A DNA stretch of 64,000 nt, taken from assembly GCA_035498015.1 (NCBI GenBank), contig DATKAO010000141.1:5370-69369 (forward strand). Reading direction: 5' to 3'. Source of the DNA: Myxococcota bacterium. GTDB lineage: Bacteria > Myxococcota_A > UBA9160 > SZUA-336. The translations under genes and the position numbers were made by a program. A model generated the notes under the pieces. The model saw only the letters and a program-made list of their open reading frames with translations. It searched no databases and had not been told where the DNA came from. Shown piece by piece: positions 1 to 64,000 of the stretch (position 1 is the stretch's first letter; each line of letters begins with the position of its first letter).

Positions 1-599
1 AAGCCCCACAGCGCCTGTTCGAAGCCCGCGGTCGCGATCTCGGCGTCGAACGGCCGGTCGCCGTGCAGCTGCGGCAACAAGTGGCGGGCGCGCACGATCG
101 GGCCCGCCACCAGGTGCACGAACAGCGCGACCGCGGTGGCGAAGCGCAGCAGGCTCGGCTCGGGCTCGATCTCGCCGCGGTACACGTCGAGCACGTAGCT
201 CATGCTCTGGAACGTGTAGAACGAGATTCCGACCGGCAGCAGGATCTGCAGCGTGACTTCGGGCACCTCGAAGCCCAGCCAATGCGCCAGTCCGCGCGCC
301 GAGGCCACCCCGAAGTGGAAGTACTTGAAGAAGGCGAGCAGGGCCAGGTTGGTGGTGAGCGAGACCGCCAGCAGCCGGCGCCGGCGCCGCGGGTCGGGCA
401 TGCGGTACACCGCGCGCCCCACGAAGAAGTCGAGCGCGGTCTGGAACCAGAGCAGGGGCAGGAGCCTCCAGTCCCACCAGGCGTAGAAGAAGTAGCTCGC
501 CAAAAGCGTGAGCCACAGGCGCACGACGCCCCGTGTCGCGAGATAGGCGACGAAGAAGGCGGGGAAGAAGACGAGGAAGGCGAGGCTATTGAACAGCAA
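1..599 (-). CDS. MBOAT-family membrane-bound O-acyltransferase (AlgI/DltB-like), N-terminal part only; the gene continues past the window start
   Basis: Reverse-strand translation from TTG at 599 reads MLLFNSLAFLVFFPAFFVAYL...PVGISFYTFQSMSYVLDVYRGEIEP..., a hydrophobic N-terminus with the FYTFQS-type MBOAT motif. There is no stop before the window edge, which is why it is absent from the ORF track. The listed + strand ORF 63..746 is its Arg/Glu-rich antisense artefact. Confidence 0.6.
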   Translation of the reverse strand, partial: MLFNSLAFLVFFPAFFVAYLATRGVVRLWLTLLASYFFYAWWDWRLLPLLWFQTALDFFVGRAVYRMPDPRRRRRLLAVSLTTNLALLAFFKYFHFGVASARGLAHWLGFEVPEVTLQILLPVGISFYTFQSMSYVLDVYRGEIEPEPSLLRFATAVALFVHLVAGPIVRARHLLPQLHGDRPFDAEIATAGFEQALWG

Positions 600-620
600 T
601 CACGGCCCCGCCTCGCGACC

Positions 621-1091
621 TCAGTTGTCCTGCTTCTTCAGCTTGATCTTGAGCTCGTGTGTGAGGGAGTCCGTGCCCATCACGCCCGTCAAGGTGATCG
701 ACGTGCCCTTGCCGTTGACCGAGCCCGAGAGCGCGAACGCCGGTGAGGTGTTCGCCAGGTTCAAGTGGAAGTTTCCCACGAATCCCGACAGAGCGTTCAC
801 CGTGGTGGTGGTCGACGACGAGGTCGGGAGCGGATCGTCATAGCTGAAGGTCACCGCCAGCGCGTCGTCCTCTGCGCCCTGGGCGATCACCACCGACAGC
901 TTGGTGCTGAATTTCTTCTTGGGCTTGAGCGAGCCCGCGACGGACTGGTCCCAGTACGACGACTTCAGGCTGCCGCGCCAGGTTCCGGCCAGGAACGGCA
1001 CACCCGTGGAGTCGGCGATCGTCAGTGATGGCACGGCCAACACGGAGGCCAGGGTCACGACACCAATCAACAGAGCCGCGATTTTGCGCAC
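621..1091 (-). CDS. hypothetical secreted protein (N-terminal signal peptide)
   Basis: Internal GTG at 1091 is preceded by GGGAGGAAG 7 nt upstream and gives (M)RKIAALLIGVVTLASVLAVPSLTIA.... The upstream part of ORF 621..1334 is Arg/Cys-rich and not protein-like. Confidence 0.5.
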   Translation of the reverse strand: MRKIAALLIGVVTLASVLAVPSLTIADSTGVPFLAGTWRGSLKSSYWDQSVAGSLKPKKKFSTKLSVVIAQGAEDDALAVTFSYDDPLPTSSSTTTTVNALSGFVGNFHLNLANTSPAFALSGSVNGKGTSITLTGVMGTDSLTHELKIKLKKQDN

Positions 1092-1191
1092 AGAGGTCTT
1101 CCTCCCACATTCCCCACAAGATCGCGAGGATAGCCCCGGACTTTCGCGTCGCCAGCATCCGCCAGCGCCACGTGGGATATCCTGCGCGCGG

Positions 1192-1659
1192 ATGCAGCTC
1201 GATCCCAAGGTCGCGTACTGGACCGGTGCGTTCGTGAACATGGTCGCGGCGCTGGCGATCGCTGCATTCGGCGCCAGCCGGATTCGCCGCGCCGAGATCC
1301 CGAGCCACGCGCGCTCGATGAAGATCGCAGTCACCCTGGTGGTGCTCTTCGTGGTGTCCTACGCGGTGAAGCTGCGCGTCTTGGGACGCGAGGCGCTCGA
1401 GCTGTGGGAGCCGCGCTTCGTGCACGTGCTGCGCTTCCACGAGACGTGCATCGCGGTGATGGTGCTGGCCGGCGGCACGGCGCTGTATCTCGCCACGACC
1501 CGGCGCCTGGCCGACACGCCCGCGCCCGAGCGCATGGCCGAGCGCGCCCGGATCGCGCGCATCCACCGTGCCTGCGGCTGGACGGCCCTGGTGGCGTGCG
1601 GTCTGGGCGCGCTGAGCGCGGGCTACGTGCTCTACGGCATGTACGCGCGCCTGTCCTAG
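1192..1659 (+). CDS. DUF420-like small integral membrane protein (4 predicted TM helices)
   Basis: ATG at 1192 inside ORF 901..1659 gives MQLDPKVAYWTGAFVNMVAALAIAAFGA... with four hydrophobic segments. The upstream part of the ORF is not protein-like. The stop shares a CTAG with the convergent gene. Confidence 0.5.
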   Translation: MQLDPKVAYWTGAFVNMVAALAIAAFGASRIRRAEIPSHARSMKIAVTLVVLFVVSYAVKLRVLGREALELWEPRFVHVLRFHETCIAVMVLAGGTALYLATTRRLADTPAPERMAERARIARIHRACGWTALVACGLGALSAGYVLYGMYARLS

Positions 1660-3146
1660 GCCGCGCTGCGCAGTATCTCGACCATCTCGCGGCGCGTCGG
1701 ACCTTGGGCCAGCGGCGGCTTGCTGTGGCGCTCGTTCCAGGCCTTCAGCACGGCCTGGAAGACTTCGGGCCGTTTCATCAGGTCCTGCGGTGCGTCGAGC
1801 AGGGTCAGGACGCGCATGAACGCGCGCAGCACCATCATGTTCTCGCGCAGCGCGTGACCGAGGCCCTCGCGCATGAGCGAGCGCATGAAGGCCTTCGGGT
1901 CCTGCGAGCCGTCGGGGCGCTCCAACTGGAAGGGATTGCCGCCCGCGCGCTGGATCGCGTCGACCTCGATCGCGTCGCGGTCCTGCTGGAGCTGGATCTC
2001 GTACCAGGGCACGATCTCGCGCTCCACGAGTGAGTCGAGCAGGAGCGAGAGAGCGCGCGGGTCATCGGGCTCCTTGCGCAGCGCCTCGGCCAGCAGGAAG
2101 GCAGACACCCAGCCGAGCGAGCAGCCGCGGCCGGCGATCGGGTTGGTGTGGATCAGCGCGTCGCCGAGCGCGACCACGCCGGTCGCCAGCGGCTGGCCGT
2201 CGCGCACGAGATAGCGCCGCGTGTTGCGCAGGCCGGCCATGCCGTGCACGTCGGAAATCGGGTCCGCGACCGCGGGGTCGATCCAGCCGCGCAGGATCGG
2301 CAGCGCGGCGGCGGAGCGGTCGAAGCCGTGCGGGCGCAAGAGACTGCGCAGCACGTCGTCGTCGGGCGAGGCCGCGAGCGTGACCGAGAAGATGCGCGCG
2401 TCGCCCGGGAAGATGCCGACCTTCATGTAGCCCAGGTCCTGGCCCATGCCGTTGGTGAGTGGCGGTGGCGAGGCGCCTTCGCGCAGCTTGTAGAAGCGCG
2501 AGCTGTAGAAGATGCCGCAGGGCTCGGAGTCCTCGCGCGGCCGCTCGGCGCCGATCGCCTCGAGCCAGTCGGCGAGCTTCGAGCGCCGGCCGGTGGCGTC
2601 GACCACCAGGTCGGCGCCCAACAGCTCCTGCTCGCCGTCGCCGCGGTTCACGTGCACGCCGATCACGTGCGGCGGCCCTCCGCGCGAGTCACTGGCTTTC
2701 GCCAGGCCGATCACGTCGTCGCCGTCGCGGAAGTCGACGCGGCCGGAGTCGATCACGTGGCGGCGCAGCACGTACTCGAAGGTGATGCGCCGGCAGGCCA
2801 GCAGCACGATGTTCTCGTCGCCGGGCTCGGCCACCGCGTCGGGAATGGTGCGCCGCGCCATCTGCATGAGCGGCAGCTCCTCGGCGCCGCAGGCCACCAG
2901 CTTGTCGAGCAGGTCGGGCGCGTGGTCGCGGATGAGACAGTAGAGCCGCGCCAGCAGCGCGTGCGAGTGGCGCACCTGCGGCGAGCCGCGCCGGTCCCAG
3001 CGCTCGAAGGCCTCGACGTGCGACGCGGGCATGGGCGTGGCGTCGCGCTCGAGCACGGTGACGCGATGCCCCTCGTTCGAGAGCGCGAGGGCCGCACCCA
3101 GGCCCGTGACCGAGCCGCCGACCACGACGATGTGTTTCGGAGTCAC
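1656..3146 (-). CDS. FAD-dependent oxidoreductase (monooxygenase/halogenase-like Rossmann protein)
   Basis: N-terminus HIVVVGGSVTGLGAALALSNEGHRVTVLER is a βαβ FAD-binding motif. The start is GTG (GTGACTCCG). It is the last gene of the TetR–LLM–FAD operon. Confidence 0.7.
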   Translation of the reverse strand: MTPKHIVVVGGSVTGLGAALALSNEGHRVTVLERDATPMPASHVEAFERWDRRGSPQVRHSHALLARLYCLIRDHAPDLLDKLVACGAEELPLMQMARRTIPDAVAEPGDENIVLLACRRITFEYVLRRHVIDSGRVDFRDGDDVIGLAKASDSRGGPPHVIGVHVNRGDGEQELLGADLVVDATGRRSKLADWLEAIGAERPREDSEPCGIFYSSRFYKLREGASPPPLTNGMGQDLGYMKVGIFPGDARIFSVTLAASPDDDVLRSLLRPHGFDRSAAALPILRGWIDPAVADPISDVHGMAGLRNTRRYLVRDGQPLATGVVALGDALIHTNPIAGRGCSLGWVSAFLLAEALRKEPDDPRALSLLLDSLVEREIVPWYEIQLQQDRDAIEVDAIQRAGGNPFQLERPDGSQDPKAFMRSLMREGLGHALRENMMVLRAFMRVLTLLDAPQDLMKRPEVFQAVLKAWNERHSKPPLAQGPTRREMVEILRSAA

Positions 3147-3155
3147 GGCGCTCGC

Positions 3156-4328
3156 TCAGCTCTGCGTCTTCGCGCTCTGCTCGGCGGCGTGCTTCTGGAT
3201 TTCCTTCATCACCGCGCCGCCCGCCTCGGCCATGATGCGCGAGCGGTTCTCGATCGCGTAGTTCAGGCTCTTCTCGCGCAGGTCGTTGGTCTGCTGGAAG
3301 CGGGGCATCACGTGGCGCGCGATCAGCTCGTAGCTCTTGTGAGTCGCCTTCTGGTTCGCCCACTCGTGCGCGAGCTGCAGGAAGCAGCCGTAGCCGCCCG
3401 ACTGCTTCTCGAGTCTCTCGAGCTGCGCGATCGCGTCTTCCGGCGTGCCGATCACCGCCATGCCGATCTCGATCAGCCTGTCGATCGCCTGGTCGACGGG
3501 CACGCCCGCGTCGACCAGCGGCAGGGGCGAGATCTCGCGGAAGTAGCGGGCCCAGTTCAACAGGCCGAACTTCACGTCCTCGCGCGCCTGTTCGCGCGTC
3601 TCGGCCACGTGCATGGGCGCGACCAGGCGCCAGCCGCGGCGCGAGACGGTCTTGCCGAACTGCCGCGCGCGCTCCTCGCAGATGCCCCAGGTGTTGGCGA
3701 GCGCGTTGAAGCCGCCGGTGGTCGTGGCGCCGATCGACAAGAGCGACAGGCCGAACTCACCCGCGGCGCGCGCGCCCGCGGGAGACACCTGGTTCGCGAC
3801 CGCGATCTCGACGCCTTCCTCGGCGTAGGAGCGGAGCTGCAGGTGCGCTTCGCGCAGCTCGAACCACTCGGTCTTCATGCTGACCGTCTCGCCGTTGAGC
3901 AGCGGCACGAGCGCGCGCAGTGACTCGAGCATGCGGTCCCGCTGGGTCGAGGGGTCGATACCCATCATGAACGCGTCGGTCGGCAGCGCGCCGGGCCCGA
4001 CGCCGAACATGGTGCGGCCGCGCGTCTGCAGGTCGAGCTGGCGGATGCGGTCGGCCAGGATGAACGGGTGGTGGTAGGGCAGCGAGGCCACGCCCGTGCC
4101 GAGCTTGATGCGCCGCGTGCGCTCGGCGGCCGCGGCGATGAACACCTCGGGCGAGCCGATGATCTCGTAGCCGGCCGAATGGTGCTCGCCGATCCAGGCC
4201 TCGTCGTAGCCGAGCGAGTCCAGGTGCTCGACCAGCTCGAGGTCGCGCGCCAGCGCGAGCGCAGGGTTCTCGTGCTCGGGGTGGAACGGAGCCATGAAGA
4301 TGCCGAAGCGCAGTCGCGATTGAGTCAC
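3156..4328 (-). CDS. LLM-class (luciferase-like) flavin-dependent oxidoreductase
   Basis: (M)TQSRLRFGIFMAPFHPEHE...EAWIGEHH... is a luciferase-like monooxygenase signature. AGGAG lies 7 nt upstream of GTG 4328. The GTG overlaps the TetR stop (GTGA). The ORF-track N-terminal extension to 4733 is Arg-rich. Confidence 0.7.
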   Translation of the reverse strand: MTQSRLRFGIFMAPFHPEHENPALALARDLELVEHLDSLGYDEAWIGEHHSAGYEIIGSPEVFIAAAAERTRRIKLGTGVASLPYHHPFILADRIRQLDLQTRGRTMFGVGPGALPTDAFMMGIDPSTQRDRMLESLRALVPLLNGETVSMKTEWFELREAHLQLRSYAEEGVEIAVANQVSPAGARAAGEFGLSLLSIGATTTGGFNALANTWGICEERARQFGKTVSRRGWRLVAPMHVAETREQAREDVKFGLLNWARYFREISPLPLVDAGVPVDQAIDRLIEIGMAVIGTPEDAIAQLERLEKQSGGYGCFLQLAHEWANQKATHKSYELIARHVMPRFQQTNDLREKSLNYAIENRSRIMAEAGGAVMKEIQKHAAEQSAKTQS

Positions 4329-4939
4329 TTTCGATCTCCTGTGAGTCCGTGGAATACGACTTCGAAGAACTGGGCGCGCGCCTTCTCGGGAGTCACCTGG
4401 CCTTCCTGCCACACGCTGCCGGAGAGGATCGCCGCGGCGGTCGACATCACGACCGCCACGCACAGCCGCGGGTCGATGCCGCGCCGCAGCTCGCCGCGCT
4501 TCTGGCCCCGGCGCACCAGCTCCTCGAACAGGGCGTGCAGGTGGCGCTGCTCGGGCGGCGAGGTCGAGGCCTGCGGCGTGGCGAAGAACTCGCGCAAGAG
4601 CGCGGTCATGACGTCGGCCTGCGAGATCAGCCGCTCGGAGATGTGCTCGACCAGCGCGCGGATCTCGCTGACCGCGCTCTTGCGCGGCTCGTGCAGCCCG
4701 GCGCGGAAGTCGTCGGCGACCTGGCGGTTCCACTCCCAGAGCAGCGCCGACTTCGCGGGGAAGTGCAGGAAGAACGTGGCGCGCGCCACGTCGGCGGCGG
4801 CGCAGATCTGCTCCAGCGTGACGGCGTGGAAGCCGCGCCGGCCGAACAGCTCCATCGCCGCGGCGAAGATCTCCTGGCGCGTGCGCTCCTTCTTGCGCGC
4901 GCGGCGGGTCACCAGCGGGGCGGTGGCGGGGGCCGTCAC
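4325..4939 (-). CDS. TetR/AcrR-family transcriptional regulator
   Basis: N-terminal helix-turn-helix RQEIFAAAMELFGRRGFHAVTLEQICAAADVARATFFLHFPAKSALL. Its stop overlaps the start of the downstream LLM gene. Confidence 0.75.
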   Translation of the reverse strand: MTAPATAPLVTRRARKKERTRQEIFAAAMELFGRRGFHAVTLEQICAAADVARATFFLHFPAKSALLWEWNRQVADDFRAGLHEPRKSAVSEIRALVEHISERLISQADVMTALLREFFATPQASTSPPEQRHLHALFEELVRRGQKRGELRRGIDPRLCVAVVMSTAAAILSGSVWQEGQVTPEKARAQFFEVVFHGLTGDRK

Positions 4940-4963
4940 GAGCTGAATCCTATTCCATAACTA

Positions 4964-4973
4964 GACTCGAGTC
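4964..4973. promoter_or_regulatory. perfect 10-bp palindrome GACTCGAGTC in the TetR/ADH divergent intergenic region; candidate TetR operator
   Basis: Lies in the 76-bp, locally AT-richer spacer between the divergently transcribed TetR gene (start 4939) and ADH gene (start 5016). Confidence 0.3.
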
Positions 4974-5015
4974 CATTCGTGGTTCATGATGCATCCTCCC
5001 CAGGGAGGAGCCGTC

Positions 5016-6035
5016 ATGCACGCCGCCGTCTTCCACGGCATCGGAAAGCCACTCACGATCGAGGAACGCCCGGACCCCAAGCCCGGACCGGGCGAGCTGG
5101 TGCTGCGGGTGAAGAGCTGCGGGATCTGCGGCTCCGACCTGCACGCCGCTTCGCTTCCGCCGGGGCTCCCGGCCGGCACGGTCATGGGCCACGAGTTCTC
5201 CGGTGAGGTGGTCGAGGTCGGCTCCGAGCTGCGCGGGCTGTGGAAGCCTGGCGACCGCGCGTGCGCGCTGCCCTGCATCGGCTGCGGCAAGTGCCGCGCC
5301 TGCCTCGACGGCGACGTCGTCGCGTGCCCGGCGCTGCGCGCGACCGGTCTGGGTCAGATCCCGGGCGCCTACTCCGAGTACGTGCTCACGGGCGGGCCCG
5401 AGTCACTCAAGCTCCCGGCCGGCGTCTCCTTCCGCGAGGGCGCGCTGGTCGAGCCGCTGGCCGTCGGCCTGCACGCGGTGAACCTGTCGAAGCTCGTGCC
5501 GGGCGAGCGCGTGATGGTGATCGGCGCGGGGCCGATCGGCCTGGCCGTGACCGCCTGGGCGCGCTTCTTCGGCGCGCGCGCCGTGGTGGTGAACGAGAAG
5601 GCGCCCGGGCGGATCGCGCTGGCGGAGCGCTTCGGCGCGACGGCGGTGGCCGACGTCTCGAAGGAGGACCCGGTCAGCGTGTTCCAGCGCGAGACCGGCG
5701 GCCCGCCCGACGTCGTCTTCGAGTGTGTCGGCATCCCCGGTCTCCTGCAGCAGTGCATCGGCATGACGCGCTCGCGCGGGCGCGTGGTGGTGGTGGGGGT
5801 GTGCATGCAGCCCGACATGATCTTCCCGGCGATGGCGGTGATCAAAGAGGTCGAGGTCAAGTTCGTGGTCGCCTACCACCGCCGTGACTTCGAGCTCGCG
5901 ATCGAGATGCTCGATCGCGGGCGCATCGTGGCGCACGACATGATCACCGACGTGGTCGGCCTCGACGCGTTCCCCAGCGCCTTCGAGGCGCTGAAGATGC
6001 CCACCCACCAGTGCAAGGTGATCCTCGAGCCATGA
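5016..6035 (+). CDS. zinc-dependent alcohol dehydrogenase (MDR family)
   Basis: GHEFSGEVVEVG catalytic-zinc motif, structural-zinc cysteines (CIGCGKCRAC), GAGPIGL NAD(P) Rossmann motif. GGAGGA lies 6 nt upstream of ATG 5016. Confidence 0.8.
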   Translation: MHAAVFHGIGKPLTIEERPDPKPGPGELVLRVKSCGICGSDLHAASLPPGLPAGTVMGHEFSGEVVEVGSELRGLWKPGDRACALPCIGCGKCRACLDGDVVACPALRATGLGQIPGAYSEYVLTGGPESLKLPAGVSFREGALVEPLAVGLHAVNLSKLVPGERVMVIGAGPIGLAVTAWARFFGARAVVVNEKAPGRIALAERFGATAVADVSKEDPVSVFQRETGGPPDVVFECVGIPGLLQQCIGMTRSRGRVVVVGVCMQPDMIFPAMAVIKEVEVKFVVAYHRRDFELAIEMLDRGRIVAHDMITDVVGLDAFPSAFEALKMPTHQCKVILEP

Positions 6036-6970
6036 CCGACTTCCCGCAGCCGCGCTTCGTGCGCGCCAACGGCGTCCGCCTCGCGGTCTACGAGCAGGGC
6101 CGCGGCTTCCCCGTGGTGTTATCGCACGGCTTCCCGGAGCTCGCGTACTCGTGGCGCCACCAGCTGCCGGCGCTCGCCGCCGCCGGCTTCCGCGCGATCG
6201 CGCTCGACCAGCGCGGCTACGGCGCGAGTGACTCGCCGGAGGCGGTCGAGGCCTACGACATCGCGCAGCTCACCGGCGACCTCGCCGGGCTGCTCGACGC
6301 ACTCGACCTCGAGCGCGCGGTGTTCTGCGGCCACGACTGGGGCGGTATGGTGATCTGGACCATGGGCCAGCTGCACCCCTTGCGCGTCGCGGGGCTGATC
6401 GGCGTGAACACGCCCTTCCTGCCGCGGCCGCCGGTCCCGCCCCTGCAGATGCTCGAGCAGACCATGGGCCCCGACCACTACATCGTGCAATTCCAGAAGC
6501 GCGGCGACGCCGACGCGCGGCTCGCGAAGGACGTGCGCCGTGTGTTCGACGTGCTCATGCGCTGCGGCATCAAGCTCGGCGACCTGGATCTCACCGGCGG
6601 CATCCGCAACCTCGCGGCCGTGGTGGAAGAGGGCGTGGTGCGCGGCCGCCCGCTGCTCACGGACGCCGAGCGCGACGTGTTCGTGCGCGCGTTCGAGCGC
6701 ACGGGCTTCAGCGGCGGAATCAACTGGTACCGCAACATCGACCGCAACTGGCGACTCACCGAGCACGCGCCGCAGACACTCGACTGCCCCGCGCTCATGG
6801 TCACGGCCGAGGACGACTTCGCGCTCCCGCCGGCGCTCGCCGAGGGCATGGAAGCGCGCGTGCCCAGGGTCGAGAAGGTGATGATCCGCGACTGCGGTCA
6901 CTGGACGCAGCAGGAGCACCCCGCCGAGCTCAACCGGATCCTCGTCGACTGGCTGCGCCGGACTTACTGA
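6032..6970 (+). CDS. alpha/beta hydrolase, epoxide-hydrolase-like
   Basis: HGFPELAYSWRHQ (HGxP oxyanion region) and GHDWGG nucleophile elbow. ATG 6032 overlaps the ADH stop (ATGA). Confidence 0.75.
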   Translation: MTDFPQPRFVRANGVRLAVYEQGRGFPVVLSHGFPELAYSWRHQLPALAAAGFRAIALDQRGYGASDSPEAVEAYDIAQLTGDLAGLLDALDLERAVFCGHDWGGMVIWTMGQLHPLRVAGLIGVNTPFLPRPPVPPLQMLEQTMGPDHYIVQFQKRGDADARLAKDVRRVFDVLMRCGIKLGDLDLTGGIRNLAAVVEEGVVRGRPLLTDAERDVFVRAFERTGFSGGINWYRNIDRNWRLTEHAPQTLDCPALMVTAEDDFALPPALAEGMEARVPRVEKVMIRDCGHWTQQEHPAELNRILVDWLRRTY

Positions 6971-6996
6971 CGTTCGTCCGCCTGCGGCTCAGGCCG
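6967..6996. repeat. copy A of a roughly 30-nt intergenic repeat (CTGACG..TTCG..CGCCTGCGGCTC..GGCCG) at a convergent gene junction
   Basis: Near-identical to the copy at 27387..27420. Both begin at the TGA stop of a + strand gene and abut the stop of a − strand gene. Contains the short hairpin GCCTG-CGGCT-CAGGC. Confidence 0.35.
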
Positions 6997-7585
6997 TGCG
7001 GACGGACTGCGGCAGGATCGCCAGCGCGGCGCGCGTCACGGAGTCGACGAACTGCTTCGAGTCCGCGGGATCCGAGCACAGCCACATCTCGACGTGACCG
7101 TGCACGGTCATGATCAGCGCGCGCGAGATCGCGCGCGCCTCCTCGGCGCCGAAGTACTTGTCGAGCGCGCGCGTCGGCCGTTCGAGCACTTCCTCGAGTG
7201 ACTTGCGCATCAGCTCCGCGACCTGCGCGTCGCGCATGCTGAGCCCGATCAGCTCGTGGATGCAGCCCAGGAGCGTGCGGCGTTCCGGCGCGAAGATCGC
7301 CGCAATGGCGGCCTCCGTGCGCGAACGCGGCGAGGGGCCCTTTTCCGCCGGCTCGACGATCTCCCGGTACAGCCCGAGCGCGAGCTGCGCGACTTCGTGC
7401 AGCAAGTGCTCTCGCGACCCGAAGTGATACAGCACCGCGGGCTTGCTCGTGTTGGCCTCTTTCGCGACCGCCGCCAGCGACGCGCCACTCAGCCCCTCGC
7501 GACCGATCACGCGCACCGCTGCCTGGAGGATCGCCTCCCGAGAAGCCGCGCCGCGGCGAGAGGTCCCAGCGACTCCCTGCTTCAT
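6989..7585 (-). CDS. TetR-family transcriptional regulator
   Basis: HTH REAILQAAVRVIGREGLSGASLAAVAKEANTSKPAVLYHFGSRE. GGAGGA lies 8 nt upstream of ATG 7585. Confidence 0.7.
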   Translation of the reverse strand: MKQGVAGTSRRGAASREAILQAAVRVIGREGLSGASLAAVAKEANTSKPAVLYHFGSREHLLHEVAQLALGLYREIVEPAEKGPSPRSRTEAAIAAIFAPERRTLLGCIHELIGLSMRDAQVAELMRKSLEEVLERPTRALDKYFGAEEARAISRALIMTVHGHVEMWLCSDPADSKQFVDSVTRAALAILPQSVRTA

Positions 7586-7668
7586 CGCTCGATCCTCCAG
7601 AATCATTGCCACCCCGGCATCATACTCCCCCGCGCGAAACGAAGTGAAAGGGGGGTGCCGAACGGGTG

Positions 7669-7995
7669 TCAGACCGGAGGATCGATCTCCCCGGCGCGAC
7701 TCAGCTCGGCCTCGACCGCGCCCGCGATCTCTTCCAGCTGCTCGAGCGTCAGCGCGCGGCGCAGACGGGCCACCAGCGCGCTGAACGCTTGGGCGTCTTC
7801 CGTGAACGCCGAGTCAGTCACTCGGGTCTCGGTCTTGGGCGACTCGAGCATGGGCACGATGCGGATCACGTCGCCGTGGAGCTCGATGATGGCCGGCAGG
7901 GCCCGGCCGGTGGAGGGGTCTGCGACCTCGATCTCGCCGCGCCGGAGCAGCCGGCGCAGGTAGCCGGCCTGCTGTCGCGGGGTGGGGGTGGACAT
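7669..7995 (-). CDS. hypothetical protein (108 aa)
   Basis: ATG 7995 gives MSTPTPRQQAGYLRRLLRRGEIEVADPSTG..., non-repetitive in composition. The upstream ORF extension to 8739 is Arg/Gly-rich junk overlapping dedA. No convincing RBS. Resemblance to PilZ RxxxR/DxSxxG motifs is weak. Confidence 0.35.
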   Translation of the reverse strand: MSTPTPRQQAGYLRRLLRRGEIEVADPSTGRALPAIIELHGDVIRIVPMLESPKTETRVTDSAFTEDAQAFSALVARLRRALTLEQLEEIAGAVEAELSRAGEIDPPV

Positions 7996-8120
7996 CGCCG
8001 CAGGCCGGGTGCAAGCGACAGGCCAGTCACGCCGCGCGCGCCGCTGCCGCGCGGCGGTTCCCGACCGGCAACTCGTGCGCAACTCGGGGAAGCTCGCTTC
8101 CCTCGCAGTGGAAGCGCGAG

Positions 8121-8768
8121 TCAGCCCGGCTCGCCCGTGGCCTGCGCGAGCGCGCGCCGTGCCGCGCGCGCGACCAGGAACACCACCCCCGCCGTGACGG
8201 GCAGCCCGACCGCCAGCCGCCAGCCCCAGCCCGCCGTGGCCACGGCCGAGCCGAGATACACGTAGACGAACGTCCAGGGCAGCATGCCCGCGCACGCGAA
8301 CGCGTAGTCGAGGAAGCGCACGCGCGTGAGCCCGAGCAGGTAGTTCCCGGCCGCGAACGGGAACAGCGGCGAGAGCCGGAGCAGGAAGACGATCCAGAAG
8401 CCCTGCTCGCCGATCGCGCGATCGACCGCGCGGAAGCGCGGGTCGCCGGCCAGCCGGCGCTCGACCCAGCCGCGCAGGAAGGTGCGCGCCAGCAGGAACG
8501 CCGCGCATGCGGCGAGGCTCGCGCCCACGAACACGTACACCGTGCCGGCCGCGAGCCCGAAGACCGCGCCCGCGCTGAGCGTGAGCACGACGCCGGGCAC
8601 CAGGGCCAGCGCCGCCGCCACGTAGCCCGCGATGAACACGACCGGTCCCCAGGGCCCGAGCGTGGCGACCCAGCCCGACAGATCGTTGATCGCGCGCGCG
8701 ATCTCGGCGTGGTACCAGACCGCAGCGGCGACGAGACACAGCGGGATGAGAATGCGCAGGACCGACAT
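8121..8768 (-). CDS. DedA/TVP38-family membrane protein
   Basis: MSVLRILIPLCLVAAAVWYH...GFWIVFLLRLSPLFPFAAGNYLLGLT matches the DedA core. The ORF-track upstream extension is low complexity. Confidence 0.65.
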   Translation of the reverse strand: MSVLRILIPLCLVAAAVWYHAEIARAINDLSGWVATLGPWGPVVFIAGYVAAALALVPGVVLTLSAGAVFGLAAGTVYVFVGASLAACAAFLLARTFLRGWVERRLAGDPRFRAVDRAIGEQGFWIVFLLRLSPLFPFAAGNYLLGLTRVRFLDYAFACAGMLPWTFVYVYLGSAVATAGWGWRLAVGLPVTAGVVFLVARAARRALAQATGEPG

Positions 8769-8805
8769 CGGGAGAGATCCTCTCACAGGGTGATAGGATG
8801 CGCGC

Positions 8806-10302
8806 GTGGCCTGGCGCGCGTGGGGTTCGATCGCCGTCGCGGCGGCGCTGTGCGCCGCGCCCGCGCGCGCGAACGGGCCGATCGGCGACGCGCCGGTCTT
8901 CGCGCGCATCGAGGCGCTGCGTCCGGTCGCGGCGGCGCTCAGCGTCGACGGCGACGGCTCGGACTGGGGCGCGATCCCCAACTTCACCGACCCCGCCGGC
9001 GACGCGGGCGGCGACCCGTCGCGCGACATCGTGGGCTTCGCGATCGCGCCGCTCGCCGACTCACTGGTGGTGCGCATCCAGACGGCCGGGCCGCCTTCGA
9101 GCTACGACCTGTCGTTCTGGCTCGACATCGACTTCATGGGCCAGGAGCCGCTCGATCTCGAGATCGGCCTGTATGCCGGCTTCCCCGACATTCTGTGGAC
9201 CTACCCCGAAGGGGGTACGCCGTTCTTCCAGACCTTCAATGATTCGCAGCTCGCGATCGGCAACGTGGTCGAGGCGCGCATTCCCTACGCGGTGATCGCG
9301 CCGCTCCTGCCCGCCGACATGGCGGCGGCGCTCACCGGGCCGAACGCCCGCAGCTGGGTGCGAGTCACTCCGTTCACGATGGACTACTCGCAGGCCTCGG
9401 TGCCGCGCGTGGACACCGGACCCGCGGTGGCGTCGTTCCGGCTCGTGCCCACGCCCTACGCGCTCGACCCGCCGCTGCCTGCGCCCGGTACGCCCGTGCC
9501 GGTGCCGCCCGCGCTCGCCGACCAGATCTACGTGGGGCAGGGGGCGTTCGGCCTGGGGAGTCACGCCGGCTACTGGGCGTACGACCTGAACCAGGTCGAC
9601 GCGTTGCTCCACCCCGACGCGAACTCGCCGAGCCCCAACCTCGCCGACTACTACAGCTTCGGGAAGCCCGTGTACGCGCCGCTCGCCGGCGTCGTGACTT
9701 CGCTCGACAGCCACAATCCCGACCTGCCGCCGCGCAGCGCGGCCACGGGCAACCCCAACTTCGTGACGCTCGACATCGGCGGCGGCAACTCGCTGTTCTT
9801 CGATCACCTGAAGCAGGACAGCATCACCGTCGGGCTGAATCAGTCGGTCGCGGCGGGACAGCAGATCGGCAACGTGGGTCACTCGGGCTCGAACACCTGG
9901 CCGCACCTGCACCTGGGCGGCGTGCTCACGGCCGACAACTCACAGAGCTATCCGCTGGCGCACACCGAGGTCGAGGTCGGGTTGAACCCCACGCCCTCCG
10001 ACCCGTGGCTGCGCTGGCTCCCGGTCTGGGCGCTGCGCGAGGGCATGTTCGAGAAGCCGGCGGGCGCGCTGTGCGGCGACGTCCTGGTCGACCAGGTGCT
10101 GAACGCGGGCGACGTGTCCGCGCTGCGCGCGCGCCTCGCCAACCCGACCGGCGCCCCGCTCTCGGCCGACGGCGAGCACCGCTGCACCGTGATCGGCGCT
10201 CCGCACGCCTGCGGCGTCATCGACGCCACCATCGTGCGCCGCAAGCTCGCGACGCTCGCCCCCGGCATCTCCCAAGTCTGCCCCGCTGCACTGGGCACCT
10301 GA
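8806..10302 (+). CDS. secreted M23-family (lysostaphin-type) metallopeptidase-like protein
   Basis: GTG start after AGGA. Signal peptide (M)AWRAWGSIAVAAALCAAPARA. C-terminal GNVGHSGSNTWPHLHLG (HxH) and upstream H...D motif. Divergent from dedA, 37 bp apart. Confidence 0.6.
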   Translation: MAWRAWGSIAVAAALCAAPARANGPIGDAPVFARIEALRPVAAALSVDGDGSDWGAIPNFTDPAGDAGGDPSRDIVGFAIAPLADSLVVRIQTAGPPSSYDLSFWLDIDFMGQEPLDLEIGLYAGFPDILWTYPEGGTPFFQTFNDSQLAIGNVVEARIPYAVIAPLLPADMAAALTGPNARSWVRVTPFTMDYSQASVPRVDTGPAVASFRLVPTPYALDPPLPAPGTPVPVPPALADQIYVGQGAFGLGSHAGYWAYDLNQVDALLHPDANSPSPNLADYYSFGKPVYAPLAGVVTSLDSHNPDLPPRSAATGNPNFVTLDIGGGNSLFFDHLKQDSITVGLNQSVAAGQQIGNVGHSGSNTWPHLHLGGVLTADNSQSYPLAHTEVEVGLNPTPSDPWLRWLPVWALREGMFEKPAGALCGDVLVDQVLNAGDVSALRARLANPTGAPLSADGEHRCTVIGAPHACGVIDATIVRRKLATLAPGISQVCPAALGT

Positions 10303-10338
10303 GCGCGCCATCCGCGCCCGGGGCCGGGCTCGAGCGCC

Positions 10339-10371
10339 GGCGCGCGGCGCGCCCGAAAGCCCTTTTCTTTC
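10339..10371 (+). terminator. putative intrinsic terminator of the M23 peptidase gene
   Basis: GC hairpin GGCGCGCGGCGCGCC followed by CCCTTTTCTTTCC. T-runs are rare in this 70 % GC window. Confidence 0.4.
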
Positions 10372-10536
10372 CGAAGCCTTACACGGCTGCGCAAAAAATG
10401 ACTAAAGGAGTTGGCGACCCTGACGAAACGTTTTCATAGAGGGCGGGGCTGACCGGGGTTGATCGGTGGTGAAGGTCAAAAGACCCGCACAGACAAAGGC
10501 GGCCGCAAGGGCCGAACAATGGGGGGAGAATTCACA

Positions 10537-10746
10537 ATGGCGGAGAATCTGATCACGGTGCGCGAGGCGGCGAACTTCCTGCGCATCTCGGCGCGCACGG
10601 TCTATCGCCTGATCGAGTCAGGCCAGATCGGCGCGGTCCGGATCGGCAAGCAGTGGCGCATTCCGGCGAACGATCTTCCGGGAGTCACGATCGTCGACGG
10701 TCCCAACGGGCCGCAGCTGCAGACGCACGCAGCCTCGAACGCCTGA
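10537..10746 (+). CDS. excisionase-family helix-turn-helix DNA-binding protein
   Basis: MAENLITVREAANFLRISARTVYRLIESGQIGAVRIGKQWRI. GGGGGGAGAA lies upstream of ATG 10537. No integrase nearby. Sits in a locally AT-richer island. Confidence 0.55.
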   Translation: MAENLITVREAANFLRISARTVYRLIESGQIGAVRIGKQWRIPANDLPGVTIVDGPNGPQLQTHAASNA

Positions 10747-10767
10747 TCCAAGCAGGCGACTGAAACT

Positions 10768-10798
10768 CGCGCCGGCTCTCGAAGAGAGGGCCGGCGCG
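10768..10798. terminator. putative bidirectional terminator hairpin between convergent genes
   Basis: CGCGCCGGCTCTC-GAA-GAGAGGGCCGGCGCG forms a stem of about 12 bp with a GAA loop, between the excisionase-like gene and the kinase gene. Confidence 0.4.
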
Positions 10799-10805
10799 AA
10801 CTGTT

Positions 10806-12674
10806 TCAGGCGTCGTCCAGCCTGCGCAGCGGCCGGCCGGGGAACAGCTGCGACGCATCGCTCGCCTGCTTCGCCACGTCTTCGAGCTCCTCGCGCAGCT
10901 CTAAGCCGATCCCGTGCAGCGCGCGGCGCTCGTCTTCGGGCTCGAGCATGTCCTGCGCGCGCAGTCGCGACAGCGACGCCGCGCACTCGAGCATGGCCTG
11001 GACCAGACGGCTGCGCGCGCTGTGGTAGAGCGCGCGACTCTCCATGAGTCCGGGCGGCGGCTCGTTGCGGCGCTCGCCGTGGAGCTGCAGCGCGTCGAGC
11101 ACGCCGTCCTGGCGCGCCAGCTCACTCGCGGCGTCACAGCCGCACAACAGAACGGCCGTGAGCTCCGAGCGGGCGCCATCGGAGACCTCGCCCGCGCACA
11201 GGCGCACCCACAGGTCGCGGCCGATGCGCAGGAGCTCGATCAGGAGCTTGCGGCCCTGGCCGACCTGCAGGCGCGGCATGGCATCGGAGACCGCGCGCAC
11301 CAGCGCGGCGGGCGGCGGCGCGTCGCTCTTGTCGCCGAGCAACGTCTCGCGCTGGATCCACGCCCAGCCAGCGATCAGCGCCGCCACGGCCGGAACGATC
11401 GAAGCCAGGAGCAGGAGCGGGAAGCCCGCGTACGCGGCGCTCGCGCCGGCCAGCACGGTGGCGGCCGAGAGCGCCATGCTCCAGTAGGGCAGCGCCAGCC
11501 AGGCGCGGTCGAGGGGCAGCGCGCGTGACTCGACGCCCCGCCCGCGCAGCCGCATCACGAGCACTTCGGCGTGCGCGGCCGAGACACGCACCAGCGCGCG
11601 CTGGGCGTTGGCCGCGCTGCGCAGCGCGAGCTGAGTCGCGGGAATGCTGGTGAGCTCCGACAGCAGGCGTCGCTGCGCGTCGCGCGCCTCGCTGCCCTTC
11701 GCGGGCACGACCAGCACCAGGGTGTCGGCGGCGCCGCCTTCCACGTCCTCGCAGTGCGGGCACACGGCGCGGCCCAGGGTTCCCGGCCGGCGGCACAGCA
11801 CGCACACGCGCAGCGCGCGGCCCTCGCCCGAGTCCTCGCCGCGGCTCTCGAGCGAGCGCTGCGACAGCGCGCGGCCCAGGCGCTCCGCGGTCTCGAGCCG
11901 GTGACTCGGCTCGGCGCGCGTCGCGCGCGCCACGATCTCGTCGAGCCACTCGGGCACGTCGTCGCGTTTCTCGCGCGGGTGGTAGCCGCCCGCCAGCGGC
12001 GGCGGCGGCAGGTTCGGGCGCTGGCCCTTGGGCACGTGCCCCACGAGCGCGAAATACAGCACGAGCCCGAGCGAGTACACGTCGGAACGCGGGTCGGCGA
12101 GCTGGCCCTCGATCACCTCGGGCGGCAGGAACGCCGCCAGCGTGACCGGGTCCTCGGGCAGAGTGAGCAGCGCCTGGCCTTCGAGCCGCGCGCAGCCGAA
12201 GTCGGTGAGTCGCGCGCGGCCGCCCGCGTCGAGCAGGATGTTCTCGGGCTTCAGGTCGTGGTGCACGACCCCGCAGCGGTGCGCGGCGGACAGCGCCTCG
12301 GAGACCTCGATGCCCAGCCGCGCGACCGCGTCGGGATGCATCGGGCCGTCGGCCGCGATGGCCGCGGCGAGTGACCGCCCCGCGACCAGCTCCATCGCGA
12401 TCAGGCTCCACGAGCCGTGGTCGACGAGCTCGATCGGGCGGATGATCCCGGGGTGCGCGAGCGCGCGCACGATCTCGGACTCGCGGCGCAGGCGCTGGCG
12501 CGCGAAGTGAGCGGTCTCGGGCGCGAGCGCGAGCAGCTTCAGCGCGACGTCGCCGCCCGAGCGGCGGTCGCGCGCGCAGTACACGATCGAGCGTTCCCCG
12601 CGGCCGAGCTCACCGGTGAGCTCGTAGCGGTCGGCGACGATGGAGCCCGACGGCAGGCCGAGCGGCGCTTGCAT
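10806..12674 (-). CDS. Hanks-type serine/threonine protein kinase with zinc-ribbon and transmembrane C-terminal region
   Basis: YELTGELGRGERSIVY...ALK (G-loop and Lys), HHDLKPENILLD catalytic loop, DFGCA. A CxxC...CPHC ribbon and a hydrophobic segment lie downstream. Confidence 0.8.
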   Translation of the reverse strand: MQAPLGLPSGSIVADRYELTGELGRGERSIVYCARDRRSGGDVALKLLALAPETAHFARQRLRRESEIVRALAHPGIIRPIELVDHGSWSLIAMELVAGRSLAAAIAADGPMHPDAVARLGIEVSEALSAAHRCGVVHHDLKPENILLDAGGRARLTDFGCARLEGQALLTLPEDPVTLAAFLPPEVIEGQLADPRSDVYSLGLVLYFALVGHVPKGQRPNLPPPPLAGGYHPREKRDDVPEWLDEIVARATRAEPSHRLETAERLGRALSQRSLESRGEDSGEGRALRVCVLCRRPGTLGRAVCPHCEDVEGGAADTLVLVVPAKGSEARDAQRRLLSELTSIPATQLALRSAANAQRALVRVSAAHAEVLVMRLRGRGVESRALPLDRAWLALPYWSMALSAATVLAGASAAYAGFPLLLLASIVPAVAALIAGWAWIQRETLLGDKSDAPPPAALVRAVSDAMPRLQVGQGRKLLIELLRIGRDLWVRLCAGEVSDGARSELTAVLLCGCDAASELARQDGVLDALQLHGERRNEPPPGLMESRALYHSARSRLVQAMLECAASLSRLRAQDMLEPEDERRALHGIGLELREELEDVAKQASDASQLFPGRPLRRLDDA

Positions 12675-12764
12675 CTCGAGATTTTCGGCGCGCCGCTGTG
12701 TGAGCTTGACACCGTTTTGCGCACGGCTGCGCCAGCGCGCAGACCTGGCGCAGCTGACACGCAG

Positions 12765-13946
12765 CTAGCCGCCCGAGGTCGGGTCCTCGGCCTCCGCACC
12801 GGGCGGTGTCTCGTCGTCGGGATGCTCGAGCCAGCCCTCGGGCAGGGCCACGCGCTGGGTGCCGCCGCTCTTGCCGCGCGGCGCGCGCACGGCGACCGGC
12901 GAGAACGGCTCGTCGCGGTCGATCCCCGCCAGGATCCCGCCCAGCTCGGCCAGGCTGCGCACCTCGCACAGCCGCACGCGCAGCGCCTTGCTGTCGCGGA
13001 AGCCCTTCGTGTACCAGGTGGCGTGCTTGCGGAAGCCTCTCAGGCCGAAAGACTCGCCGAACCAGGCCGCCAGTAACTCCGCGTGCGCGGCCATCAGGTC
13101 GGCGACCTCGCCGAAGCGCGGCGGGTCCTGGGGCGCGCGGCCGTCGAACACGTCGGACAGGTCGCGGAACAGCCAGGGCCGGCCGAGACACCCGCGCCCC
13201 ACCACGACGCCGTCGCAGCCCGTGGTGCGCATCATGCGCAGCGCGTCCTCGGCCTCCCAGACGTCGCCGTTGCCCAGCACGGGAATGCCGCGCACGGCGT
13301 CCTTCAGGCGGGCGATCTCGTCCCAGCGCGCCGCGCCGTCGTAGAGCTGCGCGGCGGTGCGCGCGTGCAGGGCGATCGCGGCGCAGCCCTCGTCCCGGGC
13401 GATGCGGCCGCAGTCGAGATGGGTGGTGTGTTCGTCGTCGACGCCGATCCGGAACTTCAGCGTGACCGGCACGCCGCGCGCGCGAGTCACTGCGGCGCGC
13501 ACGATGTTGCGCAACAGCCGCGGGCGCAGCGGCAGCGCGGCCCCGCCGCCGCGGCGAGTCACCTTGCGCACGGGGCAGCCGAAGTTCATGTCGATGTGGT
13601 CGACGCGCGCCTCGCCCACCAGCCATTCGACCGCCCGGCCCACGTACTCCGGGTCGACGCCGTAGAGCTGCAGGCTGCGCGGCTTCTCCTCGGGCGCGAA
13701 GCCCGCGAGCCGCAGTGTCTTCTCGTTGCCCTCGACCAGCGCGCGCGCGGTGATCATCTCGGACACGTAGAGGCCGGCGCCGAAGCGCTTGCACAGCGTG
13801 CGGAAGGGCGCGTTCGTGACCCCGGCCATGGGCGCGAGCACGACCGGCGGCCAGACCTGGAGCGGACCGATCTCGAGCGCGCCGAACTCGCCGCGCCGGG
13901 CGGGCGGGACGTCGCGATTCAGCGCGCTGCGGTACTTCTCGTCCAT
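12765..13946 (-). CDS. dus: tRNA-dihydrouridine synthase
   Basis: VLAPMAGVTNAPFRTLCKRFGAGLYVSEMI...IDMNFGCPVRKV...LHARTAAQLY are Dus family signatures. ATG at 13946. The ORF-track extension to 15152 is Arg-rich. Confidence 0.8.
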   Translation of the reverse strand: MDEKYRSALNRDVPPARRGEFGALEIGPLQVWPPVVLAPMAGVTNAPFRTLCKRFGAGLYVSEMITARALVEGNEKTLRLAGFAPEEKPRSLQLYGVDPEYVGRAVEWLVGEARVDHIDMNFGCPVRKVTRRGGGAALPLRPRLLRNIVRAAVTRARGVPVTLKFRIGVDDEHTTHLDCGRIARDEGCAAIALHARTAAQLYDGAARWDEIARLKDAVRGIPVLGNGDVWEAEDALRMMRTTGCDGVVVGRGCLGRPWLFRDLSDVFDGRAPQDPPRFGEVADLMAAHAELLAAWFGESFGLRGFRKHATWYTKGFRDSKALRVRLCEVRSLAELGGILAGIDRDEPFSPVAVRAPRGKSGGTQRVALPEGWLEHPDDETPPGAEAEDPTSGG

Positions 13947-13979
13947 GCGGGCACGAAGCGTAGCGGTGCGCGATTCCCT

Positions 13980-15662
13980 ATGCTGCGCGGCCCCGGCCGG
14001 AGACACGGATTGCGCAAGCTCGGGCTTCTCCTCGCGCTGGGACTCCTGCCGCTCGCGGGGCTGGGCGCTACGGGCCTGCTCGACTACGACGAGGCGGCCT
14101 ACGGAGACATCGCGCGCGCGATGCTGGCCCGCGGCGACTGGCTCGTGCCGGTGATGTGCGGCGAGCCGTGGTTCGAGAAGCCGCCGCTCTTGTACTGGAC
14201 TTCGGCGCTGGGCATGAAGCTCGTCGGGATCGGCCCCGCGGGCGCGCGGCTGGGGACGCTTTTGGCCGGCGCCGCCGCGCCCATGGCGCTGTTCGCGCTC
14301 TCGCGCCGGCCCCTGGGCGAGCGTGCGGCGTTCGCGGCGGCGGTCGCGCTCGCGAGCGCGCTCGAGTTCGCGGTGCTGGCGCGCGTCGCGCTCACCGACA
14401 TGCTGCTGCTCCTGTGGCTCACCGTGTGTGTCGGCGCGCTGCACCATGCCTTCGAGGACCGCGCCCGAGACACACGCTGGTTCGCGCTGGCGTGTCTGGC
14501 CTGCGCGCTCGCGGTGCTGACCAAGGGACCGATCGGGCTCGCGCTGCCGGCGGCGGCGGGGCTCTTGGAGCTGCTCCTGCGCCGACGGCCGGGCGCGCTG
14601 CTGCGGCCGAGCTGGCTCCTGCTCGGCGTGGCGATCGTGGGCGGTCTCGGCGGCTCGTGGTATCTCGCGCTCGGGGCCGCCCACGGCTTCGGCTTCCTGC
14701 GCTCGCTCTTCGTCGAGCACAACGTGGGGCGCTTCGCCGAGCCCATGCAGGGCCACGGCGGTCCCCTCTGGTACTACGTGCCGGTGCTCCTGGGCGCGCT
14801 CTTCCCCTGGGCGCCGCTCCTGCCGCTGGCGGCGGCGCGCGCCGGCCTGGGCGCCGGCGACGAGCGCGCGAGACACTTGCGCCTGTTCGCGCTCTTTTCC
14901 GCGCTCGTGTTCGCGTTCTTCAGCCTCGCCGGTACGAAGCTGCCGAGCTACGTGGCGCCGGTGCTGCCGGGCTGCGCGCTCCTGGTCGGCGCGCTGGTGG
15001 CCCGGCCGAGTGACTCCGCCCGCGACCGCGCGTTCGCTGTCTCGCTCTGGGCGGTGTTCGCGCTGATGGCGCTGGTCTCGGTGGCGGTGACCCTGCTGCC
15101 GCTCGCGGCGCGCTTTCCGCCCTCGATGCTGTCGGACAAGACGGCGCTCCACCCCGGTCTAGACCAGCGGCTCGATCCGGGCCCGATGTGCGCGGCCGCG
15201 GGCTTCGCGCTGGCCGCCGGGGCGATCGCCGCGGCGCTGTGGTGGCAGGAGCGGCGCGAACGCGCCTGGCTCGCGCTGTGCGGCGGCGCGCTGGCCGGCT
15301 ACACGCTGCTCTCGGCCTTCGTGCTGCCGCGCGTCGACGCGCAGGTGAACGCGCCGCTGCGCCGGCTCGCCGCGCGCGCCGGAGCGCTCACCGGTCCCGA
15401 CGAGCGGCTGCTCGTGCTGGGCCTGCGCCACGCCGCGAGCATCTGCTTCTACTCCGGCCGGCCCACCGAGTACGTGAGTGACTCGGGCGGGAAATACTCC
15501 GAGGCCGTGGTGTTCGGCGAACAGCACCCGCGCATCGGCATCAGCGGCGGGCCGCAGCTCTCGCGCTTCGAGCACAGCGAACGGCTCGAGCTGCTCGAGC
15601 GCGACGGCGGCTACGTGCTGTTCCGGATCCCGGACACGAGCTCGGGCGTGCCGCCGCCCTGA
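13980..15662 (+). CDS. GT39-family glycosyltransferase (ArnT/PMT-like, polytopic membrane protein)
   Basis: GLLDYDEAAYGDIARAMLARGDWLVPVMCGEPWFEKPPLLYW plus many TM helices. Divergent from dus, 33 bp apart. Confidence 0.7.
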   Translation: MLRGPGRRHGLRKLGLLLALGLLPLAGLGATGLLDYDEAAYGDIARAMLARGDWLVPVMCGEPWFEKPPLLYWTSALGMKLVGIGPAGARLGTLLAGAAAPMALFALSRRPLGERAAFAAAVALASALEFAVLARVALTDMLLLLWLTVCVGALHHAFEDRARDTRWFALACLACALAVLTKGPIGLALPAAAGLLELLLRRRPGALLRPSWLLLGVAIVGGLGGSWYLALGAAHGFGFLRSLFVEHNVGRFAEPMQGHGGPLWYYVPVLLGALFPWAPLLPLAAARAGLGAGDERARHLRLFALFSALVFAFFSLAGTKLPSYVAPVLPGCALLVGALVARPSDSARDRAFAVSLWAVFALMALVSVAVTLLPLAARFPPSMLSDKTALHPGLDQRLDPGPMCAAAGFALAAGAIAAALWWQERRERAWLALCGGALAGYTLLSAFVLPRVDAQVNAPLRRLAARAGALTGPDERLLVLGLRHAASICFYSGRPTEYVSDSGGKYSEAVVFGEQHPRIGISGGPQLSRFEHSERLELLERDGGYVLFRIPDTSSGVPPP

Positions 15663-16804
15663 GGCGCGCGGACCAGCAGGCGCCACACGAGCCAGGCGAA
15701 CACGGCCAGCATGGCCGCACCGGCCATGCGCACGCCCCAGGTCGGCGCCGCGAGAAAGCGCGCCTCGGGCCGCGGCAGCGCCACGCCGTCCCAGCGCAGC
15801 ACCGGGTTGAGATACACCACGGCGCCGTGCGCGAGCACCTCGACGCGCACGTAGGGATCGTCGTCGCGCGGCGTGTAGCTGGCCTCTGCGCGGCCGAGCT
15901 CCTGGTAGCGCAGCACGCCGTGCGCGCCGTAGAAGCGGATCGCGTTGGCGCGCTCGCCCACGCGCACGTGCAGCGCGCCGTCCTCGAATTCGCAGCGCTC
16001 GAGCGCCAGCGGCGCCTCGTTCTGGCGCGTGTACAGGGCATGGAAGTGGCCTTCCTTCAGCGCCCGCAGAACCGCTTCGGGCGTACGCGCGTCGGCGTGG
16101 ATCACGAGCGCGCCGATCCCGATGTGACTGCCGGCGTCCTGGTCGGTCTGCGCGTGGCCGTCGTCGGCGGCGAGCCCCCAGACCGGCCGGCCCGCGGACA
16201 GCGCCGCGTCCCAGAAGTCGTCCCACACGCCGTACTTCGTGGCGACCTCGATCGCGTCGTAGCCGGAGAGCTTCTCCAGGTCGGCGATCGTGTACGAGCC
16301 CGCCTTCGTGGGGTGATTGATCGCGACGAACGGCGCGTCCGCGCGCAGCAGGTCGATCACGGACTGCTTCTGGCGGGTCGAGCCGCCGGCTGGATAGTCG
16401 AACCAGCTCACGTGACTGGCGCCGAGCACCGTCTGGTGGTGGCGACCCGGGGTGAAGCCGTGCTCGTAGCTCGACACGTACAGGTCGCCTGGCGCGTCGG
16501 GCGGAGACAGCGACATGTAGTCACTGATTCCGACCACGTCGTAGCCCTTGGCCTTGTACATGGCGTAGAGCTCGTGGCGCGGCGTGCTGCCGAAAGTGAG
16601 TCCGCCCCACGCTTCCGAGTGCGCGTGGAAGTTCGCGAGCAGCCCCCCTCCCGCGTAGCCGGCGTAGGGGTTGTACCAGTGGTCGCCGTGGAACGGCTCC
16701 GGGGGCGCGAAGGCGTAGAAGGGCGGCCAGGCGAACTCGAGATAGACGAGCGCCGCCGCTGCCACGAGCAGCACACCGGCCAGTCTGCGCGCCAGACGGG
16801 TCAC
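15611..16804 (-). CDS. PHP-domain metal-dependent phosphoesterase-like protein, membrane anchored
   Basis: N-terminal TM helix, NFHAHSEAWGG (HxH) and later His/Asp motifs. GTG 16804 overlaps the helicase stop (GTGA). Confidence 0.5.
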   Translation of the reverse strand: MTRLARRLAGVLLVAAAALVYLEFAWPPFYAFAPPEPFHGDHWYNPYAGYAGGGLLANFHAHSEAWGGLTFGSTPRHELYAMYKAKGYDVVGISDYMSLSPPDAPGDLYVSSYEHGFTPGRHHQTVLGASHVSWFDYPAGGSTRQKQSVIDLLRADAPFVAINHPTKAGSYTIADLEKLSGYDAIEVATKYGVWDDFWDAALSAGRPVWGLAADDGHAQTDQDAGSHIGIGALVIHADARTPEAVLRALKEGHFHALYTRQNEAPLALERCEFEDGALHVRVGERANAIRFYGAHGVLRYQELGRAEASYTPRDDDPYVRVEVLAHGAVVYLNPVLRWDGVALPRPEARFLAAPTWGVRMAGAAMLAVFAWLVWRLLVRAPQGGGTPELVSGIRNST

Positions 16805-19200
16805 GCGCCGGAGTCTTGCAAACGCCGGCCCGGGCCGCCGCGCCAGAACGCCGCCAGCTCGCGCGCGGGGTCCTCGCTGAGCACGATCTCATCGCGCCAC
16901 CAGCCGGGCAGCCGGTCGAAATACTCGGGCTCGGCGAAGCGGCGGTCGAGCAGGACGATCGCGCCCACGTCGTCGGGCCCTCGCAGCACGCGCCCGCCCG
17001 CCTGCACCGCGCGCGCCAGACCGGGGACGAGATACGCGTACTCGAAGCCGGCTCCCGTCTCGCGCTCGAAGTGGGCGCGCACCAGCTCGCGCTCGAGCTC
17101 GACCTTGGGCAGGCCCGGTCCGACGACGAACACGCCGATCGCCAGCTCGCCGGGATAGTCCACGCCTTCGGCCAACACACCCCCGTGTACCCCGCACACG
17201 AGCAGGGTCTGCGCGCCGCGGTTGGCGCGCAGGCGCGCGAAGATCGGCTCGACCGGCGCACCCGGGAGCTGCAAGAGCACGCGCGGGCCGCCCGGCGGCA
17301 GGTGGGCCACGACTTCGTCCCGGAAGGCGAAGCTCGGGAAGAAGGCGAGCCAGTTGCCGCGCCGGGTGGCGGCGCAGCGCGCGATCGTGCGCGCGAGCTC
17401 CGCGGCGTGCTCCGAGCGCACGCGGAAGCGCGTGTCGACCGCGGTCGAGGCCAGAAGCAGCCGATTCGCGCGCGGGAACGGGCAGGGCAGCTCGAGCGAC
17501 AGGCTGCGCGGGCCTTCGACGCCGAGCAGGCGCGCGTGGTGCTCGAGCGGCGCCAGCGTGGCGCTCATCAGCACCGCCGCGTGGAAGCTCTTGATGCGCG
17601 TGCCCAGCCACGGAGCGGGGTCGAGACACAGGAGCGATGCGCGGTCGGGAGACCAGAGCGCGGCGAACTGGTCCGGGTCCGCCTCGGCCGCGGCCGCGAA
17701 GTCACGCACGTCGGCCAGCGCCGACTGCACCGGATCGCGCAGCCGGGCGTCGCGGCCCTCGCGCCGCGGGGCGAGGCGCGAGTCGAGCGGCGCCGCGTGG
17801 GCCACGAGCGCCTGGGTCTCCATCTGCGACACGGCCGCGCGCAGGGCGACCGGCTCCCAGAAGCCGCGCGCCGGCGGCTCGACCCACGGCGCCACGGACT
17901 CCCGCTCCTGTGCCAGCCGCTCGGCCCCGCCGCGACAGTGACTCGCCACCTCGCGCAGGAGCTCCCCGGCACGCTGATACGCGGGCTCGATCTGCAGCTC
18001 GAGACAGGTGCCCAGCGACTCGAGCCGGTCCAGATCGAGCGCGGGCGAGAGCGCGCCGCGCGCGCGCTCGGGCAGGTCGTGGGCTTCGTCGACCACCAGG
18101 AGGTCGCGCCCCGACGCCTCGTTCAACAGGTGCCGCAGGGCGACCCGCGGGTCGAACACGTAGTTGAAGTCGCACACCACGGCCGTGGCGCGCTGCGCCA
18201 GCCGCAGCGTGACTTCGAACGGACACAGCTCGTGCGCGCGCGCCTCGACCGCCACCTCCTCGGCCGACATCACGCCGCGCGTCTCGAGTGAGTCGAGCAG
18301 ACCCGTGCGGGTCAGCCGCTCGACGAAGCGCCGGCCCCAGGGACAGCGGCGCTCGACGCAGCCCAGCCGCTCCTGCGGGCACACGCGCTCCTTGGCCGAG
18401 ATCTGCAAGCCGAGCGCGGGCCCGCCCGCCGGCAGCATGCGCCGCAGTGTCTCGAGCGCGAGCTCCTGCTGCGAGCCGCGCGAAGTCACGAAGAACACGC
18501 GGCGGTCGTGCGCGAGCGCGTCGCACAGGAAAGGGTGGAGCGCGGCGGCGGTCTTGCCCACGCCTGTCGGCGCGGCGCACAAGAGCACCAGCCCCGAGGC
18601 CGCGGCCCCGGCGACCTCGCGCAGCATGGCTTCCTGCACCGGGCGCGGCTCGCCGAACGGGAACGGCACCTCGAGCGTGCGGCGTCGGCGCGCCCGGCCG
18701 AGCTCGAGCTCCGCGCGCTGCGCCAGCTCGTCGAGCCGCCCGCGCAGCAGGTCTTCCCACGCCTCGCGCTTGAACACCAGGTCGGCGCGCGAGGCGCTGC
18801 CGTCGAGAGCGAGCTCGAGCACCGCTACCCGCGCGACCGACTCACCCGCGTACGAGAGCAGGAGCGCCGTGAAGCCCGCGCGCTCGAGCGCGCGCCCGGC
18901 GCCGTCGGGACCGCCGTCGGGCACCACGCGCAGCTGCTCGAGAGACGAGCCGTGCGCGCCCGGCCGCAGCACGTCGGCGGTACCGGACACGTGGAGCGTC
19001 CACTCACGCCAGGTGAGCGGCACCTCGAGCGCGACCTGGCAGCGCGCGCCCGAGGCCGCCGCCTGCGCGAGCGCCTCGGCGCGCAGCGGCGCGGCTTCGG
19101 GCGCCTCGTCGCGCGCGAAGCCGGCACCGTGCTCGCCGGCGTCGAGCAGGTCCTCGACGCCGAGCGAGAGCGTGCGCGCGCTCTCGTCGGCGACGATCAC
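16801..19200 (-). CDS. DinG/Rad3(XPD)-family ATP-dependent DNA helicase with a roughly 230-aa N-terminal extension
   Basis: Walker A LLCAAPTGVGKT, DEAH box VVDEAHDL, Cys cluster (CPQERLGCVERRCPWG) consistent with the Fe-S domain. The start is uncertain: a GTG at 19200 lies 13 nt after the ACAD stop. Confidence 0.6.
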   Translation of the reverse strand: MIVADESARTLSLGVEDLLDAGEHGAGFARDEAPEAAPLRAEALAQAAASGARCQVALEVPLTWREWTLHVSGTADVLRPGAHGSSLEQLRVVPDGGPDGAGRALERAGFTALLLSYAGESVARVAVLELALDGSASRADLVFKREAWEDLLRGRLDELAQRAELELGRARRRRTLEVPFPFGEPRPVQEAMLREVAGAAASGLVLLCAAPTGVGKTAAALHPFLCDALAHDRRVFFVTSRGSQQELALETLRRMLPAGGPALGLQISAKERVCPQERLGCVERRCPWGRRFVERLTRTGLLDSLETRGVMSAEEVAVEARAHELCPFEVTLRLAQRATAVVCDFNYVFDPRVALRHLLNEASGRDLLVVDEAHDLPERARGALSPALDLDRLESLGTCLELQIEPAYQRAGELLREVASHCRGGAERLAQERESVAPWVEPPARGFWEPVALRAAVSQMETQALVAHAAPLDSRLAPRREGRDARLRDPVQSALADVRDFAAAAEADPDQFAALWSPDRASLLCLDPAPWLGTRIKSFHAAVLMSATLAPLEHHARLLGVEGPRSLSLELPCPFPRANRLLLASTAVDTRFRVRSEHAAELARTIARCAATRRGNWLAFFPSFAFRDEVVAHLPPGGPRVLLQLPGAPVEPIFARLRANRGAQTLLVCGVHGGVLAEGVDYPGELAIGVFVVGPGLPKVELERELVRAHFERETGAGFEYAYLVPGLARAVQAGGRVLRGPDDVGAIVLLDRRFAEPEYFDRLPGWWRDEIVLSEDPARELAAFWRGGPGRRLQDSGA

Positions 19201-19213
19201 GCGCGCGCGCGAA

Positions 19214-20434
19214 TCACTTCGTGGCGGGGCCGGTCGGGATGTCGCGGAATGCGGTCTCCTTGTCGAGCCGCGGCTCGGGCGGCAGCCGCAGCACGCGCTC
19301 CGCCAGGATGTTCCGCATGATCTCGTCGGTGCCGCCCGCGATGCGCAGGCCTGGCGAGCCGAGATAGCCCTCCTGCGCCGGACCCATCGCACCACCCGCG
19401 AGGCCCTGGAGCTCCATCGCGAAGGCAGACACGTCCTGGCCCAGCGGCGCGCCGACCAGCTTGCCGATCGAGCTCTCCGGTCCCGGCGTGGTGCCGCGCG
19501 AGAGCGCGGTCAGGGTGCGGTAGCCGGTGTACTTCAGGCCCGAAGAGCGGATGTAGAAGTCCGCGATCTTCTGGCGCACCGCGCTGTCTTCCAGCGCCGG
19601 CCGGCCGTTCCAGTCGGCTTCGCGCGCCTGGCGGATCAGGTCCTCGGTGCGCATGCCGCCGCCGCCGCCGCCGATCGACGCGCGCTCGTTCATGAGCGTG
19701 GTCAGCGCCACGCGCCAGCCGTCGCCCACGCGCCCCAGGCGGTTGGAGTCGGGCACCTTCACGTCGCTGAAGAACACCTCGTTGAAGCCCGAGCCGCCGT
19801 TGATCTGCTTGATCTGGCGGATCTCGATGCCCGGTGACTCCATGTCGACGATGAAGTAGGTCAGGCCGGCGTGCTTCGCGACCGTCGGATCGGTGCGAGT
19901 CACGATCATGCCCCACTTGCTGAAGTGAGCGCCGGTGGTCCAGATCTTCTGGCCGTTGACGATCCAGTCGTTGCCCTTCTTCACGGCCGACGTGCGCAGA
20001 CCGGCGAGGTCCGAGCCCGCGGCCGGCTCGCTGAAGAGCTGGCACCAGATCTCTTCGCCGCGCGCCATCTTCTTGATGTACTTGTCCTTCTGCTCCTGCG
20101 TGCCGTGCGCCATGATGGTGGGGCCCAGCATGCCCAGGCCGATGCCGAACACCGCCGGCGGCGTGCGGTACTTGGCCTCTTCCTGGTTCCAGATCACCGA
20201 CTGGATGGGCGTGGCCTCGCGGCCCCCGAACTCCTTCGGCCAGGTCAGGACCGCCCAGCCGTTGTCGTACTTGGTGGCCTGCCACTGCTTCGCGCGCTTG
20301 AGCGAATCGGGATCGTCGCGCTCGGACAGCATGTTGTTCGCCTCGCCCTTGGCGAGCGGCTTGAGATGCTGGTCCAGGAAGGCCTTCGCCTGTGCGCGGA
20401 AGTCAGCCTCTGCCTTGGTGTCGTTGAAGTCCAC
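19214..20434 (-). CDS. acyl-CoA dehydrogenase family protein
   Basis: ACAD-like sequence throughout (…WIVNGQKIWTTGA…). AGGAG lies 8 nt upstream of GTG 20434. Confidence 0.8.
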   Translation of the reverse strand: MDFNDTKAEADFRAQAKAFLDQHLKPLAKGEANNMLSERDDPDSLKRAKQWQATKYDNGWAVLTWPKEFGGREATPIQSVIWNQEEAKYRTPPAVFGIGLGMLGPTIMAHGTQEQKDKYIKKMARGEEIWCQLFSEPAAGSDLAGLRTSAVKKGNDWIVNGQKIWTTGAHFSKWGMIVTRTDPTVAKHAGLTYFIVDMESPGIEIRQIKQINGGSGFNEVFFSDVKVPDSNRLGRVGDGWRVALTTLMNERASIGGGGGGMRTEDLIRQAREADWNGRPALEDSAVRQKIADFYIRSSGLKYTGYRTLTALSRGTTPGPESSIGKLVGAPLGQDVSAFAMELQGLAGGAMGPAQEGYLGSPGLRIAGGTDEIMRNILAERVLRLPPEPRLDKETAFRDIPTGPATK

Positions 20435-20445
20435 GAGTCAGTCTC

Positions 20446-21558
20446 CTAGGCCGCGCTCTTGGCGGCGAGTCTCTGAACCAGTTTCTCGCGCCAGTGCGAC
20501 GCGGTGCCGATCACCAGGCCCTGCTGCTTGGCCCGGCGATAGAACAGGTGGCAGTCGTACTCCCACGTGTAGCCGACGCCGCCGTGCATCTGCACCATCT
20601 CGACCGAGGTCAGGTCGAAGGCCTGCGTGGCCGACACGCGCGCCGCCGGCGCCGCGAAGGCCAGCTCGGGGTCGTTCTCGCTGAGCGCCCACGCGCCCCA
20701 GTAGCAGTTCGACTTGGCGAGCTCGAGCGCCACGTACTCGTCGGCCATGCGGTGCTTCAGCGCCTGGAACGACGCGATCGGCCGGCCGAACGCGTAGCGG
20801 CCCATGGTGAAGTCGCGCGTCATCTCGAACGCGCGCTCGGCCGAGCCGAGCTGCTCCCAGGCCAGGAGCACGGCCGCGCGGTCGAGCAGCTTCTCGAGCA
20901 GCTCGTGGCCCTTGCCCTCGGCGCCGAGCACCTCCGCGGGGGCGCCCGCGAAGTCGAGCTGCGCCACGGCCTGGGTCGGATCGATCGAGTCGGTGGCCTG
21001 GCGAGTCACTCCACCGGCCGCCAGGTCGACCAGCGCCAGCGTGACGCCCGAGCCCGACTTCGCGGCCACCACCGCGACGCTGGCGATGTTGCCGGCCGGG
21101 ACGCCGACCTTCTTGCCGGTCACCTTGCCGCCCGAGTAGCTGGTCTTCAGGCTGGCAGGCGAGGGGAAGCCCGGGCCTTCGGCCAGCGCCAGCGTGCCGA
21201 CCGCGCCGCCCGCGGCCAGCGCCGTGAGCCACTTCTTCTTCTGCGCGTCGCTGCCCGCGAGCAGGAGCGCCTCGGTGGCGAGATACACCGAGGGCGCGAA
21301 CGGGATCGGCGCCAGCGCGCGCCCGATCTCGGTCGCGATCAGCGACAGCTCGAGATACCCGAAGCCGGCGCCGCCGTAGCTCTCCGGGATGGCCGCGCCC
21401 TGCCAGCCCATCTGGGCGGTCTCCTTCCAGAGCTCGGGGTTCCAGTCCTTGCGGGACTCGAGCACCGCACGGTTCACGGACAGCGGCGAGTGCTCGGCCA
21501 GGAAGTCGCGCGCGGTCTTCTGAAGCAGCTTTTGGTCTTCCGAGAAATCGAAGTTCAT
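20446..21558 (-). CDS. acyl-CoA dehydrogenase family protein
   Basis: MNFDFSEDQKLLQKTARDF... is a typical ACAD N-terminus. An alternative TTG at 21585 would add 9 aa. Confidence 0.75.
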   Translation of the reverse strand: MNFDFSEDQKLLQKTARDFLAEHSPLSVNRAVLESRKDWNPELWKETAQMGWQGAAIPESYGGAGFGYLELSLIATEIGRALAPIPFAPSVYLATEALLLAGSDAQKKKWLTALAAGGAVGTLALAEGPGFPSPASLKTSYSGGKVTGKKVGVPAGNIASVAVVAAKSGSGVTLALVDLAAGGVTRQATDSIDPTQAVAQLDFAGAPAEVLGAEGKGHELLEKLLDRAAVLLAWEQLGSAERAFEMTRDFTMGRYAFGRPIASFQALKHRMADEYVALELAKSNCYWGAWALSENDPELAFAAPAARVSATQAFDLTSVEMVQMHGGVGYTWEYDCHLFYRRAKQQGLVIGTASHWREKLVQRLAAKSAA

Positions 21559-21624
21559 GGCGGCGATGATATCCAGCCGGTCCAAGCTAATTCAAACGCG
21601 CCTCCGGATGTGTATTCTCGGCCC

Positions 21625-22443
21625 GTGAAGCTAGAGGGGCGGGTCGCGGTGGTGACCGGAGCGGCCAGCGGCATCGGCCGGGCCGTCGCGCTCGAGCTGG
21701 CCAGGCGCGGCTGCTCGCTCGCGCTGGTGGACGTGAACGAGGCCGGCTTGCAGGAGACGGCCGACCGCGTGCGGGCGCTGGGGCGGAAGGTCTCGCTGCA
21801 CGGGGCCGACGTCTCGGACCGCACGCGCATGGAGCGCCTGCCGGCCGAGGTGCTGGCCGAGCACGGGCACGTGCACGTGCTGGTGAACAACGCGGGCGTC
21901 TCGGTCTCGGGTGAGCTCGCCGACCAGTCACTCGACGACTTCCACTGGATCGTCGGCATCAACTTCTGGGGCGTGGTGTACGGCTGCAAGCTGTTCCTGC
22001 CGCAGCTCCTGCGCGAGGACGAGGGTCAGATCGTGAACATCTCCTCGCTCTTCGGGCTGGTGGGCGTGCCCACGCAGGTGTCCTACAACGCCACCAAGTA
22101 CGCGGTGCGCGGCATCTCCGAAGCGCTGATCTCGGAGCTGTCGGGCACGCGCGTGGGAGTCACCTGCGTTCACCCGGGCGGGATCCGCACCAACATCGTG
22201 CGCGCCTCGCGCGGCTCGACGCCCCGGGACGTGGAAGACAACCGCAACACCGCCGAGCTGTTCGAGCGCTTCGCCATGCCGCCCGAGAAGGCGGCGCGCA
22301 AGATCGTGCGCGCGATCGAGCGCAACCGGGCGCGCGTGCGGATCGGCGTCGAGACCTACCTGGCTGACTGGCTGAAGCGGCTGGCGCCGGTGACCAGCCA
22401 GCGCCTGCTGGGCTGGGGCTGGAGGCGCTCCCGTCAGGGGTGA
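21625..22443 (+). CDS. SDR-family short-chain dehydrogenase/reductase
   Basis: VAVVTGAASGIGRA (TGxxxGxG), NNAG, SxnYxxxK (S...YNATK). Confidence 0.75.
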   Translation: MKLEGRVAVVTGAASGIGRAVALELARRGCSLALVDVNEAGLQETADRVRALGRKVSLHGADVSDRTRMERLPAEVLAEHGHVHVLVNNAGVSVSGELADQSLDDFHWIVGINFWGVVYGCKLFLPQLLREDEGQIVNISSLFGLVGVPTQVSYNATKYAVRGISEALISELSGTRVGVTCVHPGGIRTNIVRASRGSTPRDVEDNRNTAELFERFAMPPEKAARKIVRAIERNRARVRIGVETYLADWLKRLAPVTSQRLLGWGWRRSRQG

Positions 22444-23522
22444 GCCTTCTCCCAGGCGCGCACCTTGTGGCGCGCGGCGTCGAAGAGTCTCTCGTAGTTG
22501 CCTTTGCGCACCTTCTGGCGCGCGTCCGCGCGGAGGAGCGCCCACAGCGGGTCGTACTGGCGGTAGACGTGGAGATACGCGTCGGGGTCGGTGGGCCCGA
22601 CCTCGTCGGTGCCGAACAGGAAGCGATCCGGGAACTCGTTGATCACCTCGGCGGTGCGCCTCGTGGTCTCCGGGCTGGCCACGACCCACTTCGCGACCTC
22701 GTCCCAGGAGATGTCGAAGTAGACGTGCTTGAACTTGGGGTCGGAGAGGATCGACGAGACGATCTCGAGCTGGCCGGGGTTGCGCTCGGTCACTCCGGCC
22801 TGACTCGCCTGAACGGGATGGATCACGCGACCCAGCCCCATGTGCGCCCAGATGGTGGTGGCCTGTGGATGGCGCGCGAGCAGCGCCTTCATCTGCTCCA
22901 GGTACTCGGGCTTGCTGCCCTCCTTCGCGAACGGCACGTCGATGTCCTCGTGGATCAGCACGAGCAAGCCGGACTCGCCCGCGAAGCTGAAGATGCGGTC
23001 GAGCGCGGGGTCGGTCAGGCTCGCGGTGTCGCCCGCGACCTTCGAAGACACGAACTCCTTGTGGATCGTGAACTCGCCGATGCCCTCGAACACGCCCGGG
23101 AACACCTTCAGCACGCGCTGGATGTGCTCCACCGCGTACATGTCGGCCGGGTTGGAGCCGGTGATCATCGGGTCGAAGCGGGCGCGCTCCGCGGGTGTGA
23201 GTGACAGCCACTGCGAGGCGATCCACGCGTCGGTGAACGAGTAGTAGTAGAGCGGTGCGTCGGTGTGCAGATAGTAGGTCGGCTGGAAGTCGCCCGAGTT
23301 CTCGTACGACCAGGTCTGCTGCAGCGGAATGCCGAACAGAGTGGCACGCCCGACCTTCGTGCCCATGGTCTTCAGGAACGCGCGCGCGTCCGGGCCCTGC
23401 TGCACGTAGTTCGTGAGGTGCACGTGTGAGTCGTCGAGCTCGTAGCTCGACGAGTCGGCAGCCGGTGCGCGAGCGGCCAGGATCAGCAGCATTGCGACAG
23501 AAAGTCCCGTGGTCCAGGTCAT
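22434..23522 (-). CDS. secreted amidohydrolase-family metal-dependent hydrolase
   Basis: Signal peptide MTWTTGLSVAMLLILAARAPAAD. HxH (SHVHL) near the N-terminus. GGGGAAGG RBS. Confidence 0.6.
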   Translation of the reverse strand: MTWTTGLSVAMLLILAARAPAADSSSYELDDSHVHLTNYVQQGPDARAFLKTMGTKVGRATLFGIPLQQTWSYENSGDFQPTYYLHTDAPLYYYSFTDAWIASQWLSLTPAERARFDPMITGSNPADMYAVEHIQRVLKVFPGVFEGIGEFTIHKEFVSSKVAGDTASLTDPALDRIFSFAGESGLLVLIHEDIDVPFAKEGSKPEYLEQMKALLARHPQATTIWAHMGLGRVIHPVQASQAGVTERNPGQLEIVSSILSDPKFKHVYFDISWDEVAKWVVASPETTRRTAEVINEFPDRFLFGTDEVGPTDPDAYLHVYRQYDPLWALLRADARQKVRKGNYERLFDAARHKVRAWEKAHP

Positions 23523-23635
23523 GCGGCCTTCCCCCTGTTCGTCGATTCCAAGCCGTCGATTGTACTTTACGGAACGCGAGCTCCGACCCCAAGATGGCAA
23601 CGCTTCACCAACATTCCACCGGGGGAGGGCGAACC

Positions 23636-25066
23636 GTGAGGTCCAATCGCCTCAAGTGTCTCGCGGCGACGACGTGCGTGGCCGCGCTGATATCGAGTCA
23701 CTCGGGCCGGGCCGGCGCCGACGAGGCAGCCGACCTGCGCCAGCTCAAGGCAGAGATCGCCGCGGAGCGGCAGGCACTCTCCGACGAGCGCGCCGCGCTC
23801 GCGGAGCAGCGCAAGCGCATCGACCAGGCGCTGATCAGTCTCGAGGACCAGAAGGCAGGCGTCGAGAAGGTGAGCTACGGCGCCGGAGCAGTGCTGCCCG
23901 CCGTGGGCGCGGCCCAGCCGGCGCCCGGCAAGCCCAGCGCTTATCTCGACGTGTACGGCTTCCTGCAGCTCGACGGGATCTACGACTTCAACCGGGTGGA
24001 CCCGGCCTGGAACGCCACGCTGCGGCCTTCCAAGATCCCCGTGATCTGCCCGCAAGATCCGGGCTGCGGTCAGGACGGCGAGACGATCCTGAGCGTGCGC
24101 CAGTCACGGCTCGGCTTCAACGGCTTCATCCCGACCGCGGCGGGCGACATCAAGACCAAGTTCGAGTTCGACCTGTACGGCGTGGGCGTCGACGCGGGCA
24201 ACACCACCATGCGCGTGCGCCACATGTGGGGCGAGCTGGGCGAGTGGGGCGCGGGCCAGACCAACAGTCTGTTCATGGACGGCGATCTCTTCCCGAACAC
24301 GATCGACTACTGGGGGCCGCCGGGCATGGTGTTCCTGCGCAACCCGCAGATCCGCTGGACGCCGATCTCCGACGAGAACTGGAAGCTCGCCGTCGCCCTC
24401 GAAGCGCCGGGCGCCGGCATCGACTCCGGCAAGGCCGGGCTCGTCGACCCGGCGCTCACGGCCACGCCGTGGAACAAGTATCCCGATCTCACCGGCATGG
24501 TGCGCTACAACGACCGCTGGGGTCACTTGCAGCTCTCCGCGCTGCTGCGCTCGATCGGCATCGAGGGCACGCTCGGTACCGGGGACCAGTTCCACCGCCG
24601 CGTCGTCGGGTGGGGCCTGGACGTCGGCAACGTATTCGAGATGGGCTCGCTCGTCGAGTCACTGACCGGAGACCAGCTCATCTCGGGCGTGGTCTACGGC
24701 TATGGCATCGCGAACTACATGAACGACGGGGGCACCGACGTGGCGCCGGACGCCGGCCTGAGCGTGACCGCGGTGCCCACGCTGGGCTGGCTCCTGTACT
24801 ACAACCGCACCTGGGACGAGCACTGGACGAGCTCGCTCGGCTACAGCGCCCATCGGCAGTTCAACGTCGGGGGACAGCACTCGACGGCCATGAAGCAGAT
24901 CGACTACATGAGCATCAACGTGCTCTGGCACCCGGTGCCGCAGGTGTTCATCGGTCCGGAGATCCTCTGGGGCAAACGCAAGAACGAAGACAGCAACGAC
25001 AAGTCGGATACCCGCGTCCAGGTGTCCTTCCACTACAACTTCGATGGCCGCATCGGCGGTCGCTGA
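23636..25066 (+). CDS. outer-membrane porin-like protein with N-terminal coiled coil (DcaP-like)
   Basis: GGGGAGGG lies 6 nt upstream of GTG. Signal peptide VRSNRLKCLAATTCVAALISSHSGRAGA. Then a coiled coil (LRQLKAEIAAERQALSDERAALAEQRKRID), then an aromatic-rich beta-strand region ending ...SFHYNF. Confidence 0.5.
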   Translation: MRSNRLKCLAATTCVAALISSHSGRAGADEAADLRQLKAEIAAERQALSDERAALAEQRKRIDQALISLEDQKAGVEKVSYGAGAVLPAVGAAQPAPGKPSAYLDVYGFLQLDGIYDFNRVDPAWNATLRPSKIPVICPQDPGCGQDGETILSVRQSRLGFNGFIPTAAGDIKTKFEFDLYGVGVDAGNTTMRVRHMWGELGEWGAGQTNSLFMDGDLFPNTIDYWGPPGMVFLRNPQIRWTPISDENWKLAVALEAPGAGIDSGKAGLVDPALTATPWNKYPDLTGMVRYNDRWGHLQLSALLRSIGIEGTLGTGDQFHRRVVGWGLDVGNVFEMGSLVESLTGDQLISGVVYGYGIANYMNDGGTDVAPDAGLSVTAVPTLGWLLYYNRTWDEHWTSSLGYSAHRQFNVGGQHSTAMKQIDYMSINVLWHPVPQVFIGPEILWGKRKNEDSNDKSDTRVQVSFHYNFDGRIGGR

Positions 25067-25078
25067 GAGGAAACGAGC

Positions 25079-26089
25079 ATGAGCAAGTCACTGTCACTCC
25101 TGGCCGCGGTGATCTTCGCCGCTGCGACGGCCGGGGCCGCGCGCGCCGCCGAGGACGCCGCTGCCATCCAGAAGGCCCTGAACGACGCCCACGCCAAGTT
25201 CCAGGGCGTGACCGAGGGCAAGAACGCCGACTACATCCCGGCGCTCGCGAAGGTCGACTCCAAGCTGTTCGGCATCGCGCTCGTGACCACCGACGGCAAG
25301 TCGTATTCGGTCGGCGATGCCGACTCACTCTTCTCGATCCAGTCGATCTCAAAGGTGTTCACCATGGCGCGCGTGATCCAGGACGCGGGCGAAAAGAAGA
25401 TCGAGGACTCGGTCGGCGTCGACGCCACCGGCCAGGTCTTCAACTCGATCGTCGCGATCGAGCAGTACAAGGGCCACCAGATGAACCCACTGGTGAATCC
25501 CGGCGCGATCGCGACCACGGGCATGGTCGGCGGCAAGACCGATGCCGAGAAGTGGTCGAAGATCTTGTCGACCTACAGCGACTTCGCGGGCCGCTCGCTC
25601 GACGTCAACCAGGAGGTCTACAAATCCGAGGCCGAGACGAACCAGCGCAATCAGGCGATCGGCGCCCTGATGTACGCCTACGGTCTGATCACCGACGACT
25701 CGAAGATGGTGACCGACGTGTACACGCGTCAGTGCTCGGTGAACGTGTCGGCGAAGGACCTGGCGCAGATGGCCGCCACGCTCGCGAACGGCGGCAAGAA
25801 CCCGATCACCAAGAAGCAGGTGATCGACCCGAAGCACGTGCCGGGCATCCTCGCGGTCATGGCGACGGCGGGTCTGTACGACGACGCGGGCATCTGGCTG
25901 TATCACGTCGGCCTGCCGGCGAAGAGTGGCGTGGGTGGCGGCATCATCGCGGTGGCGCCGGGCCGCTTCGGCATCGCCGCGTTCTCGCCGCCGCTCGACG
26001 CCGCGGGCAACAGCGTGCGCGCGCAACGGGCGATCGGATGGGTCTCGGACCAGCTCCACGGCAACCTGTTCGCCTCGACGCCGCAGTGA
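25079..26089 (+). CDS. glsA: glutaminase (GlsA family) with signal peptide, predicted periplasmic
   Basis: Signal MSKSLSLLAAVIFAAATAGAARA. GKNADYIPAL, SIQSISKVF and other glutaminase A motifs. AGAGGAAA RBS. Confidence 0.75.
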   Translation: MSKSLSLLAAVIFAAATAGAARAAEDAAAIQKALNDAHAKFQGVTEGKNADYIPALAKVDSKLFGIALVTTDGKSYSVGDADSLFSIQSISKVFTMARVIQDAGEKKIEDSVGVDATGQVFNSIVAIEQYKGHQMNPLVNPGAIATTGMVGGKTDAEKWSKILSTYSDFAGRSLDVNQEVYKSEAETNQRNQAIGALMYAYGLITDDSKMVTDVYTRQCSVNVSAKDLAQMAATLANGGKNPITKKQVIDPKHVPGILAVMATAGLYDDAGIWLYHVGLPAKSGVGGGIIAVAPGRFGIAAFSPPLDAAGNSVRAQRAIGWVSDQLHGNLFASTPQ

Positions 26090-27390
26090 CTCGTGGCCTC
26101 CTCCTCGCCGCGCTCTGGGTGCTCCCGGGCGCGGCGAGGGGGGAGGAGCCGGCGCCCGCGCCCGCGCCCGTACAGGAGCCGGCCGAGGAGAGCTGGCACC
26201 TCGAGCACCGCTTCGCCTGGGACGGGGCGCCGACCTACGAGGTCTGGGCGCTGACTCCGGACCAGATCACGCAGGAGCTCAAGCTCGTTCAGGACTTCGG
26301 CATCGTGGGCCGGGTCGGAGCCAGCCTGTTCGTCGACTACGGCTACGACTGGTCCGCCAATCCCGACGACCGCAACGGCTGGGACGCCCAGCTCCGCCGG
26401 CTGCGCATCGAGACGCTCGGGCGCGTCTCGTACGGGATCGACACCTACTACAAGGTGTCTCTCGGTGCCGAAGAGGGGCGCTTCTATCTCAACGACTTCT
26501 GGCTCGGCTGGTACCCCACCGCGTGGTTCGAGCGGGTCCGCTTCGGGTACATCGACCCGCCGTTCTCGCTCGAGCAGCTCACCTCGAGCACGGAGCGCTC
26601 GTTCATGGAGGCCGCGGCGCCGGTCTCCGCGTTCGCGCCCGGCTATCGGCTCGGGCTCGAAGGCCGGAACCGCTGGCTCGACCCCGACGTGGCGCTGATC
26701 GGCAGTCTCTCGTCCGTCGGCCAGTCACAGCAGTTCAGCGACGCCTCGGACTCGCCCTTTCGCGCCTCGCTGCGCGCCGCCTGGCGGCCGGGTGGGGTGC
26801 CGGACGACCCCAACGCGGCGCTCTTGCACCTGGGGCTCTCGTTCGGATACTCGTTCTCGGGCTCGGGCGACATCCACTACCGCGCGCGTCCCGAGAGCTC
26901 GATCTCGCCCTATCTCGTCGACACCGGCGACATCCAAGGCGACGCGGCGCAGGTGGGCGTGGAGTTCGCGCGCCGCGCCGGCCCGCTCACCCTGCAGGGC
27001 GAGTGGATCGGGTCGTTCGTGAGCTCCAGTGACTTCGGATCGCGCTTCTTCCACGGCGGCTACTTCGAGACGGCCTACATGATGACCGGGGAGATCCGCC
27101 CCTACGACGCGCGCTCCGGCTTGTTCACTCCCATCCAGCCGAAGGTCCCCTTCGATTGGGACGAGCGCAGCTTCGGGAGCCTCGAGCTCGCCGCGCGTAT
27201 CTCCTACATCAATCTGAGCGACGGCCCCGTGCACGGCGGCTCGATGACCACGCTCAACGGCGGCGTGGTCTGGGGCCTGAACCGCTGGGCACGCATCCAC
27301 TTCGACGCGATCTGGGCCACCGTGCACGACCGGCCCGGCCCGGGCTCGAACCTGATCGGGCAGATGCGGATCGAGCTGAGTCTCAACTGA
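26086..27390 (+). CDS. phosphate-selective porin O/P (OprO/OprP)-like outer-membrane protein
   Basis: GTG 26086 overlaps the glsA stop (GTGA). Signal (M)TRGLLLAALWVLPGAARG. C-terminal beta-barrel-like sequence ends in an aromatic-rich strand. Confidence 0.5.
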   Translation: MTRGLLLAALWVLPGAARGEEPAPAPAPVQEPAEESWHLEHRFAWDGAPTYEVWALTPDQITQELKLVQDFGIVGRVGASLFVDYGYDWSANPDDRNGWDAQLRRLRIETLGRVSYGIDTYYKVSLGAEEGRFYLNDFWLGWYPTAWFERVRFGYIDPPFSLEQLTSSTERSFMEAAAPVSAFAPGYRLGLEGRNRWLDPDVALIGSLSSVGQSQQFSDASDSPFRASLRAAWRPGGVPDDPNAALLHLGLSFGYSFSGSGDIHYRARPESSISPYLVDTGDIQGDAAQVGVEFARRAGPLTLQGEWIGSFVSSSDFGSRFFHGGYFETAYMMTGEIRPYDARSGLFTPIQPKVPFDWDERSFGSLELAARISYINLSDGPVHGGSMTTLNGGVVWGLNRWARIHFDAIWATVHDRPGPGSNLIGQMRIELSLN

Positions 27391-27420
27391 CGACGTTCGC
27401 CTGCGGCTCGCGGGCCGGCC
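27387..27420. repeat. copy B of the same roughly 30-nt intergenic repeat
   Basis: CTGACGACGTTCGCCTGCGGCTCGCGGGCCGGCC, compared with copy A CTGACGTTCGTCCGCCTGCGGCTCAGGCCG. Confidence 0.35.
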
Positions 27421-28118
27421 TAGCGAGCGACTGACTTGGCGGTCTGTCCGAACAGGATCTTCTTCGCCTGCTCGTCCATGGTGCCCGGGGTGCGCAGCTC
27501 CTTGCCCACGTCGATGCCGCGGCGCACGGACGGGCGCTCCTTCACCGCGTCGTACCAGCGGCGCAGGTTCGGGAACTCGGCCAGGGTCTGGCCCAGGCGT
27601 TCGTGAGAGAGCAGCCAGGGCCAGCTCGCGCAGTCGGCGATCGAGAAATCGCCGCAGATGAAGTCACGGCCCGCGAGGCGCTTGTCGAGCACGCCGTACA
27701 GACGGTTCACCTCGTTCGTGTAGCGGTCGATGCCGTAGGCGATCTTCTCGGGCGCGTAGTTGCGGAAGTGATTCGCCTGGCCCGACATCGGGCCCAGCCC
27801 GCCCATCTGCCACATCAGCCACTCCTGCACCTCGGTGCGGCCGCGCAGGTCGCGCGGGCACAGCCTTCCGGTCTTGTCGGCGAGATACAAGAGGATCGCG
27901 CCCGACTCGAACACCGAGATCGGCTTGCCGCCGTCGGCCGGCGCGCGATCGACGATCGCCGGCATGCGGTTGTTCGGGCTGATCGCGAGAAACTCGGGCT
28001 GGAACTGCTCGCCGCGGCCGATGTTCACCGGCACGACCCGGTAGGGCAGGCCGAGCTCCTCGAGCGCGATCGAGATCTTCCAGCCGTTCGGCGTGGGCCA
28101 GTAGTGGAGATCGATCAT
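27420..28118 (-). CDS. glutathione S-transferase (Nu-class, YfcG/YghU-like)
   Basis: MIDLHYWPTPNGWKISIALEELGLPY... thioredoxin-like GST N-terminus. Confidence 0.8.
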   Translation of the reverse strand: MIDLHYWPTPNGWKISIALEELGLPYRVVPVNIGRGEQFQPEFLAISPNNRMPAIVDRAPADGGKPISVFESGAILLYLADKTGRLCPRDLRGRTEVQEWLMWQMGGLGPMSGQANHFRNYAPEKIAYGIDRYTNEVNRLYGVLDKRLAGRDFICGDFSIADCASWPWLLSHERLGQTLAEFPNLRRWYDAVKERPSVRRGIDVGKELRTPGTMDEQAKKILFGQTAKSVAR

Positions 28119-28143
28119 CGGGCCAGGGTAGCCGAGCGCAGCT

Positions 28144-29373
28144 CTAGAGTCTGATCCAGAGCTCGCGCAGCCCGCGCAGCACGATGCCCGGCTTCCACTC
28201 GGGTGACTCGTCGGCGAGCTTCATGTTCGGGAAGCGCGCGACCGCGGAGCCGAGCGCGATCTGGGCTTCGAGCCGCGCGAGCGCCGCGCCCAGGCAGAAG
28301 TGCGCGCCGAAGCCGAACGCCAGGTGGCGCGCGTCGCCGCGCGCGAGGTCGAGCCGGTCCGGGTGCGTCCACACGGCGGGGTCACGGTTGGCCCCGGCCA
28401 GCATCAGCGAGACCTCCTGGCCCGGCTCGATGCGTTCGCCGAGCAGCTCGCGCGCCACGGCGCCCGGGCGCCGCGAGGTGACCGTGACCGGTCCTTCGAA
28501 GCGCAGCAGCTCCTCGATCGCGGGCCCGATCAGCTCGGGCCGCGCGACCAGCTTCGCGAGCTCGCCGGGGTGGCGCAGCAGGGCGTGGAGCCCGTTCCCG
28601 ATCAGGTTGGTGGTGGTTTCGTGACCTGCGCCGAGCACGAGCACGACGGTCGAGAACAGCTCGTCGTCGGAGAGCTGGTCGCCCACCTCGCGCGCCGCGA
28701 TCAGTCGACTCAAGAGGTCGGTGCGCGGCTGCGCGCGGCGCTGCGCGATCAGGCCGTCGAGATACTCGCGCATCTCGAGACAGGCGCCGGCCGCGCCGGC
28801 CAGGCCGCCCGCGCGGATCGTGCCGTCGAGGAAGGTGGCGATCGCGTCCGACCAGCGCTTCAGGTCGGCGTGGCGCTCGAGCGGGACGCCGAACAGCTCG
28901 GCGATCACGATGATCGGCAGGGGCATGCCCAGGTCCTCGATCGCGTCGAACTCGCCGCGGCCCGCCGCGGCGTCGAGCAGCTCGTCGGCGATCGCCTGCA
29001 CGCGCGGCCGCAGCTCGGCCACGACGCGCGGCGTGAACGCCTTGTTCACGAGCGTGCGCAGGCGCGCGTGATCGGCGCCGTCCTTCAGCAGCATCATGTG
29101 CAGGGCCGTGCGCGCCACCACGCTGAACGGCGCCTGCGGGTCCGCAGCCACGGTGGCGAGCACCGACGCGGGGAATTTCGCGGCCGACCAGCTCGGGTCG
29201 CGCAGCAGCGCCGCGCAGTCGACGTGGCGGGTCAGGATCCACGCCACGTTCCCGTCGGCTTCCAAGTGGCGGTGGATCGGCCCCGCGTCGCGCAAGCGCG
29301 CGAGGTGAGGATGCGGGTTGGCCTGGACTTCGGGCGAAGCGGGGTCCCAGCGGGGCTCGCGGCGGGCGCTCAT
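28144..29373 (-). CDS. cytochrome P450
   Basis: FGFGAHFCLGAALAR heme-binding loop, AGHETT I-helix, EELLRF. GGAGGA lies 5 nt upstream of ATG 29373 (GGAGGAGTGACATG). Confidence 0.8.
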   Translation of the reverse strand: MSARREPRWDPASPEVQANPHPHLARLRDAGPIHRHLEADGNVAWILTRHVDCAALLRDPSWSAAKFPASVLATVAADPQAPFSVVARTALHMMLLKDGADHARLRTLVNKAFTPRVVAELRPRVQAIADELLDAAAGRGEFDAIEDLGMPLPIIVIAELFGVPLERHADLKRWSDAIATFLDGTIRAGGLAGAAGACLEMREYLDGLIAQRRAQPRTDLLSRLIAAREVGDQLSDDELFSTVVLVLGAGHETTTNLIGNGLHALLRHPGELAKLVARPELIGPAIEELLRFEGPVTVTSRRPGAVARELLGERIEPGQEVSLMLAGANRDPAVWTHPDRLDLARGDARHLAFGFGAHFCLGAALARLEAQIALGSAVARFPNMKLADESPEWKPGIVLRGLRELWIRL

Positions 29374-29477
29374 GTCACTCCTCCATTGCACCGGAAACGT
29401 CCCGGTGCAATGGCCGCGCCAGCGCCGCGCATGCGTCCGCGGCGTGCGTGGGCCCGCGGGCCGCAATCACTTCGCTG

Positions 29478-30134
29478 CTAGCTGGAGCGCTCGGACTGCG
29501 CCTGGGCGTTCTTCTCGTGCAGCGTCTGGATCAGGTTCGCGACGCCCTTCTGGGTCACGATCTCCTGGACCTGCGAGCGGAAGTTCCCGATCAGGCTCAC
29601 GCCTTCGGGAATCACGTCGATCACCAGCCAGCGTTCACCGTTCTGGCGCAGGCGGTAGTCGATGCGCACGCCGTCGGGTGGCGCGCTGCCGCCGGACAGG
29701 TTCATGCGGATCGTCACGTCCTTGTTGGTCTCGAGCCGCGCGTCGCTGACGGCGATCTTCTCGCCCCCGGTGTAGCGGTCGAAGGTGCGCCCGTAGGTGA
29801 GCGTCAGGTGCTGCTTGAACTCTTCCAGGAACTGAGCCTGCTGCTCGGGCGTGAGCTGCGAGCGGTTCTTGCCGAGAACGAACTGCGCCATCTTCGGGAA
29901 GTCGAAGCGGTCGTTGGCGATCGCCTCGAGCTTCCGCACGCGCGCGTCGTGACTCAGTGACTTGTCGTTCAGGATCGCGAGCGTGTCGTCGACGGTCTGC
30001 TGGAACGATGCCTTGGCTGCCGCCAGATCGTCGGCTGCGAACGCGCGCGGCGCCGCGGCGAGGCACAGCAGCACGAGCAGCGCCGCGGCGCTACTCCGGC
30101 AGGCTCTCGCTGTCGTCGCTCTCGTACAGGTCAT
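29478..30134 (-). CDS. mlaC: MlaC-like periplasmic phospholipid-binding protein (Tgt2/MlaC family)
   Basis: Signal ...RACRSSAAALLVLLCLAAAPRAFA. FDFPKMAQFVLGKN..LTPEQQ is MlaC-like. Start choice (ATG 30134 after GGAGAA) is uncertain and overlaps the mlaA 3' end by 44 nt. Confidence 0.55.
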   Translation of the reverse strand: MTCTRATTARACRSSAAALLVLLCLAAAPRAFAADDLAAAKASFQQTVDDTLAILNDKSLSHDARVRKLEAIANDRFDFPKMAQFVLGKNRSQLTPEQQAQFLEEFKQHLTLTYGRTFDRYTGGEKIAVSDARLETNKDVTIRMNLSGGSAPPDGVRIDYRLRQNGERWLVIDVIPEGVSLIGNFRSQVQEIVTQKGVANLIQTLHEKNAQAQSERSS

Positions 30135-30900
30135 TGTCGGGTTTCTCCACGGGCTCCGCGCCGTTTCGGATGTCGCGCTCGCGCGCCTGGAAATACAGGT
30201 CGCGCGCGGAGCTGTACCAGTCCACCGCCGCATCGCGCGCCGCCTTGAGGTCGGCGTCGACCAGCGCGCGCCGGTTGATGTCGCGCAGCATGGTCTCGCC
30301 GTAGGGCGCGAACAGCGGCCAGAAGTAGCCGTCGCCCACGTTCAAGAGCCAGTCGAACGGCATGCCCACGAGATCGCGCGCGCAGCTGCGCGGCGCCAGC
30401 ACCGGCAGCACGAGGTACGGCCCGGGCGTCATGCCCCAGACGCCGAGTGTCTGACCCATGTCCTCGCGCCGTGCGCGCAGGTGGAGATAGTGGTCGGCCG
30501 GGTCGAAGATGCCCGCGATGCCGACGGTCGTGTTGATGCCGAAGCGGGCCAGCGCGATGCCCGACTGCTTCGGGTCGAGCTGCAGCAGCGGATACACCAC
30601 GTACCCGGGTGAGTTCAGGTTGTCGACGAACTGCTCCAGGTGGATGCGCACGGTGAGTGGCGTGATGAACATCCAGCCGTGCGCGAGCGGCCCGTAGATG
30701 TAGGCGTCGAGCACGTCGTTGTTGACCCAGAACATGGCCCGGTTGAAGGGCTGGAACGGGTCGTAGACGGCGTCGGGCGAATCGGTGGAGACCATCGCGT
30801 GCCCGGCCAGCTCCGGCTGCGCGGGACCGTTCGCCTCCGCGCACGCGAAGCACGCGCTGGCGGCGCCCGCGATCAGCAGCCGCGACAGGCGAAAGCTCAC
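30091..30900 (-). CDS. mlaA: MlaA/VacJ-family outer-membrane lipoprotein
   Basis: GGAGGAAA lies 6 nt upstream of GTG. Lipoprotein signal VSFRLSRLLIAGAASAC. FNRAMFWVNNDVLDAYIYGPLAHGW is MlaA-like. GTG overlaps the mlaD stop (GTGA). Confidence 0.65.
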   Translation of the reverse strand: MSFRLSRLLIAGAASACFACAEANGPAQPELAGHAMVSTDSPDAVYDPFQPFNRAMFWVNNDVLDAYIYGPLAHGWMFITPLTVRIHLEQFVDNLNSPGYVVYPLLQLDPKQSGIALARFGINTTVGIAGIFDPADHYLHLRARREDMGQTLGVWGMTPGPYLVLPVLAPRSCARDLVGMPFDWLLNVGDGYFWPLFAPYGETMLRDINRRALVDADLKAARDAAVDWYSSARDLYFQARERDIRNGAEPVEKPDNDLYESDDSESLPE

Positions 30901-31421
30901 GAGCCCTTTCCTCCGCTCGGGGCTTTGCCGCCGTCGCCGCTTCCGCCCCCGCCGCTGCTGTTGCTGCTGCCGCCCAGGCTCTGGATCACCTTTCCGATCA
31001 GACGCTCGATCACGACCGCACTCTGCGTGTAGGCGATCTCTCCGCCCTGGGCCAGGAAGGTGTCGGATCCGCCCGGAGAGAGCCCGACGTACTGGTTGCC
31101 GAGCACGCCCTGGGTCAGCACGGCCGCCTGGGTGTCGTCGGGGAGCTTCAGGTTCTTGTCCACGTCCATCTTGACGCGCGCGCGGAAGCTCCCGTCCTTC
31201 GCCAGCTCGATGCCCGTGACCTGGCCGACCTTCACGCCGCCGATCACCACCGGGGAGCGCTTGGCCAGCCCGCCGATCTCGTCGAAGTTGGCGTAGAGCG
31301 TGAGCCCGCCCGGGCCCGAGTACGCGGCCCCGCCCAGCTCGATCGAGAGATAGGCGAGCGCAGCCAGCCCGGAGAGCACGAACACCCCCACGAGTAAGTC
31401 GCGAATCGGCGAGCGACTCAT
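30897..31421 (-). CDS. mlaD: MlaD (MCE-domain) protein
   Basis: N-terminal TM helix then MCE domain (TLYANFDEIGGLAKRSPVVIGGVKVGQVTGIEL). Gly/Ser-rich tail. ATG overlaps the mlaE stop (ATGA). Confidence 0.7.
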   Translation of the reverse strand: MSRSPIRDLLVGVFVLSGLAALAYLSIELGGAAYSGPGGLTLYANFDEIGGLAKRSPVVIGGVKVGQVTGIELAKDGSFRARVKMDVDKNLKLPDDTQAAVLTQGVLGNQYVGLSPGGSDTFLAQGGEIAYTQSAVVIERLIGKVIQSLGGSSNSSGGGGSGDGGKAPSGGKGS

Positions 31422-32200
31422 ACCCCAACCCCCCAGAGTGCGGTGATCACGTAGTCGAACATCAGTGTGGCCACCGAAGCTTGCACCACTGCGCCCGTGG
31501 TCGCACGGCTGACCCCCGCGGAGTTCGGCGCCGACGTGTAGCCGCGCCAGGTGGCCACCAGGCCGACCAGCGCGCCGAACACCACCGACTTCAGCAGGCT
31601 GCCCAGCACGTCGTTGCGGAAGTCGATGTTGTTCTCGAGGCTCGAGAGATACGTGCCCGCGTCGACGCCCAGCAGGCCCACGCCCACGAGATACCCGCCG
31701 AACAGGCCGAACACGATGAACAGCGCGGAGAGCAGCGGCATGGCGAGCGCGAGCGCCAGCGCCTTGGGCTGGGTCACGAAGTCCAGCGGGTCGACCGACA
31801 TCATGCGCAGCCCGTCGAGCTGCTCGGTCGCGACCATGGCGCCGATCTCCGCAGCCACCGCCGAGCCGGCGCGGCCGGTCACGAGCAGCGCGGTGAGCAC
31901 CGGGCCGAGCTCGCGCACGAGCGAGAGACCCACCACCGCGCCCACGCTCTGCTCGGCGCCGAAGCGCACCAGCGTGTTGTAGCCCTGCAGCCCGAGCACC
32001 AGCCCCACCGCCAGGCCCGACGTGCACACGATCGCGAGTGACAGCACGCCCGTGTTGTAGAGCTCGTCGATCACACGGCGCAGCCGGTACGGCGGCACCA
32101 AGGTCTCGTAGACCAGCCGTGAGCCGAACAGCGTGATTCCGCCCAGGCCGTGGACGTTCTCGATCGTGCGCCAGCCGACGTCGCGAACCAGCTCGAACAT
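31418..32200 (-). CDS. mlaE: MlaE ABC transporter permease
   Basis: MFELVRDVGWRTIENVHGLGGITLFG... is an MlaE-family permease. The start overlaps the mlaF stop by 1 nt. Confidence 0.8.
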   Translation of the reverse strand: MFELVRDVGWRTIENVHGLGGITLFGSRLVYETLVPPYRLRRVIDELYNTGVLSLAIVCTSGLAVGLVLGLQGYNTLVRFGAEQSVGAVVGLSLVRELGPVLTALLVTGRAGSAVAAEIGAMVATEQLDGLRMMSVDPLDFVTQPKALALALAMPLLSALFIVFGLFGGYLVGVGLLGVDAGTYLSSLENNIDFRNDVLGSLLKSVVFGALVGLVATWRGYTSAPNSAGVSRATTGAVVQASVATLMFDYVITALWGVGV

Positions 32201-32970
32201 CAGCTCGCGTCCTCGAGCGCGGGGCCGGTCCCGGCGGCCACGAGAAAGCGCTGGAGGCGCGGGTCGGGACTCTCCTTGATCTCCTTCACGGTGCCGGAGA
32301 TCGCCGCGCCATCGACCAGGAAGACCACCTCGTCGGCCATGCGCATGGTGGACCCGATGTGGTGATTGGTGAGGATCATCGTGAGTCCCTTCGTGTGGTT
32401 CACCTCGACGAGCAGCGCTTCGATCAGGCGCACCGCGAGCGGGTCGAGACCCGAGAATGGCTCGTCGATCAAGAGGATCTCGGGCTCGGTGACCATGGCG
32501 CGCGCGAGCGCGGCGCGCTTCTTCATGCCGCCGGACAGCTCTCCGGGCAAGAGCGAGTCGACGCGCTTCAGGCCCACCGCCTCGAACTGGGCGTGCACGC
32601 GCTCGGCGATCTCCTTCTCGCGCAGGCGCGTGCGCTCGCGCAGCGGCAGGGCCACGTTGTCGAACACGGTCATCGAGTCGAGCAGCGCGCCGCCCTGGAA
32701 CATCATGCCCAGGCGCTTGCGCACGCGGCGCATCTGGCGCTCGGGCAGACGCGAGATCTCCTCTTCGCCGATCCAGATGTCGCCGTAGTTGGGCCGCTGC
32801 AGGCCCGCCATGAGTCGCAGGAGCGTGCTCTTGCCGACGCCGCTCGCGCCCAGGATCACCGAGATCTTCGCCTGCGAGAAGCGGCACGACAGGCCGTCGA
32901 ACACGCGGCGGTCGCCGAATGCGAGCCGCACCGACACCACGTCGACCCGCGAATTTCCCCGGTCGGGCAT
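32200..32970 (-). CDS. mlaF: MlaF ABC transporter ATP-binding protein
   Basis: Walker A GASGVGKST, LSGGMKKRAALARA signature, Walker B LLIDEP. Confidence 0.8.
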   Translation of the reverse strand: MPDRGNSRVDVVSVRLAFGDRRVFDGLSCRFSQAKISVILGASGVGKSTLLRLMAGLQRPNYGDIWIGEEEISRLPERQMRRVRKRLGMMFQGGALLDSMTVFDNVALPLRERTRLREKEIAERVHAQFEAVGLKRVDSLLPGELSGGMKKRAALARAMVTEPEILLIDEPFSGLDPLAVRLIEALLVEVNHTKGLTMILTNHHIGSTMRMADEVVFLVDGAAISGTVKEIKESPDPRLQRFLVAAGTGPALEDAS

Positions 32971-33022
32971 CTCTACCGTCGTGGGCAAGCCGCGCGTATA
33001 TCGCGGACTTCGCGCATCGCCG

Positions 33023-33880
33023 CTAGGCCGAGATCCCGACGAGCTTCTCGCTCGCCTCCCACAGGCGGCGCGCCGCCGCGTCGTCCCGCGCGTTGGCGTG
33101 CGGCGCAGTCTCGCGCCGGTCGCCGAAGTAGCGGCCAGTGACTCCCTCGAGCTCGGGCGCGCTGCAGGCCCAGATCGAGGTCTCCGCGCCCTGCTCGGGC
33201 GAGCGAAAGAGCGGGCGCGCCAGCTTGGTCAGGAACTTGAGCACCGGGGCGTGGTTGTTCTGGCCGAGGCCCGTGCGCACCATCCCCGGATGGAGCGCGT
33301 TCACGGTGACTCCCGAGCCCGCCAGGCGCCGCGCCAGCTCGCGCGTGAACAAGAGGTTCGCGAGCTTCGAGCGGCCGTAGACGCCCCACGCCGAGTAGCG
33401 CTTCGACGCGCCCAGGTCGTCGAAGTCGAGCGGGCCGCCCATCTTGTGCGCGTCGGAGGCCACGTTCACGATGCGCGCGGGCGCGCTCTCGCGGATGCGC
33501 TCCAAGAGCAGGAGCGTGAGCAGGAAGTAGGCGAGGTGATTCACCGCGAAGGTGGTCTCGATCCCGTCGCGCGTCTCGCTGCGCGCGAGCTCCATCACGC
33601 CCGCGTTGTTCAGCAGGATGTGCAGCGGCTCGCCGTGAGACAGGAACTCGGCCGCGGCGCGGCGCACCTCGGCCTGTGAGCCGAGGTCCGCCAGCAGCAC
33701 GTTCACCTCCGCGCGCGGCGACTCATTCTCGATCTCCGCACGCGTGTCCTCGGCGCGGCCCGCGTCGCGCGCCACCAGCCACAGGCGCGCGCCCATGCGC
33801 GCGAGCGCGCGCGCCGACGCGCGGCCGATGCCGTTGGTCGCGCCGGTCACGAGCGCCGTCTTGCCGCGCAGGTCGGTCAC
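33023..33880 (-). CDS. SDR-family oxidoreductase
   Basis: TALVTGATNGIGRA, NNAG, YxxxK (YGRSK). GTG 33880 overlaps the quinone oxidoreductase stop (GTGA). The ORF-track extension to 34888 is Arg-rich. Confidence 0.7.
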   Translation of the reverse strand: MTDLRGKTALVTGATNGIGRASARALARMGARLWLVARDAGRAEDTRAEIENESPRAEVNVLLADLGSQAEVRRAAAEFLSHGEPLHILLNNAGVMELARSETRDGIETTFAVNHLAYFLLTLLLLERIRESAPARIVNVASDAHKMGGPLDFDDLGASKRYSAWGVYGRSKLANLLFTRELARRLAGSGVTVNALHPGMVRTGLGQNNHAPVLKFLTKLARPLFRSPEQGAETSIWACSAPELEGVTGRYFGDRRETAPHANARDDAAARRLWEASEKLVGISA

Positions 33881-34899
33881 GGCACGAGCACCACCTTCCC
33901 GATGTTCTTGCGGTCTTGGATGTAGTGGTGCGCCTCGGCGGCACGGTCGAGCGGGAAGCTCGCGCTGATCAGCGGCGCGATCTCGCGCCGGTTCCAGCAG
34001 CCCAGGAGCGCGTCGAGCCAGCCGTTCACCCGGTCGATCTCCTCCCACAGGTGGGCCAGGTTCACGCCGAACACGCCCTTGTTCTCGCTGATGAGGCGGG
34101 CGGGGCCGAAGGCCAGCCAGGGCATGCGCGCCGCGGTCCACGCCACCTTGAACAGGTTCCGGCGCTTGCCGGTGGCGGCCGCCGAGAGCCCGAACATGGC
34201 CATGCGGCCGGTCGGCGAGAGCGAGCGGTAGCTCTGGCGGAACGACTTCCCGCCGACCGCGTCGAGCGCCAGGTCGACGCCCCGGCCGCGCGTGTACTCG
34301 CGCACGCGCTGCTCGAAGTCGTCGTGGTACGGATCGATCGCGAAGTCGAGGCCGAGGCGCTTCAGCGCGTCGTGCTTGCCCGACGAGGCCGTGCCGATCG
34401 TGGTCGCGCCGATGCGCTTGGCGAGCTGCAGCGCGGCGATCCCGACGCCGCCGCCCGCGGAGTGGATCAGCACGGTCATGCCCGCGCGCAGGCCGCCCAT
34501 GACCTCGAGGATCTGCCAGGCCGTCAGGTAGTTCACGGGCAGCGCGGCGCCCTGCGGGGCGCTCATGTCCGCGGGCCGCGTCGCGAGCTGGACCTCCGGC
34601 ACGCACACGGTGTCGGCGTAGCCGCCAAAGCGGGTCAGGGCGAGGATGTCGCGCCCGATCCAATCGGGCTCGACCTCGGCGCCCACCGCGTCGACACGCC
34701 CCGCGATCTCGTAGCCAGGCACCACCGGGCGCTTGGGCAGATCGGGGTAGAGCCCGAGCCGGCCCATCACGTCGGCGAAGTTCACGCCGATCGCCTCGAC
34801 GCGGACCCGGACCTGGCGCGGCCCCGGCATCGGGTCGGGCGCCTCGCGCAGTCGGAGCACCTCGGGCCGGCCGAAGCGCTCGATCCACACCTGTCTCAC
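33877..34899 (-). CDS. NAD(P)H:quinone oxidoreductase-like MDR (zinc-binding dehydrogenase family)
   Basis: Qor-like sequence with GGVGIAALQLAK Rossmann motif. GGAGG lies 7 nt upstream of the second GTG (34899). GTG 34905 is an alternative start. Confidence 0.7.
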   Translation of the reverse strand: MRQVWIERFGRPEVLRLREAPDPMPGPRQVRVRVEAIGVNFADVMGRLGLYPDLPKRPVVPGYEIAGRVDAVGAEVEPDWIGRDILALTRFGGYADTVCVPEVQLATRPADMSAPQGAALPVNYLTAWQILEVMGGLRAGMTVLIHSAGGGVGIAALQLAKRIGATTIGTASSGKHDALKRLGLDFAIDPYHDDFEQRVREYTRGRGVDLALDAVGGKSFRQSYRSLSPTGRMAMFGLSAAATGKRRNLFKVAWTAARMPWLAFGPARLISENKGVFGVNLAHLWEEIDRVNGWLDALLGCWNRREIAPLISASFPLDRAAEAHHYIQDRKNIGKVVLVP

Positions 34900-34953
34900 G
34901 TCCACCCCTCCGGAGCGTCCGATTCTAGAGGTCGGAGACGGAGGGCGCCGGGT

Positions 34954-35673
34954 TCAGTCGGCCTCGGCGTCCTCGATGTCCTCGGGCTCGACCGGGCCGA
35001 ACTGGCTCGAGAGCTCCTGGTAGCGCGCCAACACCGACAACAGGTACGGCGGCCGCGGCGTCCGCCCGCGCGCGACCATGCGCTGCACGCGGTAGGGACC
35101 CAGGTTGTAGGCCGAGATCGCGAGCGCCGGGTCGGTGTACATGTCGAACATCTCGCCCAGGTAGCAGGCGCCGATCGCCACGTTGGCCGCCGGGTCGAGC
35201 AGCGTGCGCTTGCCCGTGAAGGGGATGCCGTGGCGCTTCGCGACGTCGCGCGCCACGAACGGACGCACCTGCATGAGGCCGATCGAGCCACCCCGACCGT
35301 GCGCATGCGGGTCGAAGCCACTCTCCTGCTCGATGATCGCCAGCACGAGCGACGGGTCGAGCTGATGCGCCTGCACGGCGTCTTCGATCGCGGCCGCGAC
35401 GCGTGCGCGGTCGACCGGAGTCAGGTCGGGCGCTCGCACCACCAAGAGCCCGGCGATGCGCTCGGAGAGCCGCGGGCGCTGGAGCGCCGGCGCGGGCCGA
35501 GCCTGCGGCTGCGGGGAGGGGCGAGTGAGTTCCGCGGGTGCCGGGGCCAGGGCGACCTGGCTCGAGGCCGGCGCGGCCTGCTCGCGCAATACCGCCGCTG
35601 CGAACGGCGTCTGACATGCAGACGCGATCAGCCCGAAAGCGGCGACCGTGATGGCCAGCAGCGCTCGCTGCAC
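34954..35673 (-). CDS. lytic transglycosylase (SLT-domain) lipoprotein
   Basis: GGGAG lies 6 nt upstream of GTG 35673. Lipobox (M)QRALLAITVAAFGLIASAC. SLT motif EQESGFDPHAHGRGGSIGLMQV. Confidence 0.65.
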   Translation of the reverse strand: MQRALLAITVAAFGLIASACQTPFAAAVLREQAAPASSQVALAPAPAELTRPSPQPQARPAPALQRPRLSERIAGLLVVRAPDLTPVDRARVAAAIEDAVQAHQLDPSLVLAIIEQESGFDPHAHGRGGSIGLMQVRPFVARDVAKRHGIPFTGKRTLLDPAANVAIGACYLGEMFDMYTDPALAISAYNLGPYRVQRMVARGRTPRPPYLLSVLARYQELSSQFGPVEPEDIEDAEAD

Positions 35674-35796
35674 AGGTGCTCCCTGATTTCCCCCGCCGGA
35701 ATTGAAGGCTCCGGCCGCCTGCCCGGATCGAGTCCACCAAACGGGTGCCATGCGAGCTGTGATCGGAGTCACCCGGGCCGGGCCGTGTGATCGGCC

Positions 35797-38691
<2,895 letters not shown>

Positions 38692-38714
38692 TCGCGGCGA
38701 AACCTAGCAGTGAC

Positions 38715-39644
38715 GTGCCCGGCGGTCTCGGGCATCCTCCTGTGGTGACACCCCGTGGTGACGCTCGCGTTCCGGCGCTCGTGGTTTCGGGCTTCCTCGG
38801 CTCGGGCAAGACCACGCTCGTGCGCCGCCTGCTAGAGGACGCACACGAGCGGGGCCTGCGGCTCGCGATCGTGTCGAACGAGTTCGGCGAGGTCGGCATC
38901 GACCGCGCCCTGCTCGGCGGCGGCGACGAGACTTTCGTCGAGCTGGGCGGCGGCTGTGTCTGCTGCCGGCTCTCGGACGAGCTGGTCACCACGCTCGAGC
39001 GGCTGCGCGAGAAAGTGAGTCCCGACCGCGTGCTGATCGAGACCTCGGGCGTGGCGCTGCCCTACGACGTGCAGGTGCACTTCTACCGCGAGCCTCTGGT
39101 GCGCTGGATCGGCGAGGACCTGACCGCGGTGCTGGTGAACGCCGAGCAGCTCGCCGCCGGGCGCGACCTCGACGACACCTTCGAGGACCAGGTGACTTCC
39201 GCGGACCTCCTGGTGCTGAACAAGACCGACCTGGTCGCGCCCGCGGATCTGCCCGGTCTGGAGGCGCGGCTGCGCGCGCTCGAGCCCGACGCCCCGATCG
39301 TGCGCGCGCGACACGGCGACGTGTCACCCGACCTGCTGTTTCCGCCGGGCGCGGCCGAGGTGGCGCGCCGCGCCGACCGCGTGGCCCAGGCGCGCGCGCC
39401 GCACTCGCACGAGCAGTTCAGCGCCGAGGTGCGCGAGATCGCTCCCGGGCTGGCTCCGGCCGCGCTCGTCGAGTCACTGCGCGCCGAGAAAGCCCTGCGC
39501 GCCAAGGGCTTCGTCGAGACTTCCGAAGGCCTGCGCCTGGTGCAGGGCGTAGGGCCGCGCATCGAGCTTGTGGTGCCCGACGCGCCGCCGCCGCGCGAGC
39601 TCGTGGGCCGCGTGGTGCTGATCCGGCGCGGGGCGGCGCATTGA
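38715..39644 (+). CDS. COG0523/CobW-family G3E GTPase (putative metallochaperone)
   Basis: GFLGSGKTTL P-loop and GGCVCC (CxCC) motif. Start ambiguous: GTG at 38715, 38742 or 38745, none with a clear SD. Confidence 0.65.
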   Translation: MPGGLGHPPVVTPRGDARVPALVVSGFLGSGKTTLVRRLLEDAHERGLRLAIVSNEFGEVGIDRALLGGGDETFVELGGGCVCCRLSDELVTTLERLREKVSPDRVLIETSGVALPYDVQVHFYREPLVRWIGEDLTAVLVNAEQLAAGRDLDDTFEDQVTSADLLVLNKTDLVAPADLPGLEARLRALEPDAPIVRARHGDVSPDLLFPPGAAEVARRADRVAQARAPHSHEQFSAEVREIAPGLAPAALVESLRAEKALRAKGFVETSEGLRLVQGVGPRIELVVPDAPPPRELVGRVVLIRRGAAH

Positions 39645-42181
39645 GCGAGCCGGCGCGGCTCGACTCACTGGCGCAGCCGCGCGGCCTGCCGCCCGCCGAG
39701 GTCCTGGCGCGCTTCGTGGGCTGGTGCGAGGGCCGCGGCTTGCGCCCGTACCCGGCGCAGGAGGAGGCGTTCCTCGAGCTGCTCGAAGGCAAACACGTGG
39801 TGCTGGCCACGCCCACGGGCTCGGGCAAGTCACTCGTGGCGCAGCTCCTGCACTTCAAGGCGCTGTGCGAGGGCGCGCGCTCCTTCTACAGCTCGCCGAT
39901 CAAGGCGCTGGTCTCGCAGAAGTTCTTCGCGCTGTGCGCCGATTTCGGCGCCGAGAACGTGGGCATGCTCACCGGCGACGCCAGCATCAACCCCGCGGCG
40001 CCGATCGTGTGCTGCACCGCCGAGGTGCTGGCCAACATGGCGCTGCGCCGCGGCGACGAGATGGACCTGCCTTACGCGGTGCTCGACGAGTTCCACTTCT
40101 ACGCCGATCCCGCGCGCGGCTGGGCCTGGCAGGTGCCACTGCTCATGCTGTCGAAGACCACGTTCCTGCTCATGTCGGCTACGCTCGGAGACACGAAGGA
40201 GATCCGTGCCGACCTGGCGCGGCGCACCGAGCGCCCGGTCGCGCTGGTGACTTCCGACGAGCGCCCCGTGCCGCTCGACTTCTCCTACCGCGAGACACCG
40301 CTGCACGAGACCGTCTCCGATCTGCTCGAAGAGGGCAAGGCGCCGGTCTACGTGGTGAGCTTCACGCAGCGCGAGACCGCGGAGCTGGCGCAGAGCCTGA
40401 CGAGCCTGTCGGTCGCGACGCGCGCCGAGCGCGACGCGATCGCGCGGGCGCTGGCCGACTTCGACTTCGACAGCCCCTACGGCAAGGAGCTGGCGCGGCT
40501 GGTGCGCGCCGGCATCGGCATCCACCACGCGGGGCTCCTGCCGAAGTACCGGCTGCTGGTCGAGCAGCTGTCGCAGAAGAGTCTGCTCAAGGTCATCTCG
40601 GGCACCGACACGCTCGGCGTGGGCGTGAACATCCCGATCCGCACGGTGCTGTTCACCAAGCTCGCGAAGTTCGACGGCACGCGCGTGGGCCCGCTGCGCG
40701 TGCGTGAGTTCCGGCAGATCGCGGGCCGCGCCGGGCGCAAGGGCTTCGACGACCGCGGCAGCGTGGTGTGCCAGGCGCCGGAGCACGTGATCGAGAACAA
40801 GCGCATGAGGAACCGCGCCGGTCAGGGCGGCAGGAAGAAACGCGAGGTCACCAAGAAGCCGCCGCCGGGCTTCGTGGGCTGGAACGAGGACACGTTCCAC
40901 AAGCTGATCGAGCGCCCGCCCGAGCCGCTGCAGTCGCGCTTCCGTGTGACTCACGGCATGCTGATCCTGCTGCTGCGCCACGGCGAGGAGCTCCCCGACC
41001 CGCGCCGCAGCTGGCGGCTGGTCGCGGAGCTGATCGCGACCAGTCACGAAGACGAGCGCCGCAAGCGGCGCCTGCTGCGCGACGCCGCGAAGCTGTTCCG
41101 CGGGCTGCGCGCGGCCGACATCGTGCGCATCGAGCGCGACTCGGCGAGCGGCCTGCGGCGCGTGCGCGTGGCCGACGACTTGCAGTGGGACTTCTCGCTC
41201 CACCACGCGCTCTCGCTGTATCTGGTCGAGGCGATCTCCTACGTCGAGGCGCGCGACGAGGCGTTCGCGCTCGAGCTGCTCTCGCTGGTCGAGGCGGTGC
41301 TGGAAGACCCGCGCGCGATCCTGATGCGCCAGGTCGACCGGCTGAAGAGCGACTTGATGGCGCGCCTCAAGGCCGAGGGCGTGCCGTTCGAGGAGCGCAT
41401 CCGCCGGCTCGACGAGGTCGAGCCGCCCGCGCCCAGCCGCGCCTTCATCGAGCAGACCTTCGACTACTTCTGCCGCCGCCACCCCTGGGTGCAGCGCGAG
41501 GACGTGCGCCCGAAGTCGATCGCGCGCGAGCTGGTCGAGGGTTACTGGGACTTCGACCACTACGTGCGCTTCTACGGCTTGCAGCGCGTCGAGGGCCTCT
41601 TGCTGCGCTATCTCGGCGAAGTCTACGGATCACTCGTGCAGACCGTGCCCGCCGCCGCCAAGACCGACGCCGTCCACGACGTGATCGCCTACCTGCGCGC
41701 GCTGATCGAGCGCGTCGACTCGAGCCTGGTCGCGGAGTGGGAGAGTCTCTTGCACCCCGACCCGGTTGCACAGCCCGCCGCGCCCGTGCTGCGCGCGTAC
41801 GACCTGGCCGCCGACCCGCGCGAGCTGCGCGCGCGCGTGCGCGCCGAGCTGCATCGACTCACCCGCGCGCTCGCGCAGCGCGACTTCGAGGAGGCGGCGC
41901 GCTGCGTGCACCAGGACCCCGACGATCGCTGGACGCCCGAGCGCTTCGCGCGCGCGCTCGAGCCGTTCCGCACTGACTACGGCGAGATCGTGTTCACGCC
42001 CCGCGCGCGGGAGAACCAGTGGACCCGGCTCGAGCCCGACGGCGCGCGGCGCTGGCGCGCCAGCCAGGTGCTGCTGGACCGCGAGAACGACAACCTGTGG
42101 CACATCGCGGCCGTGGTCGACCTCGGCGGCGAGCGCGACCCGGTCGGCCCGCTCCTGCGAGTCACTCGGATCGGTACCTGA
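39641..42181 (+). CDS. DEAD/DEAH-box (Ski2-like) helicase with C-terminal DUF3516-like domain
   Basis: ATPTGSGKS, DEFH box, helicase C (GTDTLGVGVNIP...AGRAGRKG). TTG start overlaps the COG0523 stop (TTGA). Confidence 0.7.
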   Translation: MSEPARLDSLAQPRGLPPAEVLARFVGWCEGRGLRPYPAQEEAFLELLEGKHVVLATPTGSGKSLVAQLLHFKALCEGARSFYSSPIKALVSQKFFALCADFGAENVGMLTGDASINPAAPIVCCTAEVLANMALRRGDEMDLPYAVLDEFHFYADPARGWAWQVPLLMLSKTTFLLMSATLGDTKEIRADLARRTERPVALVTSDERPVPLDFSYRETPLHETVSDLLEEGKAPVYVVSFTQRETAELAQSLTSLSVATRAERDAIARALADFDFDSPYGKELARLVRAGIGIHHAGLLPKYRLLVEQLSQKSLLKVISGTDTLGVGVNIPIRTVLFTKLAKFDGTRVGPLRVREFRQIAGRAGRKGFDDRGSVVCQAPEHVIENKRMRNRAGQGGRKKREVTKKPPPGFVGWNEDTFHKLIERPPEPLQSRFRVTHGMLILLLRHGEELPDPRRSWRLVAELIATSHEDERRKRRLLRDAAKLFRGLRAADIVRIERDSASGLRRVRVADDLQWDFSLHHALSLYLVEAISYVEARDEAFALELLSLVEAVLEDPRAILMRQVDRLKSDLMARLKAEGVPFEERIRRLDEVEPPAPSRAFIEQTFDYFCRRHPWVQREDVRPKSIARELVEGYWDFDHYVRFYGLQRVEGLLLRYLGEVYGSLVQTVPAAAKTDAVHDVIAYLRALIERVDSSLVAEWESLLHPDPVAQPAAPVLRAYDLAADPRELRARVRAELHRLTRALAQRDFEEAARCVHQDPDDRWTPERFARALEPFRTDYGEIVFTPRARENQWTRLEPDGARRWRASQVLLDRENDNLWHIAAVVDLGGERDPVGPLLRVTRIGT

Positions 42182-42194
42182 GCGGGCTCGGCAG

Positions 42195-44708
42195 TCAGCC
42201 CGCGCTCGCGCCCACCAGCCGCTTCAGGGCCTCGGCGCTCGCGAAGTACAGAGCGACCAGCCCCAGCATGGCGCCCAGCAGCGCGGGCGGCAACGGCGCG
42301 AAGCCGAGCGGGCCGGCGAGCGGCGAGTACGGCAGCGCGAGCGCGATCGCGCCCACGGCGACGCTCGACGCGACCAGCGCCCGGCTGGGCCGGCTGCGCC
42401 CCAGCGGCAACGCAGTCCGCAGCGCGAACACGACGCTCACTTCGGAGAGCACCGACTCGACGAACCAGCCGCTGCGGAACAGCGTGGCGTCGGCCTTCAG
42501 CGCCAGCAGCAGCAGCGCAAAGCAACACAGGTCGAAGACGGAGCTCTGCGCGCCGAACAGCAGCATGAAGCGGCGGATGAAGCGCACGTTCCAGCGGCGC
42601 GGCGCGGCGAGTGTCTCGTCCTCGACCCGGTCGCCCGCGATCGTGAGCTGGGCGAGGTCACCCAGGAAGTTCAGCAGCAGGATCTGCTTGGGCAGCATCG
42701 GCAGGAAGGGGATGAACAGCGATGCGGCCGCGACCGAGAGCATGTTGCCGAAGTTCGAGCTCGTGGCCATGAACACGTACTTCTGCGTGTTCGCGAACGT
42801 GCGCCGGCCTTCGAGGATCCCGTCGCGCAGCGCAGACAACTCGCGGTCGAGCAGCACGATCTCGGCCGCCTCCTTCGCGACGTCGGTCGCCGAGTCCACC
42901 GAGATCCCGACGTCGGCGACGTGGAGCGCACCCGCGTCGTTGATGCCGTCGCCGAGAAAGCCCGCGACCCGGCCGGCGCGCTTGAGCGCCAGAATCACGC
43001 GCTCCTTCTGCGCCGGCTCGACCTCCGCGATCACGTCCGCTTGCACGGCGCGCGCGGCGAGCGCGTCCGCGGTGAGCTCGCGCAGCTCCTCGCCGGTGAG
43101 CACGCGCGGCTCCTTCAGCCCGACCTGACGCGCCACGTGACTGGCGACCCAGCGATTGTCACCCGTCAGGATCTTCAGCTCCACGCCGAGCTCGCGAAGC
43201 GAGGCGACGACGGCGGCGCTGTCCTCTTTCAGCCGGTCCGCGAACACCAGGAGGCCGATGAAGACCAGGTCGCGCTCGTCGCCGCGCTCGGCGCGCGTCT
43301 GCGCGCCCAGGTCGCGCACGGCCACCGCCAGGGCGCGCGCGCCGCGTTCGGACAGCGCGCGGAAGCGCGCCTCGATCGCCTCGCGGTGCGCCGCGATCGG
43401 CTCGCGGCCGCCGTCCGGCCGCTCGAGCTCGGTCGCGACCTCGAGCACCTTCGGGATCGGCCCCTTGGTGACCAGCAGGTTCCGGCCATCGAGCCGCACG
43501 AGCACGCTCTCGCGCTTGCGCACGAAGTCCCAGGGCACCTCGTCGAGCTTTGCCGCGGGGTCGGGCGCCGGGACGCCGGTGCACAGCGCGTCGTCGAGCG
43601 GGTTGCTGAAGCTGGTCGCGAACGCCGCGTTCAGGCGCGCGAGCGCGAGCACGCGCGCGCTCTCGCCGCCGAACGGGTCGCACGCCGCTTCCAGGCGCAC
43701 GATGCCCTCGGTCAACGTGCCGGTCTTGTCGGAGCACAGGACGTCCATGCTGCCCAGGTTCTCGATCGCGGAGAGCCGTTTCACGATCACGCGCCTCTGG
43801 GCCATGGCCCGGGCTCCTCGCGCGAGACACAGCGCGAGGATGGCCGGCAAGAGCTGCGGCGCCAGCCCGATCGCGAGCGCGAGCGAGAACAGGAGTGAGT
43901 CGAGCACGGGGCGCGCGAGCGCGACGTTGGCCGCGAAGATCAGCATCGTGAGCGCCAGAGTGACCTCGACGAGCAAGAGGCCGAAGCGGAACAGCCCGTG
44001 CTCGAACTCCGGCTCCGGCGCCGCGCGCGCCAGGCGCGCGGAGATGTCGCCGAGCGCGGTGCGGCGCCCCACCGCGACCACGAGCGCGCGCGCAGCGCCG
44101 CTGGCCACGTGGGTGCCGAGGAAGACCGAGTTCGCCCGGCCCGGCAGCGGCGTGTCCGGCGCGAGCGGCGCGTGGTGCTTCTCGACGGGGAATGACTCGC
44201 CGGTGAGCGCCGCCTCGACGCAGAACAAGTCGTGCGCGTCGAGCAGCCGGCAGTCCGCGGGCACGAGCGAGCCCGCGCTCAGCACCACCACGTCGCCGGG
44301 CACCAGCTCGTCCGGCGGCAGCTCGAGCTCGACGCCGTCGCGCAGCACGCGGCACTTCGCGCGGACGGTCTCGAGCAGCGCCTCGACGGCGCGCTCCGCG
44401 CCGCTCTCCTGCCAGGCGCCGACCACTACGCTCGCCGCCAGGATCCCGACGATGATCGCGGCGTCGGTCCGCTCCGCGAACACGAAGGAGAGGGTCGCCG
44501 CGAACACCAGCAAGAGCAGGATCGGGCTCCCGAGCTGGCGCAGCACCACGCGCGCGAGGCCGTGGCGCCGCGCGGCGGGCAGCGCATCGCCTGCGAGCAG
44601 CGCGCGCCGGCGCGCCGCCTCCACGCTCGACAGGCCCGCGTGACTCGTGTCGAGCCGCAGACAGGCGGCGTCGCAGTCCTCGCTCCAGAACGCCCCTGGG
44701 TCGTTCAC
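42195..44708 (-). CDS. mgtA: magnesium-translocating P-type ATPase (MgtA-like)
   Basis: DKTGTLT, TGDN, GDGINDAGAL, C-terminal PRRWNVRFIRRFMLLFG as in MgtA. GTG 44708 overlaps the nth stop (GTGA). The in-frame TTG 44820 was rejected because it would overlap nth by 114 nt. Confidence 0.65.
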   Translation of the reverse strand: MNDPGAFWSEDCDAACLRLDTSHAGLSSVEAARRRALLAGDALPAARRHGLARVVLRQLGSPILLLLVFAATLSFVFAERTDAAIIVGILAASVVVGAWQESGAERAVEALLETVRAKCRVLRDGVELELPPDELVPGDVVVLSAGSLVPADCRLLDAHDLFCVEAALTGESFPVEKHHAPLAPDTPLPGRANSVFLGTHVASGAARALVVAVGRRTALGDISARLARAAPEPEFEHGLFRFGLLLVEVTLALTMLIFAANVALARPVLDSLLFSLALAIGLAPQLLPAILALCLARGARAMAQRRVIVKRLSAIENLGSMDVLCSDKTGTLTEGIVRLEAACDPFGGESARVLALARLNAAFATSFSNPLDDALCTGVPAPDPAAKLDEVPWDFVRKRESVLVRLDGRNLLVTKGPIPKVLEVATELERPDGGREPIAAHREAIEARFRALSERGARALAVAVRDLGAQTRAERGDERDLVFIGLLVFADRLKEDSAAVVASLRELGVELKILTGDNRWVASHVARQVGLKEPRVLTGEELRELTADALAARAVQADVIAEVEPAQKERVILALKRAGRVAGFLGDGINDAGALHVADVGISVDSATDVAKEAAEIVLLDRELSALRDGILEGRRTFANTQKYVFMATSSNFGNMLSVAAASLFIPFLPMLPKQILLLNFLGDLAQLTIAGDRVEDETLAAPRRWNVRFIRRFMLLFGAQSSVFDLCCFALLLLALKADATLFRSGWFVESVLSEVSVVFALRTALPLGRSRPSRALVASSVAVGAIALALPYSPLAGPLGFAPLPPALLGAMLGLVALYFASAEALKRLVGASAG

Positions 44709-45379
44709 GCGTTCTGGGGACGCCGCGCGGCTCGCCCTCGCTCGCGCGTGGCCCGGGCCCGGCTCGCGGCCCAGCTGCAGATCGGACAGCGCGAGAAGTC
44801 GTGTGACCGGGCGGGGCAATGACTGCGGCCGAAGTAGATGATCTGCAGGTGGCGCCGGATCCACTCGTTCTCGGGAAACAGCGCCTTCAGGTCGCGCTCG
44901 GTCTGGACCACGTTGCGCCCGCTCGAGAGACCCCAGCGCGCCGCGAGCCGGTGGATGTGCGTGTCGACCGGGAAGGCCGGCACGCCGAACGCGTGCGCCA
45001 TGACCACGCTCGCCGTCTTGTGACCCACGCCGGGCAGCGCCTCGAGCTCTTCGAAGCTCTTGGGCACGCGCCCGCCGTGCTCGGCCACGAGCTTCTTCGA
45101 GAGCGCGTGGATGTGGGCCGACTTCGCGGGCGAGAGACCGCAGGGCTTGATGATCTCGCGGATCGCCGGCACCGGGAGACGGCTCATGGCGGCCGGGTTG
45201 TTGGCCCGGGCGAACAGCGCGGGCGTCGTGCGATTCACGCGCTCGTCGGTGCACTGCGCGGACAGCACCACCGCGATCAAGAGCGTGTACGGGTCTTCGT
45301 GGGCGAGCGGGATGTCGGGCATGGGGTAGAGCTCGTCGAGGATCTTCCCGATGCGGTCGGCCTTCTCCTGGCGGGTCAT
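44705..45379 (-). CDS. nth: endonuclease III
   Basis: HhH-GPD (LPGVGHKTASVV) and 4Fe-4S loop HCPARSHDFSRCPIC. ATG overlaps the hemH stop (ATGA). The ORF-track upstream extension is Arg-rich. Confidence 0.8.
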   Translation of the reverse strand: MTRQEKADRIGKILDELYPMPDIPLAHEDPYTLLIAVVLSAQCTDERVNRTTPALFARANNPAAMSRLPVPAIREIIKPCGLSPAKSAHIHALSKKLVAEHGGRVPKSFEELEALPGVGHKTASVVMAHAFGVPAFPVDTHIHRLAARWGLSSGRNVVQTERDLKALFPENEWIRRHLQIIYFGRSHCPARSHDFSRCPICSWAASRARATRERGRAARRPQNA

Positions 45380-46401
45380 CGGATCCTTTCTGCGAGGAAG
45401 CGCACGAACGCGGGGTGGGCGTTCGCGCAGGGCACGAGCTCGAGCGCCTCGCCGCCCGCCGCCTGCCACTGCGCGCGGCCGCGCACGCCGATCTCCTCGA
45501 GCGTCTCGAGACAGTCGGCCGCGAACGAGGGGCACAGCACGGCCAGGCGCTTCACGCCCGCGCGCGCGAGCTCGGGCAGACGCACGTCGGTGTGGGGCTG
45601 GATCCAGGGCTCCCGGCCGAGCCGCGACTGGAAGGCGAACGAGTGACTCCCCGGCGCGAGCCCGAGCGCGTTCACCAGCGCGCGCGTGGTCGCGACGCAC
45701 TGCGCGCGGTAGCAGCGCGCATTGGCGAAGCCGATCGCGTTGCAGCAGTCGGCGGAGCGCAGACAGTGTGTCCCGCTGCGGTCGCCGGCGCGCATGTGGC
45801 GCTCGGGCAGGCCGTGGTAGGAGAACAGCACGTGGTCGGGGCGGAAGGCCGCGAGCCGCGGGCGCGCGATCTCGGCCAGCGCGCCGATGAAGCCCGCTGC
45901 GTCGTAGAACTCGCCCAGCGCCTCGAGCGGCGGCACGTTGTTCTGCGCGCCCGCGAGCTCGAACAGCTTGGCGAGCCCCGAGCCCAGCGACGACGACGCG
46001 TACTGCGGAAACAGCGGCACGGCGACGATGCGCGCCGCGCCGGCCGCGATCAGCGACCCCAGCGCGTTCCCGAGCGACGGCTGGCCGTAGCGCATGCCGA
46101 GCCGCACCGAGTGACTCGGGCCGAGCTCGGCTTCGAGCGCCGCGGCGAGCGCCTCGCCGTGCACGAGCTGCGGGGAGCCTTCGGGTCCCCAGATCTTGCG
46201 GTAGAGCTCCGCGGAGCGCGGCGCGCGGAACGGCGCGATCACCAGGTTCACCAGCGGCCAGCGCAGGACGGCCGGCATGTCGAGCACGCGCGGGTCCATG
46301 AGAAACTCGCGCAGATAGGCGCGCACGTGGGCTGGCCGCGCCGAGCGCGGCGTGCCCAGGTTGAGCAGCAGCACGCCGGTCTTCTCGCCCGTCCGGGTCA
46401 C
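45376..46401 (-). CDS. hemH: ferrochelatase
   Basis: (M)TRTGEKTGVLLLNLGTPRS...PLFPQYASSS...FSYHGLP are ferrochelatase family motifs. GTG start (GCGTGACCCGG). Confidence 0.8.
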   Translation of the reverse strand: MTRTGEKTGVLLLNLGTPRSARPAHVRAYLREFLMDPRVLDMPAVLRWPLVNLVIAPFRAPRSAELYRKIWGPEGSPQLVHGEALAAALEAELGPSHSVRLGMRYGQPSLGNALGSLIAAGAARIVAVPLFPQYASSSLGSGLAKLFELAGAQNNVPPLEALGEFYDAAGFIGALAEIARPRLAAFRPDHVLFSYHGLPERHMRAGDRSGTHCLRSADCCNAIGFANARCYRAQCVATTRALVNALGLAPGSHSFAFQSRLGREPWIQPHTDVRLPELARAGVKRLAVLCPSFAADCLETLEEIGVRGRAQWQAAGGEALELVPCANAHPAFVRFLAERIR

Positions 46402-46500
46402 GCGCGAAGCAAACCGGAAATCCGCCGTCCTGTCGACCCCTTCGGCTTGACTCGCGCGCGGCTTCCTGGCCTGCTCTCGGAGAACTCGAGGAGGCACCCG

Positions 46501-48183
46501 ATGGCGGAGCTCGATCTCGCGATTCGCGGCGGAACGATCGTCGACGGCACGGGGGCGCCGGCTCGCCGGGGCGACGTGGGGATCCGAGCCGGGCGGATCG
46601 CCGAGCTCGGCACGCTCTCGGGCCGCGCTGCGCGCGAGCTCGACGCCAGCGGCTGCGTGGTCGCGCCCGGCTTCGTCGACATCCACACGCACTACGACGC
46701 CCAGGTCTTCTGGGACCGCATGCTCACGATCTCGCCCTGGCACGGAGTGACTTCCGTGGTGATGGGCAACTGCGGCTTCGGCGTGGCGCCGACCCGGCCC
46801 GCGCACCGCGAGCTGATCATGCGCACGCTCGAGAACGTGGAGGGCATGTCGCTCGAGGCGCTGCGCGCGGGCATCGGGCCCGACTGGCCGTTCGAGACCT
46901 TCCCGCAGTATCTCGACGCGCTCGAGGCGCGCGGCACGGCGATCAACGTGGGGGCGCTCGTGGGTCACACGCCCGTGCGGCTGTACGTGATGGGCGAGGA
47001 GGCGACCGAGCGCGAGGCGACCGAGGACGAGATCGCGCAGATGGAGCGCATCGTGGCCGAAGCCGTGCGCGCCGGCGCGGTGGGCTTCGCGACCAGCAAG
47101 TCGGCCACGCACGTGGGCTACGCGGGCCGGCCGGTGCCGAGCCGCGCGGCCTCGCTCGCGGAGATCGAGAGACTCGCCTCGACGCTCGGCGCGCAGGGCC
47201 GCGGCATCGTGCAGGCCACGATCGGCCGCGGCTTCTTCACCGCCGAGCTCGCGGAGCTGGCGCGCAAGACCGGTCGTCCGGTGTCGTGGACGGCGCTGCT
47301 GGCGGGCGCGCTCGGTCCCGACGGACACCGGAAAGTGTTGGAGGACCACGAGAGGCTCCAGCGCCAGGGCGTGCCGGTCTACCCGCAGGTGGCGTGTCGG
47401 CCGCTCAACTTCGAGTTCCAGTGGAAGGCGCCGTTCCCGTACGAGAGCATGCAGATCTTCCAGCCGGTGTCTCGCGCCGACCACGCGGGCAAGAAGAAGA
47501 TCTACGCCGACCCGGAGTTCCGCGCCGCGTTCCGCGAGCGCGGCAGCAAGGGCGGGATCGCCGGCCGCTGGGAAGACACCGTGGTCTCGAGCTATGCGCC
47601 CGACCCGAGTCTCGAGGAGCGCAACGTGGCGCAGCTGGCGGCCGAGCGCGGCGTGCACCCGGTCGACCTGGTGCTCGACATGGGTCTCGAGACCAACCTC
47701 GAGGCGCGCTTCCGCATCGCCGTCATGAACACCGACGAAGGCGCGGTGCGCGAGCTGCTCGCGCACCCGTCGGTGGTGCTCGGCCTGTCCGACGCGGGCG
47801 CCCACGCGAGTCAGCTGTGCGACGGCTGCTTCTCGACGCACCTGCTCGCGCACTGGGTGCGCGAGCAGGGCGCGCTGTCCATGGAGCAGGGCGTGCGGCT
47901 GCTCAGCTCGCGCTCGGCCGAGGTCTTCGGCATCACCGACCGCGGCCGGCTCGCGCCGGGCCTCGCCGGCGACGTGGCCGTGTTCGACCCCGACACCGTC
48001 GGGTGTAGCCCGCTGCGCCGCGTCTACGATCTGCCCGCGGGTCAGGACCGGCTGGTGGCCGATGCCGAAGGCATGCGCGCGGTGGTCGTGAACGGCGTGC
48101 TGCTGCGCGAGAACGGGCGCGACGCGGTGGATCCGGCCGGAAAGCTGCCGGGGCGCGTGCTGCGCGGCGGCGTCGCCGTCTGA
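46501..48183 (+). CDS. N-acyl-D-amino-acid deacylase (D-aminoacylase)-like amidohydrolase
   Basis: AGGAGG lies 6 nt upstream of ATG. GFVDIHTHYD metal-binding motif and D-aminoacylase-like sequence throughout. Confidence 0.65.
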   Translation: MAELDLAIRGGTIVDGTGAPARRGDVGIRAGRIAELGTLSGRAARELDASGCVVAPGFVDIHTHYDAQVFWDRMLTISPWHGVTSVVMGNCGFGVAPTRPAHRELIMRTLENVEGMSLEALRAGIGPDWPFETFPQYLDALEARGTAINVGALVGHTPVRLYVMGEEATEREATEDEIAQMERIVAEAVRAGAVGFATSKSATHVGYAGRPVPSRAASLAEIERLASTLGAQGRGIVQATIGRGFFTAELAELARKTGRPVSWTALLAGALGPDGHRKVLEDHERLQRQGVPVYPQVACRPLNFEFQWKAPFPYESMQIFQPVSRADHAGKKKIYADPEFRAAFRERGSKGGIAGRWEDTVVSSYAPDPSLEERNVAQLAAERGVHPVDLVLDMGLETNLEARFRIAVMNTDEGAVRELLAHPSVVLGLSDAGAHASQLCDGCFSTHLLAHWVREQGALSMEQGVRLLSSRSAEVFGITDRGRLAPGLAGDVAVFDPDTVGCSPLRRVYDLPAGQDRLVADAEGMRAVVVNGVLLRENGRDAVDPAGKLPGRVLRGGVAV

Positions 48184-49031
48184 CGGCCCTGTCGCTCGTC
48201 GACGGCCGCACGCTCGCGTGGGCGGAGTTCGGCGAGCCCACCGGGCGCCCGCTCCTCTTCTTCCACGGCACGCCGGGCTCACGCCTCGGCGCCAGCGCCC
48301 TCGACGACGTGGCACGGACACGCGGCGTGCGTGTCATTGCGCCGGACCGGCCGGGTTGCGGCAAATCGCAGCCGAAGCCCGGTCGCGCGCTGGTCGACTG
48401 GCCGGACGACGTGCGCGCGCTCGCCGACTCACTCGCCATCGATCGTTTCTCGATCGCGGGCATCTCTGGCGGCGGTCCGTATGCCGCGGTGTGTGCCTGG
48501 GCTCTTCCCGAGCGGGTGAGCGGCGCGGCGATCCTCTCGGGGATCGGACCCACCGATCACCCGGGAGCCACCCGCGACATGCTGTGGACGAATCGACTCT
48601 CGCTCTGGCTCGCGCGGCACGCGCCCCCGCTCGCGCGGGCGCTCCTCGGACTGACGCGCAGCCAGCTGCGCAACCCCGAGCGCGCGCTGACGCGCATGGC
48701 GAGCACGCTTCCCGCGCCCGATCGCGCGATCCTCGCGCAGCCGCTCCACCGCGACCGCCTGATCGCGGAGTTCCGAGAGGCCATCTCGTCCACTACCGAG
48801 GGCGCGATCGCCGACTTGCGGATCTTCGCTTCGCCTTGGGGCTTCGCGCCGGAGGAGATCCGAGTCCCTGTCCACATGTGGCACGGCGAGCTCGATCGCA
48901 ACAGCCCGATCGCGCTCGCGCGCCGGCTGGCGGCGGCGATTCCCGGCTGCCGGACGACGTTCGCTCCGGACGGCGGTCACCTGTTCCCACTGCTGCACCT
49001 GGACGAGGTGCTGAAGTCACTCGGGCTCTAG
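48180..49031 (+). CDS. alpha/beta hydrolase (proline-iminopeptidase-like, HGxPGS), probably initiating at CTG
   Basis: The conserved N-terminus LTALSLVDGRTLAWAEFGEPTGRPLLFFHGTPGSRL lies in frame upstream of the first canonical start (GTG 48309). The only candidate initiator is CTG 48180 in a CTGA overlap with the upstream stop. Nucleophile GISGGG. Confidence 0.5.
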   Translation: MTALSLVDGRTLAWAEFGEPTGRPLLFFHGTPGSRLGASALDDVARTRGVRVIAPDRPGCGKSQPKPGRALVDWPDDVRALADSLAIDRFSIAGISGGGPYAAVCAWALPERVSGAAILSGIGPTDHPGATRDMLWTNRLSLWLARHAPPLARALLGLTRSQLRNPERALTRMASTLPAPDRAILAQPLHRDRLIAEFREAISSTTEGAIADLRIFASPWGFAPEEIRVPVHMWHGELDRNSPIALARRLAAAIPGCRTTFAPDGGHLFPLLHLDEVLKSLGL

Positions 49032-49939
49032 CTCTTCACGAGGTCCCGGCAGAAGGAGCGGATCGCCCCGTTCAGCACGTCGGCGGCCTCCCACTGCAGG
49101 AAGTGACCCGCGTCGCGCACCAGGAACGGGCCGACGTGGTCGGGGAAGACGGCTGCGGCCATGCGGTCGAACTCCGGGTAGATCACGTGGTCCGAAGTGC
49201 CGAACAGGATCAGCGCGTGCGTCGGGTTGGGACCCAGCATCGGCGGCTCGCTGCGCTTCTCGGGCTTGAACACCGACTCGTAGCCGCCGAAGCCGGAGCG
49301 CAGCTTCGCGGCGTCGGCGAAGGGCTCGGTCATGAAGTCGACGGCCTCGCGCGCGAAGTGACCCGGGTGCGCCCAGAAGCGCGAGCCGTAGAAGCTCGCG
49401 ATGTAGCGCCGGCGCTCTTCGGGCGTGCCGAGCTCGCTCGCCAGCGCGTCGGCGTCGGTGCCCTGGCGCAGGAAGTAGTCGGCCGCTTCGGCGGCCGGGC
49501 GCGAGCGCAAGCCCGCCATCTTGTCCTTCAGATAGGGCAGGGGCGAGTTGAAGATCACCAGCCGCTCGACCCGCTCGGGGAAACGCAGCGAGAAGTCCTG
49601 GATCACCGCGCCGCCCAGGTCGCCGCCCACCAGCACCACCCGCCGCACGCCCAGGGCGTCGAGCAGGGCGGCCAGGTCGCGGCTGTGACTCGGCGTGTCG
49701 GCGAAGCCGTCGGGCGCGACGTCGCTCTCGCCGAAGCCCCGCAGGTCGGGCGCGATCACGCGGAAGCCCGCGGCCGCGAGCGGCGCGACGTTGCGCCACC
49801 AGATGCGCTTGGTCTCGGGCCAGCCGTGCACGAGCAGGAGCGGGAAGCCCTGGCCCTCGTCGACGGTCACCTGCCCGAAGCCGCGCGGCGACTCGCGACG
49901 AATCCGGAACCGTGCCGGATCGAGCTCGCCCTCGCTCAA
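49028..49939 (-). CDS. alpha/beta hydrolase (epoxide hydrolase / haloalkane dehalogenase-like)
   Basis: LLLVHGWPE, GGDLGG elbow. TTG start overlaps the bolA stop (TTGA). Its stop shares a CTAG with the convergent hydrolase. Confidence 0.6.
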   Translation of the reverse strand: MSEGELDPARFRIRRESPRGFGQVTVDEGQGFPLLLVHGWPETKRIWWRNVAPLAAAGFRVIAPDLRGFGESDVAPDGFADTPSHSRDLAALLDALGVRRVVLVGGDLGGAVIQDFSLRFPERVERLVIFNSPLPYLKDKMAGLRSRPAAEAADYFLRQGTDADALASELGTPEERRRYIASFYGSRFWAHPGHFAREAVDFMTEPFADAAKLRSGFGGYESVFKPEKRSEPPMLGPNPTHALILFGTSDHVIYPEFDRMAAAVFPDHVGPFLVRDAGHFLQWEAADVLNGAIRSFCRDLVKS

Positions 49940-50193
49940 GGCGCGCGCGTCTCGAGCACGTCGATCGCGTGCACCGGCGCGCCCTCGCCCTTCATCAGGT
50001 GCGCGATCGCGCCCAGCACGAGCCTCTGCTTGGCCAGCGTGTTCTTGCCCGCGAACGCGGCCGAGCTGACGCGGATCTCGAAGTGACCGCCGCTGCCGCG
50101 CACGTCGAGCGAGTCACAAAGCAGCGCCGCCTCGATGGCGGCGCGGATCTGGCCGATCACCTCGGAAGGCGGCGGGTGGATCTGCAGGGCCAA
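49936..50193 (-). CDS. BolA-family protein
   Basis: SGGHFEIRVVS...HRLV...IHAL BolA signature. Start codon uncertain (TTG 50193). Confidence 0.6.
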   Translation of the reverse strand: MALQIHPPPSEVIGQIRAAIEAALLCDSLDVRGSGGHFEIRVSSAAFAGKNTLAKQRLVLGAIAHLMKGEGAPVHAIDVLETRAP

Positions 50194-50201
50194 GGCGGGG
50201 G

Positions 50202-51134
50202 TCAGTAGCGGGGCACCGACGGGTCGATCTCACGCGACCACGCGTCGATCCCGCCGGCCAGGTTGTGGACGTTCGAGAAGCCCTGCGCCGCGAAGTGCTC
50301 GGCCGCCGCCTGGCTGCGTCCGCCGTGGTGGCAGTGGAACACGATGCGCGTGTCGCGCGGCAGCTTCTCGATCTCGGCCGCGACCTGCGGGTCGACCAGC
50401 GTCGCGCCCGCGATGCACGCCTTGCGCTGCTCTTCGGGCGTGCGCACGTCGTAGAGCCGCAGCGGCGCGCCGGAGTCGAGCAGTGCCTTCAGCTCGCGCA
50501 CGGAGAGCTGATTCACTGGGGCGGCCTTGGGGGCGTTGGGGTTGTCGACCGCCAGCGCCTTGCGGCCGCCGCCCGAGTCGACCGCGTCGATCGTGAGCCC
50601 GTCGGCGCGCTGCGCCGAGTCGTGGTCGAAGAGCAGGGTGAGTCCGTTGCTCTCGGCCGCGACCTCGTGACCCGCGCGCGGCCCGAGCGAGAGCGAGTGC
50701 TTGAAGCCGGCGTCGATCGCCACGTGCAGGTCCCCCGGCTGGCGCGCCTGCGCCTCGCGCAGGAGCTGCGCCGCGGCATCGGTCACGGTGACACGGGGCG
50801 GTGTCACCTGCGCGAGCTCGAGCCCGAGCGCCTGGTGCAGCTCGCCGCTCGCGTACATCTCCTTCACGATGTCGCAGCCGCCCTGGAACTCGCCCCCGAT
50901 GTAGAGCTGGGGGATGGTCGGCCAGTTCGAGAACTCCTTGATGCCCTCGCGCACCTCGCGATCCGAAAGCACGTCGAAGCTGCCGTAGCCGGGCAGCAGC
51001 CGGTTCAGGATCGAGACGACCTGTGCGGAGAAGCCGCACTGGGGCGCGTCCGGGTTGCCCTTCATGAACAGGACCACCCGGTCCGAGGCCACGATCGACT
51101 GGATGCGCTCGCGGAGCTGGGGAGACAGCGACAT
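50202..51134 (-). CDS. three-domain fusion protein: Grx4-type monothiol glutaredoxin (CGFS), Cys-less IscA/HesB-like domain, and rhodanese
   Basis: VVLFMKGNPDAPQCGFS (CGFS active site). Middle domain ITVTDAAA...LHVAIDAGF...LTIDAV...NPNA matches an A-type-carrier fold but lacks the three Cys. C-terminal rhodanese with CHHGGRS. AGGAAGGG RBS. Confidence 0.7.
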   Translation of the reverse strand: MSLSPQLRERIQSIVASDRVVLFMKGNPDAPQCGFSAQVVSILNRLLPGYGSFDVLSDREVREGIKEFSNWPTIPQLYIGGEFQGGCDIVKEMYASGELHQALGLELAQVTPPRVTVTDAAAQLLREAQARQPGDLHVAIDAGFKHSLSLGPRAGHEVAAESNGLTLLFDHDSAQRADGLTIDAVDSGGGRKALAVDNPNAPKAAPVNQLSVRELKALLDSGAPLRLYDVRTPEEQRKACIAGATLVDPQVAAEIEKLPRDTRIVFHCHHGGRSQAAAEHFAAQGFSNVHNLAGGIDAWSREIDPSVPRY

Positions 51135-51210
51135 CGGGAATTCCCTTCCTTGCCGGCCCGTTCGATGCCGGCCCGCGCAGTCTAATTTCGCTAACGTGCG
51201 CCGGCCAGCC

Positions 51211-51285
51211 GACCCCATCGTCTAGCCTGGCCCAGGACGTCGGCCTTTCACGCCGAGAACGCGGGTTCGAATCCCGCTGGGGTCA
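51211..51285 (+). tRNA. tRNA-Glu (anticodon TTC)
   Basis: Cloverleaf folds by eye: acceptor GACCCCA/TGGGGTC, anticodon stem TCGGC/GCCGA with loop CTTTCAC, T-arm GCGGG-TTCGAAT-CCCGC. Discriminator A, and CCA is encoded (51286-51288). Confidence 0.85.
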
Positions 51286-51288
51286 CCA

Positions 51289-51338
51289 CTTCTCCCGCCC
51301 CGGCGCCCTCGCCGGGGTCCGGGGCCAGAGGTGAGAAG
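51289..51338 (+). terminator. hairpin structure immediately 3' of tRNA-Glu (probable terminator)
   Basis: CTTCTCCCGCCCCGGCGCCCTCGCCGGGG...GAGAAG contains nested inverted repeats (CCCCGGCG/CGCCGGGG; CTTCTC/GAGAAG). Confidence 0.35.
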
Positions 51339-51434
51339 TTTCTCAGCCCCTGAGTCGATCCGCCCCCCAGGGTCACTCATGGCCGGCAATGCTTCGCTCG
51401 TGTCCGTGATCGCCGCCGCAGTCACTGCGAGCCC

Positions 51435-51851
51435 GTGTGCCGGCTCGGGCGGCGGGAGGATCTCGCCGACTCGGCGGACCTGCGGGTCGAGGTGCCCGCG
51501 GGCTGGAGCGTGACTGCGAAGCCCGTGGACGCGCGCGGCGTGCACACCTACGAGCTCCGGCCCTCCGACGGCACCAGGGAGATCGTGCTCGTGAGCGCGT
51601 TCGACGCGCACCACCAGCGCGCGCGGTCGTGGGTGGAAGGCAGCAGCCGCTCGGCGCCGACGCAATCGGTCGAGGGCACGCTCGCCGTCGAGTCCATGTG
51701 TCCGGGCAAGGACGGCGGCTACTACCGCGCGCCCGAGCCCGATGGCTACCGCTACATGACCCAGGTCGCGCTCGTGCACCTGAATCACGCGGTGACTCTG
51801 GCGTGCGACGGCGCGCCGCCGGCAGCCTCGATCAGAGTCAGCATCCGCTAG
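51435..51851 (+). CDS. hypothetical protein (138 aa); possibly the frameshifted body of a secreted protein
   Basis: Non-repetitive composition. An ATG at 51379 in the adjacent frame encodes a signal-peptide-like MAGNASLVSVIAAAVTASPCAGSGGG that runs into this ORF across a G-rich run (GGCGGCGGGAGG). Its stop shares a CTAG with the convergent GST. Confidence 0.35.
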   Translation: MCRLGRREDLADSADLRVEVPAGWSVTAKPVDARGVHTYELRPSDGTREIVLVSAFDAHHQRARSWVEGSSRSAPTQSVEGTLAVESMCPGKDGGYYRAPEPDGYRYMTQVALVHLNHAVTLACDGAPPAASIRVSIR

Positions 51852-52498
51852 GCGCGCATGCCTCCTGCCTTCGCCACCGGGTGGAGGCTGGCCTCGGCGC
51901 TCGGCCGCTTGCCGATGCGCTCGAACAGCGCGTTCACGTTCTTGAAGGCCGGATTGCGGGCCTGACCCACGCCCGCACCGAAGTCGAGCGCGCAGTACAA
52001 GCAGATGTCGGCCAGCGTGAAGCGCTTGCCGCATACCCACTCCTTGCCCGCGAGCAGGCCGTCGAGCTTCTGCAGGTAGTACTGCGACATGTTCTTCAGC
52101 CCCTGCGCGGCCTCGGGAATCGTGAACAAGCGGTCCTTGAACATTCCCAGGCCCTCGGCGAAGCGGAAGCCGTTGGCGAGCGGCTCGGTGATGCCGAACT
52201 CGATGCGCCGGATCCACATACGGGTCTCCGCGCGCTCTTCCGGCGTGGCGCCAATCAGCGCCGGCTTCGGGTTCTTCTCCTCGAGGTACTCGCAGATCGT
52301 GACCGTCTCGCCGAGCACGAAGCCGTTGTCGAGCTCGAGCGCGGGCATCTGGCCGGCCGGGTTCTTGTCGGTGTAGGGCGGCCGGCGGTTCGCACCGCCC
52401 ATGATGTCCACCTGCTCCGTCGGGAGCTGCAGGTTCTTCTCCAGCAGGAACATGCGCACCAGACGCGGGTTCGGGCCGAGCGAGTCGTAGAACTTCAA
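51848..52498 (-). CDS. glutathione S-transferase
   Basis: GGAGA lies upstream of TTG 52498, giving (M)KFYDSLGPNPRLVRMFLLEKNL..., a GST N-terminal domain. The upstream part of ORF 51848..52678 is not protein-like. Confidence 0.7.
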   Translation of the reverse strand: MKFYDSLGPNPRLVRMFLLEKNLQLPTEQVDIMGGANRRPPYTDKNPAGQMPALELDNGFVLGETVTICEYLEEKNPKPALIGATPEERAETRMWIRRIEFGITEPLANGFRFAEGLGMFKDRLFTIPEAAQGLKNMSQYYLQKLDGLLAGKEWVCGKRFTLADICLYCALDFGAGVGQARNPAFKNVNALFERIGKRPSAEASLHPVAKAGGMRA

Positions 52499-52562
52499 GG
52501 TCGTCTCCTTTGAATGGGCGCAGCGCGGCCCGCGGCTATGATACGCGCTCGGGGGTGGAATT

Positions 52563-53870
52563 TTGGACCTGGGCGCCGCGCTTCCCGTCTGGACCGTCTT
52601 GCCGTTCGCCGGCCTCTTGCTCGCCATCGCGCTCTTGCCGCTGTTCGCCGGGCACTTCTGGGAGCAGAACCGCAACAAGGCGCTGGTGGCCGCGCTGTTC
52701 TCGCTGCCCGTGGTGCTCGAGCTCGCGAGCTTCGGTCACCCGGGCCTGCACCAGCTGGTCGAGAAGGGGCAGGAGTATCTCTCGTTCATCCTGCTCCTGC
52801 TCGCGCTGTTCGTGATCACCGGCGGCATCGTGGTGCGCGGGTCACTCAGCGGCACACCGCTGGTGAATACCGGGATTTTCGGGCTGGGCGCCGTGCTCGC
52901 GAACGTGATCGGCACGACCGGCGCGTCGGTGCTCTTGATCCGCCCCGTCCTGCGCGCCAACGCGCCGCGCGAGCGCAAGGTGCACATCGTGGTGTTCTTC
53001 ATCTTCATCGTGTCCAACTGCGGCGGGCTGCTCACTCCGCTGGGTGACCCGCCGCTGTTTCTCGGCTTCCTGAAGGGCGTGCCGTTCGAGTGGACGTTCT
53101 CGCTCTGGAAGGAGTGGCTGCTCGTGAACGGCGCGCTGCTCGTGCTGTTCAACGTGTGGGACCAGCGCGTGCTCGACCAGGAGGAGCTGGAGCGCCCCGG
53201 CTCCCAGCTCGAAGAGGTCATGCACCACGCGCCGCTGCGCATCGAGGGCCTGCGCAACGCCGCGTTTCTCGCCGGCGTGGTGGCCTTGATCTTCTACGCC
53301 GGCCGCGCCGAGCTGCCCTACGGCGTGCCCCAGGCCGCCATGGCGCTGCTCGCCGTCACCGCCTATCTCGTGACTCCCGAGAGACTCCGGCGCGACAACG
53401 GCTTTACCTGGGGACCGATCGTCGAGGTGGCGGTGCTGTTCGCAGGCATCTTCGTGACCATGGCGCCGGCGCTGCTGCTCCTGAACACGCATGCCGCGAG
53501 CGTGGGCCTGCGCGAGCCCTGGCAGTTCTACTGGGCTTCGGGCCTGCTCTCGAGCTTCCTCGACAACGCGCCCACCTACCTCACGTTCTCGGCCGCGGCC
53601 GCGGGGCTGCACGGGCTCTCGCTCGAGGGCCGCTATCTCGCGGAGCTGCTCGCGCAGGGTGACTCGGGCGCGAGGCTCGTGGCGGCGATCTCCTGCGGCT
53701 CGGTCATGATGGGCGCGAACTCGTACATCGGGAACGGGCCCAACTTCATGGTGAAGGCGATCGCCGAGGAGGCCGGCGTGCGCATGCCGTCGTTCTTCGG
53801 CTACATGGCATACTCGGTGGGGATCCTGATCCCGCTGTTCGTCGTGATCACGTTCATGTTCATGCGCTGA
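52563..53870 (+). CDS. ArsB/NhaD-superfamily ion transporter (sodium:proton antiporter-like)
   Basis: About 12 TM helices. Repeated GxxxG-rich segments (FGLGAVLANVIGTTGASVLLIRP...). GGGGGTGG lies upstream of TTG 52563. Confidence 0.55.
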   Translation: MDLGAALPVWTVLPFAGLLLAIALLPLFAGHFWEQNRNKALVAALFSLPVVLELASFGHPGLHQLVEKGQEYLSFILLLLALFVITGGIVVRGSLSGTPLVNTGIFGLGAVLANVIGTTGASVLLIRPVLRANAPRERKVHIVVFFIFIVSNCGGLLTPLGDPPLFLGFLKGVPFEWTFSLWKEWLLVNGALLVLFNVWDQRVLDQEELERPGSQLEEVMHHAPLRIEGLRNAAFLAGVVALIFYAGRAELPYGVPQAAMALLAVTAYLVTPERLRRDNGFTWGPIVEVAVLFAGIFVTMAPALLLLNTHAASVGLREPWQFYWASGLLSSFLDNAPTYLTFSAAAAGLHGLSLEGRYLAELLAQGDSGARLVAAISCGSVMMGANSYIGNGPNFMVKAIAEEAGVRMPSFFGYMAYSVGILIPLFVVITFMFMR

Positions 53871-53884
53871 CCGGGAGGCCAAGG

Positions 53885-54802
53885 ATGAAGCGCTTCCTTC
53901 CGCCCAACGAGCTCGCTCGGGACTCGCGCTTCAAGCGCGCGGGCGCGCGCAACCAGCTCGTGCCATCGCTACCCGACGACGTGGACCAGGTGGTGGCGGT
54001 GCTCGAGGCGATCGCGCCGAAGATCCGCCAGCGCGTGGAGGGCACGGCGCTCGAGCAGATGTACGACGAGCTCGGCCCGGGCTTCGCCTTCCTGATGAAC
54101 GCCGTGCAGCCCAAGCCCGGCTCGCCCGACGCCGAGCGCCAGCTGCGGCTGCGCCTGCACGGCATCTACGTGGGCGAGCTGCAGGCGCTCGAGGCCGCGG
54201 GCCGCACGCTCTGGGACTTCCCCGACGCGCCCTGGGAGTTCAAGCTGAACATGGCGCGCCAGTGCTGGGACGAGACGCGCCACGTGCAGGTGTACGAGAA
54301 GCTGCTCGAGCGCGCGGGCGGCGCGGTCGGCGAGTATCCCGAGAACACTTTCCTGTTCGAGGCGTCGTGTCATGACGACCCGCTCCTGCGAGTCACCGGC
54401 GTGAACCGCTGTCTCGAGGGTCTGGCCTGCGACGTGTTCCGCCAGCTGATCGACTACGGGCACAAGACGGGCGACGAGGTGCTCGCGCAGGCCGTCGACT
54501 TCGTCCTGGCCGACGAGCTCACCCACGTGCGCTTCGGCAGTGACTGGCTGCGCGAGTGGACGAAGGGCGATCCCGAGCGCGCGCGGCGCGCGCACGAGTT
54601 CCAGCGCGAGGTCGACCGGCGCTTCACGTTCGGCGGCGCGCGCACGATCGCGCGCGAGGAGCGGCTCGAGGCCGGCTTCAGCGAGGCCGAGCTCGACGAG
54701 CTGTCGGCCACGCAGGGCGGCGGGCCGAGCCGCGAAACGCTGGTGCGGGCGGCCGAGATCGCGCGCGAGCGTCACCTGGCCAGGCGCTCGCCACAGCCCT
54801 GA
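53885..54802 (+). CDS. DUF455-like ferritin-like-superfamily protein
   Basis: GGGAGG lies 7 nt upstream of ATG. Conserved E/H-containing helices (WDETRHVQ...DELTHVRFG). Confidence 0.55.
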   Translation: MKRFLPPNELARDSRFKRAGARNQLVPSLPDDVDQVVAVLEAIAPKIRQRVEGTALEQMYDELGPGFAFLMNAVQPKPGSPDAERQLRLRLHGIYVGELQALEAAGRTLWDFPDAPWEFKLNMARQCWDETRHVQVYEKLLERAGGAVGEYPENTFLFEASCHDDPLLRVTGVNRCLEGLACDVFRQLIDYGHKTGDEVLAQAVDFVLADELTHVRFGSDWLREWTKGDPERARRAHEFQREVDRRFTFGGARTIAREERLEAGFSEAELDELSATQGGGPSRETLVRAAEIARERHLARRSPQP

Positions 54803-56202
54803 GCCGAGCCGCCCGCGTCTGGCTGACCGCGCTCCTCGCGGCGACGGCAGCCTGCGCCGTCCCTGCGCCCGTGCTCGAGACGGCCCAGGACGACGCCCAG
54901 GCCGGCGCCGAGGCGAGCCGGCAGGTCGAAGCCATGATCGGGTTCGTGCAGGACCCGAGGCTGCGCCAGTACCTGCAGTCACTCGGCGAGAAGCTGGTGC
55001 GCTTCGCGCCCGCGCAGCCGTTCGAGTACCGGTTCCAGGTCGTCGACCAGTGGAGCCCGAACGCCTTCGCGCTCCCCGGGGGACAGATCTTCGTGTCGCG
55101 CGGCCTGCTCGCGCTGACCAACTCGGAGGACGAGCTCGCGTGCGTGCTGGGGCACGAGATCACCCACGCGGCCGAGCGCCACGCCGCGAGTCAGCAGGCG
55201 TTCAGCCAGCAGCTGAGTCCCTTCTCGCTGGCGCTGCCGCGCCAGGCGATCGTGGCGAAGTACGCGCGCGATCAGGAGCGCGCGGCCGACACGGGCGGGC
55301 AGCGCATCTGCTCCGCGGCAGGATACGATCCGCGCGCGCTGTCCAGCTTCCTCGAGTCACTCGGCGGGATCGACCGGCTGCAGATGGGCGTCTCACGCAT
55401 TCCGACCTTTCTCGACAGTCACCCGGGCACCCCCGAGCGCATCGCCACCACGGCGGCCTTCGCTTCGACCCTGCCCCCGCCCGGGCCGCGCGATCCGGTG
55501 CGGGCGCGCGAGGCCTATCTGGCCCGCCTGGAAGGGCTCTTGCTCGGGGCCGACCCCAGCGAAGGCGTGATCCTGGGCTCGCGCTTCGTGCATCCCGACC
55601 TGGGCTTCTCGGTCACCTTCCCGGAGGGCTGGCGGGTGGTGAACACGGCCAGCGCGGTGGTCGCGCGCTCGCCGCGCCGCGACGCCCGCTTCGCGCTCGA
55701 GCCGGCCGGCCCGGGCAGCGACCCGCGGGCCGTGGCCGAGCCCTACCTCGCCCAGCGCGTGCAGGAGTGGCGCGCGGTGCTCGATTTCCAGGGCGCGGAG
55801 GCGACGCCCTGCTGCGCGGCGTACGTGGTGCGCGGGTCGGTCGAGTCGACGCAGGGAGTGATTGCGGGCCAGCTGGCGTGGGTCGTGCTCGCCGGCCGCG
55901 TGTATCGCCTGTCCGCCGCTTTCGTGCCCACGGCTTCCGAGAAGTACGCCGAGCGCGCGCGTCAGATGGTGCAGAGCTTCCGGCCACTCACCGACGAGGA
56001 GCGCGCCGGGATCCGAGTCAACCGCCTGCACCTGGCCCGAGCCCGCGCCGGCGAGAGCTTGGCTTCGTTCTCGGCGCGCACGGGCAACGTCTACGACGCG
56101 CAGCCGACGGCGCTCGCCAACGGGCTCGCGCCCGGCACGAGGCTGTCGGCGGGTCAGCTGCTGAAGATCGGCGTGCAGAAGACCTACGAGCCGCAGAAGT
56201 GA
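54799..56202 (+). CDS. M48-family metallopeptidase with signal peptide and C-terminal LysM-like segment, probably initiating at CTG
   Basis: HEITHAAERH zinc motif. An in-frame signal peptide (L/M)SRAARVWLTALLAATAACAVPAPV precedes the first canonical start. CTG 54799 overlaps the DUF455 stop (CTGA). The track's ATG 54556 extension is Arg-rich and overlaps DUF455 by 247 nt. Confidence 0.55.
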   Translation: MSRAARVWLTALLAATAACAVPAPVLETAQDDAQAGAEASRQVEAMIGFVQDPRLRQYLQSLGEKLVRFAPAQPFEYRFQVVDQWSPNAFALPGGQIFVSRGLLALTNSEDELACVLGHEITHAAERHAASQQAFSQQLSPFSLALPRQAIVAKYARDQERAADTGGQRICSAAGYDPRALSSFLESLGGIDRLQMGVSRIPTFLDSHPGTPERIATTAAFASTLPPPGPRDPVRAREAYLARLEGLLLGADPSEGVILGSRFVHPDLGFSVTFPEGWRVVNTASAVVARSPRRDARFALEPAGPGSDPRAVAEPYLAQRVQEWRAVLDFQGAEATPCCAAYVVRGSVESTQGVIAGQLAWVVLAGRVYRLSAAFVPTASEKYAERARQMVQSFRPLTDEERAGIRVNRLHLARARAGESLASFSARTGNVYDAQPTALANGLAPGTRLSAGQLLKIGVQKTYEPQK

Positions 56203-56220
56203 ACGACTGAGCGCGAGTCA

Positions 56221-56246
56221 CGCGGCGATTTCTGCATTTCGCCGCG
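56221..56246 (+). terminator. putative terminator hairpin downstream of the M48 peptidase gene
   Basis: CGCGGCG-ATTTCTGCATTT-CGCCGCG forms a 7-bp GC stem. No T-tract, as usual at this GC content. Confidence 0.3.
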
Positions 56247-56361
56247 GCCCTGGTTCCCTTCTCGGGTGAGGTGATTCACGCAGGTCGGATCGCGGCTGGC
56301 GCGGCCCTTGCACATCGGCGGGTGACTCGACCCACCAACCACTCACCCCAGCGAGGATTCC

Positions 56362-57438
56362 ATGACCCGACTGTCTCGGTGCGCTCTACTCGTCGTTCTG
56401 TGTGCGGGCTTCGGCACCACGGCTCTGGCTGCGACCGTGGTCGTATCCAACGACGGCGTCGATTCCGACACCTGCGGCGCCAAGACGGCGCCTTGCCGAT
56501 CGATCAGCAGAGGCATCGCGCGCGCAAACGCGGGTGATCAGGTGATCGTGGGTCCGGGCCGCTACGGAGAGCTTACGAACGACGGCGACTTCACCGACCC
56601 CGGCGAGGAGCTGAACGGCGGCGGCGGCATGATCGTGATCGACAAGGCCGTGAGCGTGAGGTCGGTCTCCGGCGCCACGCTCACCGTGATCGACGCGCGC
56701 GGCCTGTCCGACGTCGCGGTGGCGATCACCGCCAACGGGGCCGAGTTCGGCGGCGTCAAGAAGGGCTTCACGGTGACTGGCGCAGGAGCCACGGCGATCC
56801 AGAGTGACGGCTCGGGCATCACCGTCGCGGGCAACCTGGCGCTCGGCAACGGCGGCGGCACGGGCTACTCGATCGCGGGCAGCGACGCGACGGTGTTCGG
56901 AAACTTCTCGCTCGCGAACGAGATCGGCTTTTCGGTCTCGGCCAGCGACAGCGTGGTGCGCGGGAACACCGCGTGGCTCAACACGCTGGTGGGCTACTCG
57001 GTGTCGGGCGACGGAAACACGCTCGACCGCAACCTGGCGGTGTCGAACGGCACGAGCGGCTTCAACGTCGCGGTCGCGACCTCGGGCGGCAGCGTGACTG
57101 GCAACGCGGCGATCGCGAACGGCGAGAACGGCATCGCGCTCACCGGGCCCGGCTTCACCATCCGCGACAACTCGGCGATCGGGAACGACCAGAACGGCCT
57201 CGGCTTCTCCGACGCGTCGTCGGACCCGAGCGGCGGCAACCTGTTCGGCAATCTCGGCTGCGGCCTGCGCAACGCGTCGGACGGCGCTTCGAACGCGCGG
57301 CACATCTACTTCGGCTCGAAGGACGGCCCGAGTGACACCGATCCGGCGGACCGCGTGTGCAACATCGGGGCGTCGACGACGGACAGCGACCCGTTCGCGA
57401 CCAGGCCCGCCAAGCTCAAGGTCAAGACCCTTTTCTGA
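56362..57438 (+). CDS. secreted right-handed parallel beta-helix repeat protein
   Basis: Signal MTRLSRCALLVVLCAGFGTTALA. Repeated about 22-aa Gly/Asn-rich units (G.S.A..VGN.......G) typical of beta-helix/pectate-lyase-like folds. AGGA RBS. Confidence 0.6.
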   Translation: MTRLSRCALLVVLCAGFGTTALAATVVVSNDGVDSDTCGAKTAPCRSISRGIARANAGDQVIVGPGRYGELTNDGDFTDPGEELNGGGGMIVIDKAVSVRSVSGATLTVIDARGLSDVAVAITANGAEFGGVKKGFTVTGAGATAIQSDGSGITVAGNLALGNGGGTGYSIAGSDATVFGNFSLANEIGFSVSASDSVVRGNTAWLNTLVGYSVSGDGNTLDRNLAVSNGTSGFNVAVATSGGSVTGNAAIANGENGIALTGPGFTIRDNSAIGNDQNGLGFSDASSDPSGGNLFGNLGCGLRNASDGASNARHIYFGSKDGPSDTDPADRVCNIGASTTDSDPFATRPAKLKVKTLF

Positions 57439-57439
57439 G

Positions 57440-58177
57440 TCACCGGGCCGCGGAGGAACGCGAGTCGCGCGCGAGCTTCACGAACACGTCGCGCGCCTCG
57501 CGGGCCTCGACGTCGCGGCCGAAAGGCACGTAGCACAGCGCGTCCGGCGCGCGCGTGCGCATCAGGAAGCCGGCGGTCTCCACCGCCGTGATGCGCGCGC
57601 CCGCCGGACGCTCGCCCGTGCGCGCCGCGGCGATGTCGCACAGCGCGCTCTCGTGGTCGCCGTTCATGTGCTCGATCACGCGCCCGGCCGCCTCGCGCCA
57701 GCCGCGCCCGAGCGGGTCACACACGAGGCTGTCGGGCGGGAGCCAGCGGATCGCCCCGAACCCGCCGATCGCGCGCAGCTTCAGCGGCGCGAGCTCCCAG
57801 AACGTGAAATCGTGCGCGCCGCCGTACCCGGGCGCGCCGGGCACGCGCGCGGCGTAGCGCGCGTGGAGCTCTTCGAGCTCGTCGCCTTCGACGTCGAGCC
57901 GCCGGGCCCGCGCCAGCACGGTGACTCGCCAGCTGGCCTGCGCATCGGGGCGCGCGTCGCCCTCGGGGTCGCGCACGAACAGCGAGCAGCGCGGGTCGCG
58001 CTCGAGATTGCGCGTGTGCTGCGCGATCGCCGAGATCAGCACGAACGGCGTGCCGTCGGCGCGCAGCGCGAACGGCGCCAGCGAGCCGAAGGGGAAGCCG
58101 GCGACCTCGGGCTCGGCCGCGATCGTGCATAGCGCCGCGTTGCGAGCGCCGAGCAGCCAGGCGCGCGCTTCGCTCAC
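57440..58177 (-). CDS. pyridoxamine 5'-phosphate oxidase-like FMN-binding split-barrel protein with DUF2470-like C-terminus (HugZ-like)
   Basis: N-terminus ARNAALCTIAAEPEVAGFPFGSLAPFAL is typical of PNPOx-like proteins. GTG 58177 overlaps the sulfatase stop (GTGA). Confidence 0.55.
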   Translation of the reverse strand: MSEARAWLLGARNAALCTIAAEPEVAGFPFGSLAPFALRADGTPFVLISAIAQHTRNLERDPRCSLFVRDPEGDARPDAQASWRVTVLARARRLDVEGDELEELHARYAARVPGAPGYGGAHDFTFWELAPLKLRAIGGFGAIRWLPPDSLVCDPLGRGWREAAGRVIEHMNGDHESALCDIAAARTGERPAGARITAVETAGFLMRTRAPDALCYVPFGRDVEAREARDVFVKLARDSRSSAAR

Positions 58178-59691
58178 GCGAGCCCCAGCCGCACGAGCTG
58201 GTCTTCCGGCGCCTCGACCGAGGCCAGCGCCGCGCGCAGCAACTCTTCCGCGCGCCGCTCCTCGGCCCCGCCCACGAGGTTGCGTGACTCGCTCGGGTCC
58301 TCGCGCAGGTCGTACAGGTGACTGCCGCGGAACGGCCCGAGCGCCCAGTAGGGCAGGAAGTCACCGGGCCCGAAGGTCTGCCGGATCACCGGCACCTTCG
58401 AGCCGGGCATGCGGTCGAGGCGCGCGCGGTCGTCGGGCAGCGGCAGGCGCAGGTCCGGCAGGCGGTGGATGGGCATGGTCGACCAGCGGTTCGAGAACAG
58501 CGACAGGGGCGCGTTCGGACCGGCCGGGGCGCGCGAGTACTTCGTGCGCCCGTCGATCACCTGGACCTCGCGGCCCCAGTAGCCGGCGAGCGCCCACTCG
58601 CGGATCGAGTCGCGCTCGCCGCGCAGGAGCGGCGTGAGCGACTGCCCGTGCGTGCGGTGGCGTGCGCTGGCGCCGAACAGCTCGAGCAGCGTGGCGTGCA
58701 GGTCGACGTTGGTGGTGAGCGCCGTGCACGTCCCCGCCGCCACGCCCGGCCAGGCCACCAGCAGGGGAATGTGACCCAGCGGCTCGAACACGGGCAGCGC
58801 GGGCTTGCCGAAGGCGTCGCGCTCGCCGAGATAGTGACCGTGGTCGGTGCACACGAACACCGCCGTGCTGGCCCACAGGCCCGTGCGGTCGAGCGCGTCG
58901 AGCAGCCGCCCGAACCAGCGGTCGATCATGGTGAGCTTTCCGCCGTAGCTCGCGCGCAGCTGCCGCGCCTGCCGCTCGCTGATCACGCCGCTCGCGACAC
59001 CGGATGGTGTATAGGGCGGCCAGATCAGGTGCGGCCCCTGCCAGTCGGGGTCGTACATGGACGCGTAGGGCTCCGGCGTGTCGAAGGGCTCGTGCGGGTC
59101 GAACTCGTCCACGAACAGGAGGAAGCGCTCGTGCTGGGGCGCGTCGCGCTCGAGCCAGGCGGCGGCGGCCGCGAGCGTGCGCGGCCCGGGGAAGTCGCTC
59201 TCGCCCCGGAACCAGCCGCGCGAGTCGTCGTAGGCCGTGTGGCCGCGCCCGAACGACGGCGCGCCGAGCCAGCTCGGGTCGGGCCGCGTGCGCCACGGAT
59301 CGCTCTCGTGACCGCGCTGGTAGTCCCAGGCCGTGAAGTCGGTGTGGTAGTTCTCGCCGCCCACCTCGAACAGGTGCGGGTGGTCGGACACCAACAGGGT
59401 GGTGACTCCCGCGCGCCGCAGCGCGGCGGTGATCGGCTCCTCCCAGAGCTCGATCGAGCCCCACGGCTTCCACAGGAAGTCGAGCGCGCCGCACAACAGG
59501 TCGTGGCGCGCGGGGATGCACGGCAACGAACCCGCGAAATGAGCGTCGAACCGGATGGCACGCCGCGCGAACCGGTCCAGGTTCGGCGTGTCGAACTCGC
59601 GCGCTCCATACGCGCCCAGCAGATGCCGATTCAGACTGTCGAGCAGGACGACCACGGCGTTTCGTGGCGCGGACGGCGGCGTCTCCGACAT
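58174..59691 (-). CDS. sulfatase / alkaline-phosphatase-superfamily protein
   Basis: VVVLLDSLNRH...SLPCIPARHDLL (C-x-P-x-R-like) and metal-binding Asp/His motifs (VCTDHGH). Confidence 0.6.
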   Translation of the reverse strand: MSETPPSAPRNAVVVLLDSLNRHLLGAYGAREFDTPNLDRFARRAIRFDAHFAGSLPCIPARHDLLCGALDFLWKPWGSIELWEEPITAALRRAGVTTLLVSDHPHLFEVGGENYHTDFTAWDYQRGHESDPWRTRPDPSWLGAPSFGRGHTAYDDSRGWFRGESDFPGPRTLAAAAAWLERDAPQHERFLLFVDEFDPHEPFDTPEPYASMYDPDWQGPHLIWPPYTPSGVASGVISERQARQLRASYGGKLTMIDRWFGRLLDALDRTGLWASTAVFVCTDHGHYLGERDAFGKPALPVFEPLGHIPLLVAWPGVAAGTCTALTTNVDLHATLLELFGASARHRTHGQSLTPLLRGERDSIREWALAGYWGREVQVIDGRTKYSRAPAGPNAPLSLFSNRWSTMPIHRLPDLRLPLPDDRARLDRMPGSKVPVIRQTFGPGDFLPYWALGPFRGSHLYDLREDPSESRNLVGGAEERRAEELLRAALASVEAPEDQLVRLGLA

Positions 59692-59727
59692 CGCGGCATT
59701 CTCTCACGACCGAATGGAGGTAAGGCC

Positions 59728-61056
59728 TTGGCCCGCAAGCTCTCGCATCTGGCAGCGCTCATCCTGTGCGTCGTGGCCGGCACCGCGCGCGCCGAGGTGC
59801 AGGTCGGCGACACGATCACGGCCGCGAACAAGGAGAAGGTGCGCGGCCTCGTGCCCGACGAGTTCTACACCTACGCGATCGAGGACTTCCCCGACCTCTC
59901 GATGAAGATCGTCGCCACCCAGGACTACCCGGTGCACCCGAAGTATGTCGAAGCGACCGTGCAGTTCGCGTGTCAGGCGACGCTCGACGAGAAGGGCACG
60001 CTCAAGAACTACAGCGCGGGTCAGCCGTTCCCGTACTCGGAGTGGGCGAAGCAGGCCACCCATCACCGGTGCGACCTCACGCCCGACGACCCGCAGTTCG
60101 CGCTCAAGCTGGCCTGGGACGTGAACTACCGCTGGCAGGGCGGCTCGGGCTTCAACCTGCCGCACTGGGGCTTCGCGAACCTGCGCAACAAGGGGCGCGA
60201 GCAGTGGCGGCTCTCGCAGGGCGAGTACCGCCGCACCTACTTCAGCGCGCGCGCCGACCTCCTGCCCGAGACGACCGAGCTCGAGAAGGGCACCAACGTG
60301 GAGTGGGCCGAGTATTTCGACGTGAAGTCACCCTTCGACCTGCGCGGCACGATGTTCCTGCTCTACCGCTACCGCGACGGCAAGGACGACGACACCTGGG
60401 CGTACATCCCGGCGCTGCGCCGCGTGCGCCGCATCGCGGCCACGCAGAAGAGTGACTCGCTGCTCGGCACCGAGTTCACGCTCGAGGACTTCTACTGCTT
60501 CTCGGGCTACGTCTGGGACCACTCGTGGGAGTTCAAGGGCGAGAGCACGCTCTTGTCCGTCCCCGACAGCGCGCGCACCTGCTTCCCGAAGGCCTCGGGC
60601 GCGATCTCGGCCAGGCAGATGGTGCGGCTCGGCACCGACGAGGAGTGGCGCGCCTGCCGCTTCGACCCGTACGGGGTCATGCCCATGGTGGGTGAGTCGT
60701 GGCAGAAGCGGGCGTCGTTCGAGCTCGACGACATCCCCAAGCAGGAAGGCCACCCCTACAGCCGCAAGAAGATCTGGTACGACAAAGAGACCATGTCGCC
60801 CGGCCTGGCCGTGGCCTACGACCGCGCCGGCAAGGTCTACAAGCTGATCGGCGGCGTCGGCCGCTGGAGCGAGAGCTCGGGCATCCCCGAGAACAAGGGC
60901 CGGCAGGTGCTGCTCGGCACCTCGGTCATGATCGTCAACGTGCAGAGCGGCAACTCGAACCTGGGTCAGTTCGACGGCATGAACGCCATGGAGTTCGACA
61001 TCACCGAGAGCCGCAAGTACTACGACACGACCAAGCTGAAGACCACGGGGCGCTAG
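59728..61056 (+). CDS. DUF1329-family secreted protein (LolA-like outer-membrane lipoprotein-sorting fold)
   Basis: GGAGG lies 7 nt upstream of TTG 59728. Signal (M)ARKLSHLAALILCVVAGTARA. DUF1329-like sequence throughout. The ORF-track extension back to 58318 is antisense to the sulfatase gene. Confidence 0.55.
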   Translation: MARKLSHLAALILCVVAGTARAEVQVGDTITAANKEKVRGLVPDEFYTYAIEDFPDLSMKIVATQDYPVHPKYVEATVQFACQATLDEKGTLKNYSAGQPFPYSEWAKQATHHRCDLTPDDPQFALKLAWDVNYRWQGGSGFNLPHWGFANLRNKGREQWRLSQGEYRRTYFSARADLLPETTELEKGTNVEWAEYFDVKSPFDLRGTMFLLYRYRDGKDDDTWAYIPALRRVRRIAATQKSDSLLGTEFTLEDFYCFSGYVWDHSWEFKGESTLLSVPDSARTCFPKASGAISARQMVRLGTDEEWRACRFDPYGVMPMVGESWQKRASFELDDIPKQEGHPYSRKKIWYDKETMSPGLAVAYDRAGKVYKLIGGVGRWSESSGIPENKGRQVLLGTSVMIVNVQSGNSNLGQFDGMNAMEFDITESRKYYDTTKLKTTGR

Positions 61057-61898
61057 CGCTCGCCGTACTTCTTCCAGCTCTCGGGCCGCGCCTCGAGGCC
61101 GCGCACCAGGAGTGACTGCGAGGAGTGGCCGATCGGGCCGCGTTCGTCGAGCAGCCGCGCGTGTGCGGTGCCCGAGCCGTTGTCGACGTAGGTCGCGCGC
61201 GCGTCGAGGCAGATCCACTCGCCCAGCGCGGGGCGGTGCAGGTTCAGCGTAGTATCGGGGTTGATCGCCACGAACGGGCGGGCGGCCATCCCCTTCATGT
61301 CGCGGCTCGCCATGCGCATGAGCGGCACCGAGTAGGTCATGTCGGAGACGAAGGCCACGCGCACCAGCGGCGAGTTGGCCTCGCCCGCGACCAGCGGCAC
61401 GCGCAGTCGCAGCCAGGCGGTCGGTGACTCGAAGCCGGGCACGGGCCGCATCTCGAGCACGCGCTGCAGCGGGTTCTCGGCGTCGCCGCGCGAGTCACTC
61501 CAGGGGAAGCGCATGGCCGTCGCGGGCAGGGCGGGCGGGCGCTCGGGCGAGAGCTCCTCGGGCACCCGCACGGTCGCGACGCGGAAACGCAGGGCGCTGG
61601 CGCGCGCGAACACCTCGCCGCCCGCGCACAGCTCCGCCTCGAGCACGTCGACCGACCCGCCGCTGCGCACCACCCGCGCCCGCGTCTCCACGCGCGCCAA
61701 CGGCGCCGCGCGCATCAGGTCGACGGTGAGCCGGGTGATCTGTGACTCGCGCTCCGCGGGCACGCGCTCCACGGCGCGCGCCAGAAGGCCCAACATGGGG
61801 CTCCCGTGCTGGGTGTTCGGATACCACGGCCCGCGCGCGAGCTCCGTGGGCACGAAGCCGTCGCCGTCGGGCGCGAACACGAACTCGGGGGCCGGCAC
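61053..61898 (-). CDS. thioesterase-like (hotdog-fold, TesB-like) protein
   Basis: GTG start. Family assignment by general resemblance only. Confidence 0.4.
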   Translation of the reverse strand: MPAPEFVFAPDGDGFVPTELARGPWYPNTQHGSPMLGLLARAVERVPAERESQITRLTVDLMRAAPLARVETRARVVRSGGSVDVLEAELCAGGEVFARASALRFRVATVRVPEELSPERPPALPATAMRFPWSDSRGDAENPLQRVLEMRPVPGFESPTAWLRLRVPLVAGEANSPLVRVAFVSDMTYSVPLMRMASRDMKGMAARPFVAINPDTTLNLHRPALGEWICLDARATYVDNGSGTAHARLLDERGPIGHSSQSLLVRGLEARPESWKKYGER

Positions 61899-61937
61899 GG
61901 CGCGCAGCCTAGCACGCGCGCGGGGTATGCTCTGGCC

Positions 61938-62651
61938 ATGGAGATCCGAACCGAGCAGGCCCAGGTGAAGACGCCCGACGGCTCACTGCCCGTCTACCTC
62001 GCGGAGCCCACCGCGCCCGGCCGCTATCCCGCGGTGCTCGTGATCCAGGAGATCTTCGGCGTGAACGGCCACATCGCCGACGTCACGCGCCGCATTGCCG
62101 CCGAGGGCTACGTCGCGCTCGCGCCCGATCTCTTCTACCGCGACGCCAAGGGGGTCGTGATTCCCTACGACCAGATCCCCAAGGCGATCGAGTACGCCAT
62201 GCGCCTGAAGGAAGAGGGGCTGGTCGCCGACCTGCGCGCGTCGCTCGACTTCCTGGCCGCGCGGCCCCAGGTGTCGGGTGCGAAGGCGGGAATCACCGGC
62301 TTCTGCATGGGCGGGCGCATCGCGTTCCTGGCCGCGTGCGCGCTGCCCGACCGGATCGCCGCCGCGGCGCCGTTCTACGGCGGCGGCACCGTGCAGCTCC
62401 TGCCCCGGGCCGAGTCGATCCGCGCGCCCATGCAGTTCTTCTTCGGCGCGCTCGACGCGCACATCCCGCAGAACCAGGTGAAGGCCATCGACGCGCGTCT
62501 TGCGGAGCTCGGGAAGGACTACAAGATCGAGGTGTATCCCGGCGCCGATCATGGCTTCTTCTGCAACGACCGCGCGAGCTACAACGAGAAGGCGGCGTCC
62601 GACGCCTGGACCACGCTGAAGGCGTTCTTCGCCAAGCACCTGGGTAAGTGA
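61938..62651 (+). CDS. dienelactone hydrolase family protein
   Basis: MEIRTEQAQVKTPDGSLPVYLAEP...VIQEIFGVNGHI...GFCMGG nucleophile elbow...DHGF. Confidence 0.7.
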   Translation: MEIRTEQAQVKTPDGSLPVYLAEPTAPGRYPAVLVIQEIFGVNGHIADVTRRIAAEGYVALAPDLFYRDAKGVVIPYDQIPKAIEYAMRLKEEGLVADLRASLDFLAARPQVSGAKAGITGFCMGGRIAFLAACALPDRIAAAAPFYGGGTVQLLPRAESIRAPMQFFFGALDAHIPQNQVKAIDARLAELGKDYKIEVYPGADHGFFCNDRASYNEKAASDAWTTLKAFFAKHLGK

Positions 62652-63079
62652 CCCGGCGGGCGCTGCTCGCGTTCGTTCCAGCACTGACCGGGTGCCTGCC
62701 GCTCCCGATCCCGCACCGCGTCGCGGTGCAGCCGGGGTTGACCGGGAGGATCGTCGACGAGCACCGGGTGCCGATCTCCGGAGCGGACATCGAGCTTCGG
62801 GCCGGGGACGCGCTCTACTCGGCACAGAGCGGCCAGGACGGACGCTTTCGCATCGACCCCGTGGTCGAGTGGCGCTACGTCGTGTGGCTCCCGCTCGTCC
62901 CGATAGACTATTTTCACGGGTGCAGCCCCGCGGAGGTGAGCGTGAAACGGGGCGACCGCATCTTCTGCGGGATCGCTCCGAAGATCTGTGGTGTCGTGCC
63001 GGATGAGTCTCCCGCATGGGCGGGGGAGCATCTCGGAGAGCTCGGAGACATTCCTCTCTGCCCTGCGAAGGAGTCCTGA
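62648..63079 (+). CDS. lipoprotein (carboxypeptidase-regulatory-like beta-sandwich?)
   Basis: GTG overlaps the upstream stop (GTGA). Lipobox MTRRALLAFVPALTGC. Confidence 0.5.
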   Translation: MTRRALLAFVPALTGCLPLPIPHRVAVQPGLTGRIVDEHRVPISGADIELRAGDALYSAQSGQDGRFRIDPVVEWRYVVWLPLVPIDYFHGCSPAEVSVKRGDRIFCGIAPKICGVVPDESPAWAGEHLGELGDIPLCPAKES

Positions 63080-64000
63080 TGTCCCGTCCATTCCCGAGTG
63101 ACCCGTATCTCGAGGGCAACTTCGCGCCGCTGTCCTTCGAGGCCGACGCGAACGATCTGGTGGTCTACGGCGAGATTCCTCGCTGTCTCGAAGGCACGCT
63201 GTACCGAAACGGCGCCAACCCGCAATTCGCGCCGCGCGGGCGCTACCACTGGTTCTCGGGCGACGGCATGATCCACGGCTTCTTCTTCGAGAACGGCCGG
63301 GTCTCGTACAAGAATCGCTGGGTGCGCACCGAGCGCTGGAAGGCGGAGCGCGCCGCGGGCGAGGCGCTGTTCGGCGGAATCACCGACCCGGGCAACAACG
63401 ACCCGCGCGTCGAGGGCATCTCGGGCAACACCGCGAACACCAACATCGTGTGGCACGCCGGCCGGCTTCTGGCGCTGTGGGAGGCGGGCTTGCCGACCGA
63501 GCTCGACCCCGTGACGCTCGAGACGCGCGGCACCTGGGACTTCGCGGGACGGCTGACTCGCCGCAATCATCCCAGCGGCATCATGACCGCGCACCCGAAG
63601 TTCGACCCGCGCACGGGCGAGATGCTGATGTTCGGCTACAGCCCGGTCGAGCCGTATCTCGTCTACAACGTGGTCGACAGCAAAGGGAAGCTCGTGAAGA
63701 GCGTCGAGCTCGACGTGCCCTGGCCGAGCATGATGCACGACTTCATCACTACGGCCGAACACGTGGTCTTCCCGGTGTTTCCGGTCGTGTTCGACCTGGC
63801 GGCGATGGCCAACGGGGGCAACGTCATGTCGTGGCAGCCCGAGCGCGGGACGATGCTCGGAGTCATGCCGCGCAACGGCGAGGCCAAGGACCTGCGCTGG
63901 TTCCAGACCGACCCGTGCTACGTGTTCCATCCGATGAACGCGCACACGGAGGGCTCGCGCGTGATCGCCGAGGTCGCGCGCTTCCCGGTGCTGCCGCTGT
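63079..64000 (+). CDS. carotenoid oxygenase (RPE65/CCD family), 5' part only; the gene continues beyond the window end
   Basis: AAGGAG lies 7 nt upstream of ATG 63079, which overlaps the upstream stop (TGATG). Translation MSRPFPSDPYLEGNFAPLSFEADANDLVVYGEIPRCLEGTLYRNGANPQFAPRGRYHWFSGDGMIHGFF...HPMNAH... has no stop before the window edge. It is absent from the ORF track for that reason. Confidence 0.7.
   Translation, partial: MSRPFPSDPYLEGNFAPLSFEADANDLVVYGEIPRCLEGTLYRNGANPQFAPRGRYHWFSGDGMIHGFFFENGRVSYKNRWVRTERWKAERAAGEALFGGITDPGNNDPRVEGISGNTANTNIVWHAGRLLALWEAGLPTELDPVTLETRGTWDFAGRLTRRNHPSGIMTAHPKFDPRTGEMLMFGYSPVEPYLVYNVVDSKGKLVKSVELDVPWPSMMHDFITTAEHVVFPVFPVVFDLAAMANGGNVMSWQPERGTMLGVMPRNGEAKDLRWFQTDPCYVFHPMNAHTEGSRVIAEVARFPVLPL

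Follow-up and report, generated by a model that had tools for sequence, protein, structure and literature searches.

How does a bacterial gene acquire an N-terminus that no ATG, GTG or TTG codon can reach? The question is raised by an M48 metalloprotease gene of an uncultured soil Myxococcota bacterium, known from metagenome assemblies. In the stretch of DNA analysed here (the window, 64,000 nucleotides), the gene follows genes for a putative membrane transporter and a DUF455 protein, and its frame encodes a leader that appears to begin at a CTG codon overlapping the stop codon of the DUF455 gene. The original prediction held that the leader can be reached only through this CTG, and every comparative test that was run supports it.

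CTG starts have been established by experiment for hda and yfjD of E. coli (EcoGene 3.0, PMC3531124) and for the rep gene of IncFIB plasmids (PMC11983097). CUG initiates at 1-2% of the AUG level in E. coli (10.1101/063800), and CUG starts are not enriched in mycobacteria (PMC4633059). Termination-reinitiation has been described at the four-base overlaps ATGA, GTGA and TTGA (Huber et al. 2019, PMC6728339; 2023, PMC10666635). A 2026 survey (10.64898/2026.09.10.750558) does not include CTGA among its types of overlap, and a 2025 review of translational coupling makes no mention of CUG (PMC12548453). Overlap surveys depend on annotations.

Results

Anatomy of the DUF455-M48 junction

The two genes are co-directional and meet in the tetranucleotide CTGA (54799-54802), as had been read from the sequence, CTG and TGA sharing the bases TG in a -4 overlap (Table 1). 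The transporter label of the first gene in the cluster derives from PF16980 (CitMHS_2, Pfam), carried by the same-position genes of relatives. The M48 frame lies -1 relative to DUF455, is open from 54544 and remains open across the junction. Its start-like codons are CTG 54544, GTG 54556, CTG 54799, CTG 54823, GTG 54871 and ATG 54934, the last two being, as predicted, the first canonical starts downstream. Between 54556 and 54871 the frame has no ATG, GTG, TTG, ATT, ATC or ATA.

Table 1. Coordinates of the features discussed (positions in the window)
Feature	Position	Strand	Evidence or remark
Alpha/beta hydrolase gene (283 codons), start CTG 48180	48180..49031	+	Overlaps stop TGA (48181-48183) of upstream amidohydrolase
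Putative membrane transporter gene (435 aa, CitMHS_2-like)	52563..53870	+	ORF; position 1 in conserved three-gene cluster
DUF455 gene (305 aa)	53885..54802	+	Pfam PF04305, 2.8e-28; proposed supplier of ribosomes to CTG
Full M48 metalloprotease gene under the proposed start (467 codons + TGA)	54799..56202	+	Pfam PF01435
Proposed CTG (CUG) start of M48 lipoprotein	54799..54801	+	Lone start-like codon whose leader passes the lipoprotein rule
DUF455 stop TGA, part of CTGA overlap	54800..54802	+	TGA in 12/12 junctions
Predicted lipoprotein signal peptide, 18 residues, (M)SRAARVWLTALLAATAA	54799..54852	+	n-region with R3 and R6, h-region, lipobox T-A-A-C
TGC, lipobox Cys19, predicted lipidated mature N-terminus	54853..54855	+	Cys at the aligned position in orthologues inspected
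HEITH zinc-binding motif of M48 domain	55153..55167	+	Sequence; predicted at about 55150

Translated from CTG 54799, the frame reads LSRAARVWLTALLAATAACAVPAPVLETAQ, the leader originally quoted. It had been taken for a classical (type I) signal peptide; it is instead of the lipoprotein type, with MSRAARVWLTALLAATAA directly before the lipobox Cys. The rule applied, of the PROSITE PS51257 type, asks for six uncharged residues ahead of [LIVMFWSTAG](2)-[LIVMFYSTAGCQ]-[AGS]-C, for the Cys to lie at position 15-35 and for K or R among the first 7 residues. Among the alternative N-termini it is passed only by the reading from CTG 54799 (Cys19, R3, R6); those from GTG 54556, CTG 54823, GTG 54871 and ATG 54934 all fail.

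The protein matches Peptidase_M48 (PF01435) at 105.2 bits (E = 4.8e-30), well above the curated gathering score of 20.3. H119, E120 and H123, together with E160 and D164 downstream, are invariant across 48 sequences, and one of the conserved downstream acidic residues presumably supplies the third zinc ligand. BepA and LoiP of E. coli share the M48 HExxH domain and an exported location, and LoiP is a lipoprotein. The window protein scores far below the equivalog cut-offs of both families, at 112.6 against 570 for BepA (NF052400) and 39.3 against 365 for LoiP (NF052399), and its BepA match is limited to residues 31-145. It is not a BepA orthologue. BepA has a TPR domain; the C-terminal half of the M48 protein (about residues 230-467), to which Pfam gave no match, does not appear to be one. 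From its leader and domain, the product is predicted to be an exported, lipid-anchored protease.

The database sees a different protein. The NCBI entry (P0001, 443 aa) begins at GTG 54871 (MLETAQ...), the first canonical start past the DUF455 stop, and from there, or from ATG 54934, the protease would be cytoplasmic and the leader an accident of GC-rich sequence. Ala/Leu-rich readings are indeed common in GC-rich frames, and many relatives use GTG for the Val of a conserved VVLDT motif. Against this, GC3 in the M48 frame is 0.58 before 54799, a coding-like 0.88 in the leader (54799-54870) and 0.93 thereafter. The lipobox Cys, the charged n-region and changes of length by whole codons recur in every relative, while the first canonical codon is inconsistently placed, in some cases inside the lipobox (MALAAC, MLAAAC). 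M48 relatives such as BepA and LoiP are envelope proteins, their families give the best NCBIfam matches, and the same leader stands behind canonical starts in orthologues (99/112, below). A cytoplasmic protease is thus very unlikely.

The sole canonical in-frame start upstream of the leader is at 54556. The original prediction gave its overlap with DUF455 correctly as 247 nt and its codon wrongly as ATG; the codon is GTG, with 81 extra codons. Initiation there would place an 81-residue Arg-rich extension before the hydrophobic segment. A GTG does occur at -243 in all DUF455-linked relatives. Its conservation is uninformative because it is dictated by a conserved Glu-Trp of DUF455 (GAG TGG). 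Within the overlap, the three codon positions of the M48 frame have GC values of 0.95/0.78/0.58, which mirror DUF455 read out of frame and do not fit a coding sequence, and the extension would put the Cys at position 100, outside the lipoprotein rule. Furthermore, no equivalent start is found where M48 orthologues follow other upstream genes (L002, L004 and L031, the last with none for about 1 kb), nor in a second CTG-led frame of the window, the hydrolase frame described below. We regard a start at GTG 54556 as extremely improbable.

No Shine-Dalgarno sequence stands at functional spacing before CTG 54799 in the window. Some relatives, unlike the window, have GGAG upstream of the CTG, but at a distance of 2-3 nt, and in one relative only (L165-167) ATC directly precedes it. 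A consensus scan of 52000-56600 for sigma-70-type signals gave zero promoter-like sites; the terminator-like matches of the same region were weak and within genes, with none at the junction. The tRNA scan returned tRNA-Glu only.

Conservation of the CTGA junction

In relatives DUF455 is 88-92% identical over all 305 aa and the M48 protein 64-79%. All 12 distinct DUF455-M48 junctions read NNC-TGA. The last DUF455 codon is CCC, TCC, GCC or CTC, so that the residue varies (P, S, A, L) and the third-base C does not. An invariant third base is found in just 7 of the last 40 DUF455 codons, and among the 16 whose amino acid varies the junction codon is the single one to have it; synonymous sites near the junction are scrambled. 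Leaders equivalent to that encoded at 54799..54852 are present in the orthologues: from CTG, every DUF455-linked junction reads into an n-region, h-region and lipobox, with leader lengths differing by whole codons. The lipoprotein rule is passed by 14/16 related junction reads, the two strict lipobox failures having FEAC (L082) and C at -4 (L164). The 12 DUF455-linked junctions all come from one clade, and their agreement is therefore partly inheritance. As they belong to 12 independent assemblies sharing CTGA, a sequencing or assembly error, the escape that the original prediction had allowed for, is ruled out.

M48 orthologues that follow three other upstream genes (L002, L004 and L031/L127) have a CTG-only CTGA as well, giving four unrelated upstream genes with such a junction. 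At the junction between a solute-binding-protein gene and M48, orthologues have ATGA (3), GTGA (2), TTGA (1) or CTGA (4); CTG therefore sits at the position of a canonical start. Uncoupled M48 orthologues have ATG, GTG or TTG ahead of the same leader. The concern that orthologues might lack the leader can be set aside, since in 99 of 112 distinct lipobox-bearing loci a canonical start lies 10-40 codons upstream of the Cys. The remaining 13 comprise 10 with an in-frame CTGA there, 2 with a farther ATG and 1 cut by a contig end. Enrichment of CTGA in loci without a canonical start gives a Fisher p of 3.5e-9 (4e-4 counting lineages), using a control count of 5/99 that is an estimate, the junction comparison showing 6. 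Four further candidates for this class (L111, L036, L013 and L101) were rejected, their start being a GTG or ATG ahead of a long n-region.

The open M48 frame would also permit a reading with no separate initiation, in which a -1 frameshift or stop bypass yields a DUF455-M48 fusion and the hydrophobic segment becomes an internal membrane anchor. The frame does lie -1 to DUF455, the positive charges ahead of the hydrophobic helix would suit an N-in anchor, and frameshift fusion at an overlapping stop-start has been discussed for PPE2 of M. tuberculosis (PMC11260477). The junctions, however, are without a slippery heptamer, and the codons before TGA vary (CAG CCC, GAA GCC, GAG TCC, GAG CTC, GTC AAC, CCG CGC). 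Their sole common feature is C followed by TGA, relevant to a CTG start and not to slippage. The junction follows four unrelated proteins, one of them a periplasmic solute-binding protein, and the lipobox implies an N-terminal signal. We give fusion very little credence.

A loss of the start in this clade, leaving a silent or decaying gene with CTGA as the relic of ATGA or GTGA, would account for the use of so poor an initiator as CUG (10.1101/063800). It could also account for the nearby canonical start gained in 3/4 CTGA variants at the solute-binding-protein junction, as if compensating. Decay is nevertheless hard to reconcile with an ORF of about 467 codons, intact in 12+ assemblies at 64-79% identity, and with invariance of HExxH and dozens of other columns, which indicate long-term purifying selection on M48. 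The leader frame and its features are kept, and the junction C persists although the synonymous sites around it are saturated. Decay is accordingly a most improbable account. A C-to-G change at the junction would be silent in DUF455 and give the much better GTG, yet it has never been fixed; this may reflect selection that favours weak expression, or some other, unrecognised cause.

A second CTG-only gene and the frequency of CTG junctions

The prediction of a second such case in the window is borne out by the alpha/beta hydrolase gene, in which CTG 48180 overlaps the stop of an amidohydrolase gene. Its frame opens at 48009 without any canonical start upstream of the CTG, and a start at the next one downstream, GTG 48309, would remove the LLFFHG motif. 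Homologues of 288 aa extend over the N-terminus, the CTGA is kept in four relatives, and uncoupled homologues have ATG after a spacer of about 290 nt. GC3 in the frame rises from 0.47 to 0.98 exactly at 48180. Given the GC3 jumps at both CTG 48180 and CTG 54799, the two CTG junctions are more than chance. The hydrolase is missing in L176 and L177. A Pfam-less antisense ORF in L177 was considered as its shadow and rejected: tblastn gave no hydrolase match at that locus, which just lacks the gene.

Other CTGA sites in the window were discarded. Those at 32203 (-), 50205 (-) and 53867 (+) have ATG, TTG and ATG at 3, 12 and 18 nt downstream, respectively, and so do not count as CTG-only, and matches with GC2 of 0.77-0.98 are non-coding frames. 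Alongside 3 ATGA, 7 GTGA and 2 TTGA, CTG thus accounts for about 2/14 four-base overlaps. No further CTG-only pairs were found in two 21-kb loci of close relatives. The flanks from other Myxococcota (about 0.84 Mb; ~0.9 Mb of related loci), in which about 58 canonical NTGA junctions occur, likewise gave none. A freely usable CUG would predict more cases than the zero in these flanks. The original description of coupled CTG re-initiation as systematic therefore goes too far; its recurrence, in two gene pairs of the window and before M48 behind four upstream genes, stands, and "recurrent" is the better word.

Discussion

The M48 gene has the two marks of a genuine CTG start: a conserved N-terminus unreachable from ATG, GTG or TTG, and a CTG kept in orthologues. 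As in the verified CTG genes, the conserved N-terminus begins before the first canonical codon; those genes are likewise routinely mis-annotated in databases at a downstream GTG or TTG (14 codons downstream in FIB rep), and their low expression is attributed to the weak codon. The M48 gene differs from FIB rep, where a free-standing CTG is described with a good ribosome-binding site, in lacking a Shine-Dalgarno sequence at functional spacing and in having its CTG locked into the preceding stop. In contrast to the verified genes, this type of CTG is found repeatedly, in several gene pairs, and is kept throughout an uncultured Myxococcota clade. The arrangement resembles the coupling described by Huber et al. 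in its co-directional genes, its -4 overlap and a start one base before the upstream stop, and departs from ATGA, GTGA and TTGA in the first base, C.

We propose that the M48 lipoprotein is made by termination-reinitiation at CUG, a reading to which we assign a probability of about 0.8. The transporter, DUF455 and M48 genes would be transcribed as one mRNA. A ribosome ending DUF455 at UGA (54800-54802) would remain on the message, step back by one base and start anew at CUG 54799-54801, the initiator fMet-tRNA mispairing at the first codon position only and no Shine-Dalgarno sequence being required at a workable distance. CUG initiation would thus depend on termination upstream. The product would be the pre-prolipoprotein fMet-SRAARVWLTALLAATAA followed by Cys, which on Sec export would be lipidated at Cys19 and cleaved by signal peptidase II, yielding a periplasmic M48 zinc protease anchored in the membrane. 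Because CUG is so weak a start in E. coli, protease output from the junction is probably far below that of DUF455.

Database entries of the M48 clade all begin inside or after the leader (MLETAQ, VLDTAE, MALAAC, MLAAAC), so that a predicted exported lipoprotein is filed as cytoplasmic. The hydrolase entry, at 234 instead of 283 aa, lacks the oxyanion-hole HG motif. Widely used gene callers, Prodigal among them, are not known to accept CTG as a start; such mis-starts would recur wherever a gene caller disallows it.

The rules of re-initiation have so far been written for ATGA, GTGA and TGATG. The survival of CTGA and its recurrence behind four unrelated upstream genes suggest that post-termination ribosomes may also accept CUG, and that operons may use a weak start to hold one product at a low ratio to another. 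A broader and more speculative reading, which we hold only tentatively, is that, in this Myxococcota lineage, -4 overlaps regularly use CUG as a start on which selection can act. Start-codon proofreading would be relaxed sufficiently for this by termination-reinitiation, and CTGA would be kept against silent drift to GTGA as a signal for "attenuated coupling", setting a very low downstream:upstream ratio. If this were true, gene callers that ignore CTG would mis-start a few percent of the coupled genes of uncultured bacteria with GC-rich DNA, and signal peptides and catalytic motifs would be lost from the predicted proteins.

The M48 leader

The M48 protease of the window (71% G+C) lies in the -1 frame relative to DUF455. 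The identical protein in NCBI, from a Myxococcota metagenome-assembled genome, is named M48 metalloprotease; the entry for the gene (443 aa) starts at GTG 54871. Start-like codons in the frame are GTG 54556, CTG 54799, CTG 54823, GTG 54871 and ATG 54934; no ATG, GTG, TTG, ATT, ATC or ATA was found between 54556 and 54871. The original prediction had the right position for the far-upstream start but read the GTG at 54556 as ATG; the rest of that observation is correct.

Translation from CTG 54799 begins (M)SRAARVWLTALLAATAA-C, with two arginines in the n-region, a hydrophobic core of 12 residues and the lipobox T-A-A-C, a predicted lipoprotein signal peptide. This is the sole reading in which a PROSITE-type lipoprotein rule recognises a leader. 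The rule does not do so from GTG 54556 (Cys at position 100), from CTG 54823 (Cys at position 11, uncharged) or from GTG 54871 and ATG 54934, both of which are without the leader. Codon-position GC content is in line with the leader reading: GC3 in the M48 frame rises from 0.58 over the DUF455 overlap to 0.88 in the leader and 0.93 beyond.

The majority of the best 120 database homologues are 470-500 aa long and have a canonical start followed by a leader of the same kind (such as MRVLLAIALLLAAC and MLRRRRSFGLLAVLLAAC). In the closest relatives the annotated proteins are truncated, with starts that fall on the Val of VVLDT or within the lipobox (MALAAC, VLAAAC, MLAAAC, MAALAAGC) and make no biological sense. 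The C-terminal half of the protein (residues ~230-467, window ~55490-56199, +) has no Pfam match yet is well conserved, and contains a Cys-Cys pair (ATPCCAAYVVRG in the window, TxCCK in relatives).

Features of the window and of CTGA junctions at related loci (L numbers, fetched related loci; a slash joins loci counted as one)
Feature	Position	Strand	Detail
DUF455	53885..54802	+	Pfam 2.8e-28; stop TGA 54800-54802
M48 protease	frame open from 54544	+	Pfam 4.8e-30
Lipobox Cys19	54853-54855	+	TGC; read from CTG 54799
HEITH	55153-55167	+	within M48 protease
Alpha/beta hydrolase	48180-49031	+	CTG-only; CTG 48180 overlaps Amidohydro_3 gene stop TGA 48181-48183
CTGA junction	53867	+	ATG +18
CTGA junction	50205	-	TTG +12
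CTGA junction	32203	-	ATG +3
L002 M48			upstream gene ends ...GGTVN*, AAC TGA; leader from CTG (L)SKRATLALLVALGVAC
L004 M48			upstream gene ends ...RVFPR*, CGC TGA; leader from CTG (L)RARARSRREASPLAGALLLAGLAC
L031/L127 M48			upstream solute-binding protein ends ...WVSELP*, CCC TGA; leader from CTG (L)SARSATLRRALLGSVTAAPLLASMLAC

Conservation of the CTGA junction

We fetched 160 related loci, followed by the contigs that carry the nearest homologues. Wherever DUF455 lies directly upstream (12 distinct sequences including the window; identity 64-79% in M48, 88-92% in DUF455) the arrangement is the same. The final DUF455 codon is variable (CCC, TCC, GCC, CTC, for Pro, Ser, Ala, Leu), with C as its third base and TGA directly after it in 12/12. 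In all 12 there is a CTG in the M48 frame that opens a leader carrying charge, a hydrophobic core and the Cys, and leader lengths differ in whole codons. Seven third positions are invariant in the last 40 DUF455 codons; among the 16 codons with a varying amino acid, the third base is invariant only in the final codon. DUF455-linked loci likewise keep the GTG at -243, but this is uninformative because the GTG is forced by the DUF455 Glu-Trp codons GAG TGG.

Three further M48 orthologues without a canonical start follow other upstream genes, with CTGA once more at the junction (see table); in L031 the M48 frame has no canonical start over ~1 kb upstream. A lipobox is recognisable at 112 distinct loci, and in 99 of them a canonical start precedes the Cys by 10-40 codons. 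The remaining 13 comprise ten with an in-frame CTGA there, two with an ATG farther upstream and one cut off by a contig end. Lack of a canonical start is associated with CTGA (p = 3.5e-9; 4e-4 with each lineage counted once), the control count in this test being ~5/99, for which a later junction comparison gives 6.

Many species share the junction between the solute-binding protein and M48, and the base ahead of TGA varies among them to give all four NTGA forms: ATGA (L124, L157, L134), GTGA (L059, L063), TTGA (L062) and CTGA (L031/L127, L048, L119, L135/L138). CTG thus stands at exactly the site of the orthologues' ATG, GTG or TTG. In upstream genes with a final Pro codon, this variable base falls on the silent third position. 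A canonical start follows 9-12 nt downstream in three of the four CTGA variants, which looks compensating; L031/L127 has none between CTGA and lipobox. The solute-binding-protein genes at this M48-paralogue junction end W[LV]xE[LM]P*, ~60-130 nt before the M48 match.

Four other explanations were weighed: M48 begins at GTG 54871, it begins at GTG 54556, a frameshift produces a fusion, or the gene is decaying. Each is in conflict with several of these results, and even taken together they appear rather unlikely.

Other features of these loci were noted. The CitMHS_2 transporter, DUF455 and M48 lipoprotein trio (window 52563-56202, +) keeps order and orientation in L162, L164, L165, L176 and L177, and across trio relatives conservation is much higher in DUF455 (88-92% identity) than in the protease (64-79%). 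The DUF455 codons ATC GCG CGC (Ile-Ala-Arg; window 54761-54769, +, 13-11 codons before the stop) have invariant third bases in 12/12, amid a region where most synonymous sites vary. One relative alone (L165 1453-1458, L166 343-348, L167 193-198) carries, in frame with M48, an ATC directly 5' of the junction CTG (ATC CTG A), a second possible weak start.

A second CTG-only junction

The original prediction counted two CTG-only instances (no canonical start giving the conserved N-terminus) in the window, and the second is indeed present, in the alpha/beta hydrolase that reads (L)TALSLVDGRTLAWAEFGEPTGRPLLFFHG. Its frame opens only at 48009 and the next canonical start is GTG 48309, from which the HG motif would be lost. 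At precisely 48180, GC3 in the frame rises sharply from 0.47 to 0.98. Hydrolase homologues of 288 aa span the entire N-terminus; entries for the closest ones are truncated to 234 aa and lack the HG motif. CTGA is kept in four relatives (L168, L169, L170, L171), behind GTC, ATC or CTC, and uncoupled homologues (62-64% identical) have ATG after a ~290 nt spacer.

Mechanism and frequency

Judged from sequence, termination-reinitiation at CUG would best account for the DUF455-M48 junction: a ribosome terminating DUF455 would re-initiate at the overlapping CUG of M48. In geometry the junction matches ATGA and GTGA coupling (PMC6728339). No Shine-Dalgarno was found at usable distance from the junction CTG, and a consensus scan of 52000-56600 gave no promoter-like site and only weak terminator-like matches, none at the junction. 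CUG ranks next after AUG, GUG and UUG as a start, reaching 1-2% of the AUG level in E. coli (10.1101/063800), and CTG starts are proven for hda, yfjD and IncFIB rep (PMC3531124, PMC11983097). CTG starts and -4 coupling are each already known. In the open-access literature searched, we came across no account of a conserved CTGA stop-start junction; a 2025 review of coupling never mentions CUG (PMC12548453) and a 2026 survey lists ATGA, GTGA and TTGA overlaps only (10.64898/2026.09.10.750558).

Tight -4 junctions in the window number three ATGA, seven GTGA, two TTGA and two CTG-only; at three more CTGA junctions between real genes, a canonical start follows within 3-18 nt. Flanking DNA of other Myxococcota (~0.84 Mb, with ~58 canonical NTGA junctions) yielded no further CTG-only pair outside the M48 family, nor did two 21-kb loci from close relatives add one. 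Use of CTG is recurrent, but not systematic as had been proposed.

The orthologous sulfatase-to-PNPOx junction is GTGA in the window (58177, -) and ATGA in L176 (12096, -) and L177 (13207, -), the usual turnover of start codons where an overlap stays fixed. The two TTGA overlaps of the window lie at 49939 (-) and 39641 (+), and one of them, BolA-to-hydrolase, is conserved as TTGA in two relatives (L176 4660, -; L177 2680, -). This lineage seems to tolerate weak starts well at -4 overlaps.
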